From an uncultured Gemmatimonadales bacterium (lineage in GTDB: Bacteria; Gemmatimonadota; Gemmatimonadetes; Gemmatimonadales; GWC2-71-9), in contig CAWJIM010000002.1 in the NCBI GenBank assembly GCA_963842945.1, positions 128,001-192,000 on the forward strand: a stretch of 64,000 bases of DNA. Direction: 5' to 3'. The notes beneath the pieces are model-generated. The model ran no database searches and had not been told where the DNA came from. It worked only from the letters and a program-made list of their open reading frames with translations. Position numbers and translations under genes: made by a program. Positions 1 through 64,000 of the stretch are shown piece after piece; the first letter of the stretch is position 1; each line of letters starts with the position of its first letter.

Positions 1-742
1 TGGTGCAGCACGTTCATGATGGCGAGGCACACGTCGAGCCCGATGAAGTCGGCCAGCGCCAGCGGTCCCATCGGATGCGCCATGCCGAGCTTCATCACCG
101 TGTCGATCGCCTCGGGCGCGGCGACGCCTTCCATCACGCAGAAGATCGCCTCGTTGATCATCGGCATCAGCACCCGGTTGGTCACGAAGCCGGGATAGTC
201 GTTCACCTCGACCGGCGTCTTGCCCAGGGCTCGCGCGGTCTCCATCACCGTCGCCGTGGTGCTGTCGCTGGTGGCGTGGCCCCGAATCACCTCGACCAGC
301 TGCATCACCGGCACCGGATTCATGAAATGCATGCCGATCACCTGCTCCGGCCGGCGAGTGCGGCCCGGCGATCTCGGTGATCGAGATGGAGCTGGTGTTG
401 CTGGCCAGGATGGCCTCGGGCCCGCAGATCCGGTCGAGCTGCTCGAACAGAGAGAACTTGACCGCCGGGTTTTCGCTCGCCGCTTCGATCACGAGCTCGG
501 ACTCGGCCACCGCGGTGCAGATTGGTGCCGCTCGAGATCCGGCCCAGTACCTGATCGGGCGCGTCCGGCGGGAGCGTGCCCTTCTTCACCTGGCGCTCGA
601 GGTTGCTGCGGATCGTGGCAGTGGCTTTCTCCAGGGCTGTGGGCGCGGTGTCGACCAGCGCCACCGCCCAGCCATGCTGCGCGAAGACGTGGGCGATCCC
701 GTTGCCCATCGTTCCGGCACCCACCACCGCGGCGCGCTTCAC
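1..742 (-). CDS. hbd: 3-hydroxybutyryl-CoA dehydrogenase (3' end outside window; indels near 360 and 510)
   Basis: [24 protein letters not shown]ossmann start; [26 protein letters not shown] and [11 protein letters not shown] motifs across frames; GTG start overlaps the upstream stop. Confidence 0.9.
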
Positions 743-1603
743 GAGGGATCCCGCCGGGCCCAGCGCGCCATGATCAGCAGGGCGCCGGTGATGGCGCCGG
801 TGGCGAGCAGTCCTCCCTCGGGGCCGAAGTGTCCGCCCGAGAGCCAGACCGGATCGCCGGCGCGGTAGTCGAGCAGGGGAATGCTGAAAGGCAGCCCGCT
901 CACCGGAGCGTCGAGCGCGGCAAGCGTGGCGTTCCATCCCAGATGCGCGCCGAACGCGGTCCACAGCCCGCCGGGCGCATAGAAGGCCACGCCCAGGAAG
1001 ATTCCCGCCAGAGCGATGTTGCCCAGACCGAGCGGAGTGATTCCGGGGTTGAGTCCGTGGAAGAGCGCGAAGATCAGACCCGCCACCAGGACCAGCGCGG
1101 TGCCCCGGCCGATCGCCGCGGCCACCAGCACCAGCGGCAGGCCGCGGAACATGACCTCCTCGCTCAGGGCGGCCGGAGCGAGAACCAGCGAAGTCTTGAG
1201 CACCTGTCCCAGGTAGTCCCCCATTCCGCCGGTGTCACGGGACCAGTGCGAGTTGGCTACCAGGACCGCGGCGAGCAGAGCGACCGCGGCGGCCCCCGCG
1301 CCAAGAGCCAGGCCGGTCACCAGTCCCGGCGCCCCCGCCGGGGCCGGAACCAGCGCAGATCGGAGCGGTCCGAGCCGGAGCACCCGAAACCCTATGACCC
1401 AGGTGGCGAAGCCGAAGCCGAGCAGCTGGCTCGATCCCGGCAACGATGATCTGTGCGCGCCCCGGGCTGGATCATGTGTCTGCAACCCCTGCGACAGGTT
1501 GCCGTAAGCCAGTCTGCGCCCAGAGCGCCATGACCGATCCGCTGACGGCAATGCCCAGCAGCATAAAGGCGACCGACCAGCCGATCGCCTTGGGAAGGGA
1601 CAC
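739..1603 (-). CDS. CPBP family intramembrane glutamic endopeptidase (CAAX protease-like); indel near 1450
   Basis: EEVMFRG, FALFH and AHLGWN motifs; hydrophobic segments. Confidence 0.85.
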
Positions 1604-1629
1604 TCTCTCGGAGCCGGTAGCCGGAGAGG

Positions 1630-2218
1630 TCAAAGCAGCGGGCGAAGCCTGGGTCCGACGGCCAGGATGATTGCCGCCGCCAGGCCGACCTTGAGAAGGT
1701 CGCCGGTAAGGAAGGGAACGAAGCCGATCCGGAACGCCAGAGCAGGATCTCCGCCCAGCAGGGCGAGCTGAGCGACGCCGCCGAAGTGAATGATGACCAT
1801 GCCGATGGCGCAGGCCAGGAGCACCCGCAGCACTGAGGAAGGCGCTGGCCGCACCAGAGCGCCGGTGACTCCCGCTGCGACCGGAAAGGCGAGCAGATAC
1901 CCGCCGGTTGGGCCGATCAGATGCAGCACTCCGGAACCGCCCGCGGCGAAGACCGGCAGACCCAGAGCACCCAGAGCGATGTAGAGGACCAGTGCGCTCA
2001 CGCCGGCCGCGGCGCCGAGCAGACCGCCTACCGCCAGCACCGCCAGCGGCTGGAGCGTCATCGGCACCGGACTGAAGGGCACCGGCACCACGACTTGCGC
2101 CGCCACAGCCACCAGCAGCGCGCCGAGCGCTGATGGGGCCCGCCGTGCGGGCGATTCGTGAGAGGCGTGAGCGGTGCTCGGCTGACGGCAGAGCCGCTCG
2201 ACCGGTTTCCAGATCCAT
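1630..2218 (-). CDS. bioY: Biotin transporter BioY (indel near 2130)
   Basis: AAQVVVPVPFSPVPMTLQPLAV, GLPVFAAG, GPTGGYLLAFP and PFLTGDLLK BioY signatures. Confidence 0.9.
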
Positions 2219-3409
2219 TTAGATAAGCTCCACGCTCAGGGCCACTGCGTTTCCGCCGCCGAGACAGAGGGTGGCGAGACCGGTGCTGCCGCCCCGATCC
2301 CGCAGGGCGTACAGCAGGGTGGTGAGAACCCGGGCGCCGCTGGCACCGATGGGGTGGCCGAGCGCCACCGCGCCACCGTTGACGTTAACCCGGCTCCAGT
2401 CCCAACCCAGCTCCCGGCCGTCGGCCAGCGCCTGAACCGCAAAGGCCTCGTTGGCTTCGATGAGGTCGTAATCGGAAATCCGGGTGCCGGCCTTTTCCAT
2501 CAGCGCGCGCACCGCGATGACCGGCGCAAAGAAGAGGTCCCGGGGCTCACCACCGCCGGTCGAGTACCCGGTGACCTTTGCCAGCGGAGTGAGTCCGTGC
2601 GCCTTGGCAAACGCGAGCGAGGTGACCACCAGCGCACTGGCCCCGTCGTTCAAGCCGGGAGCGTTGCCGGCAGTGACCGTTCCACCATCCTTGCGGAAGG
2701 CCGGCTTCAGCTTGGCCAGCGTCTCGGCCGTGGTGTCTCTGCGAGGCGCCTCATCGGTGCTGACCGTCGTCGGCCCCGCCTTGCCGGGAACCTGAACCGG
2801 CAGGATCTCGGCCTTGAACTTTCCAGCATCGATCGCGGCGATGGCCTTCCGATGGCTGTCGTACGCGAACGCATCCTGATCGGCCCGGCTGACTCCCGCC
2901 TTCTCCGCGGTGTACTCGGCGTACTCTCCCATGTGGCAGCAGCCGAACGAGTCCCAGAGTCCATCGTGGATCATTCCATCTACCATCGTCTGGTTCCCCG
3001 CCTTGATCCCACTGCGCATGCCGTACACGTAGTGCGGGGCGCTGGACATCGACTCCTGGCCGCCGGCCACGATGCACTCTGCGTCGCCGGCCTTGATGGC
3101 CTGAGAGCCGAGCATGACGGCCTTGAGACCGGAGCCGCAGACCATGTTGATGGTGAGCGCGGGAATCGAAGCCGGAAGTCCGGCGTGGATCTGCGCCTGG
3201 CGCGCGGGCGCCTGTCCCGACCCACCCTGCACCACCTGGCCCATGATGACGGATTCCACCGCAGCAGGATCGACCCCGGCGCGGGACACGGCGTCGCGGA
3301 GGACCATGGCGCCGAGCTGAGGAGCGGTAAATGACGAGAGTCCGCCGAGATAGCGGCCGATGGGCGTGCGGACAGCGGAAAGAATGACGGGGGTCGTGCT
3401 ATCGCTCAC
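2219..3409 (-). CDS. atoB: Acetyl-CoA C-acetyltransferase (thiolase)
   Basis: [22 protein letters not shown] and CLGGG thiolase motifs; intact 396-aa ORF. Confidence 0.95.
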
Positions 3410-3567
3410 GTGTATTGATCCGGTTCAGGTTCGCTGCGGCAAAAGTATGCCCAAACAGCCGGTTTGTCACCTCAAGAAGAACCGGAAACCGGATACGAAG
3501 TTCCTGCGTCATGGGTTCTTGGCCGGCGGTCTTTCAGTAGCAGCGGAGTAAGTGCAACGGGCAACAG

Positions 3568-3673
3568 CGCAGGCGGAACGGGCTTCGGTTCGGAGGCAGG
3601 CTCCCAGGGGAGAGGTGGGCGGTTGTCGCGGAGCCTGCCGGAGAGCCCAGGTCCGTTCCGCCTGCGACAACCG
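3568..3673. other. Nested stem-loop, candidate structured RNA or REP-like element
   Basis: Perfect 14-bp stem 3568-3581/3653-3666, inner 10-bp stem 3595-3604/3630-3639, alternative 10-bp pairing 3620-3629/3664-3673. Confidence 0.55.
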
Positions 3674-3689
3674 GCGAGCAGCGGTGCGT

Positions 3690-3807
3690 CGGGCGAGCCG
3701 ATTGCCCTTCCGAGGCCGCGTTAGGGCGCGGCGCTGCGTCTATACTAGATCTAGCTTAGTGACGACAGCGCCCTGACTGCGGCCTCGCAGGGCAATCGGC
3801 TCGCCCG
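3690..3807. repeat. Palindromic REPIN/MITE-like element, copy 1
   Basis: Perfect 19-bp terminal inverted repeat CGGGCGAGCCGATTGCCCT (3690-3708/3789-3807) with longer imperfect arms; homologous to 19703-19810 in reverse orientation. Confidence 0.8.
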
Positions 3808-3830
3808 TAGCCGACCGTCACCCAGTCGTG

Positions 3831-5770
3831 CTACGGCACCATGAGCCGGCTGCGGACTTCTTCGCTGACCCGCTCGATGAACGCGCCGACCGGGATCACC
3901 TCCTGCTTCTTCCCCGCCCCGCGCACCCGCAGCGCCAGGCTGTCCGACTCCACTTCGCGCTGCCCCAGCACCGCCATGTACGGCACCTTCTGCAGCTCCC
4001 CTTCGCGGATCCGGTAGTTCAGGGTCTCGCCCCTGGCATCCACGTGCACCCGGAGCCCGGCCGCCTTCAACCGGCCGGCCAGCTGAGTCGCCGCATCCGC
4101 CTGGGCATCGGAGATCGGAATCACCCGCACCTGCTCCGGCGCGAGCCACACCGGAAACGCACCGGCAAAGTGCTCGATCAGGTTGCCGATGAAGCGCTCC
4201 AGCGTTCCGTAGATGGCGCGGTGAATCATCGCCGGCCGGTGAGGCCGGTTGTCGGCCCGGTGTACTCCAGCTCGAATCGCTCGGGCAGATTGAAGTCGAG
4301 CTGGATGGTGGGGCCCTGCCAGAGCCGTCCGATCGCGTCGCGGAACTTGATGTCGATCTTGGGGCCGTAGAACGCGCCACCGCCTTCATCGACCCGGTAG
4401 GGGATTCCCTTCCGCTCCAGCGCGCGCTTCAACATGCTCTCCGCCCGATCCCAGATCGCGTCGTCGCCCAACCGATCCGGCGGCCGGGTCGATACCTCGA
4501 AGTCGAGCTCGAAGCCGAAGGTCTCCCGCACCAGCCGGTCCACCTGGTCCAGGCAGAGGAAGATCTCGTCCTCCACCTGATCCATGGTGCAGAAGATGTG
4601 GGCATCGTCCATCGAGAGGCCGCGCACCCGCAGCAATCCGTGCAGCACACCGGAGCGCTCGTTGCGGTACACATTGGCCACCTCGGACAGCCGCACCGGC
4701 AGATCGCGATAGCTCCGCTGCTGGCTCTTGTAGATCAGCGCGTGCATCGGGCAGTTCATCGGCTTGACCCGATAGCGCACGTCTTCGGCCTCCTCGTGCC
4801 CCGCCGCCATTGCCGGGTACTGGTTGGCCTCGTACAGCGGCAGATGCCCGGAGATCTTGAACAGCTCTTCCCGGGTGATGTTAGGGGTATAGACCAGCTC
4901 GTACCCGTGCCGCACGTTGTCGTCTTCCACGGCGCGGGTCAGCAGCCACTTGATCAGCGCGCCCTTGGGGTGCCAGAACACCAGGCCAGGACCCACCACT
5001 TCCTGGATGGAAAAGAGATCGAGCTGCTTCCCCAGCACCCGGTGATCCCGCCGGCGGGCCTCCTCCAGCCGGTGCAGGTAGGCGTCGAGATCCTCCTTCT
5101 TGAACCAGGCGGTGCCGTAGATCCGCTGCAGCATCTGCCGCTTTTCGTCGCCCCGCCAGTAGGCGCCGGCGGCATGGAGCAGCTTGAAGTGCTTGAGCCG
5201 GCCGGTGCGAGGGATGTGGGGCCCGCGGCAGAGATCGACGAAGGGTCCGTCGGTGTAGACGGTGATGGTCTCGTCCTCGCCCAGCTCGGCGATCCGCTCC
5301 AGCTTGAGCGGGTCATCGGCAAACCGGCGGTTGGCCTCGGCCCGATCCACCACCTCGCGGACGAAGGGGAAATCGCGCGCGGCGACCTCCGCCATCTTGG
5401 CCTCGAGCCGCTGGAGGTCTTCCGGGGTGAAGGGGCGGTCCACCTGGAAGTCGTAGTAGAACCCGTCCTCGATCGGCGGGCCGAAGCCGATCCCCGCATT
5501 GGGGAACAGCTCCCGCACGGCCGTGGCCAGAATGTGCGCCGATGAGTGCCGGAGCACCGGCAGCGCATCAGGGTCGCGATCGGTCAGGATGGAAACCTGG
5601 GCATTCGAGTCCAGGGGCCGGTCGAGATCCCAGATCTCGCCGTTGACCCGGGCTGCAATCGCGGCCCGCGCCAGACCGGGGCCGATGCTTTCGGCGATCT
5701 GCCGCGGGGTGGTTCCGGCTGCCGCCTCACGCTGGCTCCCGTCCGGAAGGGTGACCTGGAGCACGTTCAC
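3831..5770 (-). CDS. thrS: Threonine--tRNA ligase (indel near 4240)
   Basis: TGS domain, RHSSAHIL, DLCRGPH, KPMNCP, HRAIYGTLERF and anticodon-binding domain. Confidence 0.97.
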
Positions 5771-5919
5771 CGGGGCCCTTCCTGCACCGTGGGGGGAACC
5801 GCGGGCTTGGTCGAAGGCGCAAAGTAGAAGAACAGCGCAATGCCGGCGATCACGATGGCCGCTACGACCAGCCACCGGACCAGCTCGGAGCCGGACACTG
5901 TTACCCGATCATCATCCAT
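5767..5919 (-). CDS. Small single-TM membrane protein (50 aa), absent from the ORF track
   Basis: Manual translation MDDDRVTVSGSELVRWLVVAAIVIAGIALFFYFAPSTKPAVPPTVQEGPR*; its TGA overlaps the thrS GTG (GTGA). Confidence 0.65.
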   Translation of the reverse strand: MDDDRVTVSGSELVRWLVVAAIVIAGIALFFYFAPSTKPAVPPTVQEGPR

Positions 5920-6007
5920 GGGCGACGCCCTCGAGAAAAATTCCTGCTATGGTTCCGGAAAAAGGTTAACTTAATGGCAGTACGATTTCTTCTGTAAGAG
6001 GATACGC

Positions 6008-6418
6008 GTGCGTCGAGACGAGCTGAGCGGGACCCAGATCTTCCTGTGGACCACCCTTGGCGTTGGGACCGGTCTGATGGCCGGATTTGCCCTGAGCGAG
6101 TGGGTGGGAGGCGTAAACCGGACCCGGTTTCGTCGCGCCACCCGACGCCTGGGCCAGCAGGCGCCCGCGCGCTCCACGCCAGCCGCTTCCGCTCGGGCGG
6201 TCGAGGCCGCTCTCCAGGGCGAGCCCCGGCTGTCGGGCTTCAGCATCGAGGCCATGGCGGTGAGCCGCGGAAGCGTCGAGCTGCGCGGGTGGGTCAAGGA
6301 CCGGGGCAGCCGGACCCTGGCCGCGCGGATCGCCCGCGCGGTCCCGGGAATCGATAGCGTGATCAACAGCATTCTGGTCCGCGGAGAAGACGACAGCTTT
6401 CCCGGCGGTAAGCGGTGA
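6008..6418 (+). CDS. BON domain-containing protein
   Basis: N-terminal TM segment; GSVELRGWV...[22 protein letters not shown] pattern; GAGGA RBS. Confidence 0.85.
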
Positions 6419-6431
6419 CCGACCAGAGCGC

Positions 6432-9125
6432 ATGACCGAGCCGCTCGCCCCACAATACAATCCATCTTCCATCGAGTCCGGGCTCTACCGCTGGTGGTCT
6501 GAGCGCGGACTCTTCTCACCCGAGCGGCATGCACCGGGGTCGGGCGAGCCCTACGTGATCATGATGCCGCCACCCAACGTGACCGCGGTGCTGCACATGG
6601 GTCACGGCCTCAACAACACGGTGCAGGATGTGCTCATCCGGTTCGAGCGCATGCGCGGCCGGCGGGCCCTGTGGCTGCCGGGAACCGACCACGCCGGCAT
6701 CGCCACCCAGAACGTGGTCGAGCGTCTGCTCGCCGAGCAGGGCCTTACTCGGTTCGACCTGGGCCGGGATGCGTTCGTGGAGCGGGTCTGGGAGCACGTG
6801 CGGGTTACCGGCGCCGCAATTCTCGATCAGCTCAAGGCCATCGGCTGCTCTGCCGACTGGTCCCGGACCTACTTCACCCTGGACGAGGGGCTCTCCCGCG
6901 CGGTGCGGGAGGTGTTCGTTCGGCTTTACGAGCAGGGGCTGGTCTATCGCGGCCATTACATCATCAACTGGTGTCCCCGCTGCCTCACCGCTCTCTCGAA
7001 TGAAGAGGCGGAAAAGGAGGAAGTGGACGGCCAGCTCTGGCATCTTCGCTACCCTCTCGCCGACGGCAGCGGCCACCTTACCGTCGCCACCACCCGTCCC
7101 GAGACGATGCTGGGCGACACCGCCGTCGCGGTTCACCCGGAGGACGAACGGTACCGGAACCTCATCGGCCGAGACGTTCGCCTGCCGCTGGTGGACCGCC
7201 TCATCCCCGTCATTGCCGATGACGCGGTGGACCCCGAGTTTCGGCTCCGGTGCCGTGAAGGTCACCCCGGCACACGATCCGGCTCGACTTCGAGATCGGG
7301 CGCCGGCACCAGCTCCCCAGCATCGACATCATGACCCCGGAGGCCCGAATCAGCCTGGCGGCGCCGCCGCGCTTTCAGGGGCTGGACCGGTACGAGGCCC
7401 GCCGCCGGGTGGTGGCGGAGTTCGAGGCAGCCGGGCTGCTGGAGCGGGTCGAACAGCACCGCCATGCGGTGGGACATTGCTACCGTTGCGATACCGTGAT
7501 CGAGCCCCGGCTCTCCGATCAGTGGTTCGTGCGGATGGAGCCATCTGGCTCGGCCGGCGCTCGCGGCATACCGCGACGGAACCCTCCGCTTCGTGCCCGA
7601 GCGCCGGGGCGATGACTACGCCGCCTGGCTGGAAGGCATTCGCGACTGGTGCATCTCCCGCCAGCTCTGGTGGGGACATCGAATACCGGTCTGGTACTGC
7701 GAGGCGCCCGGCTGTGGCAAGACCAGCGTCAGCCGTAGCGATCTTGAGGTGTGTCCCTCGTGCGGCGGCCCGGCCCGGCAGGATGAGGACGTACTGGACA
7801 CCTGGTTCTCCTCCTGGCTGGTGCCCTTCTCCAGCCTGGGCTGGCCCGACCGCACTGCAGACCTGGAGACGTTCTATCCCGGGCACACGATGGTATCGGC
7901 CCCGGAGATTCTCTTCTTCTGGGTGGCCCGGATGATCATGTCCGGGTTGCACTTCATGGGAGAGGTGCCGTACACCGACATCTACCTGCATGGCACCGTG
8001 CGGGACACGCAGCACCGCAAGATGTCCAAGTCGCTGGGCAACGGCATCGATCCACTGGAGGTGGTTGAGCGCTACGGCGCGGACGCGCTTCGCTATTCGC
8101 TGATCTCCGGCATGTCGGTCGGCACCGATGTGATTCTCGATCCCAACGATCTGGAGGCATCGTTTGCCGCCGGCCGCAACTTTGCCAACAAGCTGTGGAA
8201 TGCGGGCCGCTTCATTCTGTCCAATCTCGACGGCACTCCCCGCCCGCTCGCTGGAGCCGGACGCCAACGCGGTGAGACCCGACGAGCTCACCCTGGCGGA
8301 CCGCTGGATCATCGCCCGCTGCGATGCCACCGTTCGGGAGGCGACCGACGCCTACCAGCGCTTCCGGCTGAACGACGCCGCCGGAGCGATCTATCACTTC
8401 ATCTGGAGCGACCTGGCCGACTGGTACATCGAGCAGGTGAAGCCGCGCCTGTATGGCGATGTTCCCGGCGGCGATGTTGCTCGAGCGGTGCTGTCCCAGA
8501 CCTTCGACGTGGCCCTCCGGCTGCTGCACCCGGTGATGCCGTTCATCACCGAGGCGCTGTGGCGCCGCTTCCCCGGCCGGACCGAAGACGCCTCCATCTC
8601 CATCGCTCCGTGGCCTCGGCCCGATTCCCGGGCCCAGGGACCGGACGCACTCGCTCGATTTCGGGCTGGTGCAGGAGCTGGTGAGCGGCATCCGCGTCAT
8701 CCGGGCCGAATATGGAGTGCAGCCGGGGCAGGCGGTAAGCGCGGTGGTCACTGGAGAAAACCAGGCGAACCTGGCCGCGCTGCGGGAGGAGCGGGCAACC
8801 ATCGTTCGGCTGGCCAAGCTTTCCGATCTTTCCTTCGAGGAGCCAACCGAGCGCGTCGGCGGCCACGCCGTGCTCTCCGACGGCACGCGCAGTGTTCGTG
8901 CCGCTGGGCGAGGCCATCGACGTCGGCCGGGAGTGCAGCCGGCTGAGCTCGGAGGTGGACCGCCTGATCCGGCTGGTGGAATCGCAGGAGAAGAAGCTGG
9001 GCAACGAGCAGTTCGTCTCCCGCGCACCGACGGAGGTGGTGGAGCGGGAGCGGCAGAAGCTCACCACCTGGAAGGAACAGCGCGAGGTGCTGCTGAAGAA
9101 GCGGGAGCTGCTGGGGTGTGGGTGA
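6432..9125 (+). CDS. valS: Valine--tRNA ligase (several indels)
   Basis: [40 protein letters not shown] and C-terminal coiled coil. Confidence 0.97.
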
Positions 9126-9126
9126 G

Positions 9127-9270
9127 GCGGGGCAGCGAGGCGGCGGGGCAGCGGGAAAGTCGCTTGACCTGGAGTAGTGCATCGCGTCGGCCAACGTCCT
9201 GCTACCCCGCTGCCCCGCTGCCCGGCTGTTAGCCGCCCTGCTGCCCATCTGCCCCGCTGCCCTGCTCTCC
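9127..9270. repeat. Degenerate 8-mer tandem/inverted repeat (GCGGGGCA / TGCCCCGC)
   Basis: gcggggcagcgaggcggcggggcagcggg followed by ccccgctgccccgctgcccggc and later ctgccccgctgccctgc. Confidence 0.65.
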
Positions 9271-10500
9271 TGCGCCCGCATTGAGCCACCTCCCGGGGGA
9301 CCGCCGGACCGGGCTCCGCCCCGCCTGATCGCTACCAAGCCCGACTCGTTTGCCGTCCTTCGCGCATTCAAGGGGAATGCCGAGTTCGAGTTCGATGAGG
9401 TGATCTCCGAGGGCGGAGCGCCCAATCGCGGCGAGGGAACCGGTGGCCTGGAGAAACTGATCGTCCTGTCGCCCACCACCGAGTTTCCCGACGTGAGCTG
9501 GAAGCGCGATCGGATCACGGTGAAACCCAAGGGAGGCTGGCGTCCCAACCGGGTCTACCGGGTGCAGCTCCTTCCCGGTGTGACCGACCTCAGAAACAAC
9601 CGGAGCAACGAGGGAGCGGTGCTGACCTTCACCACCGGGGCGCCCCGGCCCCAGAACACGCTCAAGGGCACCGTCGTAGACTGGACCACCAGCCGCCCGG
9701 CCGCCAATGCCCTGATCGTCGCGACGCTGCTTCCCCGATAGCTTGGTCTATCGTGGAGTGGCCGACTCCAGCGGGCGCTTCTCCGTCGGGCCCGCTTCCG
9801 GCCGGGGATTACCTCGTTACCGGCGTGCTGGATCAGAATCAGAATCTGCGGCAGGATGGCCGGGAGGCCTACGGCAGCGGCCGCCTGGCCCGCGGAAAGT
9901 CCGATGTGGGACAGTTGTGGGCCTTCGTTCACGACACCAATCCGCCCCGCATTCAGACCGTCACGGCGGACGACAGCGTATCCGCAACCGTTGCCTTTAC
10001 CCAGATGCTCGACCCTCGTCAGCGGCTCACTCCCAAGGACGCGCGGCTCCGTCTCCTGCCGGACTCAACCCCGGTGACTATTACGTCGCTCCTGCCCAAG
10101 CCGGTGGACGACAGCCTGCACGGACGGGCGGCCGCGCCGGACACCACGGCCGCTGACACCCTTGAGACCCGCGACTCGCTGGCTCCGGGGAAAAAGCCGG
10201 CGCGCGGCCCGACACCGCGCCCTGAGCGGAACGAGGTCCTGACCGGCCGGCCGCCGCTGTTCGATCGTCTGACGCTGAGGGTTCCTCGCCCCTGGGCACC
10301 GGGCTCGCGGCTGGTGCTCGAAATCCGGGGGATTCGCAACGTCACTGGGGTAGCGAGGTACGGCCGTGGGTGTGGTCGCCGTCCCGGAGCGGCCCAAGGC
10401 CACTCCTCAGGACACGACCAAGAAGCGCGCGGTGCGCGACTCGACCCAGAAGCCGCCAGCTCGCCCCCCAGCTCAGCCAGCCCCAGCTCGGCCGAAATAG
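9181..10500 (+). CDS. Ig-like (SbsA/Big_5-type) domain lipoprotein (start uncertain; indels near 9738, 9790 and 10355)
   Basis: LLSCARIEPPPGGPPDRAPPRLI lipobox plus PPGGPxD motif, FDEVI and RPNRVYRVQLLPGVTDLRNN; TAG at 10498-10500 in the shifted frame. Confidence 0.75.
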
Positions 10501-10502
10501 TC

Positions 10503-11857
10503 ATGGACCAGCGGAGAGAGCTTCCCTCGGTGGACCGGCTGCTCCATCAGCCCGGCATTCAGCAGCTGATGGAGACGGCGCCACGGAGCGCCGTCGTGGC
10601 CGCAGTGCGCGAATCGCTCGATGCGGCCCGTACCCGGCGCGCCGGGCCTCCCGAGCGCTGGGAGGAGGACGTGCGTGAGCGGCTGGCGAAAAACATCGGG
10701 GCAGGGCTGGTGCCGGTGCTCAATGCAACCGGCGTGGTCCTGCACACCAATCTGGGGCGGGCGCCGCTGGCTGAATCCGCCATGGAAGCGATGACCTCGG
10801 TGGCACAGGGTTACAGCAATCTGGAGCTCGACCTGCCCTCGGGTGCTCGAGGCAGCCGGAGCGACCACTGTCGAGGGCTCCTGCGTGCCACCACCGGCGC
10901 CGACGATGCGCTCGTGGTCAACAACGCGGCCGGAGCATTGGTGCTGGCGCTTAATGCCGTGGCCGAGGGCCGGGACGTGGTGATCTCTCGAGGGGAGCTG
11001 ATCGAGATCGGCGGCTCGTTCCGGATACCGGACATCATGGCGAAAAGTGGCGCCCGGCTCCGGGAGATCGGGACCACCAATCGCACCCACTTGCAGGATT
11101 ATCGTGATGCCCTGGACGGCGCCGCGGCGATTCTCACGGTCCACCGCTCCAACTTCGAGCAGCGCGGTTTCGTGACCTCTCCGCGAGCCCGCTGAGCTGG
11201 TCGAGCTGGCCGATGAGGCCGGCATTCCCTACCTCTACGACGTGGGCAGCGGGCTCCTGGCAGACCTCTCACCCTGGGGACTCGCAGAGCGAGCCCCGCG
11301 TGCCGGACGCGGTAGCGAGCGGCGCCGGACTGGTCGTGTTCAGTGGCGACAAGCTGCTGGGCGGTCCTCAGGCCGGCTGTTTGGTCGGCCGGCAGCACCT
11401 CATCGCGCAGTGCCGCCGCAATCCCCTGGCCCGGGCGCTTCGGTCGGACAAGCTGACCCTTGCAGCGCTCGCGGCTACGCTCGCGTTGTATCAGGATCCC
11501 GAAAACGCTATGCGCGCAATTCCGGTGCTCGCCATGCTGACGCTTTCGCCGGAGGAGCTGGCCCGCCGCGCTTCCCAGCTCGCCTCACTCTGTCCCGCAG
11601 CTGTGCGAGCCTCGACCCTTCCCGGTGAGTCCGCCGTGGGCGGCGGCTCGTTTGCCGGAGCCATCCTGCCCACAACCGTGGTAGCGATCGATGCCGGCCC
11701 CCTCGGCGCCGACGGCCTCGCTCTTCGGCTTCGGCTGGGCAGTCCAGCCGTGGTCGCCCGGGTGATGGCAGACCGGGTGCTGTTCGATCCCCGGACGCTG
11801 CCGGAGTCGAGCTTTCCTGCCGTGGCCCGGGCCATCGAGGCCGCTCTCCTCTCGTGA
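10503..11857 (+). CDS. selA: L-seryl-tRNA(Sec) selenium transferase (indels near 11183 and 11285)
   Basis: VLNATGVVLHTNLGRAP, SRGELIEIGGSFRIPD, GTTNRTH and FSGDKLLGGPQAG (PLP lysine). Confidence 0.95.
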
Positions 11858-12396
11858 ATCGCGCCGTCTTTCTGGACCGCGACGGAACCATCATCGGAGA
11901 CGTGGGATACCTGCGCGATCCCGAGCAGGTCCGGCTGCTGCCCGGAGCTGCCGCCGCCATCGAGCGGCTGAACCGGAGCGGGTGGCTGGTTCTGGTAATC
12001 ACCAACCAGTCCGGCATTGCCCGGGGGCTACTCACCGAAGACGACTACCGCCGCACCGAGTATCGCCTGGACGAGCTCTTGGATGAGGCAGGCGCGCATC
12101 TCGATGGTCACTACTGGTGCCCCCACCTGCCCGATGTGAGCGGGCCGTGCCGGTGTCGCAAGCCGGGAACGCTGCTGTATGAACAAGCGGCCGAGCGGTT
12201 CGACATCGACATGAAGAGGAGCTGGTGGGTGGGCGACCGGGCCCGCGACGTGCTTCCCGCAGCGGCGTTCGAGGGCCGCGGCGTGTTGCTGCTGGGAGAC
12301 CTGGCCGATCCCGAGCCGGCTGCCACAGGACATCGGGTTCTCCAGGCTCGCGATCTTGCCGGCGCAGTCGAGCTCATTCTCCGCTCCGACTCCTAG
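11854..12396 (+). CDS. gmhB: D-glycero-D-manno-heptose 1,7-bisphosphate phosphatase (HAD IIIA)
   Basis: FLDRDGTI, TNQSGIARG, CPH...CRCRKP and VGDR motifs. Confidence 0.9.
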   Translation: MNRAVFLDRDGTIIGDVGYLRDPEQVRLLPGAAAAIERLNRSGWLVLVITNQSGIARGLLTEDDYRRTEYRLDELLDEAGAHLDGHYWCPHLPDVSGPCRCRKPGTLLYEQAAERFDIDMKRSWWVGDRARDVLPAAAFEGRGVLLLGDLADPEPAATGHRVLQARDLAGAVELILRSDS

Positions 12397-12430
12397 CTCC
12401 TGACGCTTACGTCCCTTAGCTTCCCGGCCC

Positions 12431-13012
12431 ATGACCATGCGGATTGCCGTGGCCATATCGGGCCGCGGCAGCAACCTCGATGCGCTGCTGCACGCCCTCG
12501 GGCCCGGCGCACCGGCGGAGATCGCTCTGGTGCTGAGCGACCGCTCGGCTCCGGGACTCGAATTAGCGAGAGCGCGGCAGATTCCGGCGGTCGTGTTGAC
12601 TGACTCGGGCGACGGAGAGGCGTGGCTCGCGCTGCTCGGCCGGCACCAGATAGAGTTGCTGGTGCTCGCGGGCTACCTCAGGTTGGTCCCCTTTGTCGGT
12701 GATCGCCGCGTATCGGGAACGCATCATCAATATCCACCCTGCGCTGCTGCCGGACTTCGGAGGAAAGGGCATGTACGGCCGCAGGGTGCATCAGGCGGTG
12801 CTCGACAGCGGAGCGCGAGAGACCGGCGCCACCGTCCACCTGGTCGACGAGGAGTACGACCGGGGAGCGGTGCTGGCGCAGGCGCGAGTGCCGGTCCTCC
12901 CGGGGGACACGCCGGACCTGCTGGCACAGCGCGTCCTCGAGGTTGAGCATCGCCTGCTTCCCGCGGTGGTGCTCGCGGCGGCCCGGGCGGGACGGGTGGT
13001 GGGTTTGAATGA
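12431..13012 (+). CDS. purN: Phosphoribosylglycinamide formyltransferase (indel near 12692; probable homopolymer error at the stop)
   Basis: SGRGSNL, LAGYLRL, INIHPALLP and GATVHLVDEEYDRG. Confidence 0.93.
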
Positions 13013-13106
13013 GTCACGAGTCGCGAGTCGAGTCCGAGGGAGACCGCCTGGTCAGGCGTCTGATGCCCTAAACTCGCGACTCGTGACTCGCGACTCGCGA
13101 CTGACT
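13011..13106. repeat. Heptamer tandem inverted repeat (GAGTCRC / GYGACTC)
   Basis: gagtcacgagtcgcgagtcgagtc ... actcgcgactcgtgactcgcgactcgcgactgac between purN and purH. Confidence 0.8.
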
Positions 13107-13109
13107 AAC

Positions 13110-14639
13110 ATGCCCCGCGCCCTCATCTCCGTCAGCGACAAACGCGGCGTCGTGGCCTTCGCCCGGGGTCTTACCGATCTGGGCTGGGAGATTATCTCGA
13201 CCGGCGGAACCGCCGCCGCACTTCGCTCGGGCGACGTACCCGTCATCGAGGTGGAGAAGTTGACCGGGTTTCCCGAGCTGCTGGACGGCCGGGTCAAGAC
13301 CCTGCACCCCATGATCCATGGCGCCCTCCTCGCTCGACGCGATCTGCCCGAACACGTGGCGGCGCTCGAGCGGCACAAGATCATCCCGATCGACCTGGTG
13401 GCGGTGAATCTCTATCCCTTCCAGCTCACCATCTCCAATCAGAACGCCACGCTGGAAGACGCCCTGGAGAATATCGACGTCGGGGGACCTTCCATGCTCC
13501 GCTCTGCTGCCAAGAATCACGAGTCGGTGCTGCCGGTCGTGGACCCCACCGATTACCCGCTGGTGCTGGAGATGCTCCGGAAGGGAGAGGTCGACCGGGG
13601 CACCCGGCGAGAGTTTGCCGCCAAGGTGTTTGCCCACACGTCGGACTACGACTCCGCCATTGCGGCCTATCTCACGCCACCGGACGACGGTCTGCCCAGC
13701 CGGCTGGGAATAGCGATGGAGCGGATGCAGGCGTTGCGCTACGGGGAAAATCCCACTCAGCGGGCGGCGCTCTACGTGACCGAAGAGCCGAGGGGAATGC
13801 GGGACCTGGCCCAGCGCCAGGGCAAGGAGCTGTCCTTCAACAATCTGCTCGACATCGAAGCCGCCATGGCGGCCGTAGCGTGTTGGAGCACTCGGCCCGC
13901 GTGTGCGGTGATCAAGCATACGACTCCCTGCGGCATCGCGGTCGCCGGCTCCGCGCTCGAGGCCTTCAAGAATGCCCGGGCGACCGATCCGGTCTCGGCC
14001 TTCGGCTCGGTGATCGGCTTCAACACCATAGTGGACCACGCCACCGCGGTGGCGATGAGCGACCTCTTCGTCGAGGTGGTGGTCGCACCCTCCTTTCACG
14101 CCGAGGCGCTCGAGGTTTTCGCCGGCAAGAAGCAGCTCCGGGTTGTGGAGCTGCCGGTGAGCGGGGGCGCGGGCACGCTGGATTTCAAGCGGGTGCGCGG
14201 TGGGTTTCTGGTGCAGGATCGGTTTTACTTCGATCCGTCGGAGGAAGGTTGGAACGTTGCGTCGCAGCGCCAGCCCAGCGAATCAGAGTGGAACGACCTG
14301 CGCTTCAGCTGGGCCGCGGTGGCGTCGGTCAAGTCCAACGCCATTCTGCTGGCCCGCGGCGAGATGGCCATCGGCATCGGGGCCGGCCAGATGAGCCGGG
14401 TGGACAGCGTGTTCCTCGCCCTGCACAAGGCTCGCCAACAGGGACACGACCCCGCCGGCAGCGTGCTTGCGTCAGATGCATTTTTCCCCTTTGCCGACAG
14501 CATCGAGCTTGCCGCCGAGGCCGGAGTCACGGCAATCATCCAGCCGGGCGGATCGATCCGGGACAATGAGGTCGTGAGTGCAGCCGACCGGAGCGGGATA
14601 GCCATGGTGATGACGGGGCGGCGGCAGTTCAGACATTGA
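13110..14639 (+). CDS. purH: Bifunctional AICAR transformylase / IMP cyclohydrolase
   Basis: MPRALISVSDK, GRVKTLHP, LRYGENP, GAGQMSRVDS and SDAFFPF. Confidence 0.97.
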   Translation: MPRALISVSDKRGVVAFARGLTDLGWEIISTGGTAAALRSGDVPVIEVEKLTGFPELLDGRVKTLHPMIHGALLARRDLPEHVAALERHKIIPIDLVAVNLYPFQLTISNQNATLEDALENIDVGGPSMLRSAAKNHESVLPVVDPTDYPLVLEMLRKGEVDRGTRREFAAKVFAHTSDYDSAIAAYLTPPDDGLPSRLGIAMERMQALRYGENPTQRAALYVTEEPRGMRDLAQRQGKELSFNNLLDIEAAMAAVACWSTRPACAVIKHTTPCGIAVAGSALEAFKNARATDPVSAFGSVIGFNTIVDHATAVAMSDLFVEVVVAPSFHAEALEVFAGKKQLRVVELPVSGGAGTLDFKRVRGGFLVQDRFYFDPSEEGWNVASQRQPSESEWNDLRFSWAAVASVKSNAILLARGEMAIGIGAGQMSRVDSVFLALHKARQQGHDPAGSVLASDAFFPFADSIELAAEAGVTAIIQPGGSIRDNEVVSAADRSGIAMVMTGRRQFRH

Positions 14640-14696
14640 AGAGCCCGGCCCTCATGGGCCGGGGTGGTGAAATGGTGAAAGACGAAAGGTGAAACA

Positions 14697-17057
14697 GTGA
14701 CAGTGACAAGCGCGAGGTCAGCGGTGAGAGGTGAGCAAGCCGGGTACGCGAGTGTGGACCAGGAGAGGCCGCCGTACGTCTGGGCTGCACTCACGGCGCT
14801 CGTCGTGCTTGCCATCTATCTGGCGACGCTGGCGCCCACGACCGCCTTCTGGGACACCTCGGAGTACATCGCCGCCGCCAAGGTGCTCGGCATCCCTCAC
14901 CCACCGGGCAATCCGCTTTTCGTCATCCTGGCGCACACCTTCGGCCTGCTGCCGCTGGCCGCGTCATACGCGGTGCGGATCAACCTGTTCGCGGCCGTAA
15001 CCAGCGCGGCCTCGGCCGGACTCTGGTTCCTGGTGGCGGAGCGGTGGCTCAGGGGGATCGTGGCGCCGCGCTGGGCGCGCTATGCCGCCGCCTTCGGCGG
15101 GGTCTTGGTGGGCGCGACATCCTGGACGGTATGGAATCAGTCCACCGTGAACGAGAAGGTGTACACGGTGTCGCTGCTCTCGATAGCGCTGGTAATGTGG
15201 CTGGTGGTGCGCTGGGGAGACGACGAGCCTGGAACCCATCGGGATCGGTGGCTGGTGCTCATCGCCTATGTGCTGGCGCTGACCTCCACCAACCACCTCA
15301 TGGGAGTACTGGCCCTGCCGGCCCTGGTCGTGTACGTGCTCTGGACCGATTGGCGCACGGTGCTCCGGCCCTGGGCCATCGTGACCTTCTATGCCCTGCT
15401 CCTGGCGTTGACCGGAGAGTGGATCGCCATGCTGCACGGAGGCGCGGCCGGCGGTCTCCTGATTCTCCTCACCCTCGGGGTGCTGGGGTACGCGGTGTGG
15501 AAGACGCCGCGTGATCCGCTGGTCTATCTCGGCCTGCTGGCGGTAATCGTCGGCATTTCGCTGAACTACTTCTGGCTCCCGCTTCGGGCCGCCCAATACC
15601 CGGCTATCAATGAAGGCGAGCCGGTCGGGTTTCTGAGCCAGTCGCTGCAGGACGTGCTGAACCGGGTGCAGTACGGCAAGCCGCCGCTGTCCCAGCGACA
15701 GGCCACCTTCGGGTCTCAGCTGGCCAATTTCTGGCAGTACTTCTCCTGGCAGTTCGCCCGCGACTGGGGGCAACTCGGCAGAGCAGCCACCGGGGTGTTC
15801 ACCGTGTTGGGTCTCACCGGCATGTGGGAGCTATGGAAGCGCGATCGCCGCGCTGGCATTGCCTGTGTCGCCCTCCTGGCGACGCTCTCGCTCGGGCTGG
15901 TCTACTACATGAACTTCAAGTACGGGTTCTCCCAGTATCCCGGAGAGCCTTCCCTGCCCCGCGAGGTGCGCGAGCGCGACTACTTCTTCGTGGGCTCGTT
16001 TGCCGTGTATGGCGCGTTCGTGGCGCTCGGGCTCGGTGCGGTGATGCGCCGCGTCGTCGAGTTTCTCCGGGACCGCGGCACACCCGCCAGCCGATGGGCA
16101 ATGGCGTCTCCGGTTCTGGCTCTCGCCCTGATTCCCCTGCTGGGGAACCGGGTCACCGCCAGCCGGGCGCACGAGACCATCCCGCGAGACTTCGCCTACG
16201 ACATTCTGCAGTCGGTCGAGCCCTACGGGATTCTCATCACCGCCGGAGACAACGACACATTTCCGCTCTGGTACGCCCAGGAGGTCGAAGGTATCCGGCG
16301 GGACGTCACCCTGGCCAACCTGTCGCTGATGAACACGCGGTGGCACCTCCGCCAGCTTCGGCGCAGAGAGACGCCTGCCTTCGATCCGTCCAGGGCGGCG
16401 TCGCTATGGAAGCCCACCGAAGAGCCCGGAGTTCCCCTCACCGATACGGCCGGGGCCGCGAACAAGCCCGCCAGCAAGTGGCCCCGCCCGACCGAGCCGG
16501 TGTTCAGTCTGAGCGAGGTTCAGCTGGACAGTCTGCCGGAGGCGATGCAGGTGCCCGCCAAGGGAGGCATAGCCTTCGACAGCCTGCGGCTCGATTTCGG
16601 CCAGGACGTTCTCATGCTCCAGGATCTGGCTTCGATCTTTCTGATTCGTGACAACCTGGGCAAGCGTCCGGTGTTCTTCAGCTGGAGCGACGGCGGATAC
16701 CCCGATCAGACTCTGGGTCTGAGCCCCTACCTGGTGTCGCAGGGCTTCGTCAGGAAGCTGATGCCCAAGCCGGTGGTGCCCAATGACTCGATCGTGCTGA
16801 ATCCCAGCCTGGGGTACCTCGACGTGCCGCGCACCGAGAAGCTGCTGTGGGACGTGTATCACTGGAGGTCCGCCGCGCGTCCGCGGCCGCGCGGCTGGGT
16901 GGATCAGCCCTCGGGCTCGATTCTACAGCTGTATGCGGTGGTATACGGCGGTGCGGCGAAGTCGCTGGCGGCTGCGGGACAAAAAGCGGAAGGTGCGCGG
17001 GCCGACTCAGTGGCGAATGCGGTGAGCCGGAGTCTGGGCCGGGAAAATCCGTTCTAG
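14697..17057 (+). CDS. DUF2723 / TMEM260-like membrane glycosyltransferase (start may be GTG 14754)
   Basis: TLAPTTAFWDTSEYI...GIPHPPGNPLF, EVRERDYFF and GDNDTFPLWYAQEVEG; multiple TM segments. Confidence 0.85.
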   Translation: MTVTSARSAVRGEQAGYASVDQERPPYVWAALTALVVLAIYLATLAPTTAFWDTSEYIAAAKVLGIPHPPGNPLFVILAHTFGLLPLAASYAVRINLFAAVTSAASAGLWFLVAERWLRGIVAPRWARYAAAFGGVLVGATSWTVWNQSTVNEKVYTVSLLSIALVMWLVVRWGDDEPGTHRDRWLVLIAYVLALTSTNHLMGVLALPALVVYVLWTDWRTVLRPWAIVTFYALLLALTGEWIAMLHGGAAGGLLILLTLGVLGYAVWKTPRDPLVYLGLLAVIVGISLNYFWLPLRAAQYPAINEGEPVGFLSQSLQDVLNRVQYGKPPLSQRQATFGSQLANFWQYFSWQFARDWGQLGRAATGVFTVLGLTGMWELWKRDRRAGIACVALLATLSLGLVYYMNFKYGFSQYPGEPSLPREVRERDYFFVGSFAVYGAFVALGLGAVMRRVVEFLRDRGTPASRWAMASPVLALALIPLLGNRVTASRAHETIPRDFAYDILQSVEPYGILITAGDNDTFPLWYAQEVEGIRRDVTLANLSLMNTRWHLRQLRRRETPAFDPSRAASLWKPTEEPGVPLTDTAGAANKPASKWPRPTEPVFSLSEVQLDSLPEAMQVPAKGGIAFDSLRLDFGQDVLMLQDLASIFLIRDNLGKRPVFFSWSDGGYPDQTLGLSPYLVSQGFVRKLMPKPVVPNDSIVLNPSLGYLDVPRTEKLLWDVYHWRSAARPRPRGWVDQPSGSILQLYAVVYGGAAKSLAAAGQKAEGARADSVANAVSRSLGRENPF

Positions 17058-17509
17058 TCGATGTGGTGGGGCCTCGCTGCGGCGGCGGCGCGGCCGACGT
17101 CGAGCTGGGATCCTCCCCCATTCCAGGTTTCCCAGGTCAGGGGACAACCCTGGCCAAACGGAGGCGCCGGGTGACCCGGGCGGCCAATCAGATCGTGTAA
17201 CATCTCGTGGCGGACCACCATCTCATCCATCGACCATTCGCTGGCCAGGAAGATATGGTGATCGCTTCTCCAGTGGCCGGCGCACTGGCCGCTGGAGCAG
17301 GAGAAGCTGGCTCCCTCGATGGTGGACCAGCGCACCCGGTCGAAATCTCCACTCAGACCGGAACACGCCTGGGTCTTGGCCCACCACTCGCGATAGACCG
17401 GGGGCGGATCGAGCGGGGTGTCCCCCACCGGATCGAAGCCGCACCCGGTCAATCCCCCCACCAGGAGCGTCGCCCAACTCAGCCGCGCCAGCGTCGATCG
17501 TCCTAGCAT
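17054..17509 (-). CDS. Hypothetical lipoprotein with HExxH zincin-like motif
   Basis: LTGC lipobox; VVRHEMLHDL...GH; four Cys besides the lipobox Cys. Confidence 0.65.
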   Translation of the reverse strand: MLGRSTLARLSWATLLVGGLTGCGFDPVGDTPLDPPPVYREWWAKTQACSGLSGDFDRVRWSTIEGASFSCSSGQCAGHWRSDHHIFLASEWSMDEMVVRHEMLHDLIGRPGHPAPPFGQGCPLTWETWNGGGSQLDVGRAAAAARPHHID

Positions 17510-17624
17510 CCGCTCTCCGACAAACCAGTGACCGGCGGACGCACCCGTGCGTCCCCCGAGGTAGCTCTGGTATCGGCAGGATGGGCTGGGAACTAAAGGT
17601 TGGAGACCGGCGGCGAGAAGAGCT

Positions 17625-17650
17625 GGAGCCGGCCCCTTGGAGCCGGCTCC
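17625..17650. terminator. GC-rich hairpin after the 17657-18682 gene
   Basis: ggagccggc...gccggctcc inverted repeat directly downstream of the stop codon. Confidence 0.5.
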
Positions 17651-17656
17651 CGGTGG

Positions 17657-18682
17657 TTATTTCTTGCAGGCCTTCTTAGGCATGCCCTCGGCGATTTTCT
17701 TGAGGTCGGCCAACGCTTCCTTGATTCCCGGCCGTTCGTAGTACTCGAGGAAGTGTTCGTCGTACTGCCAGAGGAAGAATGCGCAGAGCGGCGCGTTGTT
17801 CAGATACTTGGTTCCCCAGGCTCTGAGCTCATCGGCGTTCATGGCGAACTTCCCCTCGGCTGCTCCGGGGATGCCGCTGTCCTTGCTGCCGCCATTCAGG
17901 ACGTTCAGGCCGCCGATCAGCGCGAGATGCAGATCCTCAGCGCCCTGAACCATCTCGGTGATGAACTCGTCCACATCGCCCAGCCGATCCAGGTAATGAA
18001 TCCGCACTGCATCGAGATACCGGTATTGGTACCCGCCGGCCTTGAGGTAGTCGGGATAGGCCCGGATAACAGTGGGCATCGTCGGCCAGATCCCCTTGCT
18101 GTACTCGGCCATCTCGTCGATCTCTGCCGGAGTGACCTGGTCGCCGTTCCAATTGCTGGGGTCGCTCGGCTCGTCCATCAGGAAATGACCGACGATGGTG
18201 CCCTCGTCGATGTACTTCTGCAGATCGAGTGGCCGGTAGCGGTCGACCCGCGCCTTCCAGATCGACATGTTGAAGCCGTTCGCATCTCGGATATTGGTCT
18301 CTTTACCGGTGAAGTTGATCAACACCCGGGTATCGCTCCGCCGCGCCTTCTCCAGGTCGGCAATCAGGGTCTCCGCGTGCCCGGAGAGAATGGTGCCGTT
18401 GAAATTCGGGGCAAACGTCTCGGGCGGCTGCTGAGCCGGGCCGAACGGGATGCCGGTGTAGGTCGGATCATACGGCGGCAGGGAGTCGCCCGGCGGCGGC
18501 GGTGTCGGAGGCCCACTGTCCACCGGGGGCGTTACCGTTGTGTCAGGCGGCGGCGTGGTTGGAGTAGAGTCCGTTCCGGTGGTGTCAGGTCTTCCGAGGT
18601 CCGCGCTCGGACCCGAACTGTCACAGGCGGCCGCGCCCAGGAGAAGCGCGATAAGTGCCAGGCAAGAACGATGTTGCGGCAT
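17657..18682 (-). CDS. Hypothetical lipoprotein, possible glycoside-hydrolase-like TIM barrel
   Basis: AAAC lipobox, Pro/Thr linker, GHFLMDEP motif; strong GC3 codon bias. Confidence 0.7.
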   Translation of the reverse strand: MPQHRSCLALIALLLGAAACDSSGPSADLGRPDTTGTDSTPTTPPPDTTVTPPVDSGPPTPPPPGDSLPPYDPTYTGIPFGPAQQPPETFAPNFNGTILSGHAETLIADLEKARRSDTRVLINFTGKETNIRDANGFNMSIWKARVDRYRPLDLQKYIDEGTIVGHFLMDEPSDPSNWNGDQVTPAEIDEMAEYSKGIWPTMPTVIRAYPDYLKAGGYQYRYLDAVRIHYLDRLGDVDEFITEMVQGAEDLHLALIGGLNVLNGGSKDSGIPGAAEGKFAMNADELRAWGTKYLNNAPLCAFFLWQYDEHFLEYYERPGIKEALADLKKIAEGMPKKACKK

Positions 18683-18956
18683 ACGATATGTGACTCAGCG
18701 CCCTGTGGTGAACCTGCCAGAGGGGGCGCGGCGGGCTGACCGTCCCGGAGGCATCTGATTTTGGAGGTACTCTAGACGTACCGATGTGTAAAGATTTGCA
18801 GTGCACAGGGGTGATTGTCAATGTCTGAGTGCGATTCTCGGTTTTAACCGGCCCCGTCAGCGAAACGACGCTAAGCTGCCGAACTACGGCTGGCGGCACT
18901 TGGCAATCTGCATGAGCTTGCGCGGGCAAAGCGAGGAGACTCAAGAATTTGCCGAA

Positions 18957-18999
18957 AGTGATCCAGATCACATCAGAGGCCGACCCCGGCGTGTACAAC
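18957..18999 (+). promoter_or_regulatory. CRP/FNR-family binding site with -10 element (class II geometry)
   Basis: AGTGA-TCCAGA-TCACA (18957-18972); TACAAC at 18994-18999; AAGGAG RBS before ATG 19031. Confidence 0.55.
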
Positions 19000-19030
19000 T
19001 CGTACTCCCTCAGACCCTAAGGAGTAGCAT

Positions 19031-19678
19031 ATGCGTAACAGCCGAGCCGTTCGCGGGACCCTGGCAGTGGGGCTCGTTGCTGTCGGCGTGCTCGCCGCAT
19101 GCAGTTCTTCCAACCGCAAGGCGGGCGGCGAGCAGAACCAGGCGGCCTCGGCTGATACCTCCGCCGATACTGCAGCCAAGGGCGCCACGGGCGGTGCCCC
19201 CGCCGCAGCTCCGCCGGCCGGAATGTCCGATGCCAACATCGTCGCCCTCCTCGATGCCGCGAACAAGGCGGATAGCTCGGGTGGAGCGCTTGCCGCCAAG
19301 AAGGCTACGAATGCGGAAGTGAAAGCCTTCGCCCGGTTGATGATGTCGGAGCATCACGCGCTTCGAGCCGAGGGCCAGGCGCTCGCCAAGCAGCTGGGCG
19401 TAGAGCCCAAGGCGCCGGAGCACGATCCGCTAGCGCCCTATGTCGCGAACGAGATGAAGACTCTGCAGAGCACTGCGAAGGGAGCGGAGTTCGACCGGAC
19501 CTACATCGACAACGAGGTGAGTGTTCACCAAGCGGTGCTCGACTTCGCCAACCAGGCCCGGGTCAGCACCCAGACGCCACAGCTCAAGGAGCTGATCGAG
19601 AAGGCGATTCCGGTGATCCGGAAACATCTGGATCAGGCGACGGAGCTCCAGAAGAAGCTGACACCGGCGGCGGCGTAG
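19031..19678 (+). CDS. DUF4142 domain-containing lipoprotein (ferritin-like)
   Basis: LAAC lipobox; SDANI...EVKAFARLMMSEH...GAEFDRTYIDNEVSVH...IRKHL. Confidence 0.88.
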   Translation: MRNSRAVRGTLAVGLVAVGVLAACSSSNRKAGGEQNQAASADTSADTAAKGATGGAPAAAPPAGMSDANIVALLDAANKADSSGGALAAKKATNAEVKAFARLMMSEHHALRAEGQALAKQLGVEPKAPEHDPLAPYVANEMKTLQSTAKGAEFDRTYIDNEVSVHQAVLDFANQARVSTQTPQLKELIEKAIPVIRKHLDQATELQKKLTPAAA

Positions 19679-19702
19679 CCGAAGGACACCTGGGGTTCGC
19701 TT

Positions 19703-19810
19703 CGGGCGAGCCGATGCCCTTCCGGGCCGCAGGCGGGCGCTGCGTCATAATTGGATCCAGCACAGAGGCGGCCGCGCCCTAACGCGGCCTCCAGGGCAAT
19801 CGGCTCACCC
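19703..19810. repeat. Palindromic REPIN/MITE-like element, copy 2
   Basis: cgggcgagccgatgccct...agggcaatcggctcaccc; colinear with the reverse complement of 3690-3807; lies between convergent genes. Confidence 0.8.
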
Positions 19811-19865
19811 TGCGCTCACCACCAACCTTGATCTCCACTGGCGGCTGGCGACTGGCGACTCTCGA

Positions 19866-21191
19866 CTACTTATAACTCACCCTCCAGATCGTTCCCCGCT
19901 GGTCGTCCGAGATGTACAACGCTCCGTCGGGCCCACCGCCAGGCCGGCGGGCCGATGGGCCGCCATTCCCGGATCCTTTCTTGCACCGGCGAATCCATCG
20001 GCGAACACCTGATACGATCCCGAGGCCTTTCCATTCGCCATCGGTTGGAAGACGACGTTGTAGCCCTCCTGCGGCTCGGGCGCCCGGTTCCAGGATCCGT
20101 GGAAAGCGATGAAGGCGCCGCCTCGGTACTCCTGAGGGAACATGGTGCCGTGGTAGAAGGTCAGCGCGTTCGGAGCCCAGTGCGCCGGAAATGCGGCGAC
20201 AGGACCCAGCTTCTCCGCGCAGCGCCCGACCTCTTTCCGTCGCCGCCGTACTCCGGCGCCAGCACCAGACGCTTGGCCTCCGGGTCGTAGTAGCAGTAGG
20301 GCCAGCCGTAGTCTCCGCCCTGCTGGATCCGAAGCAGCTCTTCGGCCGGCAGGTTGGCGCTCTGCTTCCAGTTGTAACAGCTTGGGCCAGTTCTCCCCTA
20401 ACTGATCGCGGCCGTGCTGGGTGGAGTAGAGGGTACCGTCGCTGTACAAGGCGAGGCCGTCGGCGTTCCGGATTCCGGTAGCATATCGCTGGCTGGGGCC
20501 GTAGCGTTGCCCGGGCTGGTGAGAGAAGCGCCAGATGCCGGCGCGTTTCTCCAGCTCCTGGCAGGGATCGCGGCCCTTCGATCCCGCCTGGCGATCCTTG
20601 ACCTGACAGGCATTGGTGGCCGAGCCCACGTTGACGAACAGGTTCTGGCCGTCGACGGCGATGGGATGCATCGTGTGGCCGCCCTTGGTCGGCAGCGCGC
20701 TCACGATGACCTCCGGCTTCCCGCTGGGGACCGGGTCGCTGCCCGACAACCGGTAGCGCACGATGGTGCTGTCGGCCTCGGCGTACAGCTCGTTGCCGTT
20801 CAGGGCGATGCCGGTGCCGCCTTTGCTGCCGGATTCACTGGTGCTGCCGAAGCGGCGGATGTCATCGGCCCGGCCGTCGGAGTTGGTGTCGCGCAGGGCG
20901 ATGAGGTAGCCGCCCGGGGGCACCCGCCGAGTGGTGTCGTGAGGACGAACGCCAGGTGTTGGCGTAGATGGTTCCACCCGGACCGGCCGCGATGTGCCGG
21001 GTTTGGCCCAGGCTCTCCGCGAAGACCGTAGCGGTAAAGCCTGGAGGAAGCTTGAGCTGCACCTGGCCGGAGGCGGCCGCAGCGCTGCGCGCCGTATCGG
21101 CCCGGGTGGTGTCAGAAGCGGATCGGCCGCGCTCGCCGTTGCTGCAGCCGAGCGCCGCACTTGCCGCGGCAACCAGAAATACCGTCTTCAT
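19866..21191 (-). CDS. PQQ-dependent sugar / L-sorbosone dehydrogenase family lipoprotein (several indels)
   Basis: ALGC lipobox, LKLPPGFTATVFA, ATGIRNADG, DYGWPYCY, AFHGSWNRAP and LYISDD. Confidence 0.85.
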
Positions 21192-22060
21192 TTGTCACTC
21201 GCTTTGTAGACGCTGAGACGATTCCCCGAATTCTCCGGCACGACCAGAAGTCCCCGCTTCCGGTCCACTATCAGATCGGCAGGAGACTGAAGCCCGCTCG
21301 CCAGCTTGACCGGCTTGGCACCCGGTTGCGATCGAACCAGGAAGAGATCTCCCCCGACGTTGTCGCTGATGTAGAATCCGCCGCCCGGCGCCGCATCGAT
21401 CCCGTCGGGCGAGCCCAATCCCTGGGCCAGGTTGCGCCACCCGCCCTTTCCGTCGGTCACCGACAGCACGCCGCTGCGATAGCCCACGGTGTACATGCTG
21501 TCGCCCCCGGCGGCGAAGAGCCCGTTCACGCTGGATTGGGCCCGGACCGTGTCACTGCCTGCCAGCACGGCCGGCCGCTTGCCCTGAGACAGCCGGAACA
21601 CGGCACCGTGGCCGTTGGCGGTCGAGTCTCCGGTGTCGCTCACGTAGAGCTCTCCGCCAGGCCCCACCGCCAGGTCGTTCAGGAAGTGCAGCGGCCGGGG
21701 GAAGTCTTTGGCTGGATAGACCAGCTCGGCTTTGCCACGGGTTACCCGGTACACGCCCTTCCGATCGGCAGCCCAGAGGGTAGATCCCACGAAGATCACG
21801 CCGCAGGGATCCTCCAACCCGGTGGCGTACACCTCTGACTTGCCGGATTGGGGGTCCACCCGGTACACCGCGCCGTCGGGCCCGTTGTCGAATTTGCCGA
21901 AGGCGCTGACGTACCAGGCGCCATCGGGGCCAACGGCAACACTCTCGGGTCCGGGAATCGAGTCGATGGTGACGTGGAGCGACGGCCCGAGCGAGGCCTC
22001 TTTCTGGGCCAGGAGCTGAGCCGGGAGCAGACCGAGAACAACGAGGAGAGTCAAACGCAT
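21188..22060 (-). CDS. SMP-30/gluconolactonase family beta-propeller protein, secreted
   Basis: Signal peptide; GPESV, FLNDLAV...LYVSDTG, VNGL and PDGI motifs. Confidence 0.8.
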   Translation of the reverse strand: MRLTLLVVLGLLPAQLLAQKEASLGPSLHVTIDSIPGPESVAVGPDGAWYVSAFGKFDNGPDGAVYRVDPQSGKSEVYATGLEDPCGVIFVGSTLWAADRKGVYRVTRGKAELVYPAKDFPRPLHFLNDLAVGPGGELYVSDTGDSTANGHGAVFRLSQGKRPAVLAGSDTVRAQSSVNGLFAAGGDSMYTVGYRSGVLSVTDGKGGWRNLAQGLGSPDGIDAAPGGGFYISDNVGGDLFLVRSQPGAKPVKLASGLQSPADLIVDRKRGLLVVPENSGNRLSVYKASDK

Positions 22061-22282
22061 ACCGTGCCTCGTGCGGAAAGAAGGAGGGCTCGAGTGGACT
22101 CAGAGCCCCTACGCGGCCGGACGAAATGTAGTGTCGGTTGAAACAGGTGCGGGCTCGGCACGGCTTACGGCGGCTTCCGAACCGGCATCCTGCACGCTTT
22201 CAGAGAGCGAGATGTGCAGGCAGCACGGCCAATGCGCAGTGCTTACCTTGGGGTAAGGGGTCTTTACTCAAAGGCAGCTTCT

Positions 22283-22834
22283 GTGATAAATGCGGATCCT
22301 CAGACCACCCCCCAGATCTCCGGGGCAACCCTGCTTATCGTGGACGATGATCCGTCGTTCCGCCGAGCACTGCGGAGACTGCTGGAGCTTGAGCAAATCT
22401 CCGTTATCGAGGCCGACGACGGCGAGCAGGCGATTCGCGTGATCGAGCATGACGAGGCCCAGCGGGTCGATGCGGTCCTGACAGACGTGTCGATGCAAGC
22501 CGTTTCTGGCCCCGAATTGATCGCGGTGCTCCGGGAGTACCGCCCTGCATTGCCGGTCGTGGCCATGTCGGCATGGGACCCAGTCCCACCCGGCCTTCCC
22601 CCGGTGCCCTTCCTGCACAAGCCATTCGAGCTAGAGGAACTGATCGAAACGGTCGGACCGCTGGTCCTCACGCCCGAAGCGATCCGGCGGCGAGCACGGC
22701 AAATGCGCGCGGATGCGGCCGAATCGCGGTCATCGGCCGAACGGCAACGGGAGATAGCGAGAGAACACCAGGTCAAGACGGGTGAACTCATGAAGGCCTT
22801 TATGCAGCTCCGCGAGAGGATAAAGCGGCGCTGA
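22283..22834 (+). CDS. Response regulator (REC plus C-terminal coiled coil)
   Basis: LIVDDD, LTDVSM, AMS and FLHKPF; charged helical tail. Confidence 0.85.
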   Translation: MINADPQTTPQISGATLLIVDDDPSFRRALRRLLELEQISVIEADDGEQAIRVIEHDEAQRVDAVLTDVSMQAVSGPELIAVLREYRPALPVVAMSAWDPVPPGLPPVPFLHKPFELEELIETVGPLVLTPEAIRRRARQMRADAAESRSSAERQREIAREHQVKTGELMKAFMQLRERIKRR

Positions 22835-23035
22835 TCCGTCCCTCCTCGTGCAACGCCACAATTTGAACATCTAGGATCACCTCTCGCCGACTTAGCTCCG
22901 CCGCGACCGGGTCAGTCAGCTCTTGAAACGGGCCCAGGCCTTTCCCGCCGAACCTAGCCTTTGGTACTACAGCGGAAATCAAACGGGCAGCGTTAAACTC
23001 AGCGACCCTCTGAGCTGCTGGTCTGCCCGCAGTCT

Positions 23036-23995
23036 ATGGAAGCTGATTTGAGTTCCCGTCATGGGCCACTCTGGCGAGAGGCCAGCGTGCTGGTGGTCGA
23101 CGACGAGCCGCCGCTGCGTCGATTGATTCGCCGCAGGCTCGAAGCTGAACAGTTTCGGGTGGAAGAAGCCGGCGACGGCGAGTCTGCCCTGCGGCTGATC
23201 CAATCGCGGCTCGAGCCGTTCGACCTGGTGCTGACCGATCTCTCGATGCCGGGGATCGATGGACGGCAGATCCAGGCGACGCTGAAGCGGTATCGTCCGA
23301 CGATAGCGGTCCTCTGTATGTCAGCCGAGCCCGAAGAGCTGCCACCGATCGACGGGGCTGAGACTTCCATTGCGGTGCTGCGCAAACCATTCAGCGAAGA
23401 CGATTTGTACCTCGCTATCCGGGCCGAGCTCACTCGCGCTTCGGATCTCAGGGCAGTGGCGGAGAGCGAGATCGTCCGGGTCAATGCGGAATTGAGCCAA
23501 CTGGCGCTGACGCTGCAAGAGAACCGTGCTGCGCGGCGGCAGTCGGTCGATTTGGTGGCCGCAGCCCGGGAGTTGCGTGGCACGGCGCACTCCAGTGAGG
23601 ATCACGAACATTTATGGCGAAGGCCGTCGCGCTACACGCGTGCCGAGCTCCAGGAGCTCCGGATCAGCCGAGTCCATGCCCGAGACCCATACCTCTTCTG
23701 CCTGCTGTCGGACCGGAATATGGTCCGTGTCCCGCTCACGATCGCACCGGGCTTGGCCGGGCCGCTGCCAGGTGTGAGAGCCAGTTGGCAGGTACTCGGG
23801 GATGGCAAGTCGGTGGTCTGGGATGCCGGGGAGGCTCGCGCCATGGCGACTGAACGCGTCAGTCTGGCGCACATTCTCGCTCATCCCGACGCTCGGATGA
23901 TCGTCCTGCCAACCGCAAGCGAGTCAGTCAGCCGCCTCGGCCGCCAACTGCTGCCCGTCCTCCTCGGCATGCTTACATCGACCATGTCGATCTGA
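23036..23995 (+). CDS. Response regulator (REC plus coiled coil) with C-terminal DUF2442-like region (possibly two genes)
   Basis: LVVDDEP, LTDLSMPGIDG and LRKPF; C-terminal LSDRNMVRVPL...PGL...R.SWQVLGDGKSVVW resembles DUF2442. Confidence 0.75.
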   Translation: MEADLSSRHGPLWREASVLVVDDEPPLRRLIRRRLEAEQFRVEEAGDGESALRLIQSRLEPFDLVLTDLSMPGIDGRQIQATLKRYRPTIAVLCMSAEPEELPPIDGAETSIAVLRKPFSEDDLYLAIRAELTRASDLRAVAESEIVRVNAELSQLALTLQENRAARRQSVDLVAAARELRGTAHSSEDHEHLWRRPSRYTRAELQELRISRVHARDPYLFCLLSDRNMVRVPLTIAPGLAGPLPGVRASWQVLGDGKSVVWDAGEARAMATERVSLAHILAHPDARMIVLPTASESVSRLGRQLLPVLLGMLTSTMSI

Positions 23996-24245
23996 AGGCT
24001 GGGGTTTACCTGGCACAGAGCCTCGCACCCATCCGCTCCGATCACAGCCCTCCGAGTAAAGACCGACGCCTCCTTGACTCGCCTCGATGGTGCGCAGACG
24101 ACACTCGACCCGGTCTCAAGACGTTGAGCGTCCGCGCGCCGGGGATCAGAGCTGTGCCCTCCCCACATCGGTGATTGCCAGGTTAGTGCTGAGATTTAAA
24201 TGGGGTTGCCTAAGCTGCTACTTGATAAGAGTTTTCAGGCCCGGA

Positions 24246-24332
24246 GGCGTGGTGGCAGAGTGGTTGAATGCAGCGGTCTTGAAAACCGCCGAACCCGTAA
24301 GGGTTCCGTGAGTTCGAATCTCACCCACGCCG
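24246..24332 (+). tRNA. tRNA-Ser (anticodon TGA)
   Basis: Acceptor GGCGTGG/CCACGCC, G73, anticodon arm GCGGT-CTTGAAA-ACCGC, long variable arm, T loop TTCGAAT; no encoded CCA. Confidence 0.95.
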
Positions 24333-24333
24333 C

Positions 24334-25021
24334 TTATCGCTCGATTCCGAATCCCCTCCATTCCTGCCGCAGCGCGGCCGCCAGTCCCGGACTCAGCCTG
24401 ATCCCGCGATACAACTCGGCGGCAACCCCCTGCTCCGGCATGCCCAGCCGCCGCCGGGCCTCGGCCACCGGCAGCGACCACAGCTCCTTCACCGGAATCT
24501 CGAACAGATTGGTCAGCCGGGTGCGCCGGGCATGGTCGTAGGCCCGGTTGAAGATGCCGAGCCTGAATGCCGCGGCCCACCTGGCGGAACGAGGCAATCC
24601 GCCGGGCGCATTCGACGAAGGCGCCGCCGTAGAACAGCACCCAACCGACAGCCTTGGGCACTCCACGCGATGCGAAGTAGAGGCCCTGCTCCGCCGCTTC
24701 CCCCGCCAGCAGGACCAGCGGCGGCTCGTTGTGGGTAAAGGTGGTTCCGGTCAGCACGTGAGAGGCATCGTGCACCAGGTAGATCTCCTCCGGCGGGCGG
24801 GAGCCGTTGATCAGCTTCCGAAACAGCTTGAGGAAGTGCGGCTTGGCCGGCACCGGAAGGCCCACGTAGCCGTTCACGTCGCGGAAGCGCTGGATGGCGT
24901 CGCCCAAGGTGATCGTCTCGCGATCGCTCTCCCAATCGTAGGAGGAGAGGAGGAGCTGCGCTGCCGTGTCCCTCCCGGGCGCCGGCTGATTGATCGGGGC
25001 CGATTCGAGTCTCGAGCTCAT
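24334..25021 (-). CDS. Coq4-like protein (indel near 24570)
   Basis: HDASHVLTG...GE metal motif and C-terminal LWSLPVAEARRRLGM typical of the Coq4 family. Confidence 0.65.
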
Positions 25022-26975
25022 GACGCGCTTGCCACCGCCGCGGGTTCGGCCATGCGCTCGGATATCTCCATCTCGAGGTCGGCCTCGGAACGGCGGCTGA
25101 TGTACCGGCGATACCAGACCTCCGCGCTCAACAGCAGCCAGATCCGGTTGCCGTGGTCGTAGCGCCGAGCCAGGTGCTCGTCCACCAGCTGCTTCATCCG
25201 CTCGCCCCGGAGGTACCCGGCCCGCACCAGCTCGCTGTCGAGCAGCAGGCGCGGGGCCAGAGCACGGACCTCTCCCTCCAGGATGTACATCAGCGGCGAG
25301 GCAAAGCCCTGCTTCTTCCGGCGCAGAACTTCAGGCGGCAGGTAGCGCTCACCCAGACGGCGCTCGAGGTAGCGGAGCTGCCGTCCCTTGATCTTGAGTC
25401 CGGTGGGCACCCGGGCCATAAACTCGGCGAACCGGGGATCGAGGAAGGGTGAGCGGGACTCCAGGCTGTACGCCATGGTCGCCCGGTCCAGAATGGTGAG
25501 CGACTGCCCCGGCAGCCGCGACATGGCATCGACGTACATCATCCGGTCGATCGGGGCGTCGGCGTTGGGCGCAGCGTAGAGCTCCAGCAGACACGCATCC
25601 GGCCGGCTGTCCCAGCAGCTGGTTCCGGAACCCGGGCGCATAGAGCTCGGCCCGGTGCGCCTCGTTGAACCAGAAGAACTGGAGACTCTCGGAGTAGCGC
25701 TCTCCCCCGGTCTTCCGCGCCATCAGGTCCACCCAGCGGAGCTTGTGGGTGAAGCTCTTGAAGGTGAACTGATCCGGCAGCCGCCTGAGGACCTGAGTGG
25801 CGACCACGTTGCGCATCACCTCCGGAACGGCGCGGTAGGTGTCGAGCCAGCGATCGGCCGCATAGCGATCGTAGCCACCGAAGAGCTCGTCTCCACCGTC
25901 GCCGCCGAGCACCACCTTCACGTGGCGGGCGGTCATCCGGGCCAGGTGCAGCAGGCAGATCGAGAGTGGATCGGCGGGCTCGTCCAGCGCCGACACCAGC
26001 CGAGGCAGATCGTCCACCACGCTGGGCGTGACTTCCTCGGCGTAGTGCTGGGTTCCGTATCGCGCGGCTACCGCCGCGGCATGCGGGCAGCTCGTTCAGG
26101 TCGCGATACGGGATCCCCATGGAGAAGGTGCGGAGCTCCGAGCCCAGGGTTCTGGCAGCGTAGGAAGCGATGAGCGTGGAATCCAGTCCGCCGCTCAGGA
26201 ACGCGCCCACCGGCACATCGCTCAGCAGATGGAGCTTGACCGTTTCGGCCAGCAGCTCGTCGATCCGGTCCAGCGTCTCGCTCTCGGAGTAGGTCCACTT
26301 GGGGCCGTAGCTCAGGTCCCAGTAGCGCTCGATCCGGCTCCGGCCATTCTCCCAGACCATGTAGTGCGCCGGGGGCAGCGACCGGATGCGGGCTGAAGAA
26401 GGTCTCCGGCGGATGCACGAACCGCATGGTGAGATATTGATCGAGCGCGACGCGGAGACAGCTCGGCCAGAGAGGGATCATCGGCCAGCAGCGCCTTGAT
26501 CTCGGACGCGAAGGTGAGCTGCCCGCCGCCTCGGTGTAGAACAGCGGCTTCTGGCCAAAGTGGTCGCGGGCCACCAGCAGGCGGCGCCGGGTCCGATCCC
26601 AGATCGCAAAGGCGAACATGCCCGCGGAGCCGCGGCGACCATCTTCTCGCCGTCCTCCTCGTACAGATGCACCAGCGCTTCGGTGTCGCTGCGCGTCTTG
26701 AAGCGGTGGCCCTTGGCAACCAGCTCGTCGTACAGGCTGGGGAAGTTGTACAGCTCGCCGTTGAAGACCACCACCACGGTCCCGTCTTCGTTCGACATCG
26801 GCTGGTGTCCGCCGGCCAGGTCCACGATGCTGAGCCGCCGCATGCCGAGGCCGACACCGCCCTCGACGAAGGTGCCCCAGTCGTCGGGACCCCGATGGGC
26901 AATGGCGTCGCACATCCGGAGGACTTCGGCTTCAGCGACCGGAGCCGTCCCGGCCTTACCGGCGATGCCGCACAT
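25018..26975 (-). CDS. asnB: Asparagine synthase (glutamine-hydrolysing) family amidotransferase (many indels)
   Basis: MCGIAG, HRGPDD, NGELYN, FLSGGLDS, GDGGDELFGGY, ESRSPFLD and RKKQGF. Confidence 0.92.
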
Positions 26976-27799
26976 CTACGCTGCCTTCTTCCTGCCCCAG
27001 GCCACCATCATGTAGCCGGGCGAGAACGGGATCAGGTTGTCCAGCATGGTCCAGGCCCGCAGAGCGGGATAGACCGCGGAATAGAGCTTATACGCGGTGC
27101 CGACCTTGTTCAGCGCTTCGGCCGACATCGGCGCCGTGTCGCCATGGAAGTCCTGCTGCTGGGTGTCCTTTCCCTTCATGGACTTCCGGTGATACGCGTA
27201 GTTGAGCAGGTCCTCGATCGATTCGGTGAAGAACCGGCAGTAGTCGTCGGTCCCGCTCAGCTCAGGCCGTGCCGCTCCATCAGGGCCCGGGTGGCCGCCG
27301 GAGGATATCCGTCGCGCGCATGCCCGAAGCCCTCCTGGTCGGCGGTGAAGCCCAGCAGCCGCTTGAGCGCAAATCCCGGCCGGCCGGTCTCGCCCTTGGG
27401 CGCCATGAACAGAAAGTCCCCGCCCGGCTTCAGCACCCGCACCATCTCGCGGAAGAAGCGTGTCGTCGTCCTCGATGTGCTCCAGAAAGTTGATGGCGGC
27501 AACCACGTCGAATGACGCGCTCCGGAACGGCAGCTCGGCGTCGCTGGTCTGCAGCACGCGGTCGCCCACCAGCTGCTTGGCCGAGCGGACATGGTCGCGC
27601 TCGAAGTCGGTGCTCACCCAGGTGCCGCCCCGCTGCCGCAGGAAGTGCGACGTGAGGCCGGTGCCGCATCCGACTTCCAGGCACAGGCGTCCCGCCGATG
27701 GGCGGCAGGTGCTCGCATCAGCGCGTTGACCGTCTGCTTCTTCTTGAGCGAACGGCGATATAGCTGCAGTTGCCAGGGTTCGGTCAATTCGATCTCCAA
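26976..27799 (-). CDS. Class I SAM-dependent methyltransferase (indels)
   Basis: CLEVGCGTG, LPFRSASFDVV, FLEHIEDD and RVLKPGG. Confidence 0.85.
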
Positions 27800-27860
27800 G
27801 TGAGTTGTGAGTCAGGAGCTGGGAGTCGAGGAGCTGCTCTAGCTCCTGGCTCCTAGCTCG
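27800..27860. repeat. Heptamer tandem inverted repeat (GGAGCTR / YAGCTCC)
   Basis: gtgagttgtgagtcaggagctgggagtcgaggagctgctctagctcctggctcctagctc. Confidence 0.65.
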
Positions 27861-28848
27861 CCCACTCTCCGATAATCCTCGAGCGTCCGCCGAATCCCTT
27901 CCCGCAAATCTACCTTGGGCTCCCAGTCCAGCACCCGCCGGGCCCTGGAGGTATCGAACTCCGAATCGCTGTGGAAGAAGTCCATCCGCCGCCGGTAGAT
28001 CGGCGGATCGATCGCCAGCGCGGCACAGACGTCTTCCACAACGGCGGCCAGCCCAGCATCGGGCGCCAGCGGCAGCCGGATCCCGTAGCGAGAGCTGCCG
28101 GTGGCCGCGGACCACCTCGTCGAGCAGCTCCCGCAGGGTGCAGGCGCGGGGCCCGGCAACGATCAGCCCCTCGCCCAGCGCCTCGTCCCGCTCGCAGGCC
28201 TTGAAGAAGGCGGAGACGACATCGTCCACGTACACCATGTGGCGCCGGCCCTCGCCCGAGCCGAAGAGCGGGAATCGTCCCCGGCTCACACCCTTGAACA
28301 TCTTCAGCAGGCGCTGATCGCGGGGACCATAGACGTCGGCTGGACGCAGCACCACGGCGGGAAGCCGGCAGTTCTCGGCGAAGTCGCGCACCAGCCGCTC
28401 GGCCGCGACCTTGGTGCGCTCGTAGATGTTTCCCGGCGAGAGCGGCGACTCCTTCGTTGGTGATGCCCGGCGCCCGGTGGCCGTAGATCCCGATGGTGCT
28501 GCAGTAGACGAACCGCTCGACCCGCTCCGCGGTTGCCGCCTGCAGCAGATGCCGGGTGCCGTCGAGGTTGATGGACTCGAAGAACTCGTCGCTCTTGCCG
28601 CCCTCCCGCATGGCCACGGCAAGGTGGAAGATGTGAGTCGCTCCCCGCGCCGCCCGCCGGCACAGCTCGGCATCGGTGATGCTGCCGGAGAGCACCTCGG
28701 CGCCCATCCGGGACAGCAGCTCAGCGTTGGCCTGTTCCTCGGGGCGGTCGGTCAAGCCGAGCACCACCACCTCGGCCCCGCGGCGCCGGCCCTCTTCGGC
28801 CAGATGCGAGCCGATGAAGCCGGTGCCGCCGGTGACCAGAAGTCTCAT
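27839..28848 (-). CDS. NAD-dependent epimerase/dehydratase (extended SDR; indels)
   Basis: [18 protein letters not shown] (YxxxK), LRPADVYGPRD and YVDDVV. Confidence 0.9.
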
Positions 28849-29965
28849 CCGAATCGCTCCGCCAGCGCCTGCCACGATGCGGCCGCTCGCCTGCCGTCGC
28901 CGTAGGGATTCACCGCGTTGGCCATGCGCTCGTACGCCGCCCGCGAGGTCAGCAGCTCGCTGGCCACGCTGCACGATGCGGTCGCGGTCGGTGCCGACCA
29001 CGACCGCGGTTCCGGCCTCGACCCCTTCGGGCCGCTCGGTCACTTCGCGGAGCACCAGTACCGGCTTGCCCAGCGAAGGCGCCTCCTCCTGAACGCCGCC
29101 GCTGTCGGTGAGCACCAGGTAGGCGCGGTTCATCAGGTGCACGAACTCCACGTAGTCCACCGGCTCGATCAGATACATCCCCGGCAGATCGCACAGGAGG
29201 CGCTCGACCGTCTCCTTGACCTGCGGATTGGGATGGACCGGCAGCACGAACTGCAGATCGGGGTGATCGGCTGGGCCAGCTCGCGAATGGCGGCGCAGGT
29301 GGACTCCAGCGGCGCCCCGAAGCTCTCCCGCCGGTGGGTGGTGACCAGCACCAGCCGGCGGCCGGGATCGAGCGAGGCCAGCTGGGGCTGAGCGGAAGCT
29401 GTAGTTCGGCCGGACGGTCTGAAGCAGCGCGTCGATGACGGTGTTGCCGGTGAGATGCACGTCGCGCGGCGGGATACCCTCGCTCAGCAGCGCCGCCCGG
29501 GCCTGCGCGGTCGGAGGCAAAGTGAATCGAGGCCAGCCGGGTGGTCAGCACCCGGTTCATCTCTTCGGGGAACGGCTGATAGCGGTCACCGGTGCGGAGA
29601 CCGGCTTCGACGTGACCCGAGGGAATTCGCTCGAGGTAGGCGGCGAAGGCGGCCGCGAAGCTGGTCATGGTGTCGCCCTGCACCAGCAGGACGTCGGGGC
29701 GGATCTGGCGCAGCAGCGGCGGCAGCCGCTCCAGCACTCGCGCGGTGACGTCCGGCGGGCGATTGACCGGCGGTCATCAGGTCGAGATCGTGATCGGCCT
29801 TGCAGACCGAAGACGTGCGAGCACCTGATCGAGCATGGCGCGATGCTGGGCCGACACGCAGACCACGCTCTCGAACCGATCGGGCGCGTTCTGAAGCGCC
29901 TGGACCACCGGCGCCATCTTGATCGCCTCCGGGCGGGTCCCGAAGACGCTGAGAACCCGGATCAT
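28845..29965 (-). CDS. wecB: UDP-N-acetylglucosamine 2-epimerase (non-hydrolysing; indels)
   Basis: [48 protein letters not shown] and ERPEG. Confidence 0.95.
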
Positions 29966-30827
29966 CGTCTCGGAGCGTGACCGTCCGCAGCCGCTCGGCC
30001 ATGGTCTGCATCGTGACGAAGCGAAAGCCCCGCTCGAGCACGGTCGCAAAGACCTGCCGCAGGATCCGGTCGCGCACGCCCTCGTAGCAGGGTGGCCGTA
30101 CAGCACCACCGAGTCGTGCTCGTCGAGATGCTGGTTCGAGCTGGCGCAGCACCTCGGGCTCCGGCGTGCCCCGAGCGCCGTGATACTCGAGGAACGGAAT
30201 GGTGCGCGGGCCGGAGAGCGTCACCGGAATGGTCCAGTGCCTCACCGGCTTGTCCGTCCACGGTGGCCCGCCGGGGCTCGCCGCCGATGGCATCGCCGTT
30301 GTAGAGAAAGCCCAGCTCGTCGAGCAGCGCCATCACCCGCTCGTCGGAATAGAAACCCAGGGGAGGAAAACCCGGCCGGCTTGCCGAAGTGCCGGACGAA
30401 ATGGCCGATAGGACTTCTCCACGTCGGCCTGGAGCACGTCGGTCGGGCAGCTGGTGGAAGCGGCGGCTCCAGACCACGTGGTCCATGCCGCCGTGGAGGC
30501 CGAGCTCGTGGCCTTCAGCCTGCAGCGCTTGCAGCAGGGGAACGAAGGAGAGTCCCACCGGACGGGACAGGGCGGTCTCGATGATGAAAGCGGGGCCAGC
30601 CGGTTTTCTTGATGAGATGAACCGCATCGCGGTCGGCCAGCTTGGCCTTGGAGCGCGCGGTGCCCTGCCCGATCCACTCCACCAGGTTGGTGGAGCGGCC
30701 CATGTTCACGAAGAACGTGTTGGGCACACCGAAGTCGCGGCAGACCGCCCGGATCCGGGGAAGTCCGTCGGTGGCACAGACCCGATGATCGACGTCCCAG
30801 CGGAACGCGAACAGCCGCTCGCGTCAC
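29962..30827 (-). CDS. Polysaccharide deacetylase family protein (indels)
   Basis: [24 protein letters not shown] and VLYGHP; C-terminal GFRFVTM. Confidence 0.75.
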
Positions 30828-32050
30828 CGTGGCGTCCGGCGGCGACTTCGCGATAGATCTGCTCGAACTGCTCCGCCGAGCGATCCCAGTCGAACAGGCG
30901 GAGCGCGCGCTCGCGGCCGGCCTGGCCCATCTGCGCGGCGGCGCTGCGGGTCGGCCAGCAGCGATCCGATGGCCTGGGCCAGCGCCGTGGAGTCGCCCCG
31001 GGGCACCACCAGCCCGGTTACACCGTTCTCCACTACCTCGGGAAGCCCGCCCGCATCGCTGGCCACCACCGCAACCTCGCAGCCCATGGCCTCCGCCGCG
31101 GGAATGCCGAAGCCCTCCTCCAGCGAGGGGATGACCGACACGGCGGCGGCCCGGTAGTACGGCGGCAGCTCGGCATTGGGCACCCAGCCCAGGAAGGTGA
31201 CGTCTGTCGCCGATCCCGAGGTCTGCGGCCAGCCGGACCAGCTCGGGCCGTTCGAAGCCATCGCCCGCGAGCACGATCTTGAGATCGGGAAACTGCGGTT
31301 TCAGCTGCGGCGGCCGCCTCGAGCAGGAAGCGGATGCCCTTGCGGGGAAACAGCTGGCGGCAGGCGAAGATCATGTTCGGGCCGAAGCGCGGATCGGCCC
31401 GGTCTGCCATTGTCGCCGGGGCTGAACCGGCGGAGATCGGTGCCGTTGAACACCAGGCGGATGCGCTCGGCGGGCGCGCCGGCTCGCAACGCGTGCTGCC
31501 GGCAGTCCTCGGTGATCGCGGTCAGGGCGCCGGCGTGGCGCAGGGTCCAGCGCAGGGCCGGACGAACGTACCAGCGGGTCGGGAAATCGTACCCCTGCTC
31601 TGGGTTCACGTACACGTCGCCGCCGTGCATGGTGATGACGCTGGGCACCTGCAGCTTGCGCGCGGCCAGCACCGCAGCGGGCCCGGTCGGAATGGCCCAG
31701 TGGGCGTGGATCACATCGGCCCCGTGCTCTCGCGAGCCTCGCCATGATGGCCCGGTGCTGCGCCTCCATGATAGTGGGCCATGACCACCACCCGGGCGAA
31801 CCGGCCCAGCCAGCTCACCCGGCTCTGGGCGACTCGTGCCGTAAGTGAGATCCGGCGGCAGCTCCAGCGGAAAGCGGACGATCCTCACCCCGTCGAACAT
31901 GTCGTCCCGAGGGAGCGATGGATCGCCAGGCGTGACTACCGTGACGGAGTGGCCCCGGCGGACCAGGTGCCGGTTGATGTCGTGAACGTAGGTGGCCTGA
32001 GTGTCGCTGGCGTGCTGGGGATACCAGTAGGTGGGACAGATAATGCGCAA
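30824..32050 (-). CDS. Glycosyltransferase family 4 (indels)
   Basis: DVIHAHWAIP, TMHGGD, NGTD, RKG and EEGFGIPAAEAMGC. Confidence 0.9.
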
Positions 32051-32299
32051 CGGTGTTCCCTGCCCCCAAGATCCTGAGGGGGCACCTTCGGTGCTGCGAC
32101 CACCAGTCCCCCTGCTGTCATATGGCGTTCATTTCAGAAGATACTACTGGGCTAAAGGCTAGAAGAGCAGCCCCGCAAAGATCAACATTTATGCCACTTT
32201 GAAGGCCGTGTACGGCGACGAGGCAGTCTAGCCCATGCCCGGACCCAAACACTTGCCGAGCGCCCGTCGGCAACAGAAATCTGCTGCCTGGGCGCGTAC

Positions 32300-32718
32300 T
32301 CACTCCCAGGAGAGCCCGGACCTTTTGGGCCAGGTCCTCCTGGGTGAACGGCTTGGCCAGGAAGGGGGCTCCCGGCTCGAGCAGCCCCCCCTGAAATACC
32401 TCCGAGGCGAACCCCGACATGTAGATAATGGGCTTGCCCGGCCACCGCTGTTCCACGTGGCGCCCCAACTCGCGCCCATTCATTCCGGGCATCTTGATGT
32501 CGGTGAGGACCAGATGGATGCCACCGGCGTGCTGCTCGATCGTGGCGATGGCCTCCCGCCCGTGAGCTGGCCTCCATGGCCTGATATCCGGTCCAGGTGA
32601 GCATCCGGCAGGCCAGCCTCCGAACGGCTTCTTCATCGTCCACCACCAGGACGGTATAGCCCCCCGGCGGGCGTTGGGGCGCGGCCTTGCCCGCCGGGGA
32701 GCCCTGGATCGAATGCAT
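32300..32718 (-). CDS. Single-domain response regulator (indel near 32570; 3' end uncertain)
   Basis: LVVDDEEAVR, LTDIKMPGMNG, YMSG and FLAKPFT. Confidence 0.85.
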
Positions 32719-32863
32719 TGGGCGAAAGTACCCTCCGGCGACTTGGCCTCGCAAGTTCCAAAGTAGGTATTATGCAACCGGCGGCTTGTCCCTCGGGATT
32801 CGGTTTCTAGGTTTGACCAAGTTGATGCAGTGTCGGTGATTGCGACGGTACCAGCGAGGCTTC

Positions 32864-33661
32864 ATGTCATCCTGCCCTGAGCTTCTCGATGGAATCCAAT
32901 CCGAGGAGCACGTGGTACAGCTCTACGGGAGCGACGATCGGCTCCTCACCCAGAATGTCGGCCGGTTTCTCAGTGAAGGGTTGAAACGCGGCGATGGAAT
33001 TCTGGTGATTGCCACACTGCATCACCGCAGCACACTCCGCCGCCGCCTCACAGAAGACCCTTCCTACTCCCGCGCAGTGCTTGAGGGGCGCCTGGTGTTT
33101 CTCGACGCGGAGGTCACCCTGGAGCGCCTGATGCTCCATGGAGTCCCTGATCTGGAGCGGTTTCATGCCGTGGTGGGTGAGGCACTCACCGGCGTCCGCA
33201 ACCGCGCGGTGCATTCCCGAGTGCGGGCCTACGGAGAGATGGTGGGACTGCTCTGGAAAGCCGGCGCCCGTGAGGCGGCGGTGCAATTGGAGCGACTGTG
33301 GAACGATATGCTGACGAACAGCAAGGCCAGTCTCTTCTGCGCCTATCCCATCGACATCTTGGGCCCCGACTTTCAGTCCGAAAAGGTCGACGCGCTCCTC
33401 TGCAGTCATACCCATCTTCTTCCCCTGGACTCGGGACTCGAAGAAGCGCTGGGCCGGGCCATGCAGGAGGTGCTCGGACCGCGGCTCGATGGGCTGCGTG
33501 AATCGATGCACGCCAAACATCGGCCCGCGGCTTGGGGCAAGGTCCCGCCGGCGGAAGCTCTGGTGCTCTGGCTCCGGAACAAATTGCCGGATGCGGCGGA
33601 CGAAGTTTTGGCCCGGGCACGAAAGTATTACCAGCACGCTTCGTTCTCCCCCTCAATCTGA
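32864..33661 (+). CDS. MEDS (DcmR-like sensory) domain protein
   Basis: HVVQLY, VRAYGEMVGLLW, AAVQLERLWN and LFCAYP. Confidence 0.85.
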   Translation: MSSCPELLDGIQSEEHVVQLYGSDDRLLTQNVGRFLSEGLKRGDGILVIATLHHRSTLRRRLTEDPSYSRAVLEGRLVFLDAEVTLERLMLHGVPDLERFHAVVGEALTGVRNRAVHSRVRAYGEMVGLLWKAGAREAAVQLERLWNDMLTNSKASLFCAYPIDILGPDFQSEKVDALLCSHTHLLPLDSGLEEALGRAMQEVLGPRLDGLRESMHAKHRPAAWGKVPPAEALVLWLRNKLPDAADEVLARARKYYQHASFSPSI

Positions 33662-33715
33662 CTGAGCGAACGGGACTTGCTTAACCCGAAATAGCCCGCG
33701 AACTTCCTCCCCGTT

Positions 33716-33805
<90 letters not shown>

Positions 33806-33817
33806 TCTTATGCAACA

Positions 33818-33895
33818 GCGTAAACGGTGAACAGTAAACGGTGAACGGGTGACCCCGACGCCTCCCGTTTACCGTTCACCGTTCACTGTTTACGC
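33818..33895. repeat. Heptamer tandem inverted repeat (GTRAACR / YGTTYAC) hairpin
   Basis: gcgtaaacggtgaacagtaaacggtgaacggg ... cccgtttaccgttcaccgttcactgtttacgc. Confidence 0.85.
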
Positions 33896-33901
33896 TCTTA
33901 G

Positions 33902-35346
<1,445 letters not shown>

Positions 35347-35350
<4 letters not shown>

Positions 35351-36586
35351 GGCCGTTGGCAGCACACACTGCTCTGGTCCTCGTCGTACTTGCCTCTGCC
35401 TGCTCGAAGGCACCGCCGCCGCCGCAACCGTCGCCCCAGCCCTCGGCCGAACGGGCCGACACCCTGGCCCTTCCGCCTTCCCCGCTGATCGAGCCGTCCC
35501 CACGTTCACCTTCCACCACCGCCGGCCACGGTGCGCCTGGCGTTTGTGGGCGACATCAATCTGGGCACTTCCACTCTTCCCGATGGCGTGCCGCCCGACA
35601 GCGGGCGCGCTCTTCTGAGCAAGGCTCGACCGAGTCTCACCGGTGATCTCGTGGTCGGCAACTTCGAGGGAGTGCTGGCCGACACCGGCACCTCGATCAA
35701 GTGTCTGAAGAAGGTGACCCGGCCCCACGCCGGCGGTCGGCCATCGCGTCAGCCGGCGGAAACGCTGGTCACCCGGCCCAACTGCTATGCCTTTCGCACC
35801 CCAACCTGGCTGGCTCCCCGACTGATCGAGGCCGGGTTCACTCACCTGAATCTGGCGAACAATCATGCCAACGATCTCGGTGCAGCAGGACGTGCCTCCA
35901 CTGAGCGCATACTCGACAGTCTGGGGATTCGGCTCTACGGGCCGCTCGGCAGGATCGTTGTCGATACCATCAAACGGGGAGACAGCCTCACCACTGTTGG
36001 TCTGATCGGGTTCACCACCTATCCGTTTGCCTACGACCTGCTGGATATCGAGCGGAGCGCCGCGGTGGTGGACTCCTTACGGCCCCTGGTCGATCTGCTG
36101 CTGGTGACCTTCCATGGCGGAAGCGAAGGCGCCAAGGCGGTTCACACCGGCGAGGCCGCGGAGTCTCTCGGAACTGAGCCTCGCGGCGACCTTCGCCGGT
36201 GGGCCCGGGCCGTGATCGACGCGGGTGCCGATGCCGTGATCGGTCACGGGCCCCATGTCCTACGGGGAATGGAGTTCTACCGGGGTCACCTGATCGCGTA
36301 TTCGCTGGGCAATTTCGTGACCTACCGCGGATTCAACCTTTCGGGGCCGCTCGGCGTGACCGGGGTTTTGCAGCTGGAGTTTGCCGGGCGGGGCGGTCTG
36401 CGTCGGGCACGTCTCGCGCCGATGCTCCAGCTACCGCAGAACGGGCCGGCTCCCGATCCCGAGCGCCAGGCAGTGCGACTGGTGCGTCAACTCTCGGCCG
36501 AGGACTTCGGCGCCACTGCCGCGGTGATCAACGAGAGCGGGGAGATCTGGGATCCACGCCGGTCGGGCAGAAGCGCGACACCCTAG
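35347..36586 (+). CDS. CapA/PGA_cap family metallophosphatase-like lipoprotein (indel near 35500-35530)
   Basis: ASAC lipobox; FVGDI, GNFEG, LANNHAND, FHGG, GHGPHV and YSLGNF. Confidence 0.88.
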
Positions 36587-36649
36587 CAGCTTCTTTTTCA
36601 TCGCGCTGCTCGCCTTGCCTCCTCGCTCTGGTTCACGTACTGATTCCAG

Positions 36650-37237
36650 ATGGCAACAGACGAATCCGGACCCGCGGACAACGACGCTGTGCCGGTCCCG
36701 GCAGCGATTGCTGCTACCGCGGAGCCGGTACAACTGGAAGTGGGTCTGATCCAGGACGAGCGGGTTCCGGCAGAAATGGTCTGCATGGGGACCTACCGTA
36801 ACGGACGGCTGGTTGCGCGGTCGGTGATGTCGCCCGAAGCATGGGAGCAGATCCAGACCCATGGTTTCTTCAACGCGCCGCTGCAGGTCGTGCTGGTCGC
36901 GCGGGTAGCGCCGCCCGGCCTGCAGTGCCAGCTGTTTGCCATGGTGCCCCTGCCGGAGGAGCTCGAAGAGCCGGAAGAGCCATGGAGTGCGAGCGTGCCG
37001 AGCTCGTCCTACGAAGCGTCGCTGGCGGAGGGTGCGGCTGAGTCAGAGGATCCGGAAGTTGCGCCGGTCCCGCTGGGGAACATCGTGCGTTACCAGCGAG
37101 ACCGGGTGCATCCCGAGAGTCTTCCCCTCGAGACCGCGGACATTCTCAAGAAGATCATCGAAGGTGAAGCCGCCGAGGTGGTGGACCGGGCGCTGGCGGA
37201 TCTGCTGGGGCTGGATGGGGGGGAAGAGAAAGCGTGA
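36650..37237 (+). CDS. Hypothetical protein (acidic)
   Basis: Intact 195-aa ORF with coding-like codon usage. Confidence 0.7.
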   Translation: MATDESGPADNDAVPVPAAIAATAEPVQLEVGLIQDERVPAEMVCMGTYRNGRLVARSVMSPEAWEQIQTHGFFNAPLQVVLVARVAPPGLQCQLFAMVPLPEELEEPEEPWSASVPSSSYEASLAEGAAESEDPEVAPVPLGNIVRYQRDRVHPESLPLETADILKKIIEGEAAEVVDRALADLLGLDGGEEKA

Positions 37238-37273
37238 GCGGTAATGCCGCGTGAGCATGGCCCCGCTCACGCT
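37231..37273. terminator. Hairpin between convergent genes
   Basis: agcgtgagcgg (37231-37241) / ccgctcacgct (37263-37273). Confidence 0.45.
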
Positions 37274-37284
37274 CCAGCTGCCGC

Positions 37285-38193
37285 CTACGGCGTAAGCGGC
37301 TCCTCCGGCGGCGGCGCGGTGCGCTGGTTCTTCTGAAACTCGCGCTCCCGCTCCTTCCGCTCCCGCATCTCCCGAATCATGGTTTTGAACTCTTCCATGT
37401 TCTGGGCCCGCTGCGCCGCATACATCAGATCGCCGCGCAGATCCATGAGATGATTGTAGGCACGATTCTGGTCGATGTTTCCGGCTGGAATCGGAAGCAG
37501 GGCCAGCACCGCGGCCGGAATTTTCAATCCGGCAATGTAGATGTTCTTGCCATCCAGTCCGAACTTCTTCCCTGCAACCTGTGTGGTCCAGCTCGGCAGC
37601 CCCTGGTTGCGGTTGGCCGGATCATTGGCGATCGAGTCGAGATACGCCTGGACGATGCTGGTGACCGCGCTGTCGAGCAGCTCCGCCCGGCTGCGCGTGA
37701 GCCGCTGCGCCAACTCTTTGGGCGGAAGCGGAAGCGGACGTACCCACAGTCTGCCCTGGGCCAGGTCGGGACCTATCCGGCCCAGCGCGTCCGCCAGCGG
37801 CCGACGTGGCGCAGGCTGCGCCCGTGGCGTGCTGCCGGTGTCGGCGGCGGCCCGTTCAGGCGGCTTCTCCGGCAATGCCGCAACCGCCTTGCGAGGAGGA
37901 GTCGGCAGCGCCGGCCGCGACAGACGGTTTCCCCGGGCGCGCTCGCCTTCAGCCGGCGCACGGTCGTTCCGATTGGCCTGAGCCTCGGGCGGCTGATAGC
38001 GCATCGGTAGGTCCTCTCGCCCCTCGGATGGCGGCGAAAGCACGATCAACTGCCGAGGCAGCCTGGGAAGGGTAGGCCGGCGGCCGCTTACCGAGGTGAA
38101 AAGGAGGAGGCTGTGCACCAGCACGCTGGCCCCAATGGCAATCCAGGGCCAGGGCCTGCGCCGGGGAAGCCGGACATCAAACGGAGGTCGCAA
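37285..38193 (-). CDS. Hypothetical membrane-anchored protein
   Basis: N-terminal TM with SVLVHSLLL (TonB/TolA-like S-x3-H anchor), Pro-rich linker, helical C-terminus; overlaps the aminotransferase stop. Confidence 0.7.
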   Translation of the reverse strand: MRPPFDVRLPRRRPWPWIAIGASVLVHSLLLFTSVSGRRPTLPRLPRQLIVLSPPSEGREDLPMRYQPPEAQANRNDRAPAEGERARGNRLSRPALPTPPRKAVAALPEKPPERAAADTGSTPRAQPAPRRPLADALGRIGPDLAQGRLWVRPLPLPPKELAQRLTRSRAELLDSAVTSIVQAYLDSIANDPANRNQGLPSWTTQVAGKKFGLDGKNIYIAGLKIPAAVLALLPIPAGNIDQNRAYNHLMDLRGDLMYAAQRAQNMEEFKTMIREMRERKEREREFQKNQRTAPPPEEPLTP

Positions 38194-39371
38194 CCGGCCC
38201 TCGACGGACTTCTTTCAACACCTCGCCTAACCGCACGGCGGCTGCCTTGAGCCGATCCGCTCCGACCGTCAGCGCGATTCGAAAGAATCCTTCACCAGCA
38301 GGCCCAAAGGCACTGCCCGGCAGCACCACCACTCCATTCTGCTCCAGGGCATGCTTGGCAAAGGAGGCGGAGCTGGTGCCGGGGAGAGGCACCCAGAGAT
38401 ACATGGCGGCCTTGGGCGGATCGACCTTGAAGCCGGACTGAATCAGCGCCGCTACCGCCGCATCCCGGCGTCTCTGCAGCTCGGCACGGATCGGGGCAAC
38501 CAGCTCCTCGCTGTGCTCCAGGGCCGCGGCTCCGGCCTTCTGCACGGCCAGGAAGGGTCCGGTATCCACATACGACTTCACCCGGGTGAGCGCGCCGATC
38601 AGCTCGGCTCGGCCCGCGGCAAATCCCACCCGCCACCCAGTCATCGAATAGCTCTTCGAGAGGGAGAAGAACTCGAGGGCAACATCGCGGGCACCGGCGA
38701 TCTCGAAGATGCTGGGCGCGCGGTAGCCGTCGAAGGTGAGCTCGCAGTAGGCATTGTCGTAGGCCAGCAGGATCCCGTGGCGGCGGCAGGCGGCGACCGT
38801 TCGCTCAAGATATTCCACGGGAGCGATGGCCGCTGTCGGATTATTGGGATAGTTAACGAAAACGATTTTGGCTCGCCGCAGGACGTCGCTCGGGAAGCTG
38901 ATCCAGCTCCAGCAGGAACTCGTTTTCCGGCAGCAGCGGGGCGATGTACGGCTCGGACCCGGAGAGGAGTGCGCCGCCGAGGTACGCCTGGTACCCCGGC
39001 TCAGGCACGATTGCCACGTCGCCCGGATTGATCACCGCCATCGGCAGGTGCGACAGCCCCTCTTTCGAGCCGATGAGTGGGAGGATCTCGGTGAACGGAT
39101 CGAACCGCTGGCCAAAGCGCCGCTCGATCCAGCGGGACGCGGCCTGGCGGAATTCGGGAAGTCCCTGCTGAAAGCCGTACTTGCTCAACAGGGGGTTTCG
39201 CAGAGCCTCCGTCATCGTCTCCACGGCGACGTCGGGCGGCGGCGTGTCGTTGTCGCCCGCACCGAGATCGATGACATCCACTCCGGCTTCGATGAGCCGA
39301 CGCTTGATCGTGGGAATTTCGGCCAGAGGATAGCCGGGGAGACGCTGCAGCCGCTGACTGAAGCCGATCAT
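38177..39371 (-). CDS. PLP-dependent class I/II aminotransferase (LL-DAP aminotransferase-like; indel near 38880)
   Basis: LIGSKEG, NYPNNPT, YDNAY and SLSKSYSMTGWRVG. Confidence 0.9.
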
Positions 39372-39991
39372 TGGCCGTCCTGGCGAACAGGGTTCGAGAG
39401 GATGCCCACTCCACTGATCTCTACTTCCACCACATCCCGATCCTTTAGTGGCCCGGTTCCGGCGGGCGTACCGGTCGCGATGAGATCGCCCGGCTCGAGG
39501 GTCATGACCCCGCTGAGAAAGGACACGAGCTCAGGAATGGAAAAGTGCATGTCGGTTGCTCTTGCGCGCTGCCGCTCAACGCCATTCACGCGGCAACAGA
39601 GCTCCAAATTGCGCCAGTCCAGCCCGCCGGCAACCCGGGGGCCCACCGGACAGAAGGTGTCGAACCCTTTGGCCCTGCCCCACTGCCCATCGCTCTTCTG
39701 CAGATCCCGACAGGTCACATCGTTCACGCAAACGTACCCTTCAATGCCTCGCTCGGCGGAGGCAGGATCGGCATTCCGAAGCCGACGGGCGATGACCACC
39801 CCGATCTCGGCTTCGAACTCCACTCGCTGGCAGATCGACGGGAGCACGATCGAGTCTCCCGGACCGATGAGTGAGCTGGGCGGCTTGAAGAACACCATGG
39901 GCACCTGAGGCAGCTCGTTGCCCAGCTCCCGAGCATGCTCGAGGTAGTTCCGGCCGATCCCGATGATCTTCGATGGCTGGAGCGGCATCAT
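39368..39991 (-). CDS. Fumarylacetoacetate hydrolase family protein
   Basis: GRNYLEH, FEAEIG, NDVTCRD, AKGFDTFCP and TGTPAG. Confidence 0.93.
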   Translation of the reverse strand: MMPLQPSKIIGIGRNYLEHARELGNELPQVPMVFFKPPSSLIGPGDSIVLPSICQRVEFEAEIGVVIARRLRNADPASAERGIEGYVCVNDVTCRDLQKSDGQWGRAKGFDTFCPVGPRVAGGLDWRNLELCCRVNGVERQRARATDMHFSIPELVSFLSGVMTLEPGDLIATGTPAGTGPLKDRDVVEVEISGVGILSNPVRQDGQ

Positions 39992-42492
39992 ACGATGGCA
40001 CCGATGTTCTGCCGGGCAAAGAAGTCCTCACATTTCGTCCGGACCTGGGACCAACTCCCGACGATGCGATCGGCTCTGGGAAGCCCGCTCAGCAGGAGCG
40101 GTCCGTACCGCTTGGTGACGACTCGGCTATCCAGCAGCACCACAATACCGGTGTCCTGGCTACTCCGGATCAATCGGCCGAATCCCTGCTTCAACTTGAG
40201 GGCCGCGTGCGGCACCAGATAGTGCATGAACCCATCCAGCCCCTCTTCAGCCAGGCGCTCGAGTCTCGCCGCAGTGATCGGCTCGGACGGCACCTTGAAA
40301 GGTAGTTTGTTCAGAATGAGGGCGCGGAGCGCCCGTCCCGGCACATCCACTCCCTCCCAGAAGGAGTCGGTACCCAGGAGAATTGCGTTTTCGGCATCGC
40401 GGAATCTTTGCAGGAGCACATCACGGGGGGCCTCCCCCTGAACCAGCAGCGGCCAGCGAGCAGCCAAGCCTCCGCCCCGGAGCTCCTGTGCGGCCCGGCG
40501 TAGGGCGCTGTGGCTGGTAAACAGTACGAACATTCCACCATCCGAAGCGTACGCCAGATCGGTGACCACCTGGACCACCGCCGCTCCATGTCCCGGCTCG
40601 TCTACGCGCGGCTCCGGCAGATCGTTGGGCACGCCGAATACACACTGAGACGCGTAATCGAATGGAGACGGAAGTATTTCCCTCACTCGTACGGGCGAGG
40701 ACTCACCGCTCAGGCCAAGCCGGGACTCGAGGAACTCGAAGTCACCTGCCGCCGCCAGCGTTGCGCTGGTCAGCACGACGGTATCCAGCCGATCGAACAG
40801 CAGCTGCCGCAGCAGGGGCGCCAGATCGAGCGGAACTACGGAGAGGTTGACGTGCTGTCCGCGGGCGCTGCGCTCCATCCAGCGCACGCTGGGCGGTCCC
40901 CCGGGTGCCGGTCGCAAGGCGCGATTCAAGCCGTCGGACATGGTCTCCAGCCGGCGCATCACCCCGCGCAGCTCCTGAAGCAGCTGTTCCCGGCGCTCGG
41001 TTTCTTCGGCCTGGCTGAGGCGGTCGGCGATGATCTCCACTGTTTCCCTGAGCCCCCTGAACGCTCCGAGCGTAGCATCCAGATCGAAGCCGAGGCCCTG
41101 GTTCCAGATGGGATCGGCGGCGAAACTGTCCTCCAGCCGGAGCTGTCCCCCGGGAATATCCTCCAAGCGTTCCAGCAATCGAAGGAACAGCGCCTCGCTG
41201 GCCCGGCGCGCATCGGCAATGGCCGGCAAGAGGCGTTGCTGAAGCAGATCGAGGCTCGCCCGGCTCATCAGGTCGGAGTGGCTTTGGAGCTCATAGGAGA
41301 GGGTGGGAGCCAGACCCCGGCCGTTGCGCTCGAAGCGGCCCAGCAGGCGCCGCACGGCGCGACTGCTCACCTGAATGCCGAGGTGATTGGCGGCGACGTC
41401 TTCCAGGTGATGCGCTTCGTCCAGGATCAGCCTTCGGTACGGAGGCAGCACCGCCGCCTCCTGCCAGTTGTCCGAAGCCTGGCGGACCGACAGATCGGCC
41501 GCGAGCAGATGGTGGTTGACCACGACGACGTCCGCCTCGGCCGCGCGCCGCCGGGCGCGGAAGAGGAAGCACCGATCGAAATGAGGACACTTGAGACGGG
41601 TGCAGAGATCCGGCTCGGCGCTGACCTCGTCCCATACCTCTGCGGTGGGGGTGACCGGCAGATCGCTCAGCGTGCCATCAGCGGTGTGCCCGGCCCATTC
41701 GGCAATGCCGAGCAGCTCGTCCAGCTTGTCCTGCTCGAGCAACGTACGCTGGCCCGAGACCGCCTGATGCATTCGAGCCAGACAGAGATAGTTCCGCCAA
41801 CCCTTGAGCAGCGCGAAAGTGGGGGAGTACTCCTCATCGGAAAGCGCGCGGCGAAGCAGCGGCAGATCCTTGCCTACCAGCTGCTCCTGCAGGTTGATCG
41901 TGTTGGTGCTCACTACAGTGCGCTCACTGTTGGCCCGGGCCCAGGCCAGCGCCGGCACCAGATAGGCGAAAGACTTCCCCACCCCCGTGCCCGCTTCCAG
42001 CAGCTGAACCCCGCCATCGTTGTAGCCGTCCGCGATGTAGGCGGCCATGTCGCGCTGGCTCTGACGGTCTTCGTAGCGGGTGAGCTGGGCGGCTACCGGG
42101 CCATTCTCGCTCAGGGCCTCGACCACGTCGTAGGCATCGATGCGAACCACCGGGCGCTCTCGCGGCACCTCCACCACGACATAGAGCTCAGTGGCGTCGT
42201 TATTCAGGATGCCGAAGCCGACCCCTGCATCGTGCAGATGGGCCGCCACATTGAGATCCGCAACCGAGGGGTCCAGTCTGCCGCTGGGGTGATTGTGAAG
42301 CAGCAGCTCACCCCGCCGGGCGCCGGCGGGGAGCGCCAGGACCATCTCCACCGTGCCTCGTGCGACCACCCGAGCACCGGTGATCACACCATCCCGATCT
42401 ACGGTCGCGATGAACGACACTTCGCGTCCGCCGGCGGCGGAGATTTCGCTCGCCAGATAGGCCCGCACTCCGGGCGCGATCCGCTCGCTCAA
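39988..42492 (-). CDS. DinG family Fe-S helicase with N-terminal JAB/RadC-like domain
   Basis: HNHPSG..PS..D JAB motif; EAGTGVGKS, DEAHH, Fe-S Cys, FWEGVDVPG and QGFGRLIRS. Confidence 0.92.
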   Translation of the reverse strand: MSERIAPGVRAYLASEISAAGGREVSFIATVDRDGVITGARVVARGTVEMVLALPAGARRGELLLHNHPSGRLDPSVADLNVAAHLHDAGVGFGILNNDATELYVVVEVPRERPVVRIDAYDVVEALSENGPVAAQLTRYEDRQSQRDMAAYIADGYNDGGVQLLEAGTGVGKSFAYLVPALAWARANSERTVVSTNTINLQEQLVGKDLPLLRRALSDEEYSPTFALLKGWRNYLCLARMHQAVSGQRTLLEQDKLDELLGIAEWAGHTADGTLSDLPVTPTAEVWDEVSAEPDLCTRLKCPHFDRCFLFRARRRAAEADVVVVNHHLLAADLSVRQASDNWQEAAVLPPYRRLILDEAHHLEDVAANHLGIQVSSRAVRRLLGRFERNGRGLAPTLSYELQSHSDLMSRASLDLLQQRLLPAIADARRASEALFLRLLERLEDIPGGQLRLEDSFAADPIWNQGLGFDLDATLGAFRGLRETVEIIADRLSQAEETERREQLLQELRGVMRRLETMSDGLNRALRPAPGGPPSVRWMERSARGQHVNLSVVPLDLAPLLRQLLFDRLDTVVLTSATLAAAGDFEFLESRLGLSGESSPVRVREILPSPFDYASQCVFGVPNDLPEPRVDEPGHGAAVVQVVTDLAYASDGGMFVLFTSHSALRRAAQELRGGGLAARWPLLVQGEAPRDVLLQRFRDAENAILLGTDSFWEGVDVPGRALRALILNKLPFKVPSEPITAARLERLAEEGLDGFMHYLVPHAALKLKQGFGRLIRSSQDTGIVVLLDSRVVTKRYGPLLLSGLPRADRIVGSWSQVRTKCEDFFARQNIGAIV

Positions 42493-43784
42493 GTCTTGAG
42501 CTCTTTCTTCTTGGCCGCGGGAAACAGGACGTTGTTCAGGATCAGCCGGTATCCCGGCGAGTGGGGATGCAGGGAGAGGTCGGTCGGTACATCACCGATC
42601 TGATGCTGGGGATCCTCCGGATCGTGGCCTCCGAAGAACGTCCAGGTACCTTGCCCGTGCTCGCCATGAATGTATTTGACCCAGGGTGCGCCGGTCTCCT
42701 CACCCAGAACCGTGACGCTGGGCTTCAGCGTCTTACGGCTGAAGGAGGTGGTGAGACCGTAGAAGTCGGGAATGACCTGGCGATGGCTCTGGACCAGCAT
42801 GGTGGCGACGGGATCGATTTTGGCGCTGAAGTTGAACAGGGTAAACGATCCCAGCGGCTGGCGATGCTCCGGCGAGTTGACCTGGTGCCCGTCGATATCG
42901 GAGTACACGGCAATGGTCGGACTCAGCTCCAGCTCGGCGTTCTGGAACGCGAGCGTGCGCTTCCAGTTCATCTTGGCGCTGGCGTTCGGGTCCATGGGGG
43001 TGCCGTCGGCGTAGGAGGCAGCGATGTCCACCTTGTCCGCGGCCAGCGCCAGGTCGAGCGTCTCGGTGGCGGTGCACATCGCAAAGAGGAATCCGCCGCG
43101 CTCCACGAAGTTCGCAATCCCGATGGCCACGGCCTGCTTTTCGGCCGGTACCGAGACAAATCCCTGCGCCTGCGCCATGGCGCGGTTCCGCTCGACCATC
43201 TCCACCAGCCAGGGTGCTCCCGCGTAGTTCAGGAAAAACTTCGAATACTGGCCGGTGAAATCCTCATGGTGCAGATGGAGCCAGTCGTAGTTCTTCAGTT
43301 TCTGATCCAGCACCTCCCCATCCCAGATCTTCTCGAAATCGATACCGGCATAATTCAGCGCCATGGTGACGGCATCGTCCCAGGGCGGCGCGTTCGGTGG
43401 GGCATAGACCGCGACCTTCGGCGGTTTCTCCAGCGGAACGGCATCCATGTTCCCGCCCTGCAGGACACCCCGCGTTTCCGCCAGACGTCCGTCATCAATC
43501 GGCTCCACCGTGACGCCGGCAAGTGCCGCGTCCCTGGCGGTGGCGGTGTCTCCCGGCAGGAGAAAGGACCCGTTTCGGAAGTTGAGAAACCACTCTGCCT
43601 TCGCGCCCCGCTTCAGGGCCCGATAGGCGACGCCGTAGGCCTTGAGATGATCCGCCTGCGCGTCATCCATGGGAACCAGCAGCCATGGTGCCGACGTGCG
43701 ACCGGTGAAGAATCGGGCAGACAGCACCGGATGCAGAGCCGCCAGCCCGGTGCCGGTTCGGACGACAAACTCCCTCCGCTTCAT
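42489..43784 (-). CDS. Tat-exported class I glutamine-amidotransferase-like conserved protein
   Basis: MKRREFV twin-arginine signal; HLKAYG, PWDDAV, WLHLHHEDFTGQ, GGFLFAMC and GGHDPED. Confidence 0.7.
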   Translation of the reverse strand: MKRREFVVRTGTGLAALHPVLSARFFTGRTSAPWLLVPMDDAQADHLKAYGVAYRALKRGAKAEWFLNFRNGSFLLPGDTATARDAALAGVTVEPIDDGRLAETRGVLQGGNMDAVPLEKPPKVAVYAPPNAPPWDDAVTMALNYAGIDFEKIWDGEVLDQKLKNYDWLHLHHEDFTGQYSKFFLNYAGAPWLVEMVERNRAMAQAQGFVSVPAEKQAVAIGIANFVERGGFLFAMCTATETLDLALAADKVDIAASYADGTPMDPNASAKMNWKRTLAFQNAELELSPTIAVYSDIDGHQVNSPEHRQPLGSFTLFNFSAKIDPVATMLVQSHRQVIPDFYGLTTSFSRKTLKPSVTVLGEETGAPWVKYIHGEHGQGTWTFFGGHDPEDPQHQIGDVPTDLSLHPHSPGYRLILNNVLFPAAKKKELKT

Positions 43785-45517
43785 GTACGGGGGACCGCTC
43801 CCTTGGCTTCGTCCAGCTTGCGACGAGCCTGAGGCAGCAGAGCGCTCTGGGGGTAAGTGAGAATCAGATGTTCCAGCAGGCCCACCGCCTCACCCGCTCT
43901 CCCGGTTCCGATCAGCAGCTCGGCCAGCGCCAGCTCGGCTGCCGGGGCAGTTCCCGGTGCCTCGGGCACGGCTGCGGCCCGGAACAGCCGCTCGGCGTCG
44001 GTGGAGCGGCCACTGGAGAGCAGCAGCCGCCCGGCCAGCAGATTCAGCTCAGCCCCGCCGTGCGGCGGCGGCAGAGCGGAGCTGAGCTGCTCTAACGCGC
44101 TGCTCGCCTTGGCGGTGTCACCCTGCTCCAGCAGCAGCAGTGCGTGACCCAATTTGGGATTGCTGTCGGTTTCGAAGGTCTGCAGCAAAGCCAGCAGCGT
44201 GGTTCGCCAGGTGGCCTCCGCACGATCGCTGCTGTAAGGGCCCGCGGCCCTGAACCGCTCGACCGCGCCCTTGATGTCGCCCTGATACAAACTGACCCGC
44301 CCGCTCACGGCCAAGCCTTCCACGCTGCTGTCGGCGGCGATGGTGGAGTCGGCTCGGGCCAGATCACCAGCCCTGATCCAGGCCGACGCGAGCCTGCGCC
44401 GAAGGCTATCGAACTCGTCGGAGCTGAGCCGGGGGCGGAGCTCATGCAGATGACGTTCAGCTTCGGCCAGCTTGCCTTCGCTGATGAGCACATCCACCAG
44501 GGTGGCTCCGGCGTCAGAGGCGATGGCTGATGGCACCGCACGATCGTCGGATAACCCGCCCAGCATCCGTCGGGCTGCGTTCCGGTCACCCGCGGCCGAG
44601 TAGGCCTGAGCGGCTTCCAGTCGAAACCGTGCGGCCTGGCTCGGCGGAGAGCGCTCCGCCAGCGCTTCGAGAATCCGCCCCTGCGTCTGCTTTCCCGCCG
44701 GCGTCTGGTCGGGCCGGAGCTGATCGAGTAATCCCCGCAAAGCCGCGATCGCTTGGATGCGGTCCTCCGGAAGGCCGCTCAGAATGACTCGGAGCGCGCC
44801 GGAAGGATCGCCCCACCGGGCGCGCAGCTCTGCCTCCAGTCGGTTAGCGGCGAAATCCGTTTGCGAGCCCAAAATGCCCAGCAGATCGGGACGCAGGCGC
44901 TCTGGCGCCTGACTCAGGCTCGACACCGCCGCACTGCGGTAGCCGGGGAACTTGCGTATTGCGAGCAGCCATTCGCGTAGCGCCGCTGGGTAATCGCCGT
45001 TTGCCAGTGCCACCTGCGCCAACTCCGCCGCCAGCGCGTCCGGCTGACCGAGTCGGGCCCGGCCTCGCAGGTACGCAGCTTGGGCCCCGGCCCGGTTCTG
45101 TCGCCCCAACTCCGCCGCACCCCACTCGCGGTAGGGAGACTCATCGCCGGGCACCAGTTGGGCCCACTGCTCGGCCGTATTGCGGACCGAGTCGGGCTGC
45201 CCGGCAGCGGCCCAGGCCCGAAGCGCAATGCCGTAGATCGCCGGATTCCGCGGAGCCGCTTTCAGGGCACTCCGGATGGAAGGGATGATTTCCCCGCTGC
45301 GGTTGAGCGGCAGCAGCGAGCGCTCCAACCCGAGCAAGGCGGATATCTCCGCCGGCGAGCCGCGCAGGACAGACCCATACGCCTGAGCCGCCGCGGCATA
45401 GTCCCCCCGCCGCTCGAGATCGAGCGCCCGGTTGAGTCCTGCCGGCTGTTGACCCGCTACCCGAGCGGGCGCAAAGACAGCGGCGGCGATGATGAGGATG
45501 AGCACCGGAGTACGCAT
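43781..45517 (-). CDS. Secreted tetratricopeptide-repeat protein
   Basis: Signal peptide, Ala/Leu helical repeats and C-terminal LEHLILTYPQS. Confidence 0.8.
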   Translation of the reverse strand: MRTPVLILIIAAAVFAPARVAGQQPAGLNRALDLERRGDYAAAAQAYGSVLRGSPAEISALLGLERSLLPLNRSGEIIPSIRSALKAAPRNPAIYGIALRAWAAAGQPDSVRNTAEQWAQLVPGDESPYREWGAAELGRQNRAGAQAAYLRGRARLGQPDALAAELAQVALANGDYPAALREWLLAIRKFPGYRSAAVSSLSQAPERLRPDLLGILGSQTDFAANRLEAELRARWGDPSGALRVILSGLPEDRIQAIAALRGLLDQLRPDQTPAGKQTQGRILEALAERSPPSQAARFRLEAAQAYSAAGDRNAARRMLGGLSDDRAVPSAIASDAGATLVDVLISEGKLAEAERHLHELRPRLSSDEFDSLRRRLASAWIRAGDLARADSTIAADSSVEGLAVSGRVSLYQGDIKGAVERFRAAGPYSSDRAEATWRTTLLALLQTFETDSNPKLGHALLLLEQGDTAKASSALEQLSSALPPPHGGAELNLLAGRLLLSSGRSTDAERLFRAAAVPEAPGTAPAAELALAELLIGTGRAGEAVGLLEHLILTYPQSALLPQARRKLDEAKGAVPRT

Positions 45518-45521
45518 CGAT

Positions 45522-45560
45522 TTACCTTGTCGGCGGCTGGGTCAGGCGGCGGAGGTAATC
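45522..45560 (-). pseudogene. Stranded original 3' end of the DUF4175 gene
   Basis: Translates DYLRRLTQPPTR*, matching the DYFRRL end of DUF4175; stop lies 4 nt before the TPR ATG. Confidence 0.7.
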
Positions 45561-48500
45561 TATTCCGAACCGGGTCAGCTTGGGCATAACTGGATACTAC
45601 TCCAGAGGCGACTCGAGAGGGAGTTCGGTTAGAACGAGTAGTCCACTGTAGTCCCGAGTAGTCAGCTGTTGTGGCCCAGTTCTGACACAGCGGCCAACAG
45701 AGAATATGATCGCGCTAAGATGTCGCTGAAAGAATCGGCTCGATGAGTGCCTTAGAAAACGCCGCTGGTCGCATGGCCCGGCAAGAAAATTTCGGATATA
45801 GCTTTCTAGCGTGGAATCGACGGCCCTGCGCACCCAGCTACAGACAGCCCTGGCCAAGTCCTACACCCTAGAGCGCGAGATTGGACGCGGGGGCATGGCG
45901 ACGGTCTATCTCGCCCATGACCTGCGGCACGACCGCCCGGTTGCGCTCAAGGTCCTCCACCCCGAGCTCAGCGCCGCGCTGGGTCCGGAGCGCTTCCTCC
46001 GGGAGATCCGGCTCTGCGCCCGCCTGCAGCATCCGCACATCGTCTCGGTTCACGACAGCGGCGAAGGCGGCGGCCTGCTGTGGTTCACCATGCCGTTCAT
46101 CGATGGCGAAACGCTGCGAGAGCGGCTCGCCCGGGAGAAGCAGCTGCCGGTGGAGGAGGCGCTGCGTCTCACCCGCGAGGTAGCCCTGGCCCTCGACTAC
46201 GCTCACCGGCATGGCGTGATCCACCGCGACATCAAGCCGGAGAACATCCTGCTCTGCGACAACCAGGCGCTGGTGGCGGACTTCGGCATTGGGCGGGCAC
46301 TCGGGTTGCCGGGGGCCGGCGAGCGACTGACCGAGACCGGATTCGTGGTCGGCACGCCGGCGTACATGAGCCCGGAGCAGGCTGCTGGTGAGCGAGACCT
46401 GGACGGCCGGTCCGATATCTACAGCCTGGGCGTGGTGCTGTACGAGATGTTGGCCGGTGAGCCGCCCTTCACCGGTGCAACTGCACAGGCGCTACTGGCA
46501 AAGCGCCTGACCGGCGACATCCCACCGATCAGCCGGGTTCGGCCGACCGTGCCCCAGGAGATAGAGCGGGTCGTAGGAAAGGCGCTCTCCTCCAACCCCG
46601 CCGATCGCTTCACCACGCCGGCCGCATTCGCTCAGGCCTTGTCACAGCCTGTACTCGAACGCACCGAGGCTCTGCATCCCTCTCCGAGAGCCCGGCGCCG
46701 AATCCGCCTGGCGCCGCTTCTTGTCGTTTTGGCCGTGGCCGCGACCTTGGTTGCCTTCCTCTTGCTTCGGCGGAATTCGGCGGCCGAGGGCGTACGCGCG
46801 GGCTCAACCCGTCTCGCGGTTCTTCCCTTCGACAACCTGGGCACGCCGGAGAATGACTATCTCGCCGACGGAATAACCGACGCGGTGCGCGGAAAACTGC
46901 ATCACCGTGCCGGGAATCCAGGTGATCGCCCGCAATAGCTCGAGTCAGTACAAGCAGACCGCCAAGACCCCACAGCAGATCGGGCGGGAGCTCGACGTGC
47001 GCTATCTCCTGACTGGAACGGTGCGCTGGGACGAGGCTCCAGGCGGGTCCCGGCGGGTGCAGGTGAGTCCGGAGTTGATCGACGTCGCCGATGCCACGGC
47101 AGAGTGGCAGCAGCCGTTTGACGCGCCGCTCACCGATGTGTTCCAGGTCCAGGCGGATATCGCCGGACGAGTGGCCGAGGCCCTGGGGGTGGCGCTGGGC
47201 ACGGGCGAGCGGCAGGTCCTGGCCGAGCGGCCCACGGCCAACCTGGCGGCCTACCATGCCTATCTCAAGGGCGAGGAGATTTCGGCTGGGCTGGCGACTG
47301 GCGGGACCGTCGCCCTAAGACGAGCGGCGACCTACTACGAGCAGGCGGTGGCCCTCGACTCCACCTTCGCTCTCGCCTGGGTCCAGCTCTCCCGAGCCAA
47401 CTCGCTGCTCTACTTTCGCGGGGCGACCGGCAGGACTACCGCAGAGCAGGCGCTGCGCGCGGCCCAGCGCGCGCTGGACTTGGCGCCTGAGCGTGCCGAG
47501 GCGCACCTCGCGATCGGCGATTATCACTCGAACGTGGTGGGCGACTACGCGGCCGCGCTGGACCAGTACGCCCAAGGCCGTCGCCTTACCCCGGCCAGCG
47601 CCGACCTGCTCACCGCCACCGCACTCGCCGAGCAGAGGCTGGGTCACTGGGACTTGGCGCTCAAACATCTGGACGAGGCGCGGCGAGTGGATCCCCGCTC
47701 CGCCTTCGCCGCCCGACGATACGCATTCGCCCTCCAGTGGCTGCGGCGATATGACGATTCGTTCGCCGCCTACAACACCACGCTGGCGTTGGATTCGCTC
47801 AATCTCGCCTCACTCGAGCAGAGAGCCATGGTCCGCCTGGCCCAGGGTGACCTGCCCGGGGCCCGCGCCGCGCTCCGTGCAGCCCCGCGAGAGGTGGAGC
47901 CGACGGCTCTGGTGGCCTATGTAGCTACCTACTGGGATCTGGTGTGGCTGCTCGACCAAGAGCACCTCGAGCTGCTCTTGAGACTGACCCCGGCGCCGTT
48001 TGGAGACGACCGGGGCGACTGGGGTCTGGCGCTGGCTCAGGGTCATGCCCTCCGGGGTGACTCGAGCCGAGCCCGGGCGTACGCCGACTCCGCAAATGTG
48101 TTTTTCGAGGAGGAGATTCGAGCTACCCCCGATGATTACCAGACCCGTATGGCCCGGGCGCTCGACCTGGCCTATCTGGATCGGAAGGCAGACGCGGTGC
48201 GGGAGGGTGAGCGGGTGGTGGCGGCGCGTCCGGTTTCCAAGGATGCGTACACCGGCGCCTACTTCCAGCACCAGCTGGCCCGGATCTATCTCCTCGCGGG
48301 TAAGCCCGACCAGGCGATCAATGTGCTCGAGCGGCTGCTGAAGATCCCCTATTTCCTGTCGCCTGAATGGCTCCGGATCGACCCGACGTTCGAGCCGCTC
48401 CAGAGTTATCCTCGATTTCAGAAGCTGATTGAAAGATCTCGGCGTCCGGGTCAGGCGCGCGGGTAGTGGTTTTGAGGCCTCTGAAGCTGCCGGGTTGGGA

Positions 48501-48591
48501 CATTGCCGACCCTGTGCCAGGAGCGGTTGTGTATGTGGTGAAATTAGCGGGGGTTGCTCGGCCGGGGTTCGGAGAGGCGGCGGAAGTAATC
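45544..48591. mobile_element. Inserted kinase cassette bounded by 17-bp direct repeats (no integrase present)
   Basis: AGGCGGCGGAGGTAATC (45544-45560) vs AGGCGGCGGAAGTAATC (48575-48591), 16/17 identical; cargo is on the opposite strand to the host operon. Confidence 0.65.
45811..48466 (+). CDS. Ser/Thr protein kinase with TM, TolB-like and TPR domains (indel near 46905)
   Basis: GRGGMATVY, VALK, HRDIKPEN, DFG and GTPAYMSPEQ; LAVLPFDNLG; TPR tail ending LRIDPTFEPL. Confidence 0.93.
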
Positions 48592-51500
48592 CACCACCAG
48601 TCGCCGCTCCTCCGGCGACAGCTCCTGCAGCTCTTCCCATGAGGGAACCCGGAGCCGCTGATCGTCGCCCATCAGCCGGGCCTGCAAGGCGGCCGGCAAG
48701 TGGACGCTGTCGTCCGTTGCCGTGGTGCTCTGCCGCTCCTTCCGTTGATCTTCTTCCCGGCCCTGCAGCGTGCGACCGGCATCCAGCATGCGGCGGAACA
48801 GTCTCTCCTGGCGCTCGACCACCTGACGGTCGAGCCGGCCCGCCTCCAAACGCCGGGACAGGTCCTTGGCCTCGTCCGCCATCTGCCCCGCTCCCGAGAT
48901 GTCGCCCTCCCCCCGAAGCCTCTCCAGCTCCTGAGCCAAAGCCCGCTGCCTGGCGGCCAGCCGCTGGAGCTGCTCTTGCATCCCACCGCGACCGATCATC
49001 GGCAGTAATCCGGCGCCCTCCTTGCCCAGGCCACCCTGCTGCTGCGCTAATTGAGCCATGCGCTCGAGAGCTTCGGCCAGGCCCGAGCCCGACTGCGCGC
49101 CCGAGACATCGTCGCGAGCCCGAAGCAGCTGATGGGCAGCGGCATTCAGATCATCCACTGCGTTGCCGGCCTGCTCCGATGCTTCCCGCGTGTTCGGGGC
49201 CGCCGAGGAGATGGCTTCACGGGCGCCCTTCATCTCCACTTGCGCGGCGCCCAGCGCGGCGGCGATTTGGGGCGAGACCAGCGCGTTCTTGCCGCCAGCC
49301 TGCTTCATCTGCTCGAGAATCTTTTTCACTCCTTCTTCTATCGCAGCTTGTTCGGCGCGAGTGGCCGCATCCGGCCCGCCCCGCTGAAGGTCCTCCTGAA
49401 CCTTCAGCTGGCGCTCGGCCAAGCGACTGGTTTCGGTCAGGGCCTGGTCCATGGTCTGGGCCACTTCCTTCCTCCACTGTTGCTGTAGCTGCTGCCGTTG
49501 CCGCTGGATCTCGTCGCCCAGAGGATCGAGCGAGCGCGATGCCGCTTCACCCCGATCTCGTGCGTCCCGGCGCTGGCCCTGGCGCATGGCCCCGGCGGCG
49601 CGGCGCATCTGCTCCGCTGCCATTCGGGCCCGGCCAGCCGAGGCATGCAGGCTGTCTGGACGGTCTGCTTCCGCCGTCTGCCCTGCTGCCCGCTTGAGCG
49701 CGGCGGTGAGCGAGTCGGTGCGCCGGGCCAGCTGCTGCTCGGATTGAGCCGACCGGGTACTGTCGCCGGAGCCGGTTTGCTGGTTCCACTGGCGCTGCTC
49801 CTGAGCCAGCTCCTTGGATTCCTGCGCCAGGTTTGCCAGGTCTCCTTCCAGCGCTGCTCGGCGGAACAGCTCCCGGCTTCGCTCCAGCGCCTCACGCAGC
49901 TGCCGCTGCACATCGCTCAACTGCTCCAGCGCATCTTTCGTGCGCTCCGCGTCCAGATCCTTCAGGGCCTGCTGTAGCGCCGCGAGCCTTTCCCGCAACT
50001 CTGGAGACACCGCCCGATCCAGCTGATCCCTTATCTCGGCGAGCTGGCGTTGCCAGCTCGAGTCGTTCAGGCCGGCCGCCTCGGCGCTCCGCTGCAACGC
50101 CTCGAGCGACTGCTTGAGGCTCTCCGCGCTCCGAACCAGGTCTTCCTGCGATCGGGCGACCGCCTGCGCTCGCTGGGACTCCTCGTACGTCAGCGATTCC
50201 CGGTTCCTCTCTCCCTGGCCGGTGGGCCGGAGCCGCTCCTGCGCCAGATCGTCGGTCTGCCGTTCAACCCGACGGCTCGCTTCGAGCACCGAATCCAGCT
50301 GGCCGGTGACGGACTGGCTGGCCTGCCGCTCCGCCGCCCTCACCTCACTCATGGTGGGCAGCCGGAGCACGAATTCACGTGACCGCCCAACGTGAGCCCG
50401 CGGTGCATTGTCCATTGCACTGGCCCGGTACCGCACGGTATCCCCGGGGAGAAGTCCTCGCCGATTGAGATCGAGGGTATAGCTGAGAATGGCCCGGTCG
50501 GTGCTCTCGTTCGGAAGAGGGACCCTCTCCCGCCGAGTGGAGTCTGCTACGCCAAATCGGCTGATCCGGCGACTCTCCACCGTCACCGCGGAAACCCGAT
50601 GATCGTCACGCACATCGAGCACCAGGGGAAGCTTGAGACTCAGCGGCGCGAGCGTGTCCGTTCCCGGCACCGGTATGGCTACTGCGGGGCGCTATCCAAC
50701 ACCAGGCGAATGGGCAGCCACACCGAGTCGCCCGCGATCGCCGCGCCGGTTCGGGTGACCAATCCCAGTTGATACGCACCCGAACGAACCGGTGTGAAGC
50801 TCCCGAAAAAGCGATTCCCGTTCACCTGCAACGACTCTGCAGCGGCGCCATTTCTCCAGCTTGCGCCGGCCAGAGGCGCCGTGACCTCTCCCCTCGTTTC
50901 CAGCCTGGTGCCCGCCGGCAGGATCAGCGTGTCTCCGCCGGTTGGTACCGGCTCGTTTTCGAGTCCCAAATAGCCGGGGTACTTCGCGGTCACCTCAATG
51001 GATCCGAGAAACACCGGGAGCCGAACCCGTACGGCTATGGTGTCAGAGGCGCGACTTCCGCTGGTCAACCGGGCGAACAGATCACTGGTGAGTGGAGGGG
51101 TAGAGACCGTTGCCCGGCCGAGCGAATCCAGCCGAACACCGAGAGGCTTCCAGCTTTCTCCGGGCGAGCGGAGCCAGAGTGTAGCGGCCTTACGGCCCAT
51201 GGCTTCCAGGTGAAGCTGCACCGGCTCACCGCGGTCAACTGTGGATCGCTCGGCCCGCAGCCGGACAGGAGCAACGGTGGCTTCCCACGACCTGCCGGGG
51301 TACCAAAGCGCAGCAGCCACGCCTTTGACCGGCCCCGCCGTGGTAAAGGCCAGGATTCCAATCAGTAGAAAAACGGCGCTTCCCAGGAGCAGCGCTCGAA
51401 CCGGACGAGCGATTGGCTCCAGTGCCGAGTGACCGCGCGCGCGGATTTCGTCGGCCTGGGTGCGATCGGCCAGCTGGAACAGCGCGTGACTGGTGCCGGA

Positions 51501-51824
51501 CGCCGAGCGGTCCAGCAGTGCCGTCAAGCTTCCCCGCCGCCAGGCACCGAGATCCTCCAGACTGCGGGCCAGAGACGGCGGAGTCAGCTGGCGTTGGTTG
51601 CGCCAGGCCAGATAGGCGATGCCGCCAAGTCCCACGAGGGCAAGCCCCCAGGCGGCCAGCACCCAGTACGGGGCCGTGAGCCAGCCGAGCCGAACCAGCC
51701 AGGCCGAGCCGCCCAGCAGAAGGGCGGCGGTGCCCAGCGCCAAGGCGATCCAGGCCAGCCAACTCCGGCTCCTGAGTGGCTGGACCAGATGGTGAAGCTC
51801 CTGCTGCGTCGCAAGCGCCGTCAC
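48544..51824 (-). CDS. DUF4175-like membrane-anchored coiled-coil protein (indel near 50680)
   Basis: N-terminal TMs, Ig-like middle, long Gln/Glu/Arg coiled coil and VVDYFRRL end; restoring one G joins the two ORFs. Confidence 0.8.
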
Positions 51825-52483
51825 CCGCCGTACCCCACGGCGTAGGCGAACAGGTTTACACCCATCCGAAGCGCCGACTCTCTCTTCTCTGGAGGATCGT
51901 GGTGCACCTCGGGATCCTCCCAGCCGTCACCCAGATCCGATTGATAGGAGTAGTACACGACCAACCGGCCGTCGAGGAAAATTCCGAAGCCCTGCGCCGG
52001 CTTGCCGTCGTGGACGTGAATCTTGGGAATGCCCTTGGGAAAGTCGTAGACCAGATGATAGATCGGATGATCGAGCGGAACTTCGACCAGCGGGTGATCG
52101 GGAAAAAGCCGGCCCAGCTCGCGCCGCATCGAGGCGTCCATTCCGTAGTTATCGTCGGCGTGAAGAAATCCCCCTTGCTCCAGATAACGACGCAGCGTGC
52201 GAAGGTCCTCGTCGCTCCAGTGCACATTGCCGTGACCGGTCATGTAAATGTACGGCACGTTCCACAGGTCGTCGTCCCGCAGGGTGACGACCTTTTCCTC
52301 GGGGGCCACGCGAAGGACAGTACGGGTTCTGAGCGCGGTGAGCAGGTTGGGAAGACTGGAGGGGTTCGCGTACCAGTCGCCTCCCCCGTCATAGTGCAGG
52401 CGGCCGATGGTCATCACCGGCGGCGCCGGCGGGAGCGGCGCCAGGCCAGCGGTAACAAGCAGTGGAAGGAGCGATCGAATCAC
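51821..52483 (-). CDS. DUF4159 domain-containing protein
   Basis: YDGGGDWY, YMTGHG, GGFLHADDNYG, DLGDGWED and MGVN. Confidence 0.9.
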   Translation of the reverse strand: MIRSLLPLLVTAGLAPLPPAPPVMTIGRLHYDGGGDWYANPSSLPNLLTALRTRTVLRVAPEEKVVTLRDDDLWNVPYIYMTGHGNVHWSDEDLRTLRRYLEQGGFLHADDNYGMDASMRRELGRLFPDHPLVEVPLDHPIYHLVYDFPKGIPKIHVHDGKPAQGFGIFLDGRLVVYYSYQSDLGDGWEDPEVHHDPPEKRESALRMGVNLFAYAVGYGG

Positions 52484-53317
52484 GGGAGCTCCATGACCAG
52501 CTTGTAAGCCTCGTTGCGGGGAATCCCCATGGACTCGGTGAGCCTCCGGACCACTTCACGGCGAGTCAGGCCCTCAGCGAGCAGCGTGGTGGCCTGTTCG
52601 GTAGCGTCCTCGGTGCGATCGGGCTCGGCCGGCGGAACCCCGGTGCCTTCGAGAACCACAGTAATTTCACCCCGCACGAGGCGTCTCCGAGTAGTAATCG
52701 GCGAGCTCGGCCACCGTTCCAGCCCGAATCTCTTCATGGAGCTTGGTGAGCTCGCGCGCCACCACAACCCGTCGACTACCACCCGTGAGCGGCATCAAAT
52801 CCGCCAGCAACCTGGCCAATCGGGGCGGGGCCTCATAGAACACGACGCTCCACTCCTCGGTGGCGGCACGCGTCAGCAGCCGGGCCCGGTCGCGGCCCTT
52901 TCGAGGTATGAAGCCGAGGAACAAATACCGGTCTCCGGTAAAGCCCGATGCCGAGAGCGCCGTGGAGACGGCCGAGGGCCCTGGAATGGGTACAATCGCA
53001 ATGCCGGCCGCCCGGACCAGGGAGATCAGATCGGCGCCCGGATCGCTTACCGTGGGCGTCCCGGCGTCGGAGACGAGGGCTACGTCTCGACCCGAGCGCA
53101 GAGTCTCGAGCAGGGTCTCCGAGCGATGATCGCCGGAGTGGGCATGGAAGCTCAGCAGTGTCGGCGCAACACCCAGGTGCGTCAGCAGCCCCCGGGTTCT
53201 GCGAGTGTCCTCCGCGGCCACAACGGGAACGGCGCGGAGTATTTCAATGGCTCGACTGGACAAATCACCCAGGTTGCCCAGCGGAGTGGCGACGACGTAG
53301 AGGGTACCAGGGTTCAT
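52480..53317 (-). CDS. rsmI: 16S rRNA (cytidine1402-2'-O)-methyltransferase (indel near 52672)
   Basis: LYVVATPLGNLGD, AEDTR, SDAGTP..SDPG and ARELTKLHEE. Confidence 0.95.
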
Positions 53318-53325
53318 TGGAAGTG

Positions 53326-53455
53326 GGGAAGGACGGGAAAGAGCGGGAAGGCATGCATGAAGGAGGGAAGGCAGTTCGGCCTATTGCCTAACAGCATTCC
53401 CCCCCGTGCCTCTCACCATCCCGTCTTTCCCGACCTTCCCGTCTTTCCCGTCCTT
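53326..53455. repeat. Nonamer tandem inverted repeat (GACGGGAAR / YTTCCCGWC)
   Basis: ggggaaggacgggaaagagcgggaagg ... cccgtctttcccgaccttccccgtctttcccgtcctt. Confidence 0.75.
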
Positions 53456-53792
53456 AGGACAGATGCTGCTTGATCTTGCCTTCCAGCGTCGCCTTGGGCA
53501 CCGCACCGATCACCGTGTCCACGTGCTGGCCGTTCTTAAAGAAGAGGATGCTCGGAATGGATCGAACGTTGAAGCGCATGGCGGTGCGCTGGTTGGCATC
53601 CACATCCACCTTTGCGACTTTGGCCTTTCCGGCGTACTCGCCGGCCAGCTGCTCCAGGATAGGCGCCACGATCTGACAGGGACCACACCAGGTTGCCCAA
53701 AAGTCAACCAGCACGAGCCCATCCGCCTGCTCGATTTCCGTGGCGAAAGAGGCATCGCTTACTTGTACGGCAGAGGTATTCGTTGCGCCCAT
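53454..53792 (-). CDS. trxA: Thioredoxin
   Basis: DFWATWCGPC and VRSIP. Confidence 0.96.
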   Translation of the reverse strand: MGATNTSAVQVSDASFATEIEQADGLVLVDFWATWCGPCQIVAPILEQLAGEYAGKAKVAKVDVDANQRTAMRFNVRSIPSILFFKNGQHVDTVIGAVPKATLEGKIKQHLS

Positions 53793-53842
53793 CTAATTAT
53801 TCTCCTGTGATGTTGTAGGCCCCGCAAGACCTGGAGGAATCG

Positions 53843-54238
53843 GTGCTCAATCACGCACGCATTGCTCACGTCGGTATAGCCGTCAGTGATCTCGAGGCGG
53901 CAGTCGCGTTCTACCGGGACGTGCTCGGGATCGAGCCGCACCCGCCGGAAGAGGCCGACGGAGCAACCATCCTCTCACTTCAATTTGGCGAGTCAGACAT
54001 CGAGCTGATGTCATCCAGCTCACCGGATACCCCGGTAGGCCGATTTCTGGCAAAGCGAGGGCCGGGCATCCACCATATCTGCTACCGGGTTCCCGATCTG
54101 GATGCCGCCCTCGAGGCCTGCCGCGCGGCAGGCTACCGTCTGATCGACGAGAGTCCCCGCACTGGAGCGGGTGGGCGCCGGATAGCCTTTATCCACCCGA
54201 AGGCAACCTCCGGCATCCTGCTCGAACTGACTGACTAG
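53843..54238 (+). CDS. mce: Methylmalonyl-CoA epimerase
   Basis: HVGIAV, KRGPGIHHIC and FIHPKATSGILLEL. Confidence 0.9.
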   Translation: MLNHARIAHVGIAVSDLEAAVAFYRDVLGIEPHPPEEADGATILSLQFGESDIELMSSSSPDTPVGRFLAKRGPGIHHICYRVPDLDAALEACRAAGYRLIDESPRTGAGGRRIAFIHPKATSGILLELTD

Positions 54239-54273
54239 AAGATAACAGCGGAGAGGCGACCGGAGGTTCCCCG

Positions 54274-54738
54274 TTACTGCTTGGGCAGGCTGTCTCCGGT
54301 GGCGCCTTCGACGCAGGGACGGGCGGGGTTCCCGGCAGCAGCGATATCGACCGACGTGACCAGCCAGGAGCCATCGGCGGTGCTCACGGCCACAAAGGGC
54401 ACGGTCCAGGTGCAAGTCTCCCGCCGGATCTGGACTTGCAGCGCGCGACGCTTTTCCGTTTCAGCGACATCGGACATGATGCGGAAACCATCATTTCGGA
54501 GGTATGCCTGCATGATCGCGATGCGCTTCTCGTAATCGGGGGGTTGTCGCGTCTTGGAGGCCGGACCATTGGGAGTACCCCAGAGGCTCGCCATCTTATT
54601 CAGGTTACTGTCGGCCACGGCCTGCATGAATCCTTGAACCGAGGCGGAGGCCGAGCGAGCGGGCTGGACCGGCGCCGAGCTACCACCGCACGCGGACAGC
54701 AGCAGGATCGCGGTCCAGCAGCATCGGTGTATGGTCAC
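54274..54738 (-). CDS. Hypothetical lipoprotein (NTF2-like fold possible)
   Basis: LSAC lipobox; FMQAVADSNLNKMASLWG. Confidence 0.7.
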   Translation of the reverse strand: MTIHRCCWTAILLLSACGGSSAPVQPARSASASVQGFMQAVADSNLNKMASLWGTPNGPASKTRQPPDYEKRIAIMQAYLRNDGFRIMSDVAETEKRRALQVQIRRETCTWTVPFVAVSTADGSWLVTSVDIAAAGNPARPCVEGATGDSLPKQ

Positions 54739-54797
54739 AAGGGTCTCACGGGTCAGAGGTTGGGCAGCGAACATAACCGGCTCCGGAGCGGCGAGCA

Positions 54798-55517
54798 ATG
54801 AGGCCTACGCGGCTCTACATCAATATTGATCACGTCGCTACCGTGCGAGAAGCACGGAAAACAGATGAGCCTGATCCAGTGGCCGCAGCCCTGCTGTGCC
54901 AGGAGGCCGGGGCCGACGGCATCACCGCTCACCTCCGGGAGGACCGGCGGCACATTCAGGATCACGACGTGGAGCGGCTCAGCGCCGCCAGCAAGGTGTT
55001 CAACCTGGAGCTGGCGACCAGTCCCGACGTGGTAGATCTCGCCTGCCGGCTACGCCCCTATCAGGCCACCCTGGTGCCGGAGCGGCGGGAAGAGATCACG
55101 ACCGAGGGAGGTCTCGATCTCAGCCACCCTGCCCCACGTCTTCGAGACACCATCCGGCGGCTGGAACAGGCCGGCGTCAGGGTGAGCCTCTTCATCGATC
55201 CCGATCACCGTACGCTAGAAGCCGCCAAGGATCTGGGTGTTCCCGCCATCGAGCTGCACACCGGCCGCTACGCCCATTCCTGGCGCAGTAGCGATGCGGC
55301 GTTGAAGCAACTGTGGGAAGCGGCCCGCTACGCCTCTGACATGGGGCTGGCGGTGCATGCGGGGCATGGACTCACCTATCTGAATGTGGCACCGGTGGCG
55401 GGCATCGGTGAAATTGAGGAGCTGAACATCGGTCACAGCGTGGTGAGCCGAGCCATCATGGTCGGAATGAAGAGCGCCGTCGAGGAAATGCGCCGAGCCA
55501 TGGGCCTGCGGCCCTGA
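54798..55517 (+). CDS. pdxJ: Pyridoxine 5'-phosphate synthase
   Basis: NIDHVATVR, HLREDRRHI, TTEGG, AGHGL and ELNIGH. Confidence 0.97.
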   Translation: MRPTRLYINIDHVATVREARKTDEPDPVAAALLCQEAGADGITAHLREDRRHIQDHDVERLSAASKVFNLELATSPDVVDLACRLRPYQATLVPERREEITTEGGLDLSHPAPRLRDTIRRLEQAGVRVSLFIDPDHRTLEAAKDLGVPAIELHTGRYAHSWRSSDAALKQLWEAARYASDMGLAVHAGHGLTYLNVAPVAGIGEIEELNIGHSVVSRAIMVGMKSAVEEMRRAMGLRP

Positions 55518-55555
55518 GCTATGGGCTGGAACTGGGTTCCGCTAATTTAGCCTGT

Positions 55556-57244
55556 ATGACCAATCCACTCGGCACCGCTGATTTCTTTGCCCTCGAGGCC
55601 GGGGAATGCCTGGACCGGCTGGAGACTCTGGTCCAGGGTTCCACCCCACCGTCTGCCGACGAGTTTCTCCGCATGGCCCGAGTGCTTCGCGGCTCCGCGC
55701 TCATGGCCGCCCAGCCGCACATCGCGAAAGCCGCTGCCGGATTGGAAGCCTTCGCCCGGAGCAACCGGGACCAGCAGCGAGCCTGGGACTCGGGCACCCG
55801 GGAGCATATCGCTCAGTCGGTTGAGGAGTTCCGCTATCTGGTGCGCCGGGTCCGCGAATGGAACGAGGCAGATACTGCGCGGGCCGGGCGGCTGAGCCGC
55901 GATCTCGAGAGTCTGACAGGTCGAACTGGTAGCGAGAATCCTTTCAGCCAGGCTGAACCACAGAAGGCCGAGCTGAACACGGGTGTGCGCGCCTTTGTGG
56001 CGCGCGAAGGCGCGCTCATCGCGAGCGCGCTCGATCGAGCCTCGCGCACGCTGCGGAGCTCACCAGGGGATCGCGACCCGCTGTACAACGTGATCCGGCG
56101 CATGCAGTCGCTGCGAGGCCTGGCCGAGCTGAGCGAGCTTGCTCCATTGCCGGATATTCTGGACGGCATCGAGCTGGCCGTGGGCGATCTCACCCGACTG
56201 TTTGCCCCGCCGCCCGGGGTAGATGAGGTGATGGACGCCGCCGCCCGTGCCCTGACCCGGATGTCCCGGGACGTGGCGGAGCAGGGACGTCCCGATCCCG
56301 ACGCCGAGGAGGCGCGGAGCTTCACTGAGCTGCTGCTGCGGGCATTTGCGGTCGAGAGGGACGTGGTTCCGATCGAGTCTCTCTTTGTCGATGGAGACCC
56401 GGAGCCGATGAAGCATCCGGTGGCTCAGCCGCAGTTCGCCCCTCCGGAGCCGCTGGGCCCGTTGGAGCTGGTGAGCCAGGGTGAGCATTTGTGTCAGAGC
56501 GCGGATCTGATCACCGCCGCGCGCTCCGCCGCTGAGCGAGATCTTCGACTCTATCGCCTGCTCGGCGCCCTCCGCGCGGCTGCGGCGCCCAGCGCCGACC
56601 CCGTAGCGGGGGCGCTGGGAATCTTCGCCCGTTCCGCCCGTGAGGCGCTGGCCGCCGGCGCAGCCAGCCGCAGCGTGGAGGATCTGGTGAGCCGGCTGCG
56701 GGACGCGGGACAACTCCTGCGTGCGGTGGTGGAGAGCGACGATCGCATGCTGATCTCCCGGCGCTTGCTGGATGTGGCCCACCGTGTGGATGGATTGCGG
56801 GCCGAAGCGGAGTCGGCGGAGCAGCCGGTTCCCATCGAGTCCCTGGCCTACGACCCAGAGCCAGAACCTCAGGTGGTTCCCATCGAGAGCTTGGCACCCG
56901 ACTCTCCGCCGGCGGCATCCTTGAAGCAGACTGAGCCCATGAGTGGCCTCGAAGCGAGCTTCCGCACTCTGGATCGACTGCAGCACGAGCGGGCCGCCAC
57001 CACGGCCGCTTTCCGGAGCTTGATCGACAATGGAATCCAGCAGACTGATCAGGCCCCAGGCCCGGAAGCCCCACCAGTGTTGATCACCACCCTCTGTTAC
57101 CGGGGACACGCCGCGCTGCAGCGGGCCAACGCAGTCCGGGAGCAGATCACCGTTGAGCTCGCCCGCGACGCCAGTCTCACCTCGCTTCAACCATTGCTGC
57201 AGGAGCTGCTCGACCTCGTTCCCCTGGCACTTGCCGATTCCTGA
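55556..57244 (+). CDS. Hypothetical protein with tandem Hpt-like helical bundles lacking the phospho-His
   Basis: FFALEAGECLDRLE...ARVLRGSALMA and FVAREG...RMQSLRGLA; three (V/P)VPIESL repeats. Confidence 0.7.
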   Translation: MTNPLGTADFFALEAGECLDRLETLVQGSTPPSADEFLRMARVLRGSALMAAQPHIAKAAAGLEAFARSNRDQQRAWDSGTREHIAQSVEEFRYLVRRVREWNEADTARAGRLSRDLESLTGRTGSENPFSQAEPQKAELNTGVRAFVAREGALIASALDRASRTLRSSPGDRDPLYNVIRRMQSLRGLAELSELAPLPDILDGIELAVGDLTRLFAPPPGVDEVMDAAARALTRMSRDVAEQGRPDPDAEEARSFTELLLRAFAVERDVVPIESLFVDGDPEPMKHPVAQPQFAPPEPLGPLELVSQGEHLCQSADLITAARSAAERDLRLYRLLGALRAAAAPSADPVAGALGIFARSAREALAAGAASRSVEDLVSRLRDAGQLLRAVVESDDRMLISRRLLDVAHRVDGLRAEAESAEQPVPIESLAYDPEPEPQVVPIESLAPDSPPAASLKQTEPMSGLEASFRTLDRLQHERAATTAAFRSLIDNGIQQTDQAPGPEAPPVLITTLCYRGHAALQRANAVREQITVELARDASLTSLQPLLQELLDLVPLALADS

Positions 57245-58262
57245 GCCAGCGGTAGCCACGGCCACATCACGGCGGTTGCTGCCCGCCGTGGTAGGAATTC
57301 TGGTTTCGGTGGCACTCCTGTTGTGGGCCCTGAGAGGGGTCAGCCTCGCCGACGTTCTCACCCAGGTTCGGGCCGCGCGGCCAATCCCGCTGGTGATTGC
57401 CGTCATCGTGGGCACGCTCACCTTCCCCTTCCGCTGGATTCGTTGGCGCGTTCTGCTGGGCCCGGCTGGGGCATCGCCGCAGTTCGCGCGGCCGCTCTGG
57501 GATGCCGTGGCCGTCGGATTCATGGCCAACAATCTGCTCCCGCTGCGCGCCGGTGAGCTGGTCCGGTCTTACACCGCCGCGCGGCTCACCGGAATCCGAT
57601 TTACCACTGTGCTCTCCTCCATCGCGGTGGAGCGCATCTTCGACGGATTAACCGTGGTCGGGCTTCTCACGATTGCGCTGCTGAGCTCGGACTTGCCGCG
57701 TTCGCTTTCCATCGCTGGCGTCTCGGTGCTGCAGGTGGCGCAGGGTGGCGCCGTGGTCAGCGGGGTGGCATTTCTCGTCGCCATCGCGATCCTGGCAGCC
57801 CCAGTTGCGGCGGAAAAATTCATTCGCCGACTCGTGCCCGGGCCCCTGGCCGACAAGCTCGTGAATATGGTCGAGGGGATTCGCGAGGGCCTCGTGGCGC
57901 TCCGCACACCGGGACGACTGCTCCTGGTCGCGCTATGGTCGCTGGTGATCTGGCTGGGGAACGCCTTGGCCCTCTACATCGGGTTTGCCGCATTCGACAT
58001 CCCGGTCAGCTATCTCGGAGCGCTGTTGCTGCAGGGGCTGCTGGTGCTGGGAATCGCGATTCCGTCGACACCGGGTTTCTTCGGACCCTTCGAGGCCGTC
58101 ATCGTCGCCGTTCTGGCACTCTACGGGGTAGCCAACGACGTGGCCTTCTCCTACGCCATCGCCTACCACATCACCTCATTTCTTCCTATCACCCTGCTGG
58201 GACTGTGGTCGTTGACGAGAGTGCCGGGGGGCTTTAGAGGAATTCGGCAAGCGCCTCCATGA
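57231..58262 (+). CDS. Lysylphosphatidylglycerol synthase TM / flippase-like (UPF0104) protein
   Basis: RWIRW, NNLLPLRAGELVR, ERIFD and PSTPGFFGPFE; start uncertain. Confidence 0.88.
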   Translation: MPIPEPAVATATSRRLLPAVVGILVSVALLLWALRGVSLADVLTQVRAARPIPLVIAVIVGTLTFPFRWIRWRVLLGPAGASPQFARPLWDAVAVGFMANNLLPLRAGELVRSYTAARLTGIRFTTVLSSIAVERIFDGLTVVGLLTIALLSSDLPRSLSIAGVSVLQVAQGGAVVSGVAFLVAIAILAAPVAAEKFIRRLVPGPLADKLVNMVEGIREGLVALRTPGRLLLVALWSLVIWLGNALALYIGFAAFDIPVSYLGALLLQGLLVLGIAIPSTPGFFGPFEAVIVAVLALYGVANDVAFSYAIAYHITSFLPITLLGLWSLTRVPGGFRGIRQAPP

Positions 58263-59155
58263 CCACCACGGTGACTCTGGCGGCCCTGGCCAAGGTCAAC
58301 CTGTTCCTGCGGGTGCTCTCTCGCAACGAGGACGGGTTTCACGGGGTGGAGACGCTGCTGTGCCTGATCGATCTCTCTGATACTCTGACGGCTGAACGCC
58401 GGGAGGGGCGCGGGGTCACCATCGAGGTGCAGGGCGCCGACACCGGCCCCCCCGACCAGAACCTGGCCCTGCGGGCCGCAGAGCGGGTGCTCGAGGCCAC
58501 CGGCAACCGGTTTGCGGTTCACTTGAAGCTGGTGAAACGGATTCCTGTTCGCGCCGGCCTGGGCGGCGGGTCGAGTGACGCGGCGGCAGCGCTGCATCTG
58601 GCGAACAATCTGGCAGGCAATGCCGTGCCCCGGCACGAGCTGCTTCAATTCGCGGCACAAGTGGGGAGCGACGTGCCCTTCTTCTTCGGCGGTGCCCCGC
58701 TGGCCCTGGCCTGGGGCCGAGGCGAGCGCATGATCCGGTTGCCTCCACTGCCGCCGTCACCCGCACTGCTGGTGACTCCGCCTGTACCGATCCCCACTCC
58801 TGATGCATACGCCTGGGTCGATGCGGCGGGAGCCACGTCCGCCCGGCGGGGCGCCCTGGCGCTGGATCTCGACGCGGTGTCCCGCTGGGGCGACGTCGGC
58901 CGAATGGCGGGCAACGATTTCGAGTCACCGGTCTTCAGCCGCTACGGGAACATCCGAACCGCTTTCGAGGCGCTGGTGGCGACACGACCGCTGGTCTGCC
59001 GGATGAGCGGCTCGGGATCGACCCTGTTCGCGATCTATCGATCGATCAGGGACCGCGAGGATGCAGCCATGATGCTGGGCCGGAAACACGGCCTGGTCAC
59101 CAGGGCAGAGACCATGGGCCAGCCCGCGCCCGGTCTGACTAGTGGATCAGGATGA
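58259..59155 (+). CDS. ispE: 4-diphosphocytidyl-2-C-methyl-D-erythritol kinase
   Basis: AKVNLFL, IPVRAGLGGGSSDAA, GSDVPFF and MSGSGS. Confidence 0.96.
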   Translation: MTTTVTLAALAKVNLFLRVLSRNEDGFHGVETLLCLIDLSDTLTAERREGRGVTIEVQGADTGPPDQNLALRAAERVLEATGNRFAVHLKLVKRIPVRAGLGGGSSDAAAALHLANNLAGNAVPRHELLQFAAQVGSDVPFFFGGAPLALAWGRGERMIRLPPLPPSPALLVTPPVPIPTPDAYAWVDAAGATSARRGALALDLDAVSRWGDVGRMAGNDFESPVFSRYGNIRTAFEALVATRPLVCRMSGSGSTLFAIYRSIRDREDAAMMLGRKHGLVTRAETMGQPAPGLTSGSG

Positions 59156-59186
59156 TGGTGGCGTCGAAGGCGACTGCTGCGGCGCT

Positions 59187-61885
59187 TCAGGACCTGGATC
59201 TGGTGGCGTCCACGAGCTCGCGAACCTTCCGGGCCAGGGTTTCCGGCTCCAGGGGCTTCTGAATGAACTCGCTTCCTTCCTGCAGCAAGTCCCCGGCGCA
59301 CCACGTCCAGCCCGGTGTACCCCGAGGTGAACAGCACCGGTACGTGGGGCCAGCGCTCGGCGACGACATCGGCCATCTCACGGCCGCCCATGTCGGGCAT
59401 CACGACGTCGGCCACGATCAGGCTGATCTTCCCATTCTCCTGATCCAGCAGCTTGATGGCCTCTTTCCCGTCGGCAGCCTCCAGCACGCCGTAGCCGCAG
59501 CCTTTGAGCGTGCGGGCCACGATGCTCCGTACCATGGGCTCGTCCTCGGCTACCAGCACCACTTCTTCCGGCCGGCCGGCGGGTGTCGGCAACTCGGGGT
59601 GGTCGATCCGGAAGCCGCCGTCCGCGATCGGGAAATAGAGCTTGAAGGTGGTTCCCAGTCCGGGTTCGCTATAAGCCCAGATGAATCCGCCGCTCTGCTT
59701 CACGATGCCATACACCGTCGAGAGACCAAGCCCGGTGCCCTGCCCCACACCCTTCGTGGTGAAAAAAGGCTCGAAGATGCGGGCCAGCGTTTCCCGGTCC
59801 ATTCCGTGCCCGGTGTCGGTGACCACTAGCGCCGTGTACTCTCCCGGCGCCAGGGTTTCCACCGGCTTGGCTGCGACATAGGCCGGATCGAGCGCGACGT
59901 TCATGGTTTCGATGGTGAGACGACCTCCGTCGTCCATGGCATCGCGAGCGTTCAGGGTGAGATTGACCAGCACCTGCTCCAGCTGTCCCGGGTCGGCCCG
60001 GATCAAGCCAAGCGCCGGGGAGAGGTGCACTCGTACCGCGCGGGTCTCGCCCAGTGCGCGGTTCAGGATCGGCTCCAGGTCCCGGACCGTGGCATTCAGG
60101 TCCAGCAGCTGAGGCTGGAGCATCTGCCGCCGGCTGAAGGCGAGAAGCTGCTGGGTAATGCCTGCGGTACGCTTGGCCGCGCGCCAGATCTGGTCTACGT
60201 CCTGGCGAACCTGGTCCGGCAGGTCGGTTCGCTGCAGGACGTAGTCGGCGCAGCCCAGTACCACCGACATCATGTTGTTGGCTTCGTGGGCGATGCCGCC
60301 GGCCAGCTGCCCTACCGAATCCATCCGTTGCGCCTGCCGCAGCCGCTCTTCCATCAGCCGCCGGTCGGTGACGTCGAGACAAACACCGGTCATGTACACC
60401 GCCGCGCCAGTTCGTCGCGCACTAACCGGCCGGTTCCGCGAGCCACCGAGTCTTTCCGTTGGGCAGAATGACCCGGAACTCGGAGCTGAGCGAACCGGTC
60501 TCGTCCAGAGCCCGTCGAATGTCCCGTTGCACCGATTCGCGATCCTCGTCAATCACGCGCTCGAGAACCTGCTCGATTCGGGTTACCTGCTGGTTCAGAG
60601 CGACACCGAAGAGCTGGTTCATACCCTCGTCCCAGCTTACGTCGCCGGTCTCGACATTCCATTGCCAGGTTCCCATTCGCGCCGAGCGCAGGGCGAGCTC
60701 CAGCCGCTCCTGGCTCCGGGCGAGGGCCTGCTGCCGCCTGCCGGCGCTCGGTGACATCTCGCTTGATGCTGGAAGCGCCGACCACCTCACCCTGGGCGTT
60801 GCGGATGGGGGAGACGCTGACGGCGACATGGATCCGGCCACCGTCCTTCCGAATACGCTCGGCTTCGGCAAACTCCACTCGCTCCCCTTGTCGGAGGCGG
60901 TCGAGCAGATCGCGTTCATCATGATGCAGGTGGTCCGGGATCAGCTTGAAGATGGACTCACCGACCATCTCCTCCGCACTGTATCCGAACATCTGTTCGG
61001 CGGCGGCGTTCCAGCTGGTCACCACGCCATCGACGGTCTTGCCGATGATGGCATCGGCGGACGAGGCGACGATGGCGGCAAGCCGCTGAGTGGCATGCTC
61101 CGCCTCCCGCTGCCGGCTGACGTCGCGGGTAAAGCAGCGGGTATGCACGAATTCGCCATTCTGGAAGTAGACGCTGGAATCGATCAGGACGTCTACGATC
61201 TCCCCGTTCTTGGCTCGAAGCTGGGCGGGATAGTCCTGGAGCACCTCGCCGCGGGCGAGCCGAGCCAGGATGTCGTCGATCACCGGCCGGCTGACGTGGA
61301 AGTCCACGATGTTCCGCCCCAGGTATTCGTCCCGTTGGTACCCCAGGAGGTCCAGCTCCGCCTGATTGACCCGCAGGATCGTGCCGTCGGGTCCAACCCA
61401 GTGAATCGGAAGGGCGGCGTTCTCGATAAAGTCTCCCAGCTCCTGTTCCCGCCTGCGCAGCGCCTCGTGCGCCCGCTTCTGCTCCTCGATGTCGATGGCA
61501 GTCGTCAGCCAGGCATCGAGCTCGGACGAGGGAGAGAAGAGCGGCACCACCCGGGTGAGCAGCCAGCAGAACGCTCCATCGCTGCGGCGGTAGCGCAACT
61601 CCATCTCGAACGGCTGCTGCCGTTCTCTGGCCTCGCTCCAGCGGGCCCTCAACTGGCTCGCGGTCGTCGGGATGGACAAAGACTTCCCACCCGCCCGCGT
61701 TGAGCTCGCCCAGAGATGAGCCGGTGTAATCCTCCCAGCGCGAATTGACGTAGGTGAAGCTCCCGCCGGCGTCCGTCACCCAGACCAGCCCGGGTACGAC
61801 CTCCCCCAGCATCGGGTAGACCGCCTGGCCATCGGCGTCCGAGGGCCGCGGCCATGGCCGGGCCAGCGTAGGTGATGTCGCTCAT
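59187..61885 (-). CDS. Multi-PAS hybrid sensor histidine kinase/response regulator (indels)
   Basis: Four PAS/PAC repeats, GGIAHEANN H-box, NARDA, DTGHG, FTTK..GTGLGL and C-terminal REC. Confidence 0.92.
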
Positions 61886-61980
61886 GCGTGTGACCGCGAG
61901 AGGTATGAGATCAGCATCCCCGGGAATTTGAAGGGCAATTTTTCATCCATGCAAGGCCAGGATACTTTTCAGGGACAAAT

Positions 61981-62051
61981 TGGCCCTTCGTCCAATGGCA
62001 GGACAGCGGACTTTGGATCCGTTAATGGTGGTTCGAATCCACCAGGGCCAA
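61981..62051 (+). tRNA. tRNA-Gln (anticodon TTG)
   Basis: TGGCCCT/AGGGCCA acceptor, GCGGA-CTTTGGA-TCCGT anticodon arm, GGTGG-TTCGAAT-CCACC T arm; no encoded CCA. Confidence 0.95.
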
Positions 62052-62060
62052 CTGGGCGCG

Positions 62061-63206
62061 TCACTTGGCGCGACGATATGCCTCGATCGTTGCTTCGGCC
62101 GCAGTCCGCCAGTCGAACTGGTGGGCTCGCTGGAACCCCAGCTCACGCAGCCGAAGCCCCTCCTCCGCAATGGTGGCCCGCTCCAGGCCGGCGTCGATAT
62201 CTCCCACATCAAATGGATCCACCAGGATAGCCGCTCCGCCCGCAACCTCCGGCGCCGCGCCGGTGCGCGAGGTCACCACCGGCGTTCCACAGGCCATGGC
62301 TTCGATAATCGGCAACCCGAATCCTTCGTAGATGCCCGGATAGAGAAAGGCGGCGGCTCCGGCATACAAGCCCGGCAGGCTGGCCTTATCGACATACCCC
62401 AACAGAGACACACCGTCAGGCAGGCGGGCGCCATCCTGGTTGAACTCCGGATCCAGCGACGTTCCGGTGATCAACAGCCGGTATTCGGCTCGATGGGCGC
62501 CCCGCTCCCGCCACCGAGTAAAGGCGGCGATCAGGCGGCGGGTGTTCTTGCGGGGAGAGACGCCGCCTACCGCGAGGACGTAGGGCGCGGCCTGATCGGG
62601 AGTAGCCGGCCGCTCCTGGATCCGGGCAAACAGGGGATCGAGTCCGTGATGAACCACGTCGATTTTCGACGCGGGGACGCCGGCGCGGCGCACCAGATCA
62701 TCTGCCGTGTACTGCGAGACCGCGATGAAGCGGTTGGCCCGGCGCCGGGCCCAGGGAAAGAGGGCGCCATACATCACTCGCAGGCGGCGGTCGTAGAGCT
62801 CGGGATGCACCTGCCAGCCGAGATCGTGTACCGTGACTACGCAACGATCGCGGGACCGCAAGGCGTAGGGGAGAAAGCCGTCCATTCCATGAAACAGCAG
62901 CTCGTCCCGGCCAGCCACGGCCCGCAACGAGTACCACTGGTCAAACCAGAGTTTCCACAGGGTGGCTCGGATTCCACTTAGCTCCGGACGCCTGATCGGC
63001 ACCACCTCCCGAACCCGGGGAAATCCGAGATCGAGCGGCGCCCAGGACAGAGCAGTAATGGAGACCTGGCCGGTCCGGGACAACGCCTCCAGCAACTGCT
63101 CCATGTACACTTCGATCCCGGTGTGCGGCCCGGCGAGATGGCGGGCATTGACCACCAGGTCGAGAGTACCGGAGGGCGAAGCGGCGGTGGCGAGGGGAGA
63201 GATCAT
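62061..63206 (-). CDS. Glycosyltransferase family 4
   Basis: TVHDL, SPRKN and YEGFGLPIIEAMACGTPV. Confidence 0.92.
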   Translation of the reverse strand: MISPLATAASPSGTLDLVVNARHLAGPHTGIEVYMEQLLEALSRTGQVSITALSWAPLDLGFPRVREVVPIRRPELSGIRATLWKLWFDQWYSLRAVAGRDELLFHGMDGFLPYALRSRDRCVVTVHDLGWQVHPELYDRRLRVMYGALFPWARRRANRFIAVSQYTADDLVRRAGVPASKIDVVHHGLDPLFARIQERPATPDQAAPYVLAVGGVSPRKNTRRLIAAFTRWRERGAHRAEYRLLITGTSLDPEFNQDGARLPDGVSLLGYVDKASLPGLYAGAAAFLYPGIYEGFGLPIIEAMACGTPVVTSRTGAAPEVAGGAAILVDPFDVGDIDAGLERATIAEEGLRLRELGFQRAHQFDWRTAAEATIEAYRRAK

Positions 63207-63218
63207 CCCAGCGAAGAC

Positions 63219-64000
63219 CTACGGGGTGGCGGCGGAGGCAGGCTCGACCCGGTTCCTGCCGCGGCTGGGTTTGCCTTTCGCCTGGACGCGCTCGAGCACA
63301 TTGAGGGTTTCCCGGGCGCAGCGCGACCACTGAAAATCCCGGCTTCGCTCCCGCCCTGCAGCAATCAGCTCCCGCCGTCTGGCCTGGTTGTCCAGTACCG
63401 CTCGAATTCCAGACGCAATGCTCTCGGTCGACTCCGGATCGACCAGCATGGCCGCTCCCTCGGCCAGCTCCTTGGTCCCATAGCAGTTGCTGGTGACGAC
63501 AGGACATCCAGCCGCCATGGCCTCGAGCACGGGCAATCCGCAGGATTCGAACAGCGAGGGCAGCAGGAGGGCATCCGCCAGCGAGTAGAACCCGGCGAGG
63601 TCTTCCTGGTCTACCCAGCCCGGCCAACGAACCCAATCAGCGATGCCCAGCGTCTCCGGCTCCTTCAGCTCCTGGTCGGAGAGAAAGCGGTTTTCTCCAC
63701 CGGCCACCACGAGAGGGATCCCACGCTCGGGCCCAATCTGAGCGTAGGCTTGGACCAGGCGGGTAAAGTTCTTGGGGGGGTAGATGGCGCCGGCGTAGAG
63801 CAGGAATCGCCGCGGCAGCGAGTACTTCTCCCGAATGAGCTGCAGCCGCGCCTGGTCCGGAGCCCGGCGGAAGACGTCGTCCACGCCGGAGTACACCGTG
63901 AAGACCCGATCGGGTCCAACCGGAAGAAACTCCATGACATGCTGCCGGGTGATTTCGGAGACCGCGATGATGGCTGCCGCTCTCGCGGCGTAGCGGGGCA
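63219..64000 (-). CDS. Glycosyltransferase family 4 (5' end outside window)
   Basis: YPPKN and FESCGLPVLEAMAAGCPV. Confidence 0.9.
   Translation of the reverse strand, partial: PRYAARAAAIIAVSEITRQHVMEFLPVGPDRVFTVYSGVDDVFRRAPDQARLQLIREKYSLPRRFLLYAGAIYPPKNFTRLVQAYAQIGPERGIPLVVAGGENRFLSDQELKEPETLGIADWVRWPGWVDQEDLAGFYSLADALLLPSLFESCGLPVLEAMAAGCPVVTSNCYGTKELAEGAAMLVDPESTESIASGIRAVLDNQARRRELIAAGRERSRDFQWSRCARETLNVLERVQAKGKPSRGRNRVEPASAATP

Follow-up and report, generated by a model that had tools for sequence, protein, structure and literature searches.

A kinase-bearing islet in the 3' end of a DUF4175 gene of Gemmatimonadales, very probably the remnant of an integrative element

In the genome of an uncultured Gemmatimonadales bacterium (G000), a short islet with a single kinase gene occupies the 3' end of a gene of the DUF4175 family, and we consider it very probably the decayed remnant of an integrative element whose tyrosine integrase targets this gene end through an attP that carries a replacement tail. 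The empty site, the replacement tail, the linkage to an integrase and the repeated occupancy of the site were all established by comparison with other genomes. The window, to which all coordinates without a contig label refer, is the whole stretch of 64,000 nt of contig CAWJIM010000002.1 that was analysed.

The target gene (48544..51824, minus strand) encodes about 1100 aa in relatives. In the assembly it is split near 50689, where it is one base short relative to G098; its piece in the window stays below the Pfam cut-off (19.8 vs 27.3 bits), and the full-length orthologue of G024 lies above it (29.3 bits). The next host gene encodes a TPR protein (43781..45517, minus strand), recognized by its ORF, its Pfam TPR match and its adjacency in relatives, and it directly follows DUF4175 in the empty alleles. 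Two genes downstream of it there is a DinG-like helicase with an N-terminal RadC-like JAB domain (39988-42492; Pfam E 1.6e-6). Single-base differences from G098 split both DUF4175 (50670-50689) and an aminotransferase-like gene (38177-39371).

Between the ends of the islet there is only the kinase gene. It had been described as one antisense Ser/Thr kinase-TPR gene; the Pkinase and TPR domains are indeed there, but in the assembly they fall in two frames split by one base. The first frame (45811..46938, plus strand) encodes a Hanks-type Ser/Thr kinase domain (Pfam Pkinase, E 5.5e-50) with the motifs VALK, HRDIKPEN and DFG, together with a hydrophobic, probably transmembrane segment, and the second (46907..48466, plus strand) encodes the TPR-containing C-terminal part (Pfam TPR). 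The split is due to one extra base near 46899 when compared with the intact 879-aa orthologue in G075, and no contig of the related runs spans it. Assembly indels are the likelier cause of the frameshifts, because DUF4175 and the aminotransferase-like gene also differ from G098 by single bases. An AT-richer composition was confirmed for the 248-nt leader (GC 0.53) but not for the kinase gene (GC 0.67, like the neighbours), whose GC and GC3 match the host.

The first-pass annotation had delimited the segment by a 17-bp direct repeat (45544-45560 and 48575-48591, identity 16/17). Both copies are present as described, but the true extent of the identity block at attL and attR is 19 bp (45544-45562 and 48575-48593, 17/19), because homology to the empty alleles begins at 45562. 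The repeat by itself is weak evidence and outside evidence is needed, since 47 of 300 random 4.2-kb windows of the genome hold an equal one (at least 16/17, with the copies at least 1 kb apart). Allowing one mismatch at most, the left 17-mer was located in the 4.3-Mb genome at 2 places, both of them the islet copies, and the right 17-mer at 3. It is the reading frame and the relatives that give the repeat its meaning. Read on the minus strand, the left 17-mer encodes DYLRRL and the right one DYFRRL, and the tails behind them (all tails are written here up to the stop codon) end in TQPPTR and SEPRPSNPR, respectively; DYFRRL with its new tail at the right copy and the stranded in-frame tail at the left were thus both reproduced as first read.

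At the left end, the stranded original 3' end of DUF4175, which is the host side of attR (45522..45562, minus strand), reads DYLRRLTQPPTR and a stop codon. It shares 94% identity over 48 nt with the empty junctions of G011 and G114, its TAA lies 4 nt upstream of the TPR ATG at 45517, and the sister genome G068 has the tail AQPPTR. The attR copy of the duplication (45544..45562, minus strand) contains the probable crossover core, 6-8 bp within TAGATTAC (45555-45562). Its left boundary was taken from the comparison of the window's attR with the empty alleles, and its right boundary was inferred from the occupied and empty alleles of G024, which diverge after TAGATTA. These bases are the Val-Asp-Tyr codons, 13 residues ahead of the DUF4175 stop. 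On the element side, CGGAA (45563..45567, minus strand) is an inverted repeat of TTCCG across the core and may represent a core-type integrase site; a decayed junction in G078 carries GAATAGATT at the equivalent position. At the right end, the attL copy (48575..48593, minus strand) reads TGGATTAC in place of the TAGATTAC shared by attR and the six nearest empty alleles, so that both cores are present with one mismatch inside the core. It is followed by the replacement tail SEPRPSNPR (48544..48574, minus strand), of 9 residues when compared with the usual 6, and by an element-end remnant (48467..48543, minus strand).

We then consider the empty site. Among 103 genomes of the genus, the DUF4175 end was found in 94 and the TPR start in 93, and the empty allele, in which the DUF4175 end adjoins TPR, is present in 87 of the 94 (G065 counted as one entry, G024 entered through its contig C82). 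In the seven others, the gap is longer (G000, G078, G080 and G061) or TPR is not on the same contig (G087, G089 and G124). The six nearest relatives have the tail DYFRRL(T/A)QP(S/P)(T/P)R followed by 4 or 5 nt to the TPR start, and 6 residues is the tail length in 56 of 70 distinct junctions. DUF4175 and TPR adjoin as expected for the original operon junction, and the alignment of the junction gave empty alleles with a matching tail directly before TPR in the nearest relatives. A 316-nt contig of run X6 also joins 45543 to 48575, skipping 3031 nt; it comes from a relative rather than from the window's strain, its left part showing 23 differences and 6 gaps. Runs X1-X14, for which contigs only were used, share at most 0.14 of their words with the genome and give no indication of its habitat. 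In G080 (C129, L068) and G061 (C455, L067) about 100 and 200 extra non-coding nt, respectively, lie between DUF4175 and TPR, with a 9-residue tail and a GC-rich hairpin in G080. The extra DNA is possibly a scar of older insertions; having no stranded tail, the two were not counted as occupied alleles.

On the other hand, four of the 94 genomes are clear or decayed cases of occupancy (G000, G024, G087 and G078), and the cargo next to the site differs among them: a kinase in G000 and G024, an integrase and primase in G087, and a DUF2380 gene in G078. In G024, the tail SEPLPPNPR is followed after about 80 nt by the start of a sense-direction kinase, and a second contig, which overlaps by 122 nt, goes on as the empty allele, giving both alleles in one MAG. 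Behind the tail of G087, SQPTPPNHR, lie a PF00589 integrase gene and, after another 1.1 kb, a Prim-Pol/AAA_25 gene; 4.6 kb of this element can be seen before the contig ends inside it. G078 has a 9-residue tail, the DUF2380 gene and a decayed stranded tail. Tails of 9 residues occur in G000, G024, G087 and the metagenome loci L101, L102 and L103, and the DUF4175 frame is open to the stop in each. We also built a tree of 54 hosts from the DUF4175 DNA that precedes the tail (FastTree with midpoint root, no formal clade test); the four occupied genomes fall in four clades there, each beside an empty genome. The site had been called an integration hotspot; its repeated use is real, but "repeatedly used site" fits better because the occupancy is low (4/94).

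The ends of such elements are seen unequally. The only clear attR is that of the window, in addition to the decayed one in G078, and the search for one in G024 and G087 gave none. We recovered no element complete at both ends, the contig of G087 ending inside and L101-L103 spanning 1.0-1.7 kb. An attR-like pattern matched 7 of the 103 genus genomes, with one attR identified (that of the window) and three matches at empty sites. A family-wide tail pattern, which would miss divergent tails, matched only G000 and G024 in 401 genomes (17 others of the genus). The SEPxPxNPR pattern gave 0 matches in metagenome contigs and the DUF4175-end pattern 0 in viral contigs. Two attR-like matches in viral contigs, without a DUF4175 or TPR match, were dismissed as chance. 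Contigs of G089 (L070/L071) and G002 (C128, L072) end exactly at the att core, like an assembly branch.

The comparisons support the view that the site is used by an identifiable clade of tyrosine integrases supplying the replacement tail. The PF00589 integrase of G087 has the residue pattern R-K-H-R-H-Y, which we take to be the catalytic pattern of tyrosine recombinases, and its five closest proteins are 61-79% identical to it. When metagenomes were scanned with an alignment of these six integrases alone, with no DUF4175 sequence in the query, 3 loci (L101-L103) were obtained among 255 pattern matches, and 3/3 begin at a DUF4175 end, with the tails AEPRPSNPR, SESPPAKSR and AESLRTNPR, respectively. 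All four clade members with known context (G087 and L101-L103; P0002-P0006 have none) are thus at the DUF4175 site, and the four group with P0002 and P0003 with a FastTree support of 98, set off from the 35-50% identical relatives, which mostly lie near tRNA genes; L101 fills only 27% of the columns. Each of the L101-L103 integrases matches in two pieces, and therefore they may be decaying or mis-assembled. None of 12 other loci of the genus and 16 other loci in genome contigs (34-50% identity) matches DUF4175 or TPR, and most are near a tRNA gene. The integrase search gave 0 matches in viral contigs; one distant viral-contig locus obtained with the integrase alignment was set aside, as it is not at DUF4175.

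The right end of the window's islet is homologous to these integrase-bearing junctions. It is nearly identical to L101, and the alignment with it reaches 79 nt beyond the core, of which about 48 nt are beyond the stop (local score 108, z=27); for the part after the stop alone, z=14 against L101 and 4.8 against L103, with -0.2 for the empty-allele control. The homology of the element-end remnant runs to about 48496 and extends into a single eroded copy of the arm. What comes next in L101, the integrase gene, is missing from the remnant, and at the point where L101 continues into the integrase, the window has the kinase stop codon. No integrase match was found within 45400-48700, and none of the clade in the 87%-complete genome G000, in agreement with the claim that the recombinase has been lost, although an integrase missing from G000 could be unassembled since the genome is incomplete. 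PF00589 has 4 matches in G000, two of them broken integrases at tRNA-Leu islands; a profile built from 60 relatives picks up only these two and misses the others. The remnants on C18 and C16 were rejected as helpers in trans, being broken, of another clade and at their own tRNA-Leu sites. Clade integrases were not found in G024, G078, G080, G089 or G002 either, and the suggestion of a recombinase acting in trans is not supported by the genomes G000, G024 and G078.

The left end also contains a doubled 11-bp motif (TGTGTCAGAAC TGGGCCACAAC; 45668..45689, minus strand), 127 and 116 nt before the core. L101-L103 have the same motif with the same 11-bp period at +93/+94 and +104/+105 after the core, in the orientation seen in the window, and its exact form occurs 7 times in the 4.3-Mb genome. 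After attL, G087 has a different motif, GCAGTAGAA, twice, and G024 is without a clear arm motif. The doubled motifs are candidate integrase arm sites; in the window the left doubled motif is intact and the right is reduced to one eroded copy. A sigma-70-like promoter candidate facing the kinase (45682..45710, plus strand; CTGACA-17-TATGAT, 10/12, 0.1 expected in shuffles) was recognized by consensus match only. Its -35 hexamer sits within the left arm-like motif, and this overlap could partly explain the match of that motif. No terminator-like site was found at either islet end.

These features would be accounted for as follows. A tyrosine integrase would recombine the core in the 3' end of DUF4175, and because attP would carry a replacement 3' end, integration would leave a complete gene with a 9-residue tail and strand the old tail at attR, with the integrase gene following about 190 nt after the new stop. 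In the lineage of the window, the integrase and the replication genes would then have been deleted, with the att ends and one kinase gene behind a promoter in the left end as the probable leftover, and the core mismatch and the eroded right arm would make excision inefficient. A chance repeat, or a microhomology-mediated insertion without a site-specific recombinase, is extremely improbable: repeats of this quality are common in random windows (47/300) and the segment has no integrase, but its non-coding homology to integrase-linked junctions, the 4/4 clade integrases at this site and the occupation of four host clades at the same codon all speak against it. We also consider it unlikely that the islet is a still-mobile non-autonomous cassette, moved by a helper integrase in trans or in tandem with an incoming element. 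Such a cassette would agree with the intact left motif and core, with the occupied and empty alleles of G024 and their 122-nt overlap, with L101-L103 beginning 14-31 nt before the core, where the G089 and G002 contigs also break as assembly branches would, and with a similar kinase-only segment between tRNA-Leu 3' fragments (G000:C19). However, of the right arm one eroded copy is left, the cores of attL and attR are not identical, G000, G024 and G078 are without a clade integrase, the two alleles in one MAG can be two strains, and the same kinase was not found at the DUF4175 site in any other of the 103 genus genomes. No excision circle or attP junction was seen among the 15 of 57 joints listed for contigs of the related runs. 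As no clade integrase was found, the right arm is eroded and the cores mismatch, a decayed, CIME-like remnant is the best reading of the islet.

The element may also be real while the kinase is not its cargo, having landed later in the neutral space of the decayed element by gene-sized transfer or duplication; we regard this as possible, though somewhat doubtful. The closest orthologue of the kinase (G075:C239, L180; 84% nt identity) adjoins an MFS gene, ending 10 nt before it, with homology stopping 2 nt past the stop codon, and the MFS orthologue of G000 (C6) has no kinase in front. The host-like GC and GC3 of the kinase point the same way, and so do the lack of any integrase-bearing element seen with a kinase at the DUF4175 site and the 23 of 72 kinase loci lying within 6 kb of another kinase. 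Nevertheless, G024, from an unrelated host clade, also has a kinase start about 80 nt past the replacement tail, the tRNA-Leu island on C18 of G000 combines a broken wider-family integrase with a kinase, and a kinase lies within 4.5 kb of 3/8 tRNA-fragment loci against 0.136 per random point (P about 0.08; the 8 loci are our own grouping of 13 fragments, with 2 matches dropped as not being 3' ends). The kinase may have arrived with the element or afterwards.

The first-pass annotation had also proposed integration as a route of Ser/Thr kinase family expansion. The route is real but minor, with about 5 of the 72 kinase loci of the genome (20 of which match in several pieces) between att-like ends: one in the islet, one on C18, one on C19 and two on C5, the last three contigs having their att-bounded segments at tRNA-type sites. 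Islands are thus one route and not the main one, since these loci are few, full tRNA genes show no enrichment (9/72 kinases within 10 kb vs 11.5 at random), 23/72 loci are clustered and the closest orthologue is elsewhere in G075. At G000:C19:553727-558918 (L192), there are three tandem tRNA-Leu(TAG) 3' fragments with one kinase in the 3.5 kb between the first two; the second fragment is preceded, at about 110 nt, by a doubled 11-bp motif, a layout as in the window's islet. The 7.6-kb island at tRNA-Leu(TAA) in G000:C18:68060-75666 contains a broken integrase 41% identical to that of G087 and a kinase that is among the closest paralogues of the one in the window, and G000:C5:247-6641 has two kinase-domain genes between two tRNA-Phe 3' fragments, with a kinase fragment after the second. 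A doubled motif of the same type also follows the stop codon of a gene ending in DFGKFNP, presumably bifunctional-nuclease-like, at a distance of about 110 nt in G024 (C155, L187) and G078 (C171, L191), and is absent there in G000; this gene end is possibly a second protein-gene att site.

The islet resembles the CIMEs, which are described in the consulted part of PMC5704250 as having lost integration and transfer genes while retaining attL and attR; excerpts of PMC5704250, PMC7563491 and PMC5812530 give CIMEs and microCIMEs in Streptococcus, e.g. those related to ICESt1/ICESt3 in the 3' end of fda. It likewise lacks integration and transfer genes, keeps both att ends in the 3' end of a protein-coding gene and carries a passenger gene. 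However, its parent looks like a primase-bearing satellite-type island (Prim-Pol and AAA_25 in G087) rather than a shown ICE or IME, the host order and target gene are new when compared with the fda CIMEs, and neither a tandem with an active element nor mobilization was seen. Like the icd prophages, fis PICIs and HE-PICIs, the elements at DUF4175 have a short core inside the gene and an attP with a replacement sequence; the consulted part of PMC10111431 describes a typical 7-bp exchange segment and attP replacement sequences for icd and tRNA targets. The same part reports that in HE-PICIs a doubled motif, which may bind integrase arm domains, lies at distances of 81 and 132 bp from the core. 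Our doubled motifs are also co-oriented on each side of the core, at about 94 and 127 nt, but their sequence differs and the HE-PICIs belong to another tyrosine-integrase clade. Streptococcal ICEs in rplL, rpsI, lysS, rpmG and guaA are given in the consulted part of PMC4701971. In contrast to the icd, fis and ICE types, the DUF4175 replacement tail is three residues longer and divergent instead of identical, and the target is mid-operon, so that the TPR gene downstream is separated from the genes ahead of it. The wider-family tRNA integrases of Gemmatimonadales, Acidobacteriota and Eisenbacteria share the same domain at 35-50% identity, some near doubled motifs with an 11-bp period, and lie at tRNA-Leu, Phe, Met, Asp, Asn or Cys/Gly, whereas the DUF4175 clade has changed its target to a protein gene.

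The mechanism is therefore a known one, of the icd, fis, guaA and fda types, and the target site with its integrase clade is apparently new. In the full-text literature searched, no paper combines DUF4175 with an integrase (subscription papers, bioRxiv supplements and TIGER, outside this scope, could list the site) or Gemmatimonadota with an integrase and attB. The kinase-related literature has nothing on the DUF4175 site by title or abstract start among the matches listed, and the supplement of PMC12884075 does not contain DUF4175.

A bolder reading, which we put forward as rather improbable, is that Gemmatimonadales keep integrase-less single-gene kinase islets, with att cores, arm sites and an arm-embedded promoter, which helper integrases of one family would move between protein-gene and tRNA sites, the kinases being swapped as cassettes. 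If so, the integrase itself may bind the promoter of swapped receptor-like Ser/Thr kinases. Apart from this, the site yields a native attB mapped with precision, together with an integrase clade and an attP that can be reconstructed, in an order that has hardly any genetics, and the DUF4175 attB/attP pair could serve as a neutral integration tool. It is also an example of an integrase family that has moved from tRNA targets to a mid-operon protein gene, and gives a concrete case of a receptor-like kinase in a decayed island, such cases being a small but measurable share of the 72 kinase loci.
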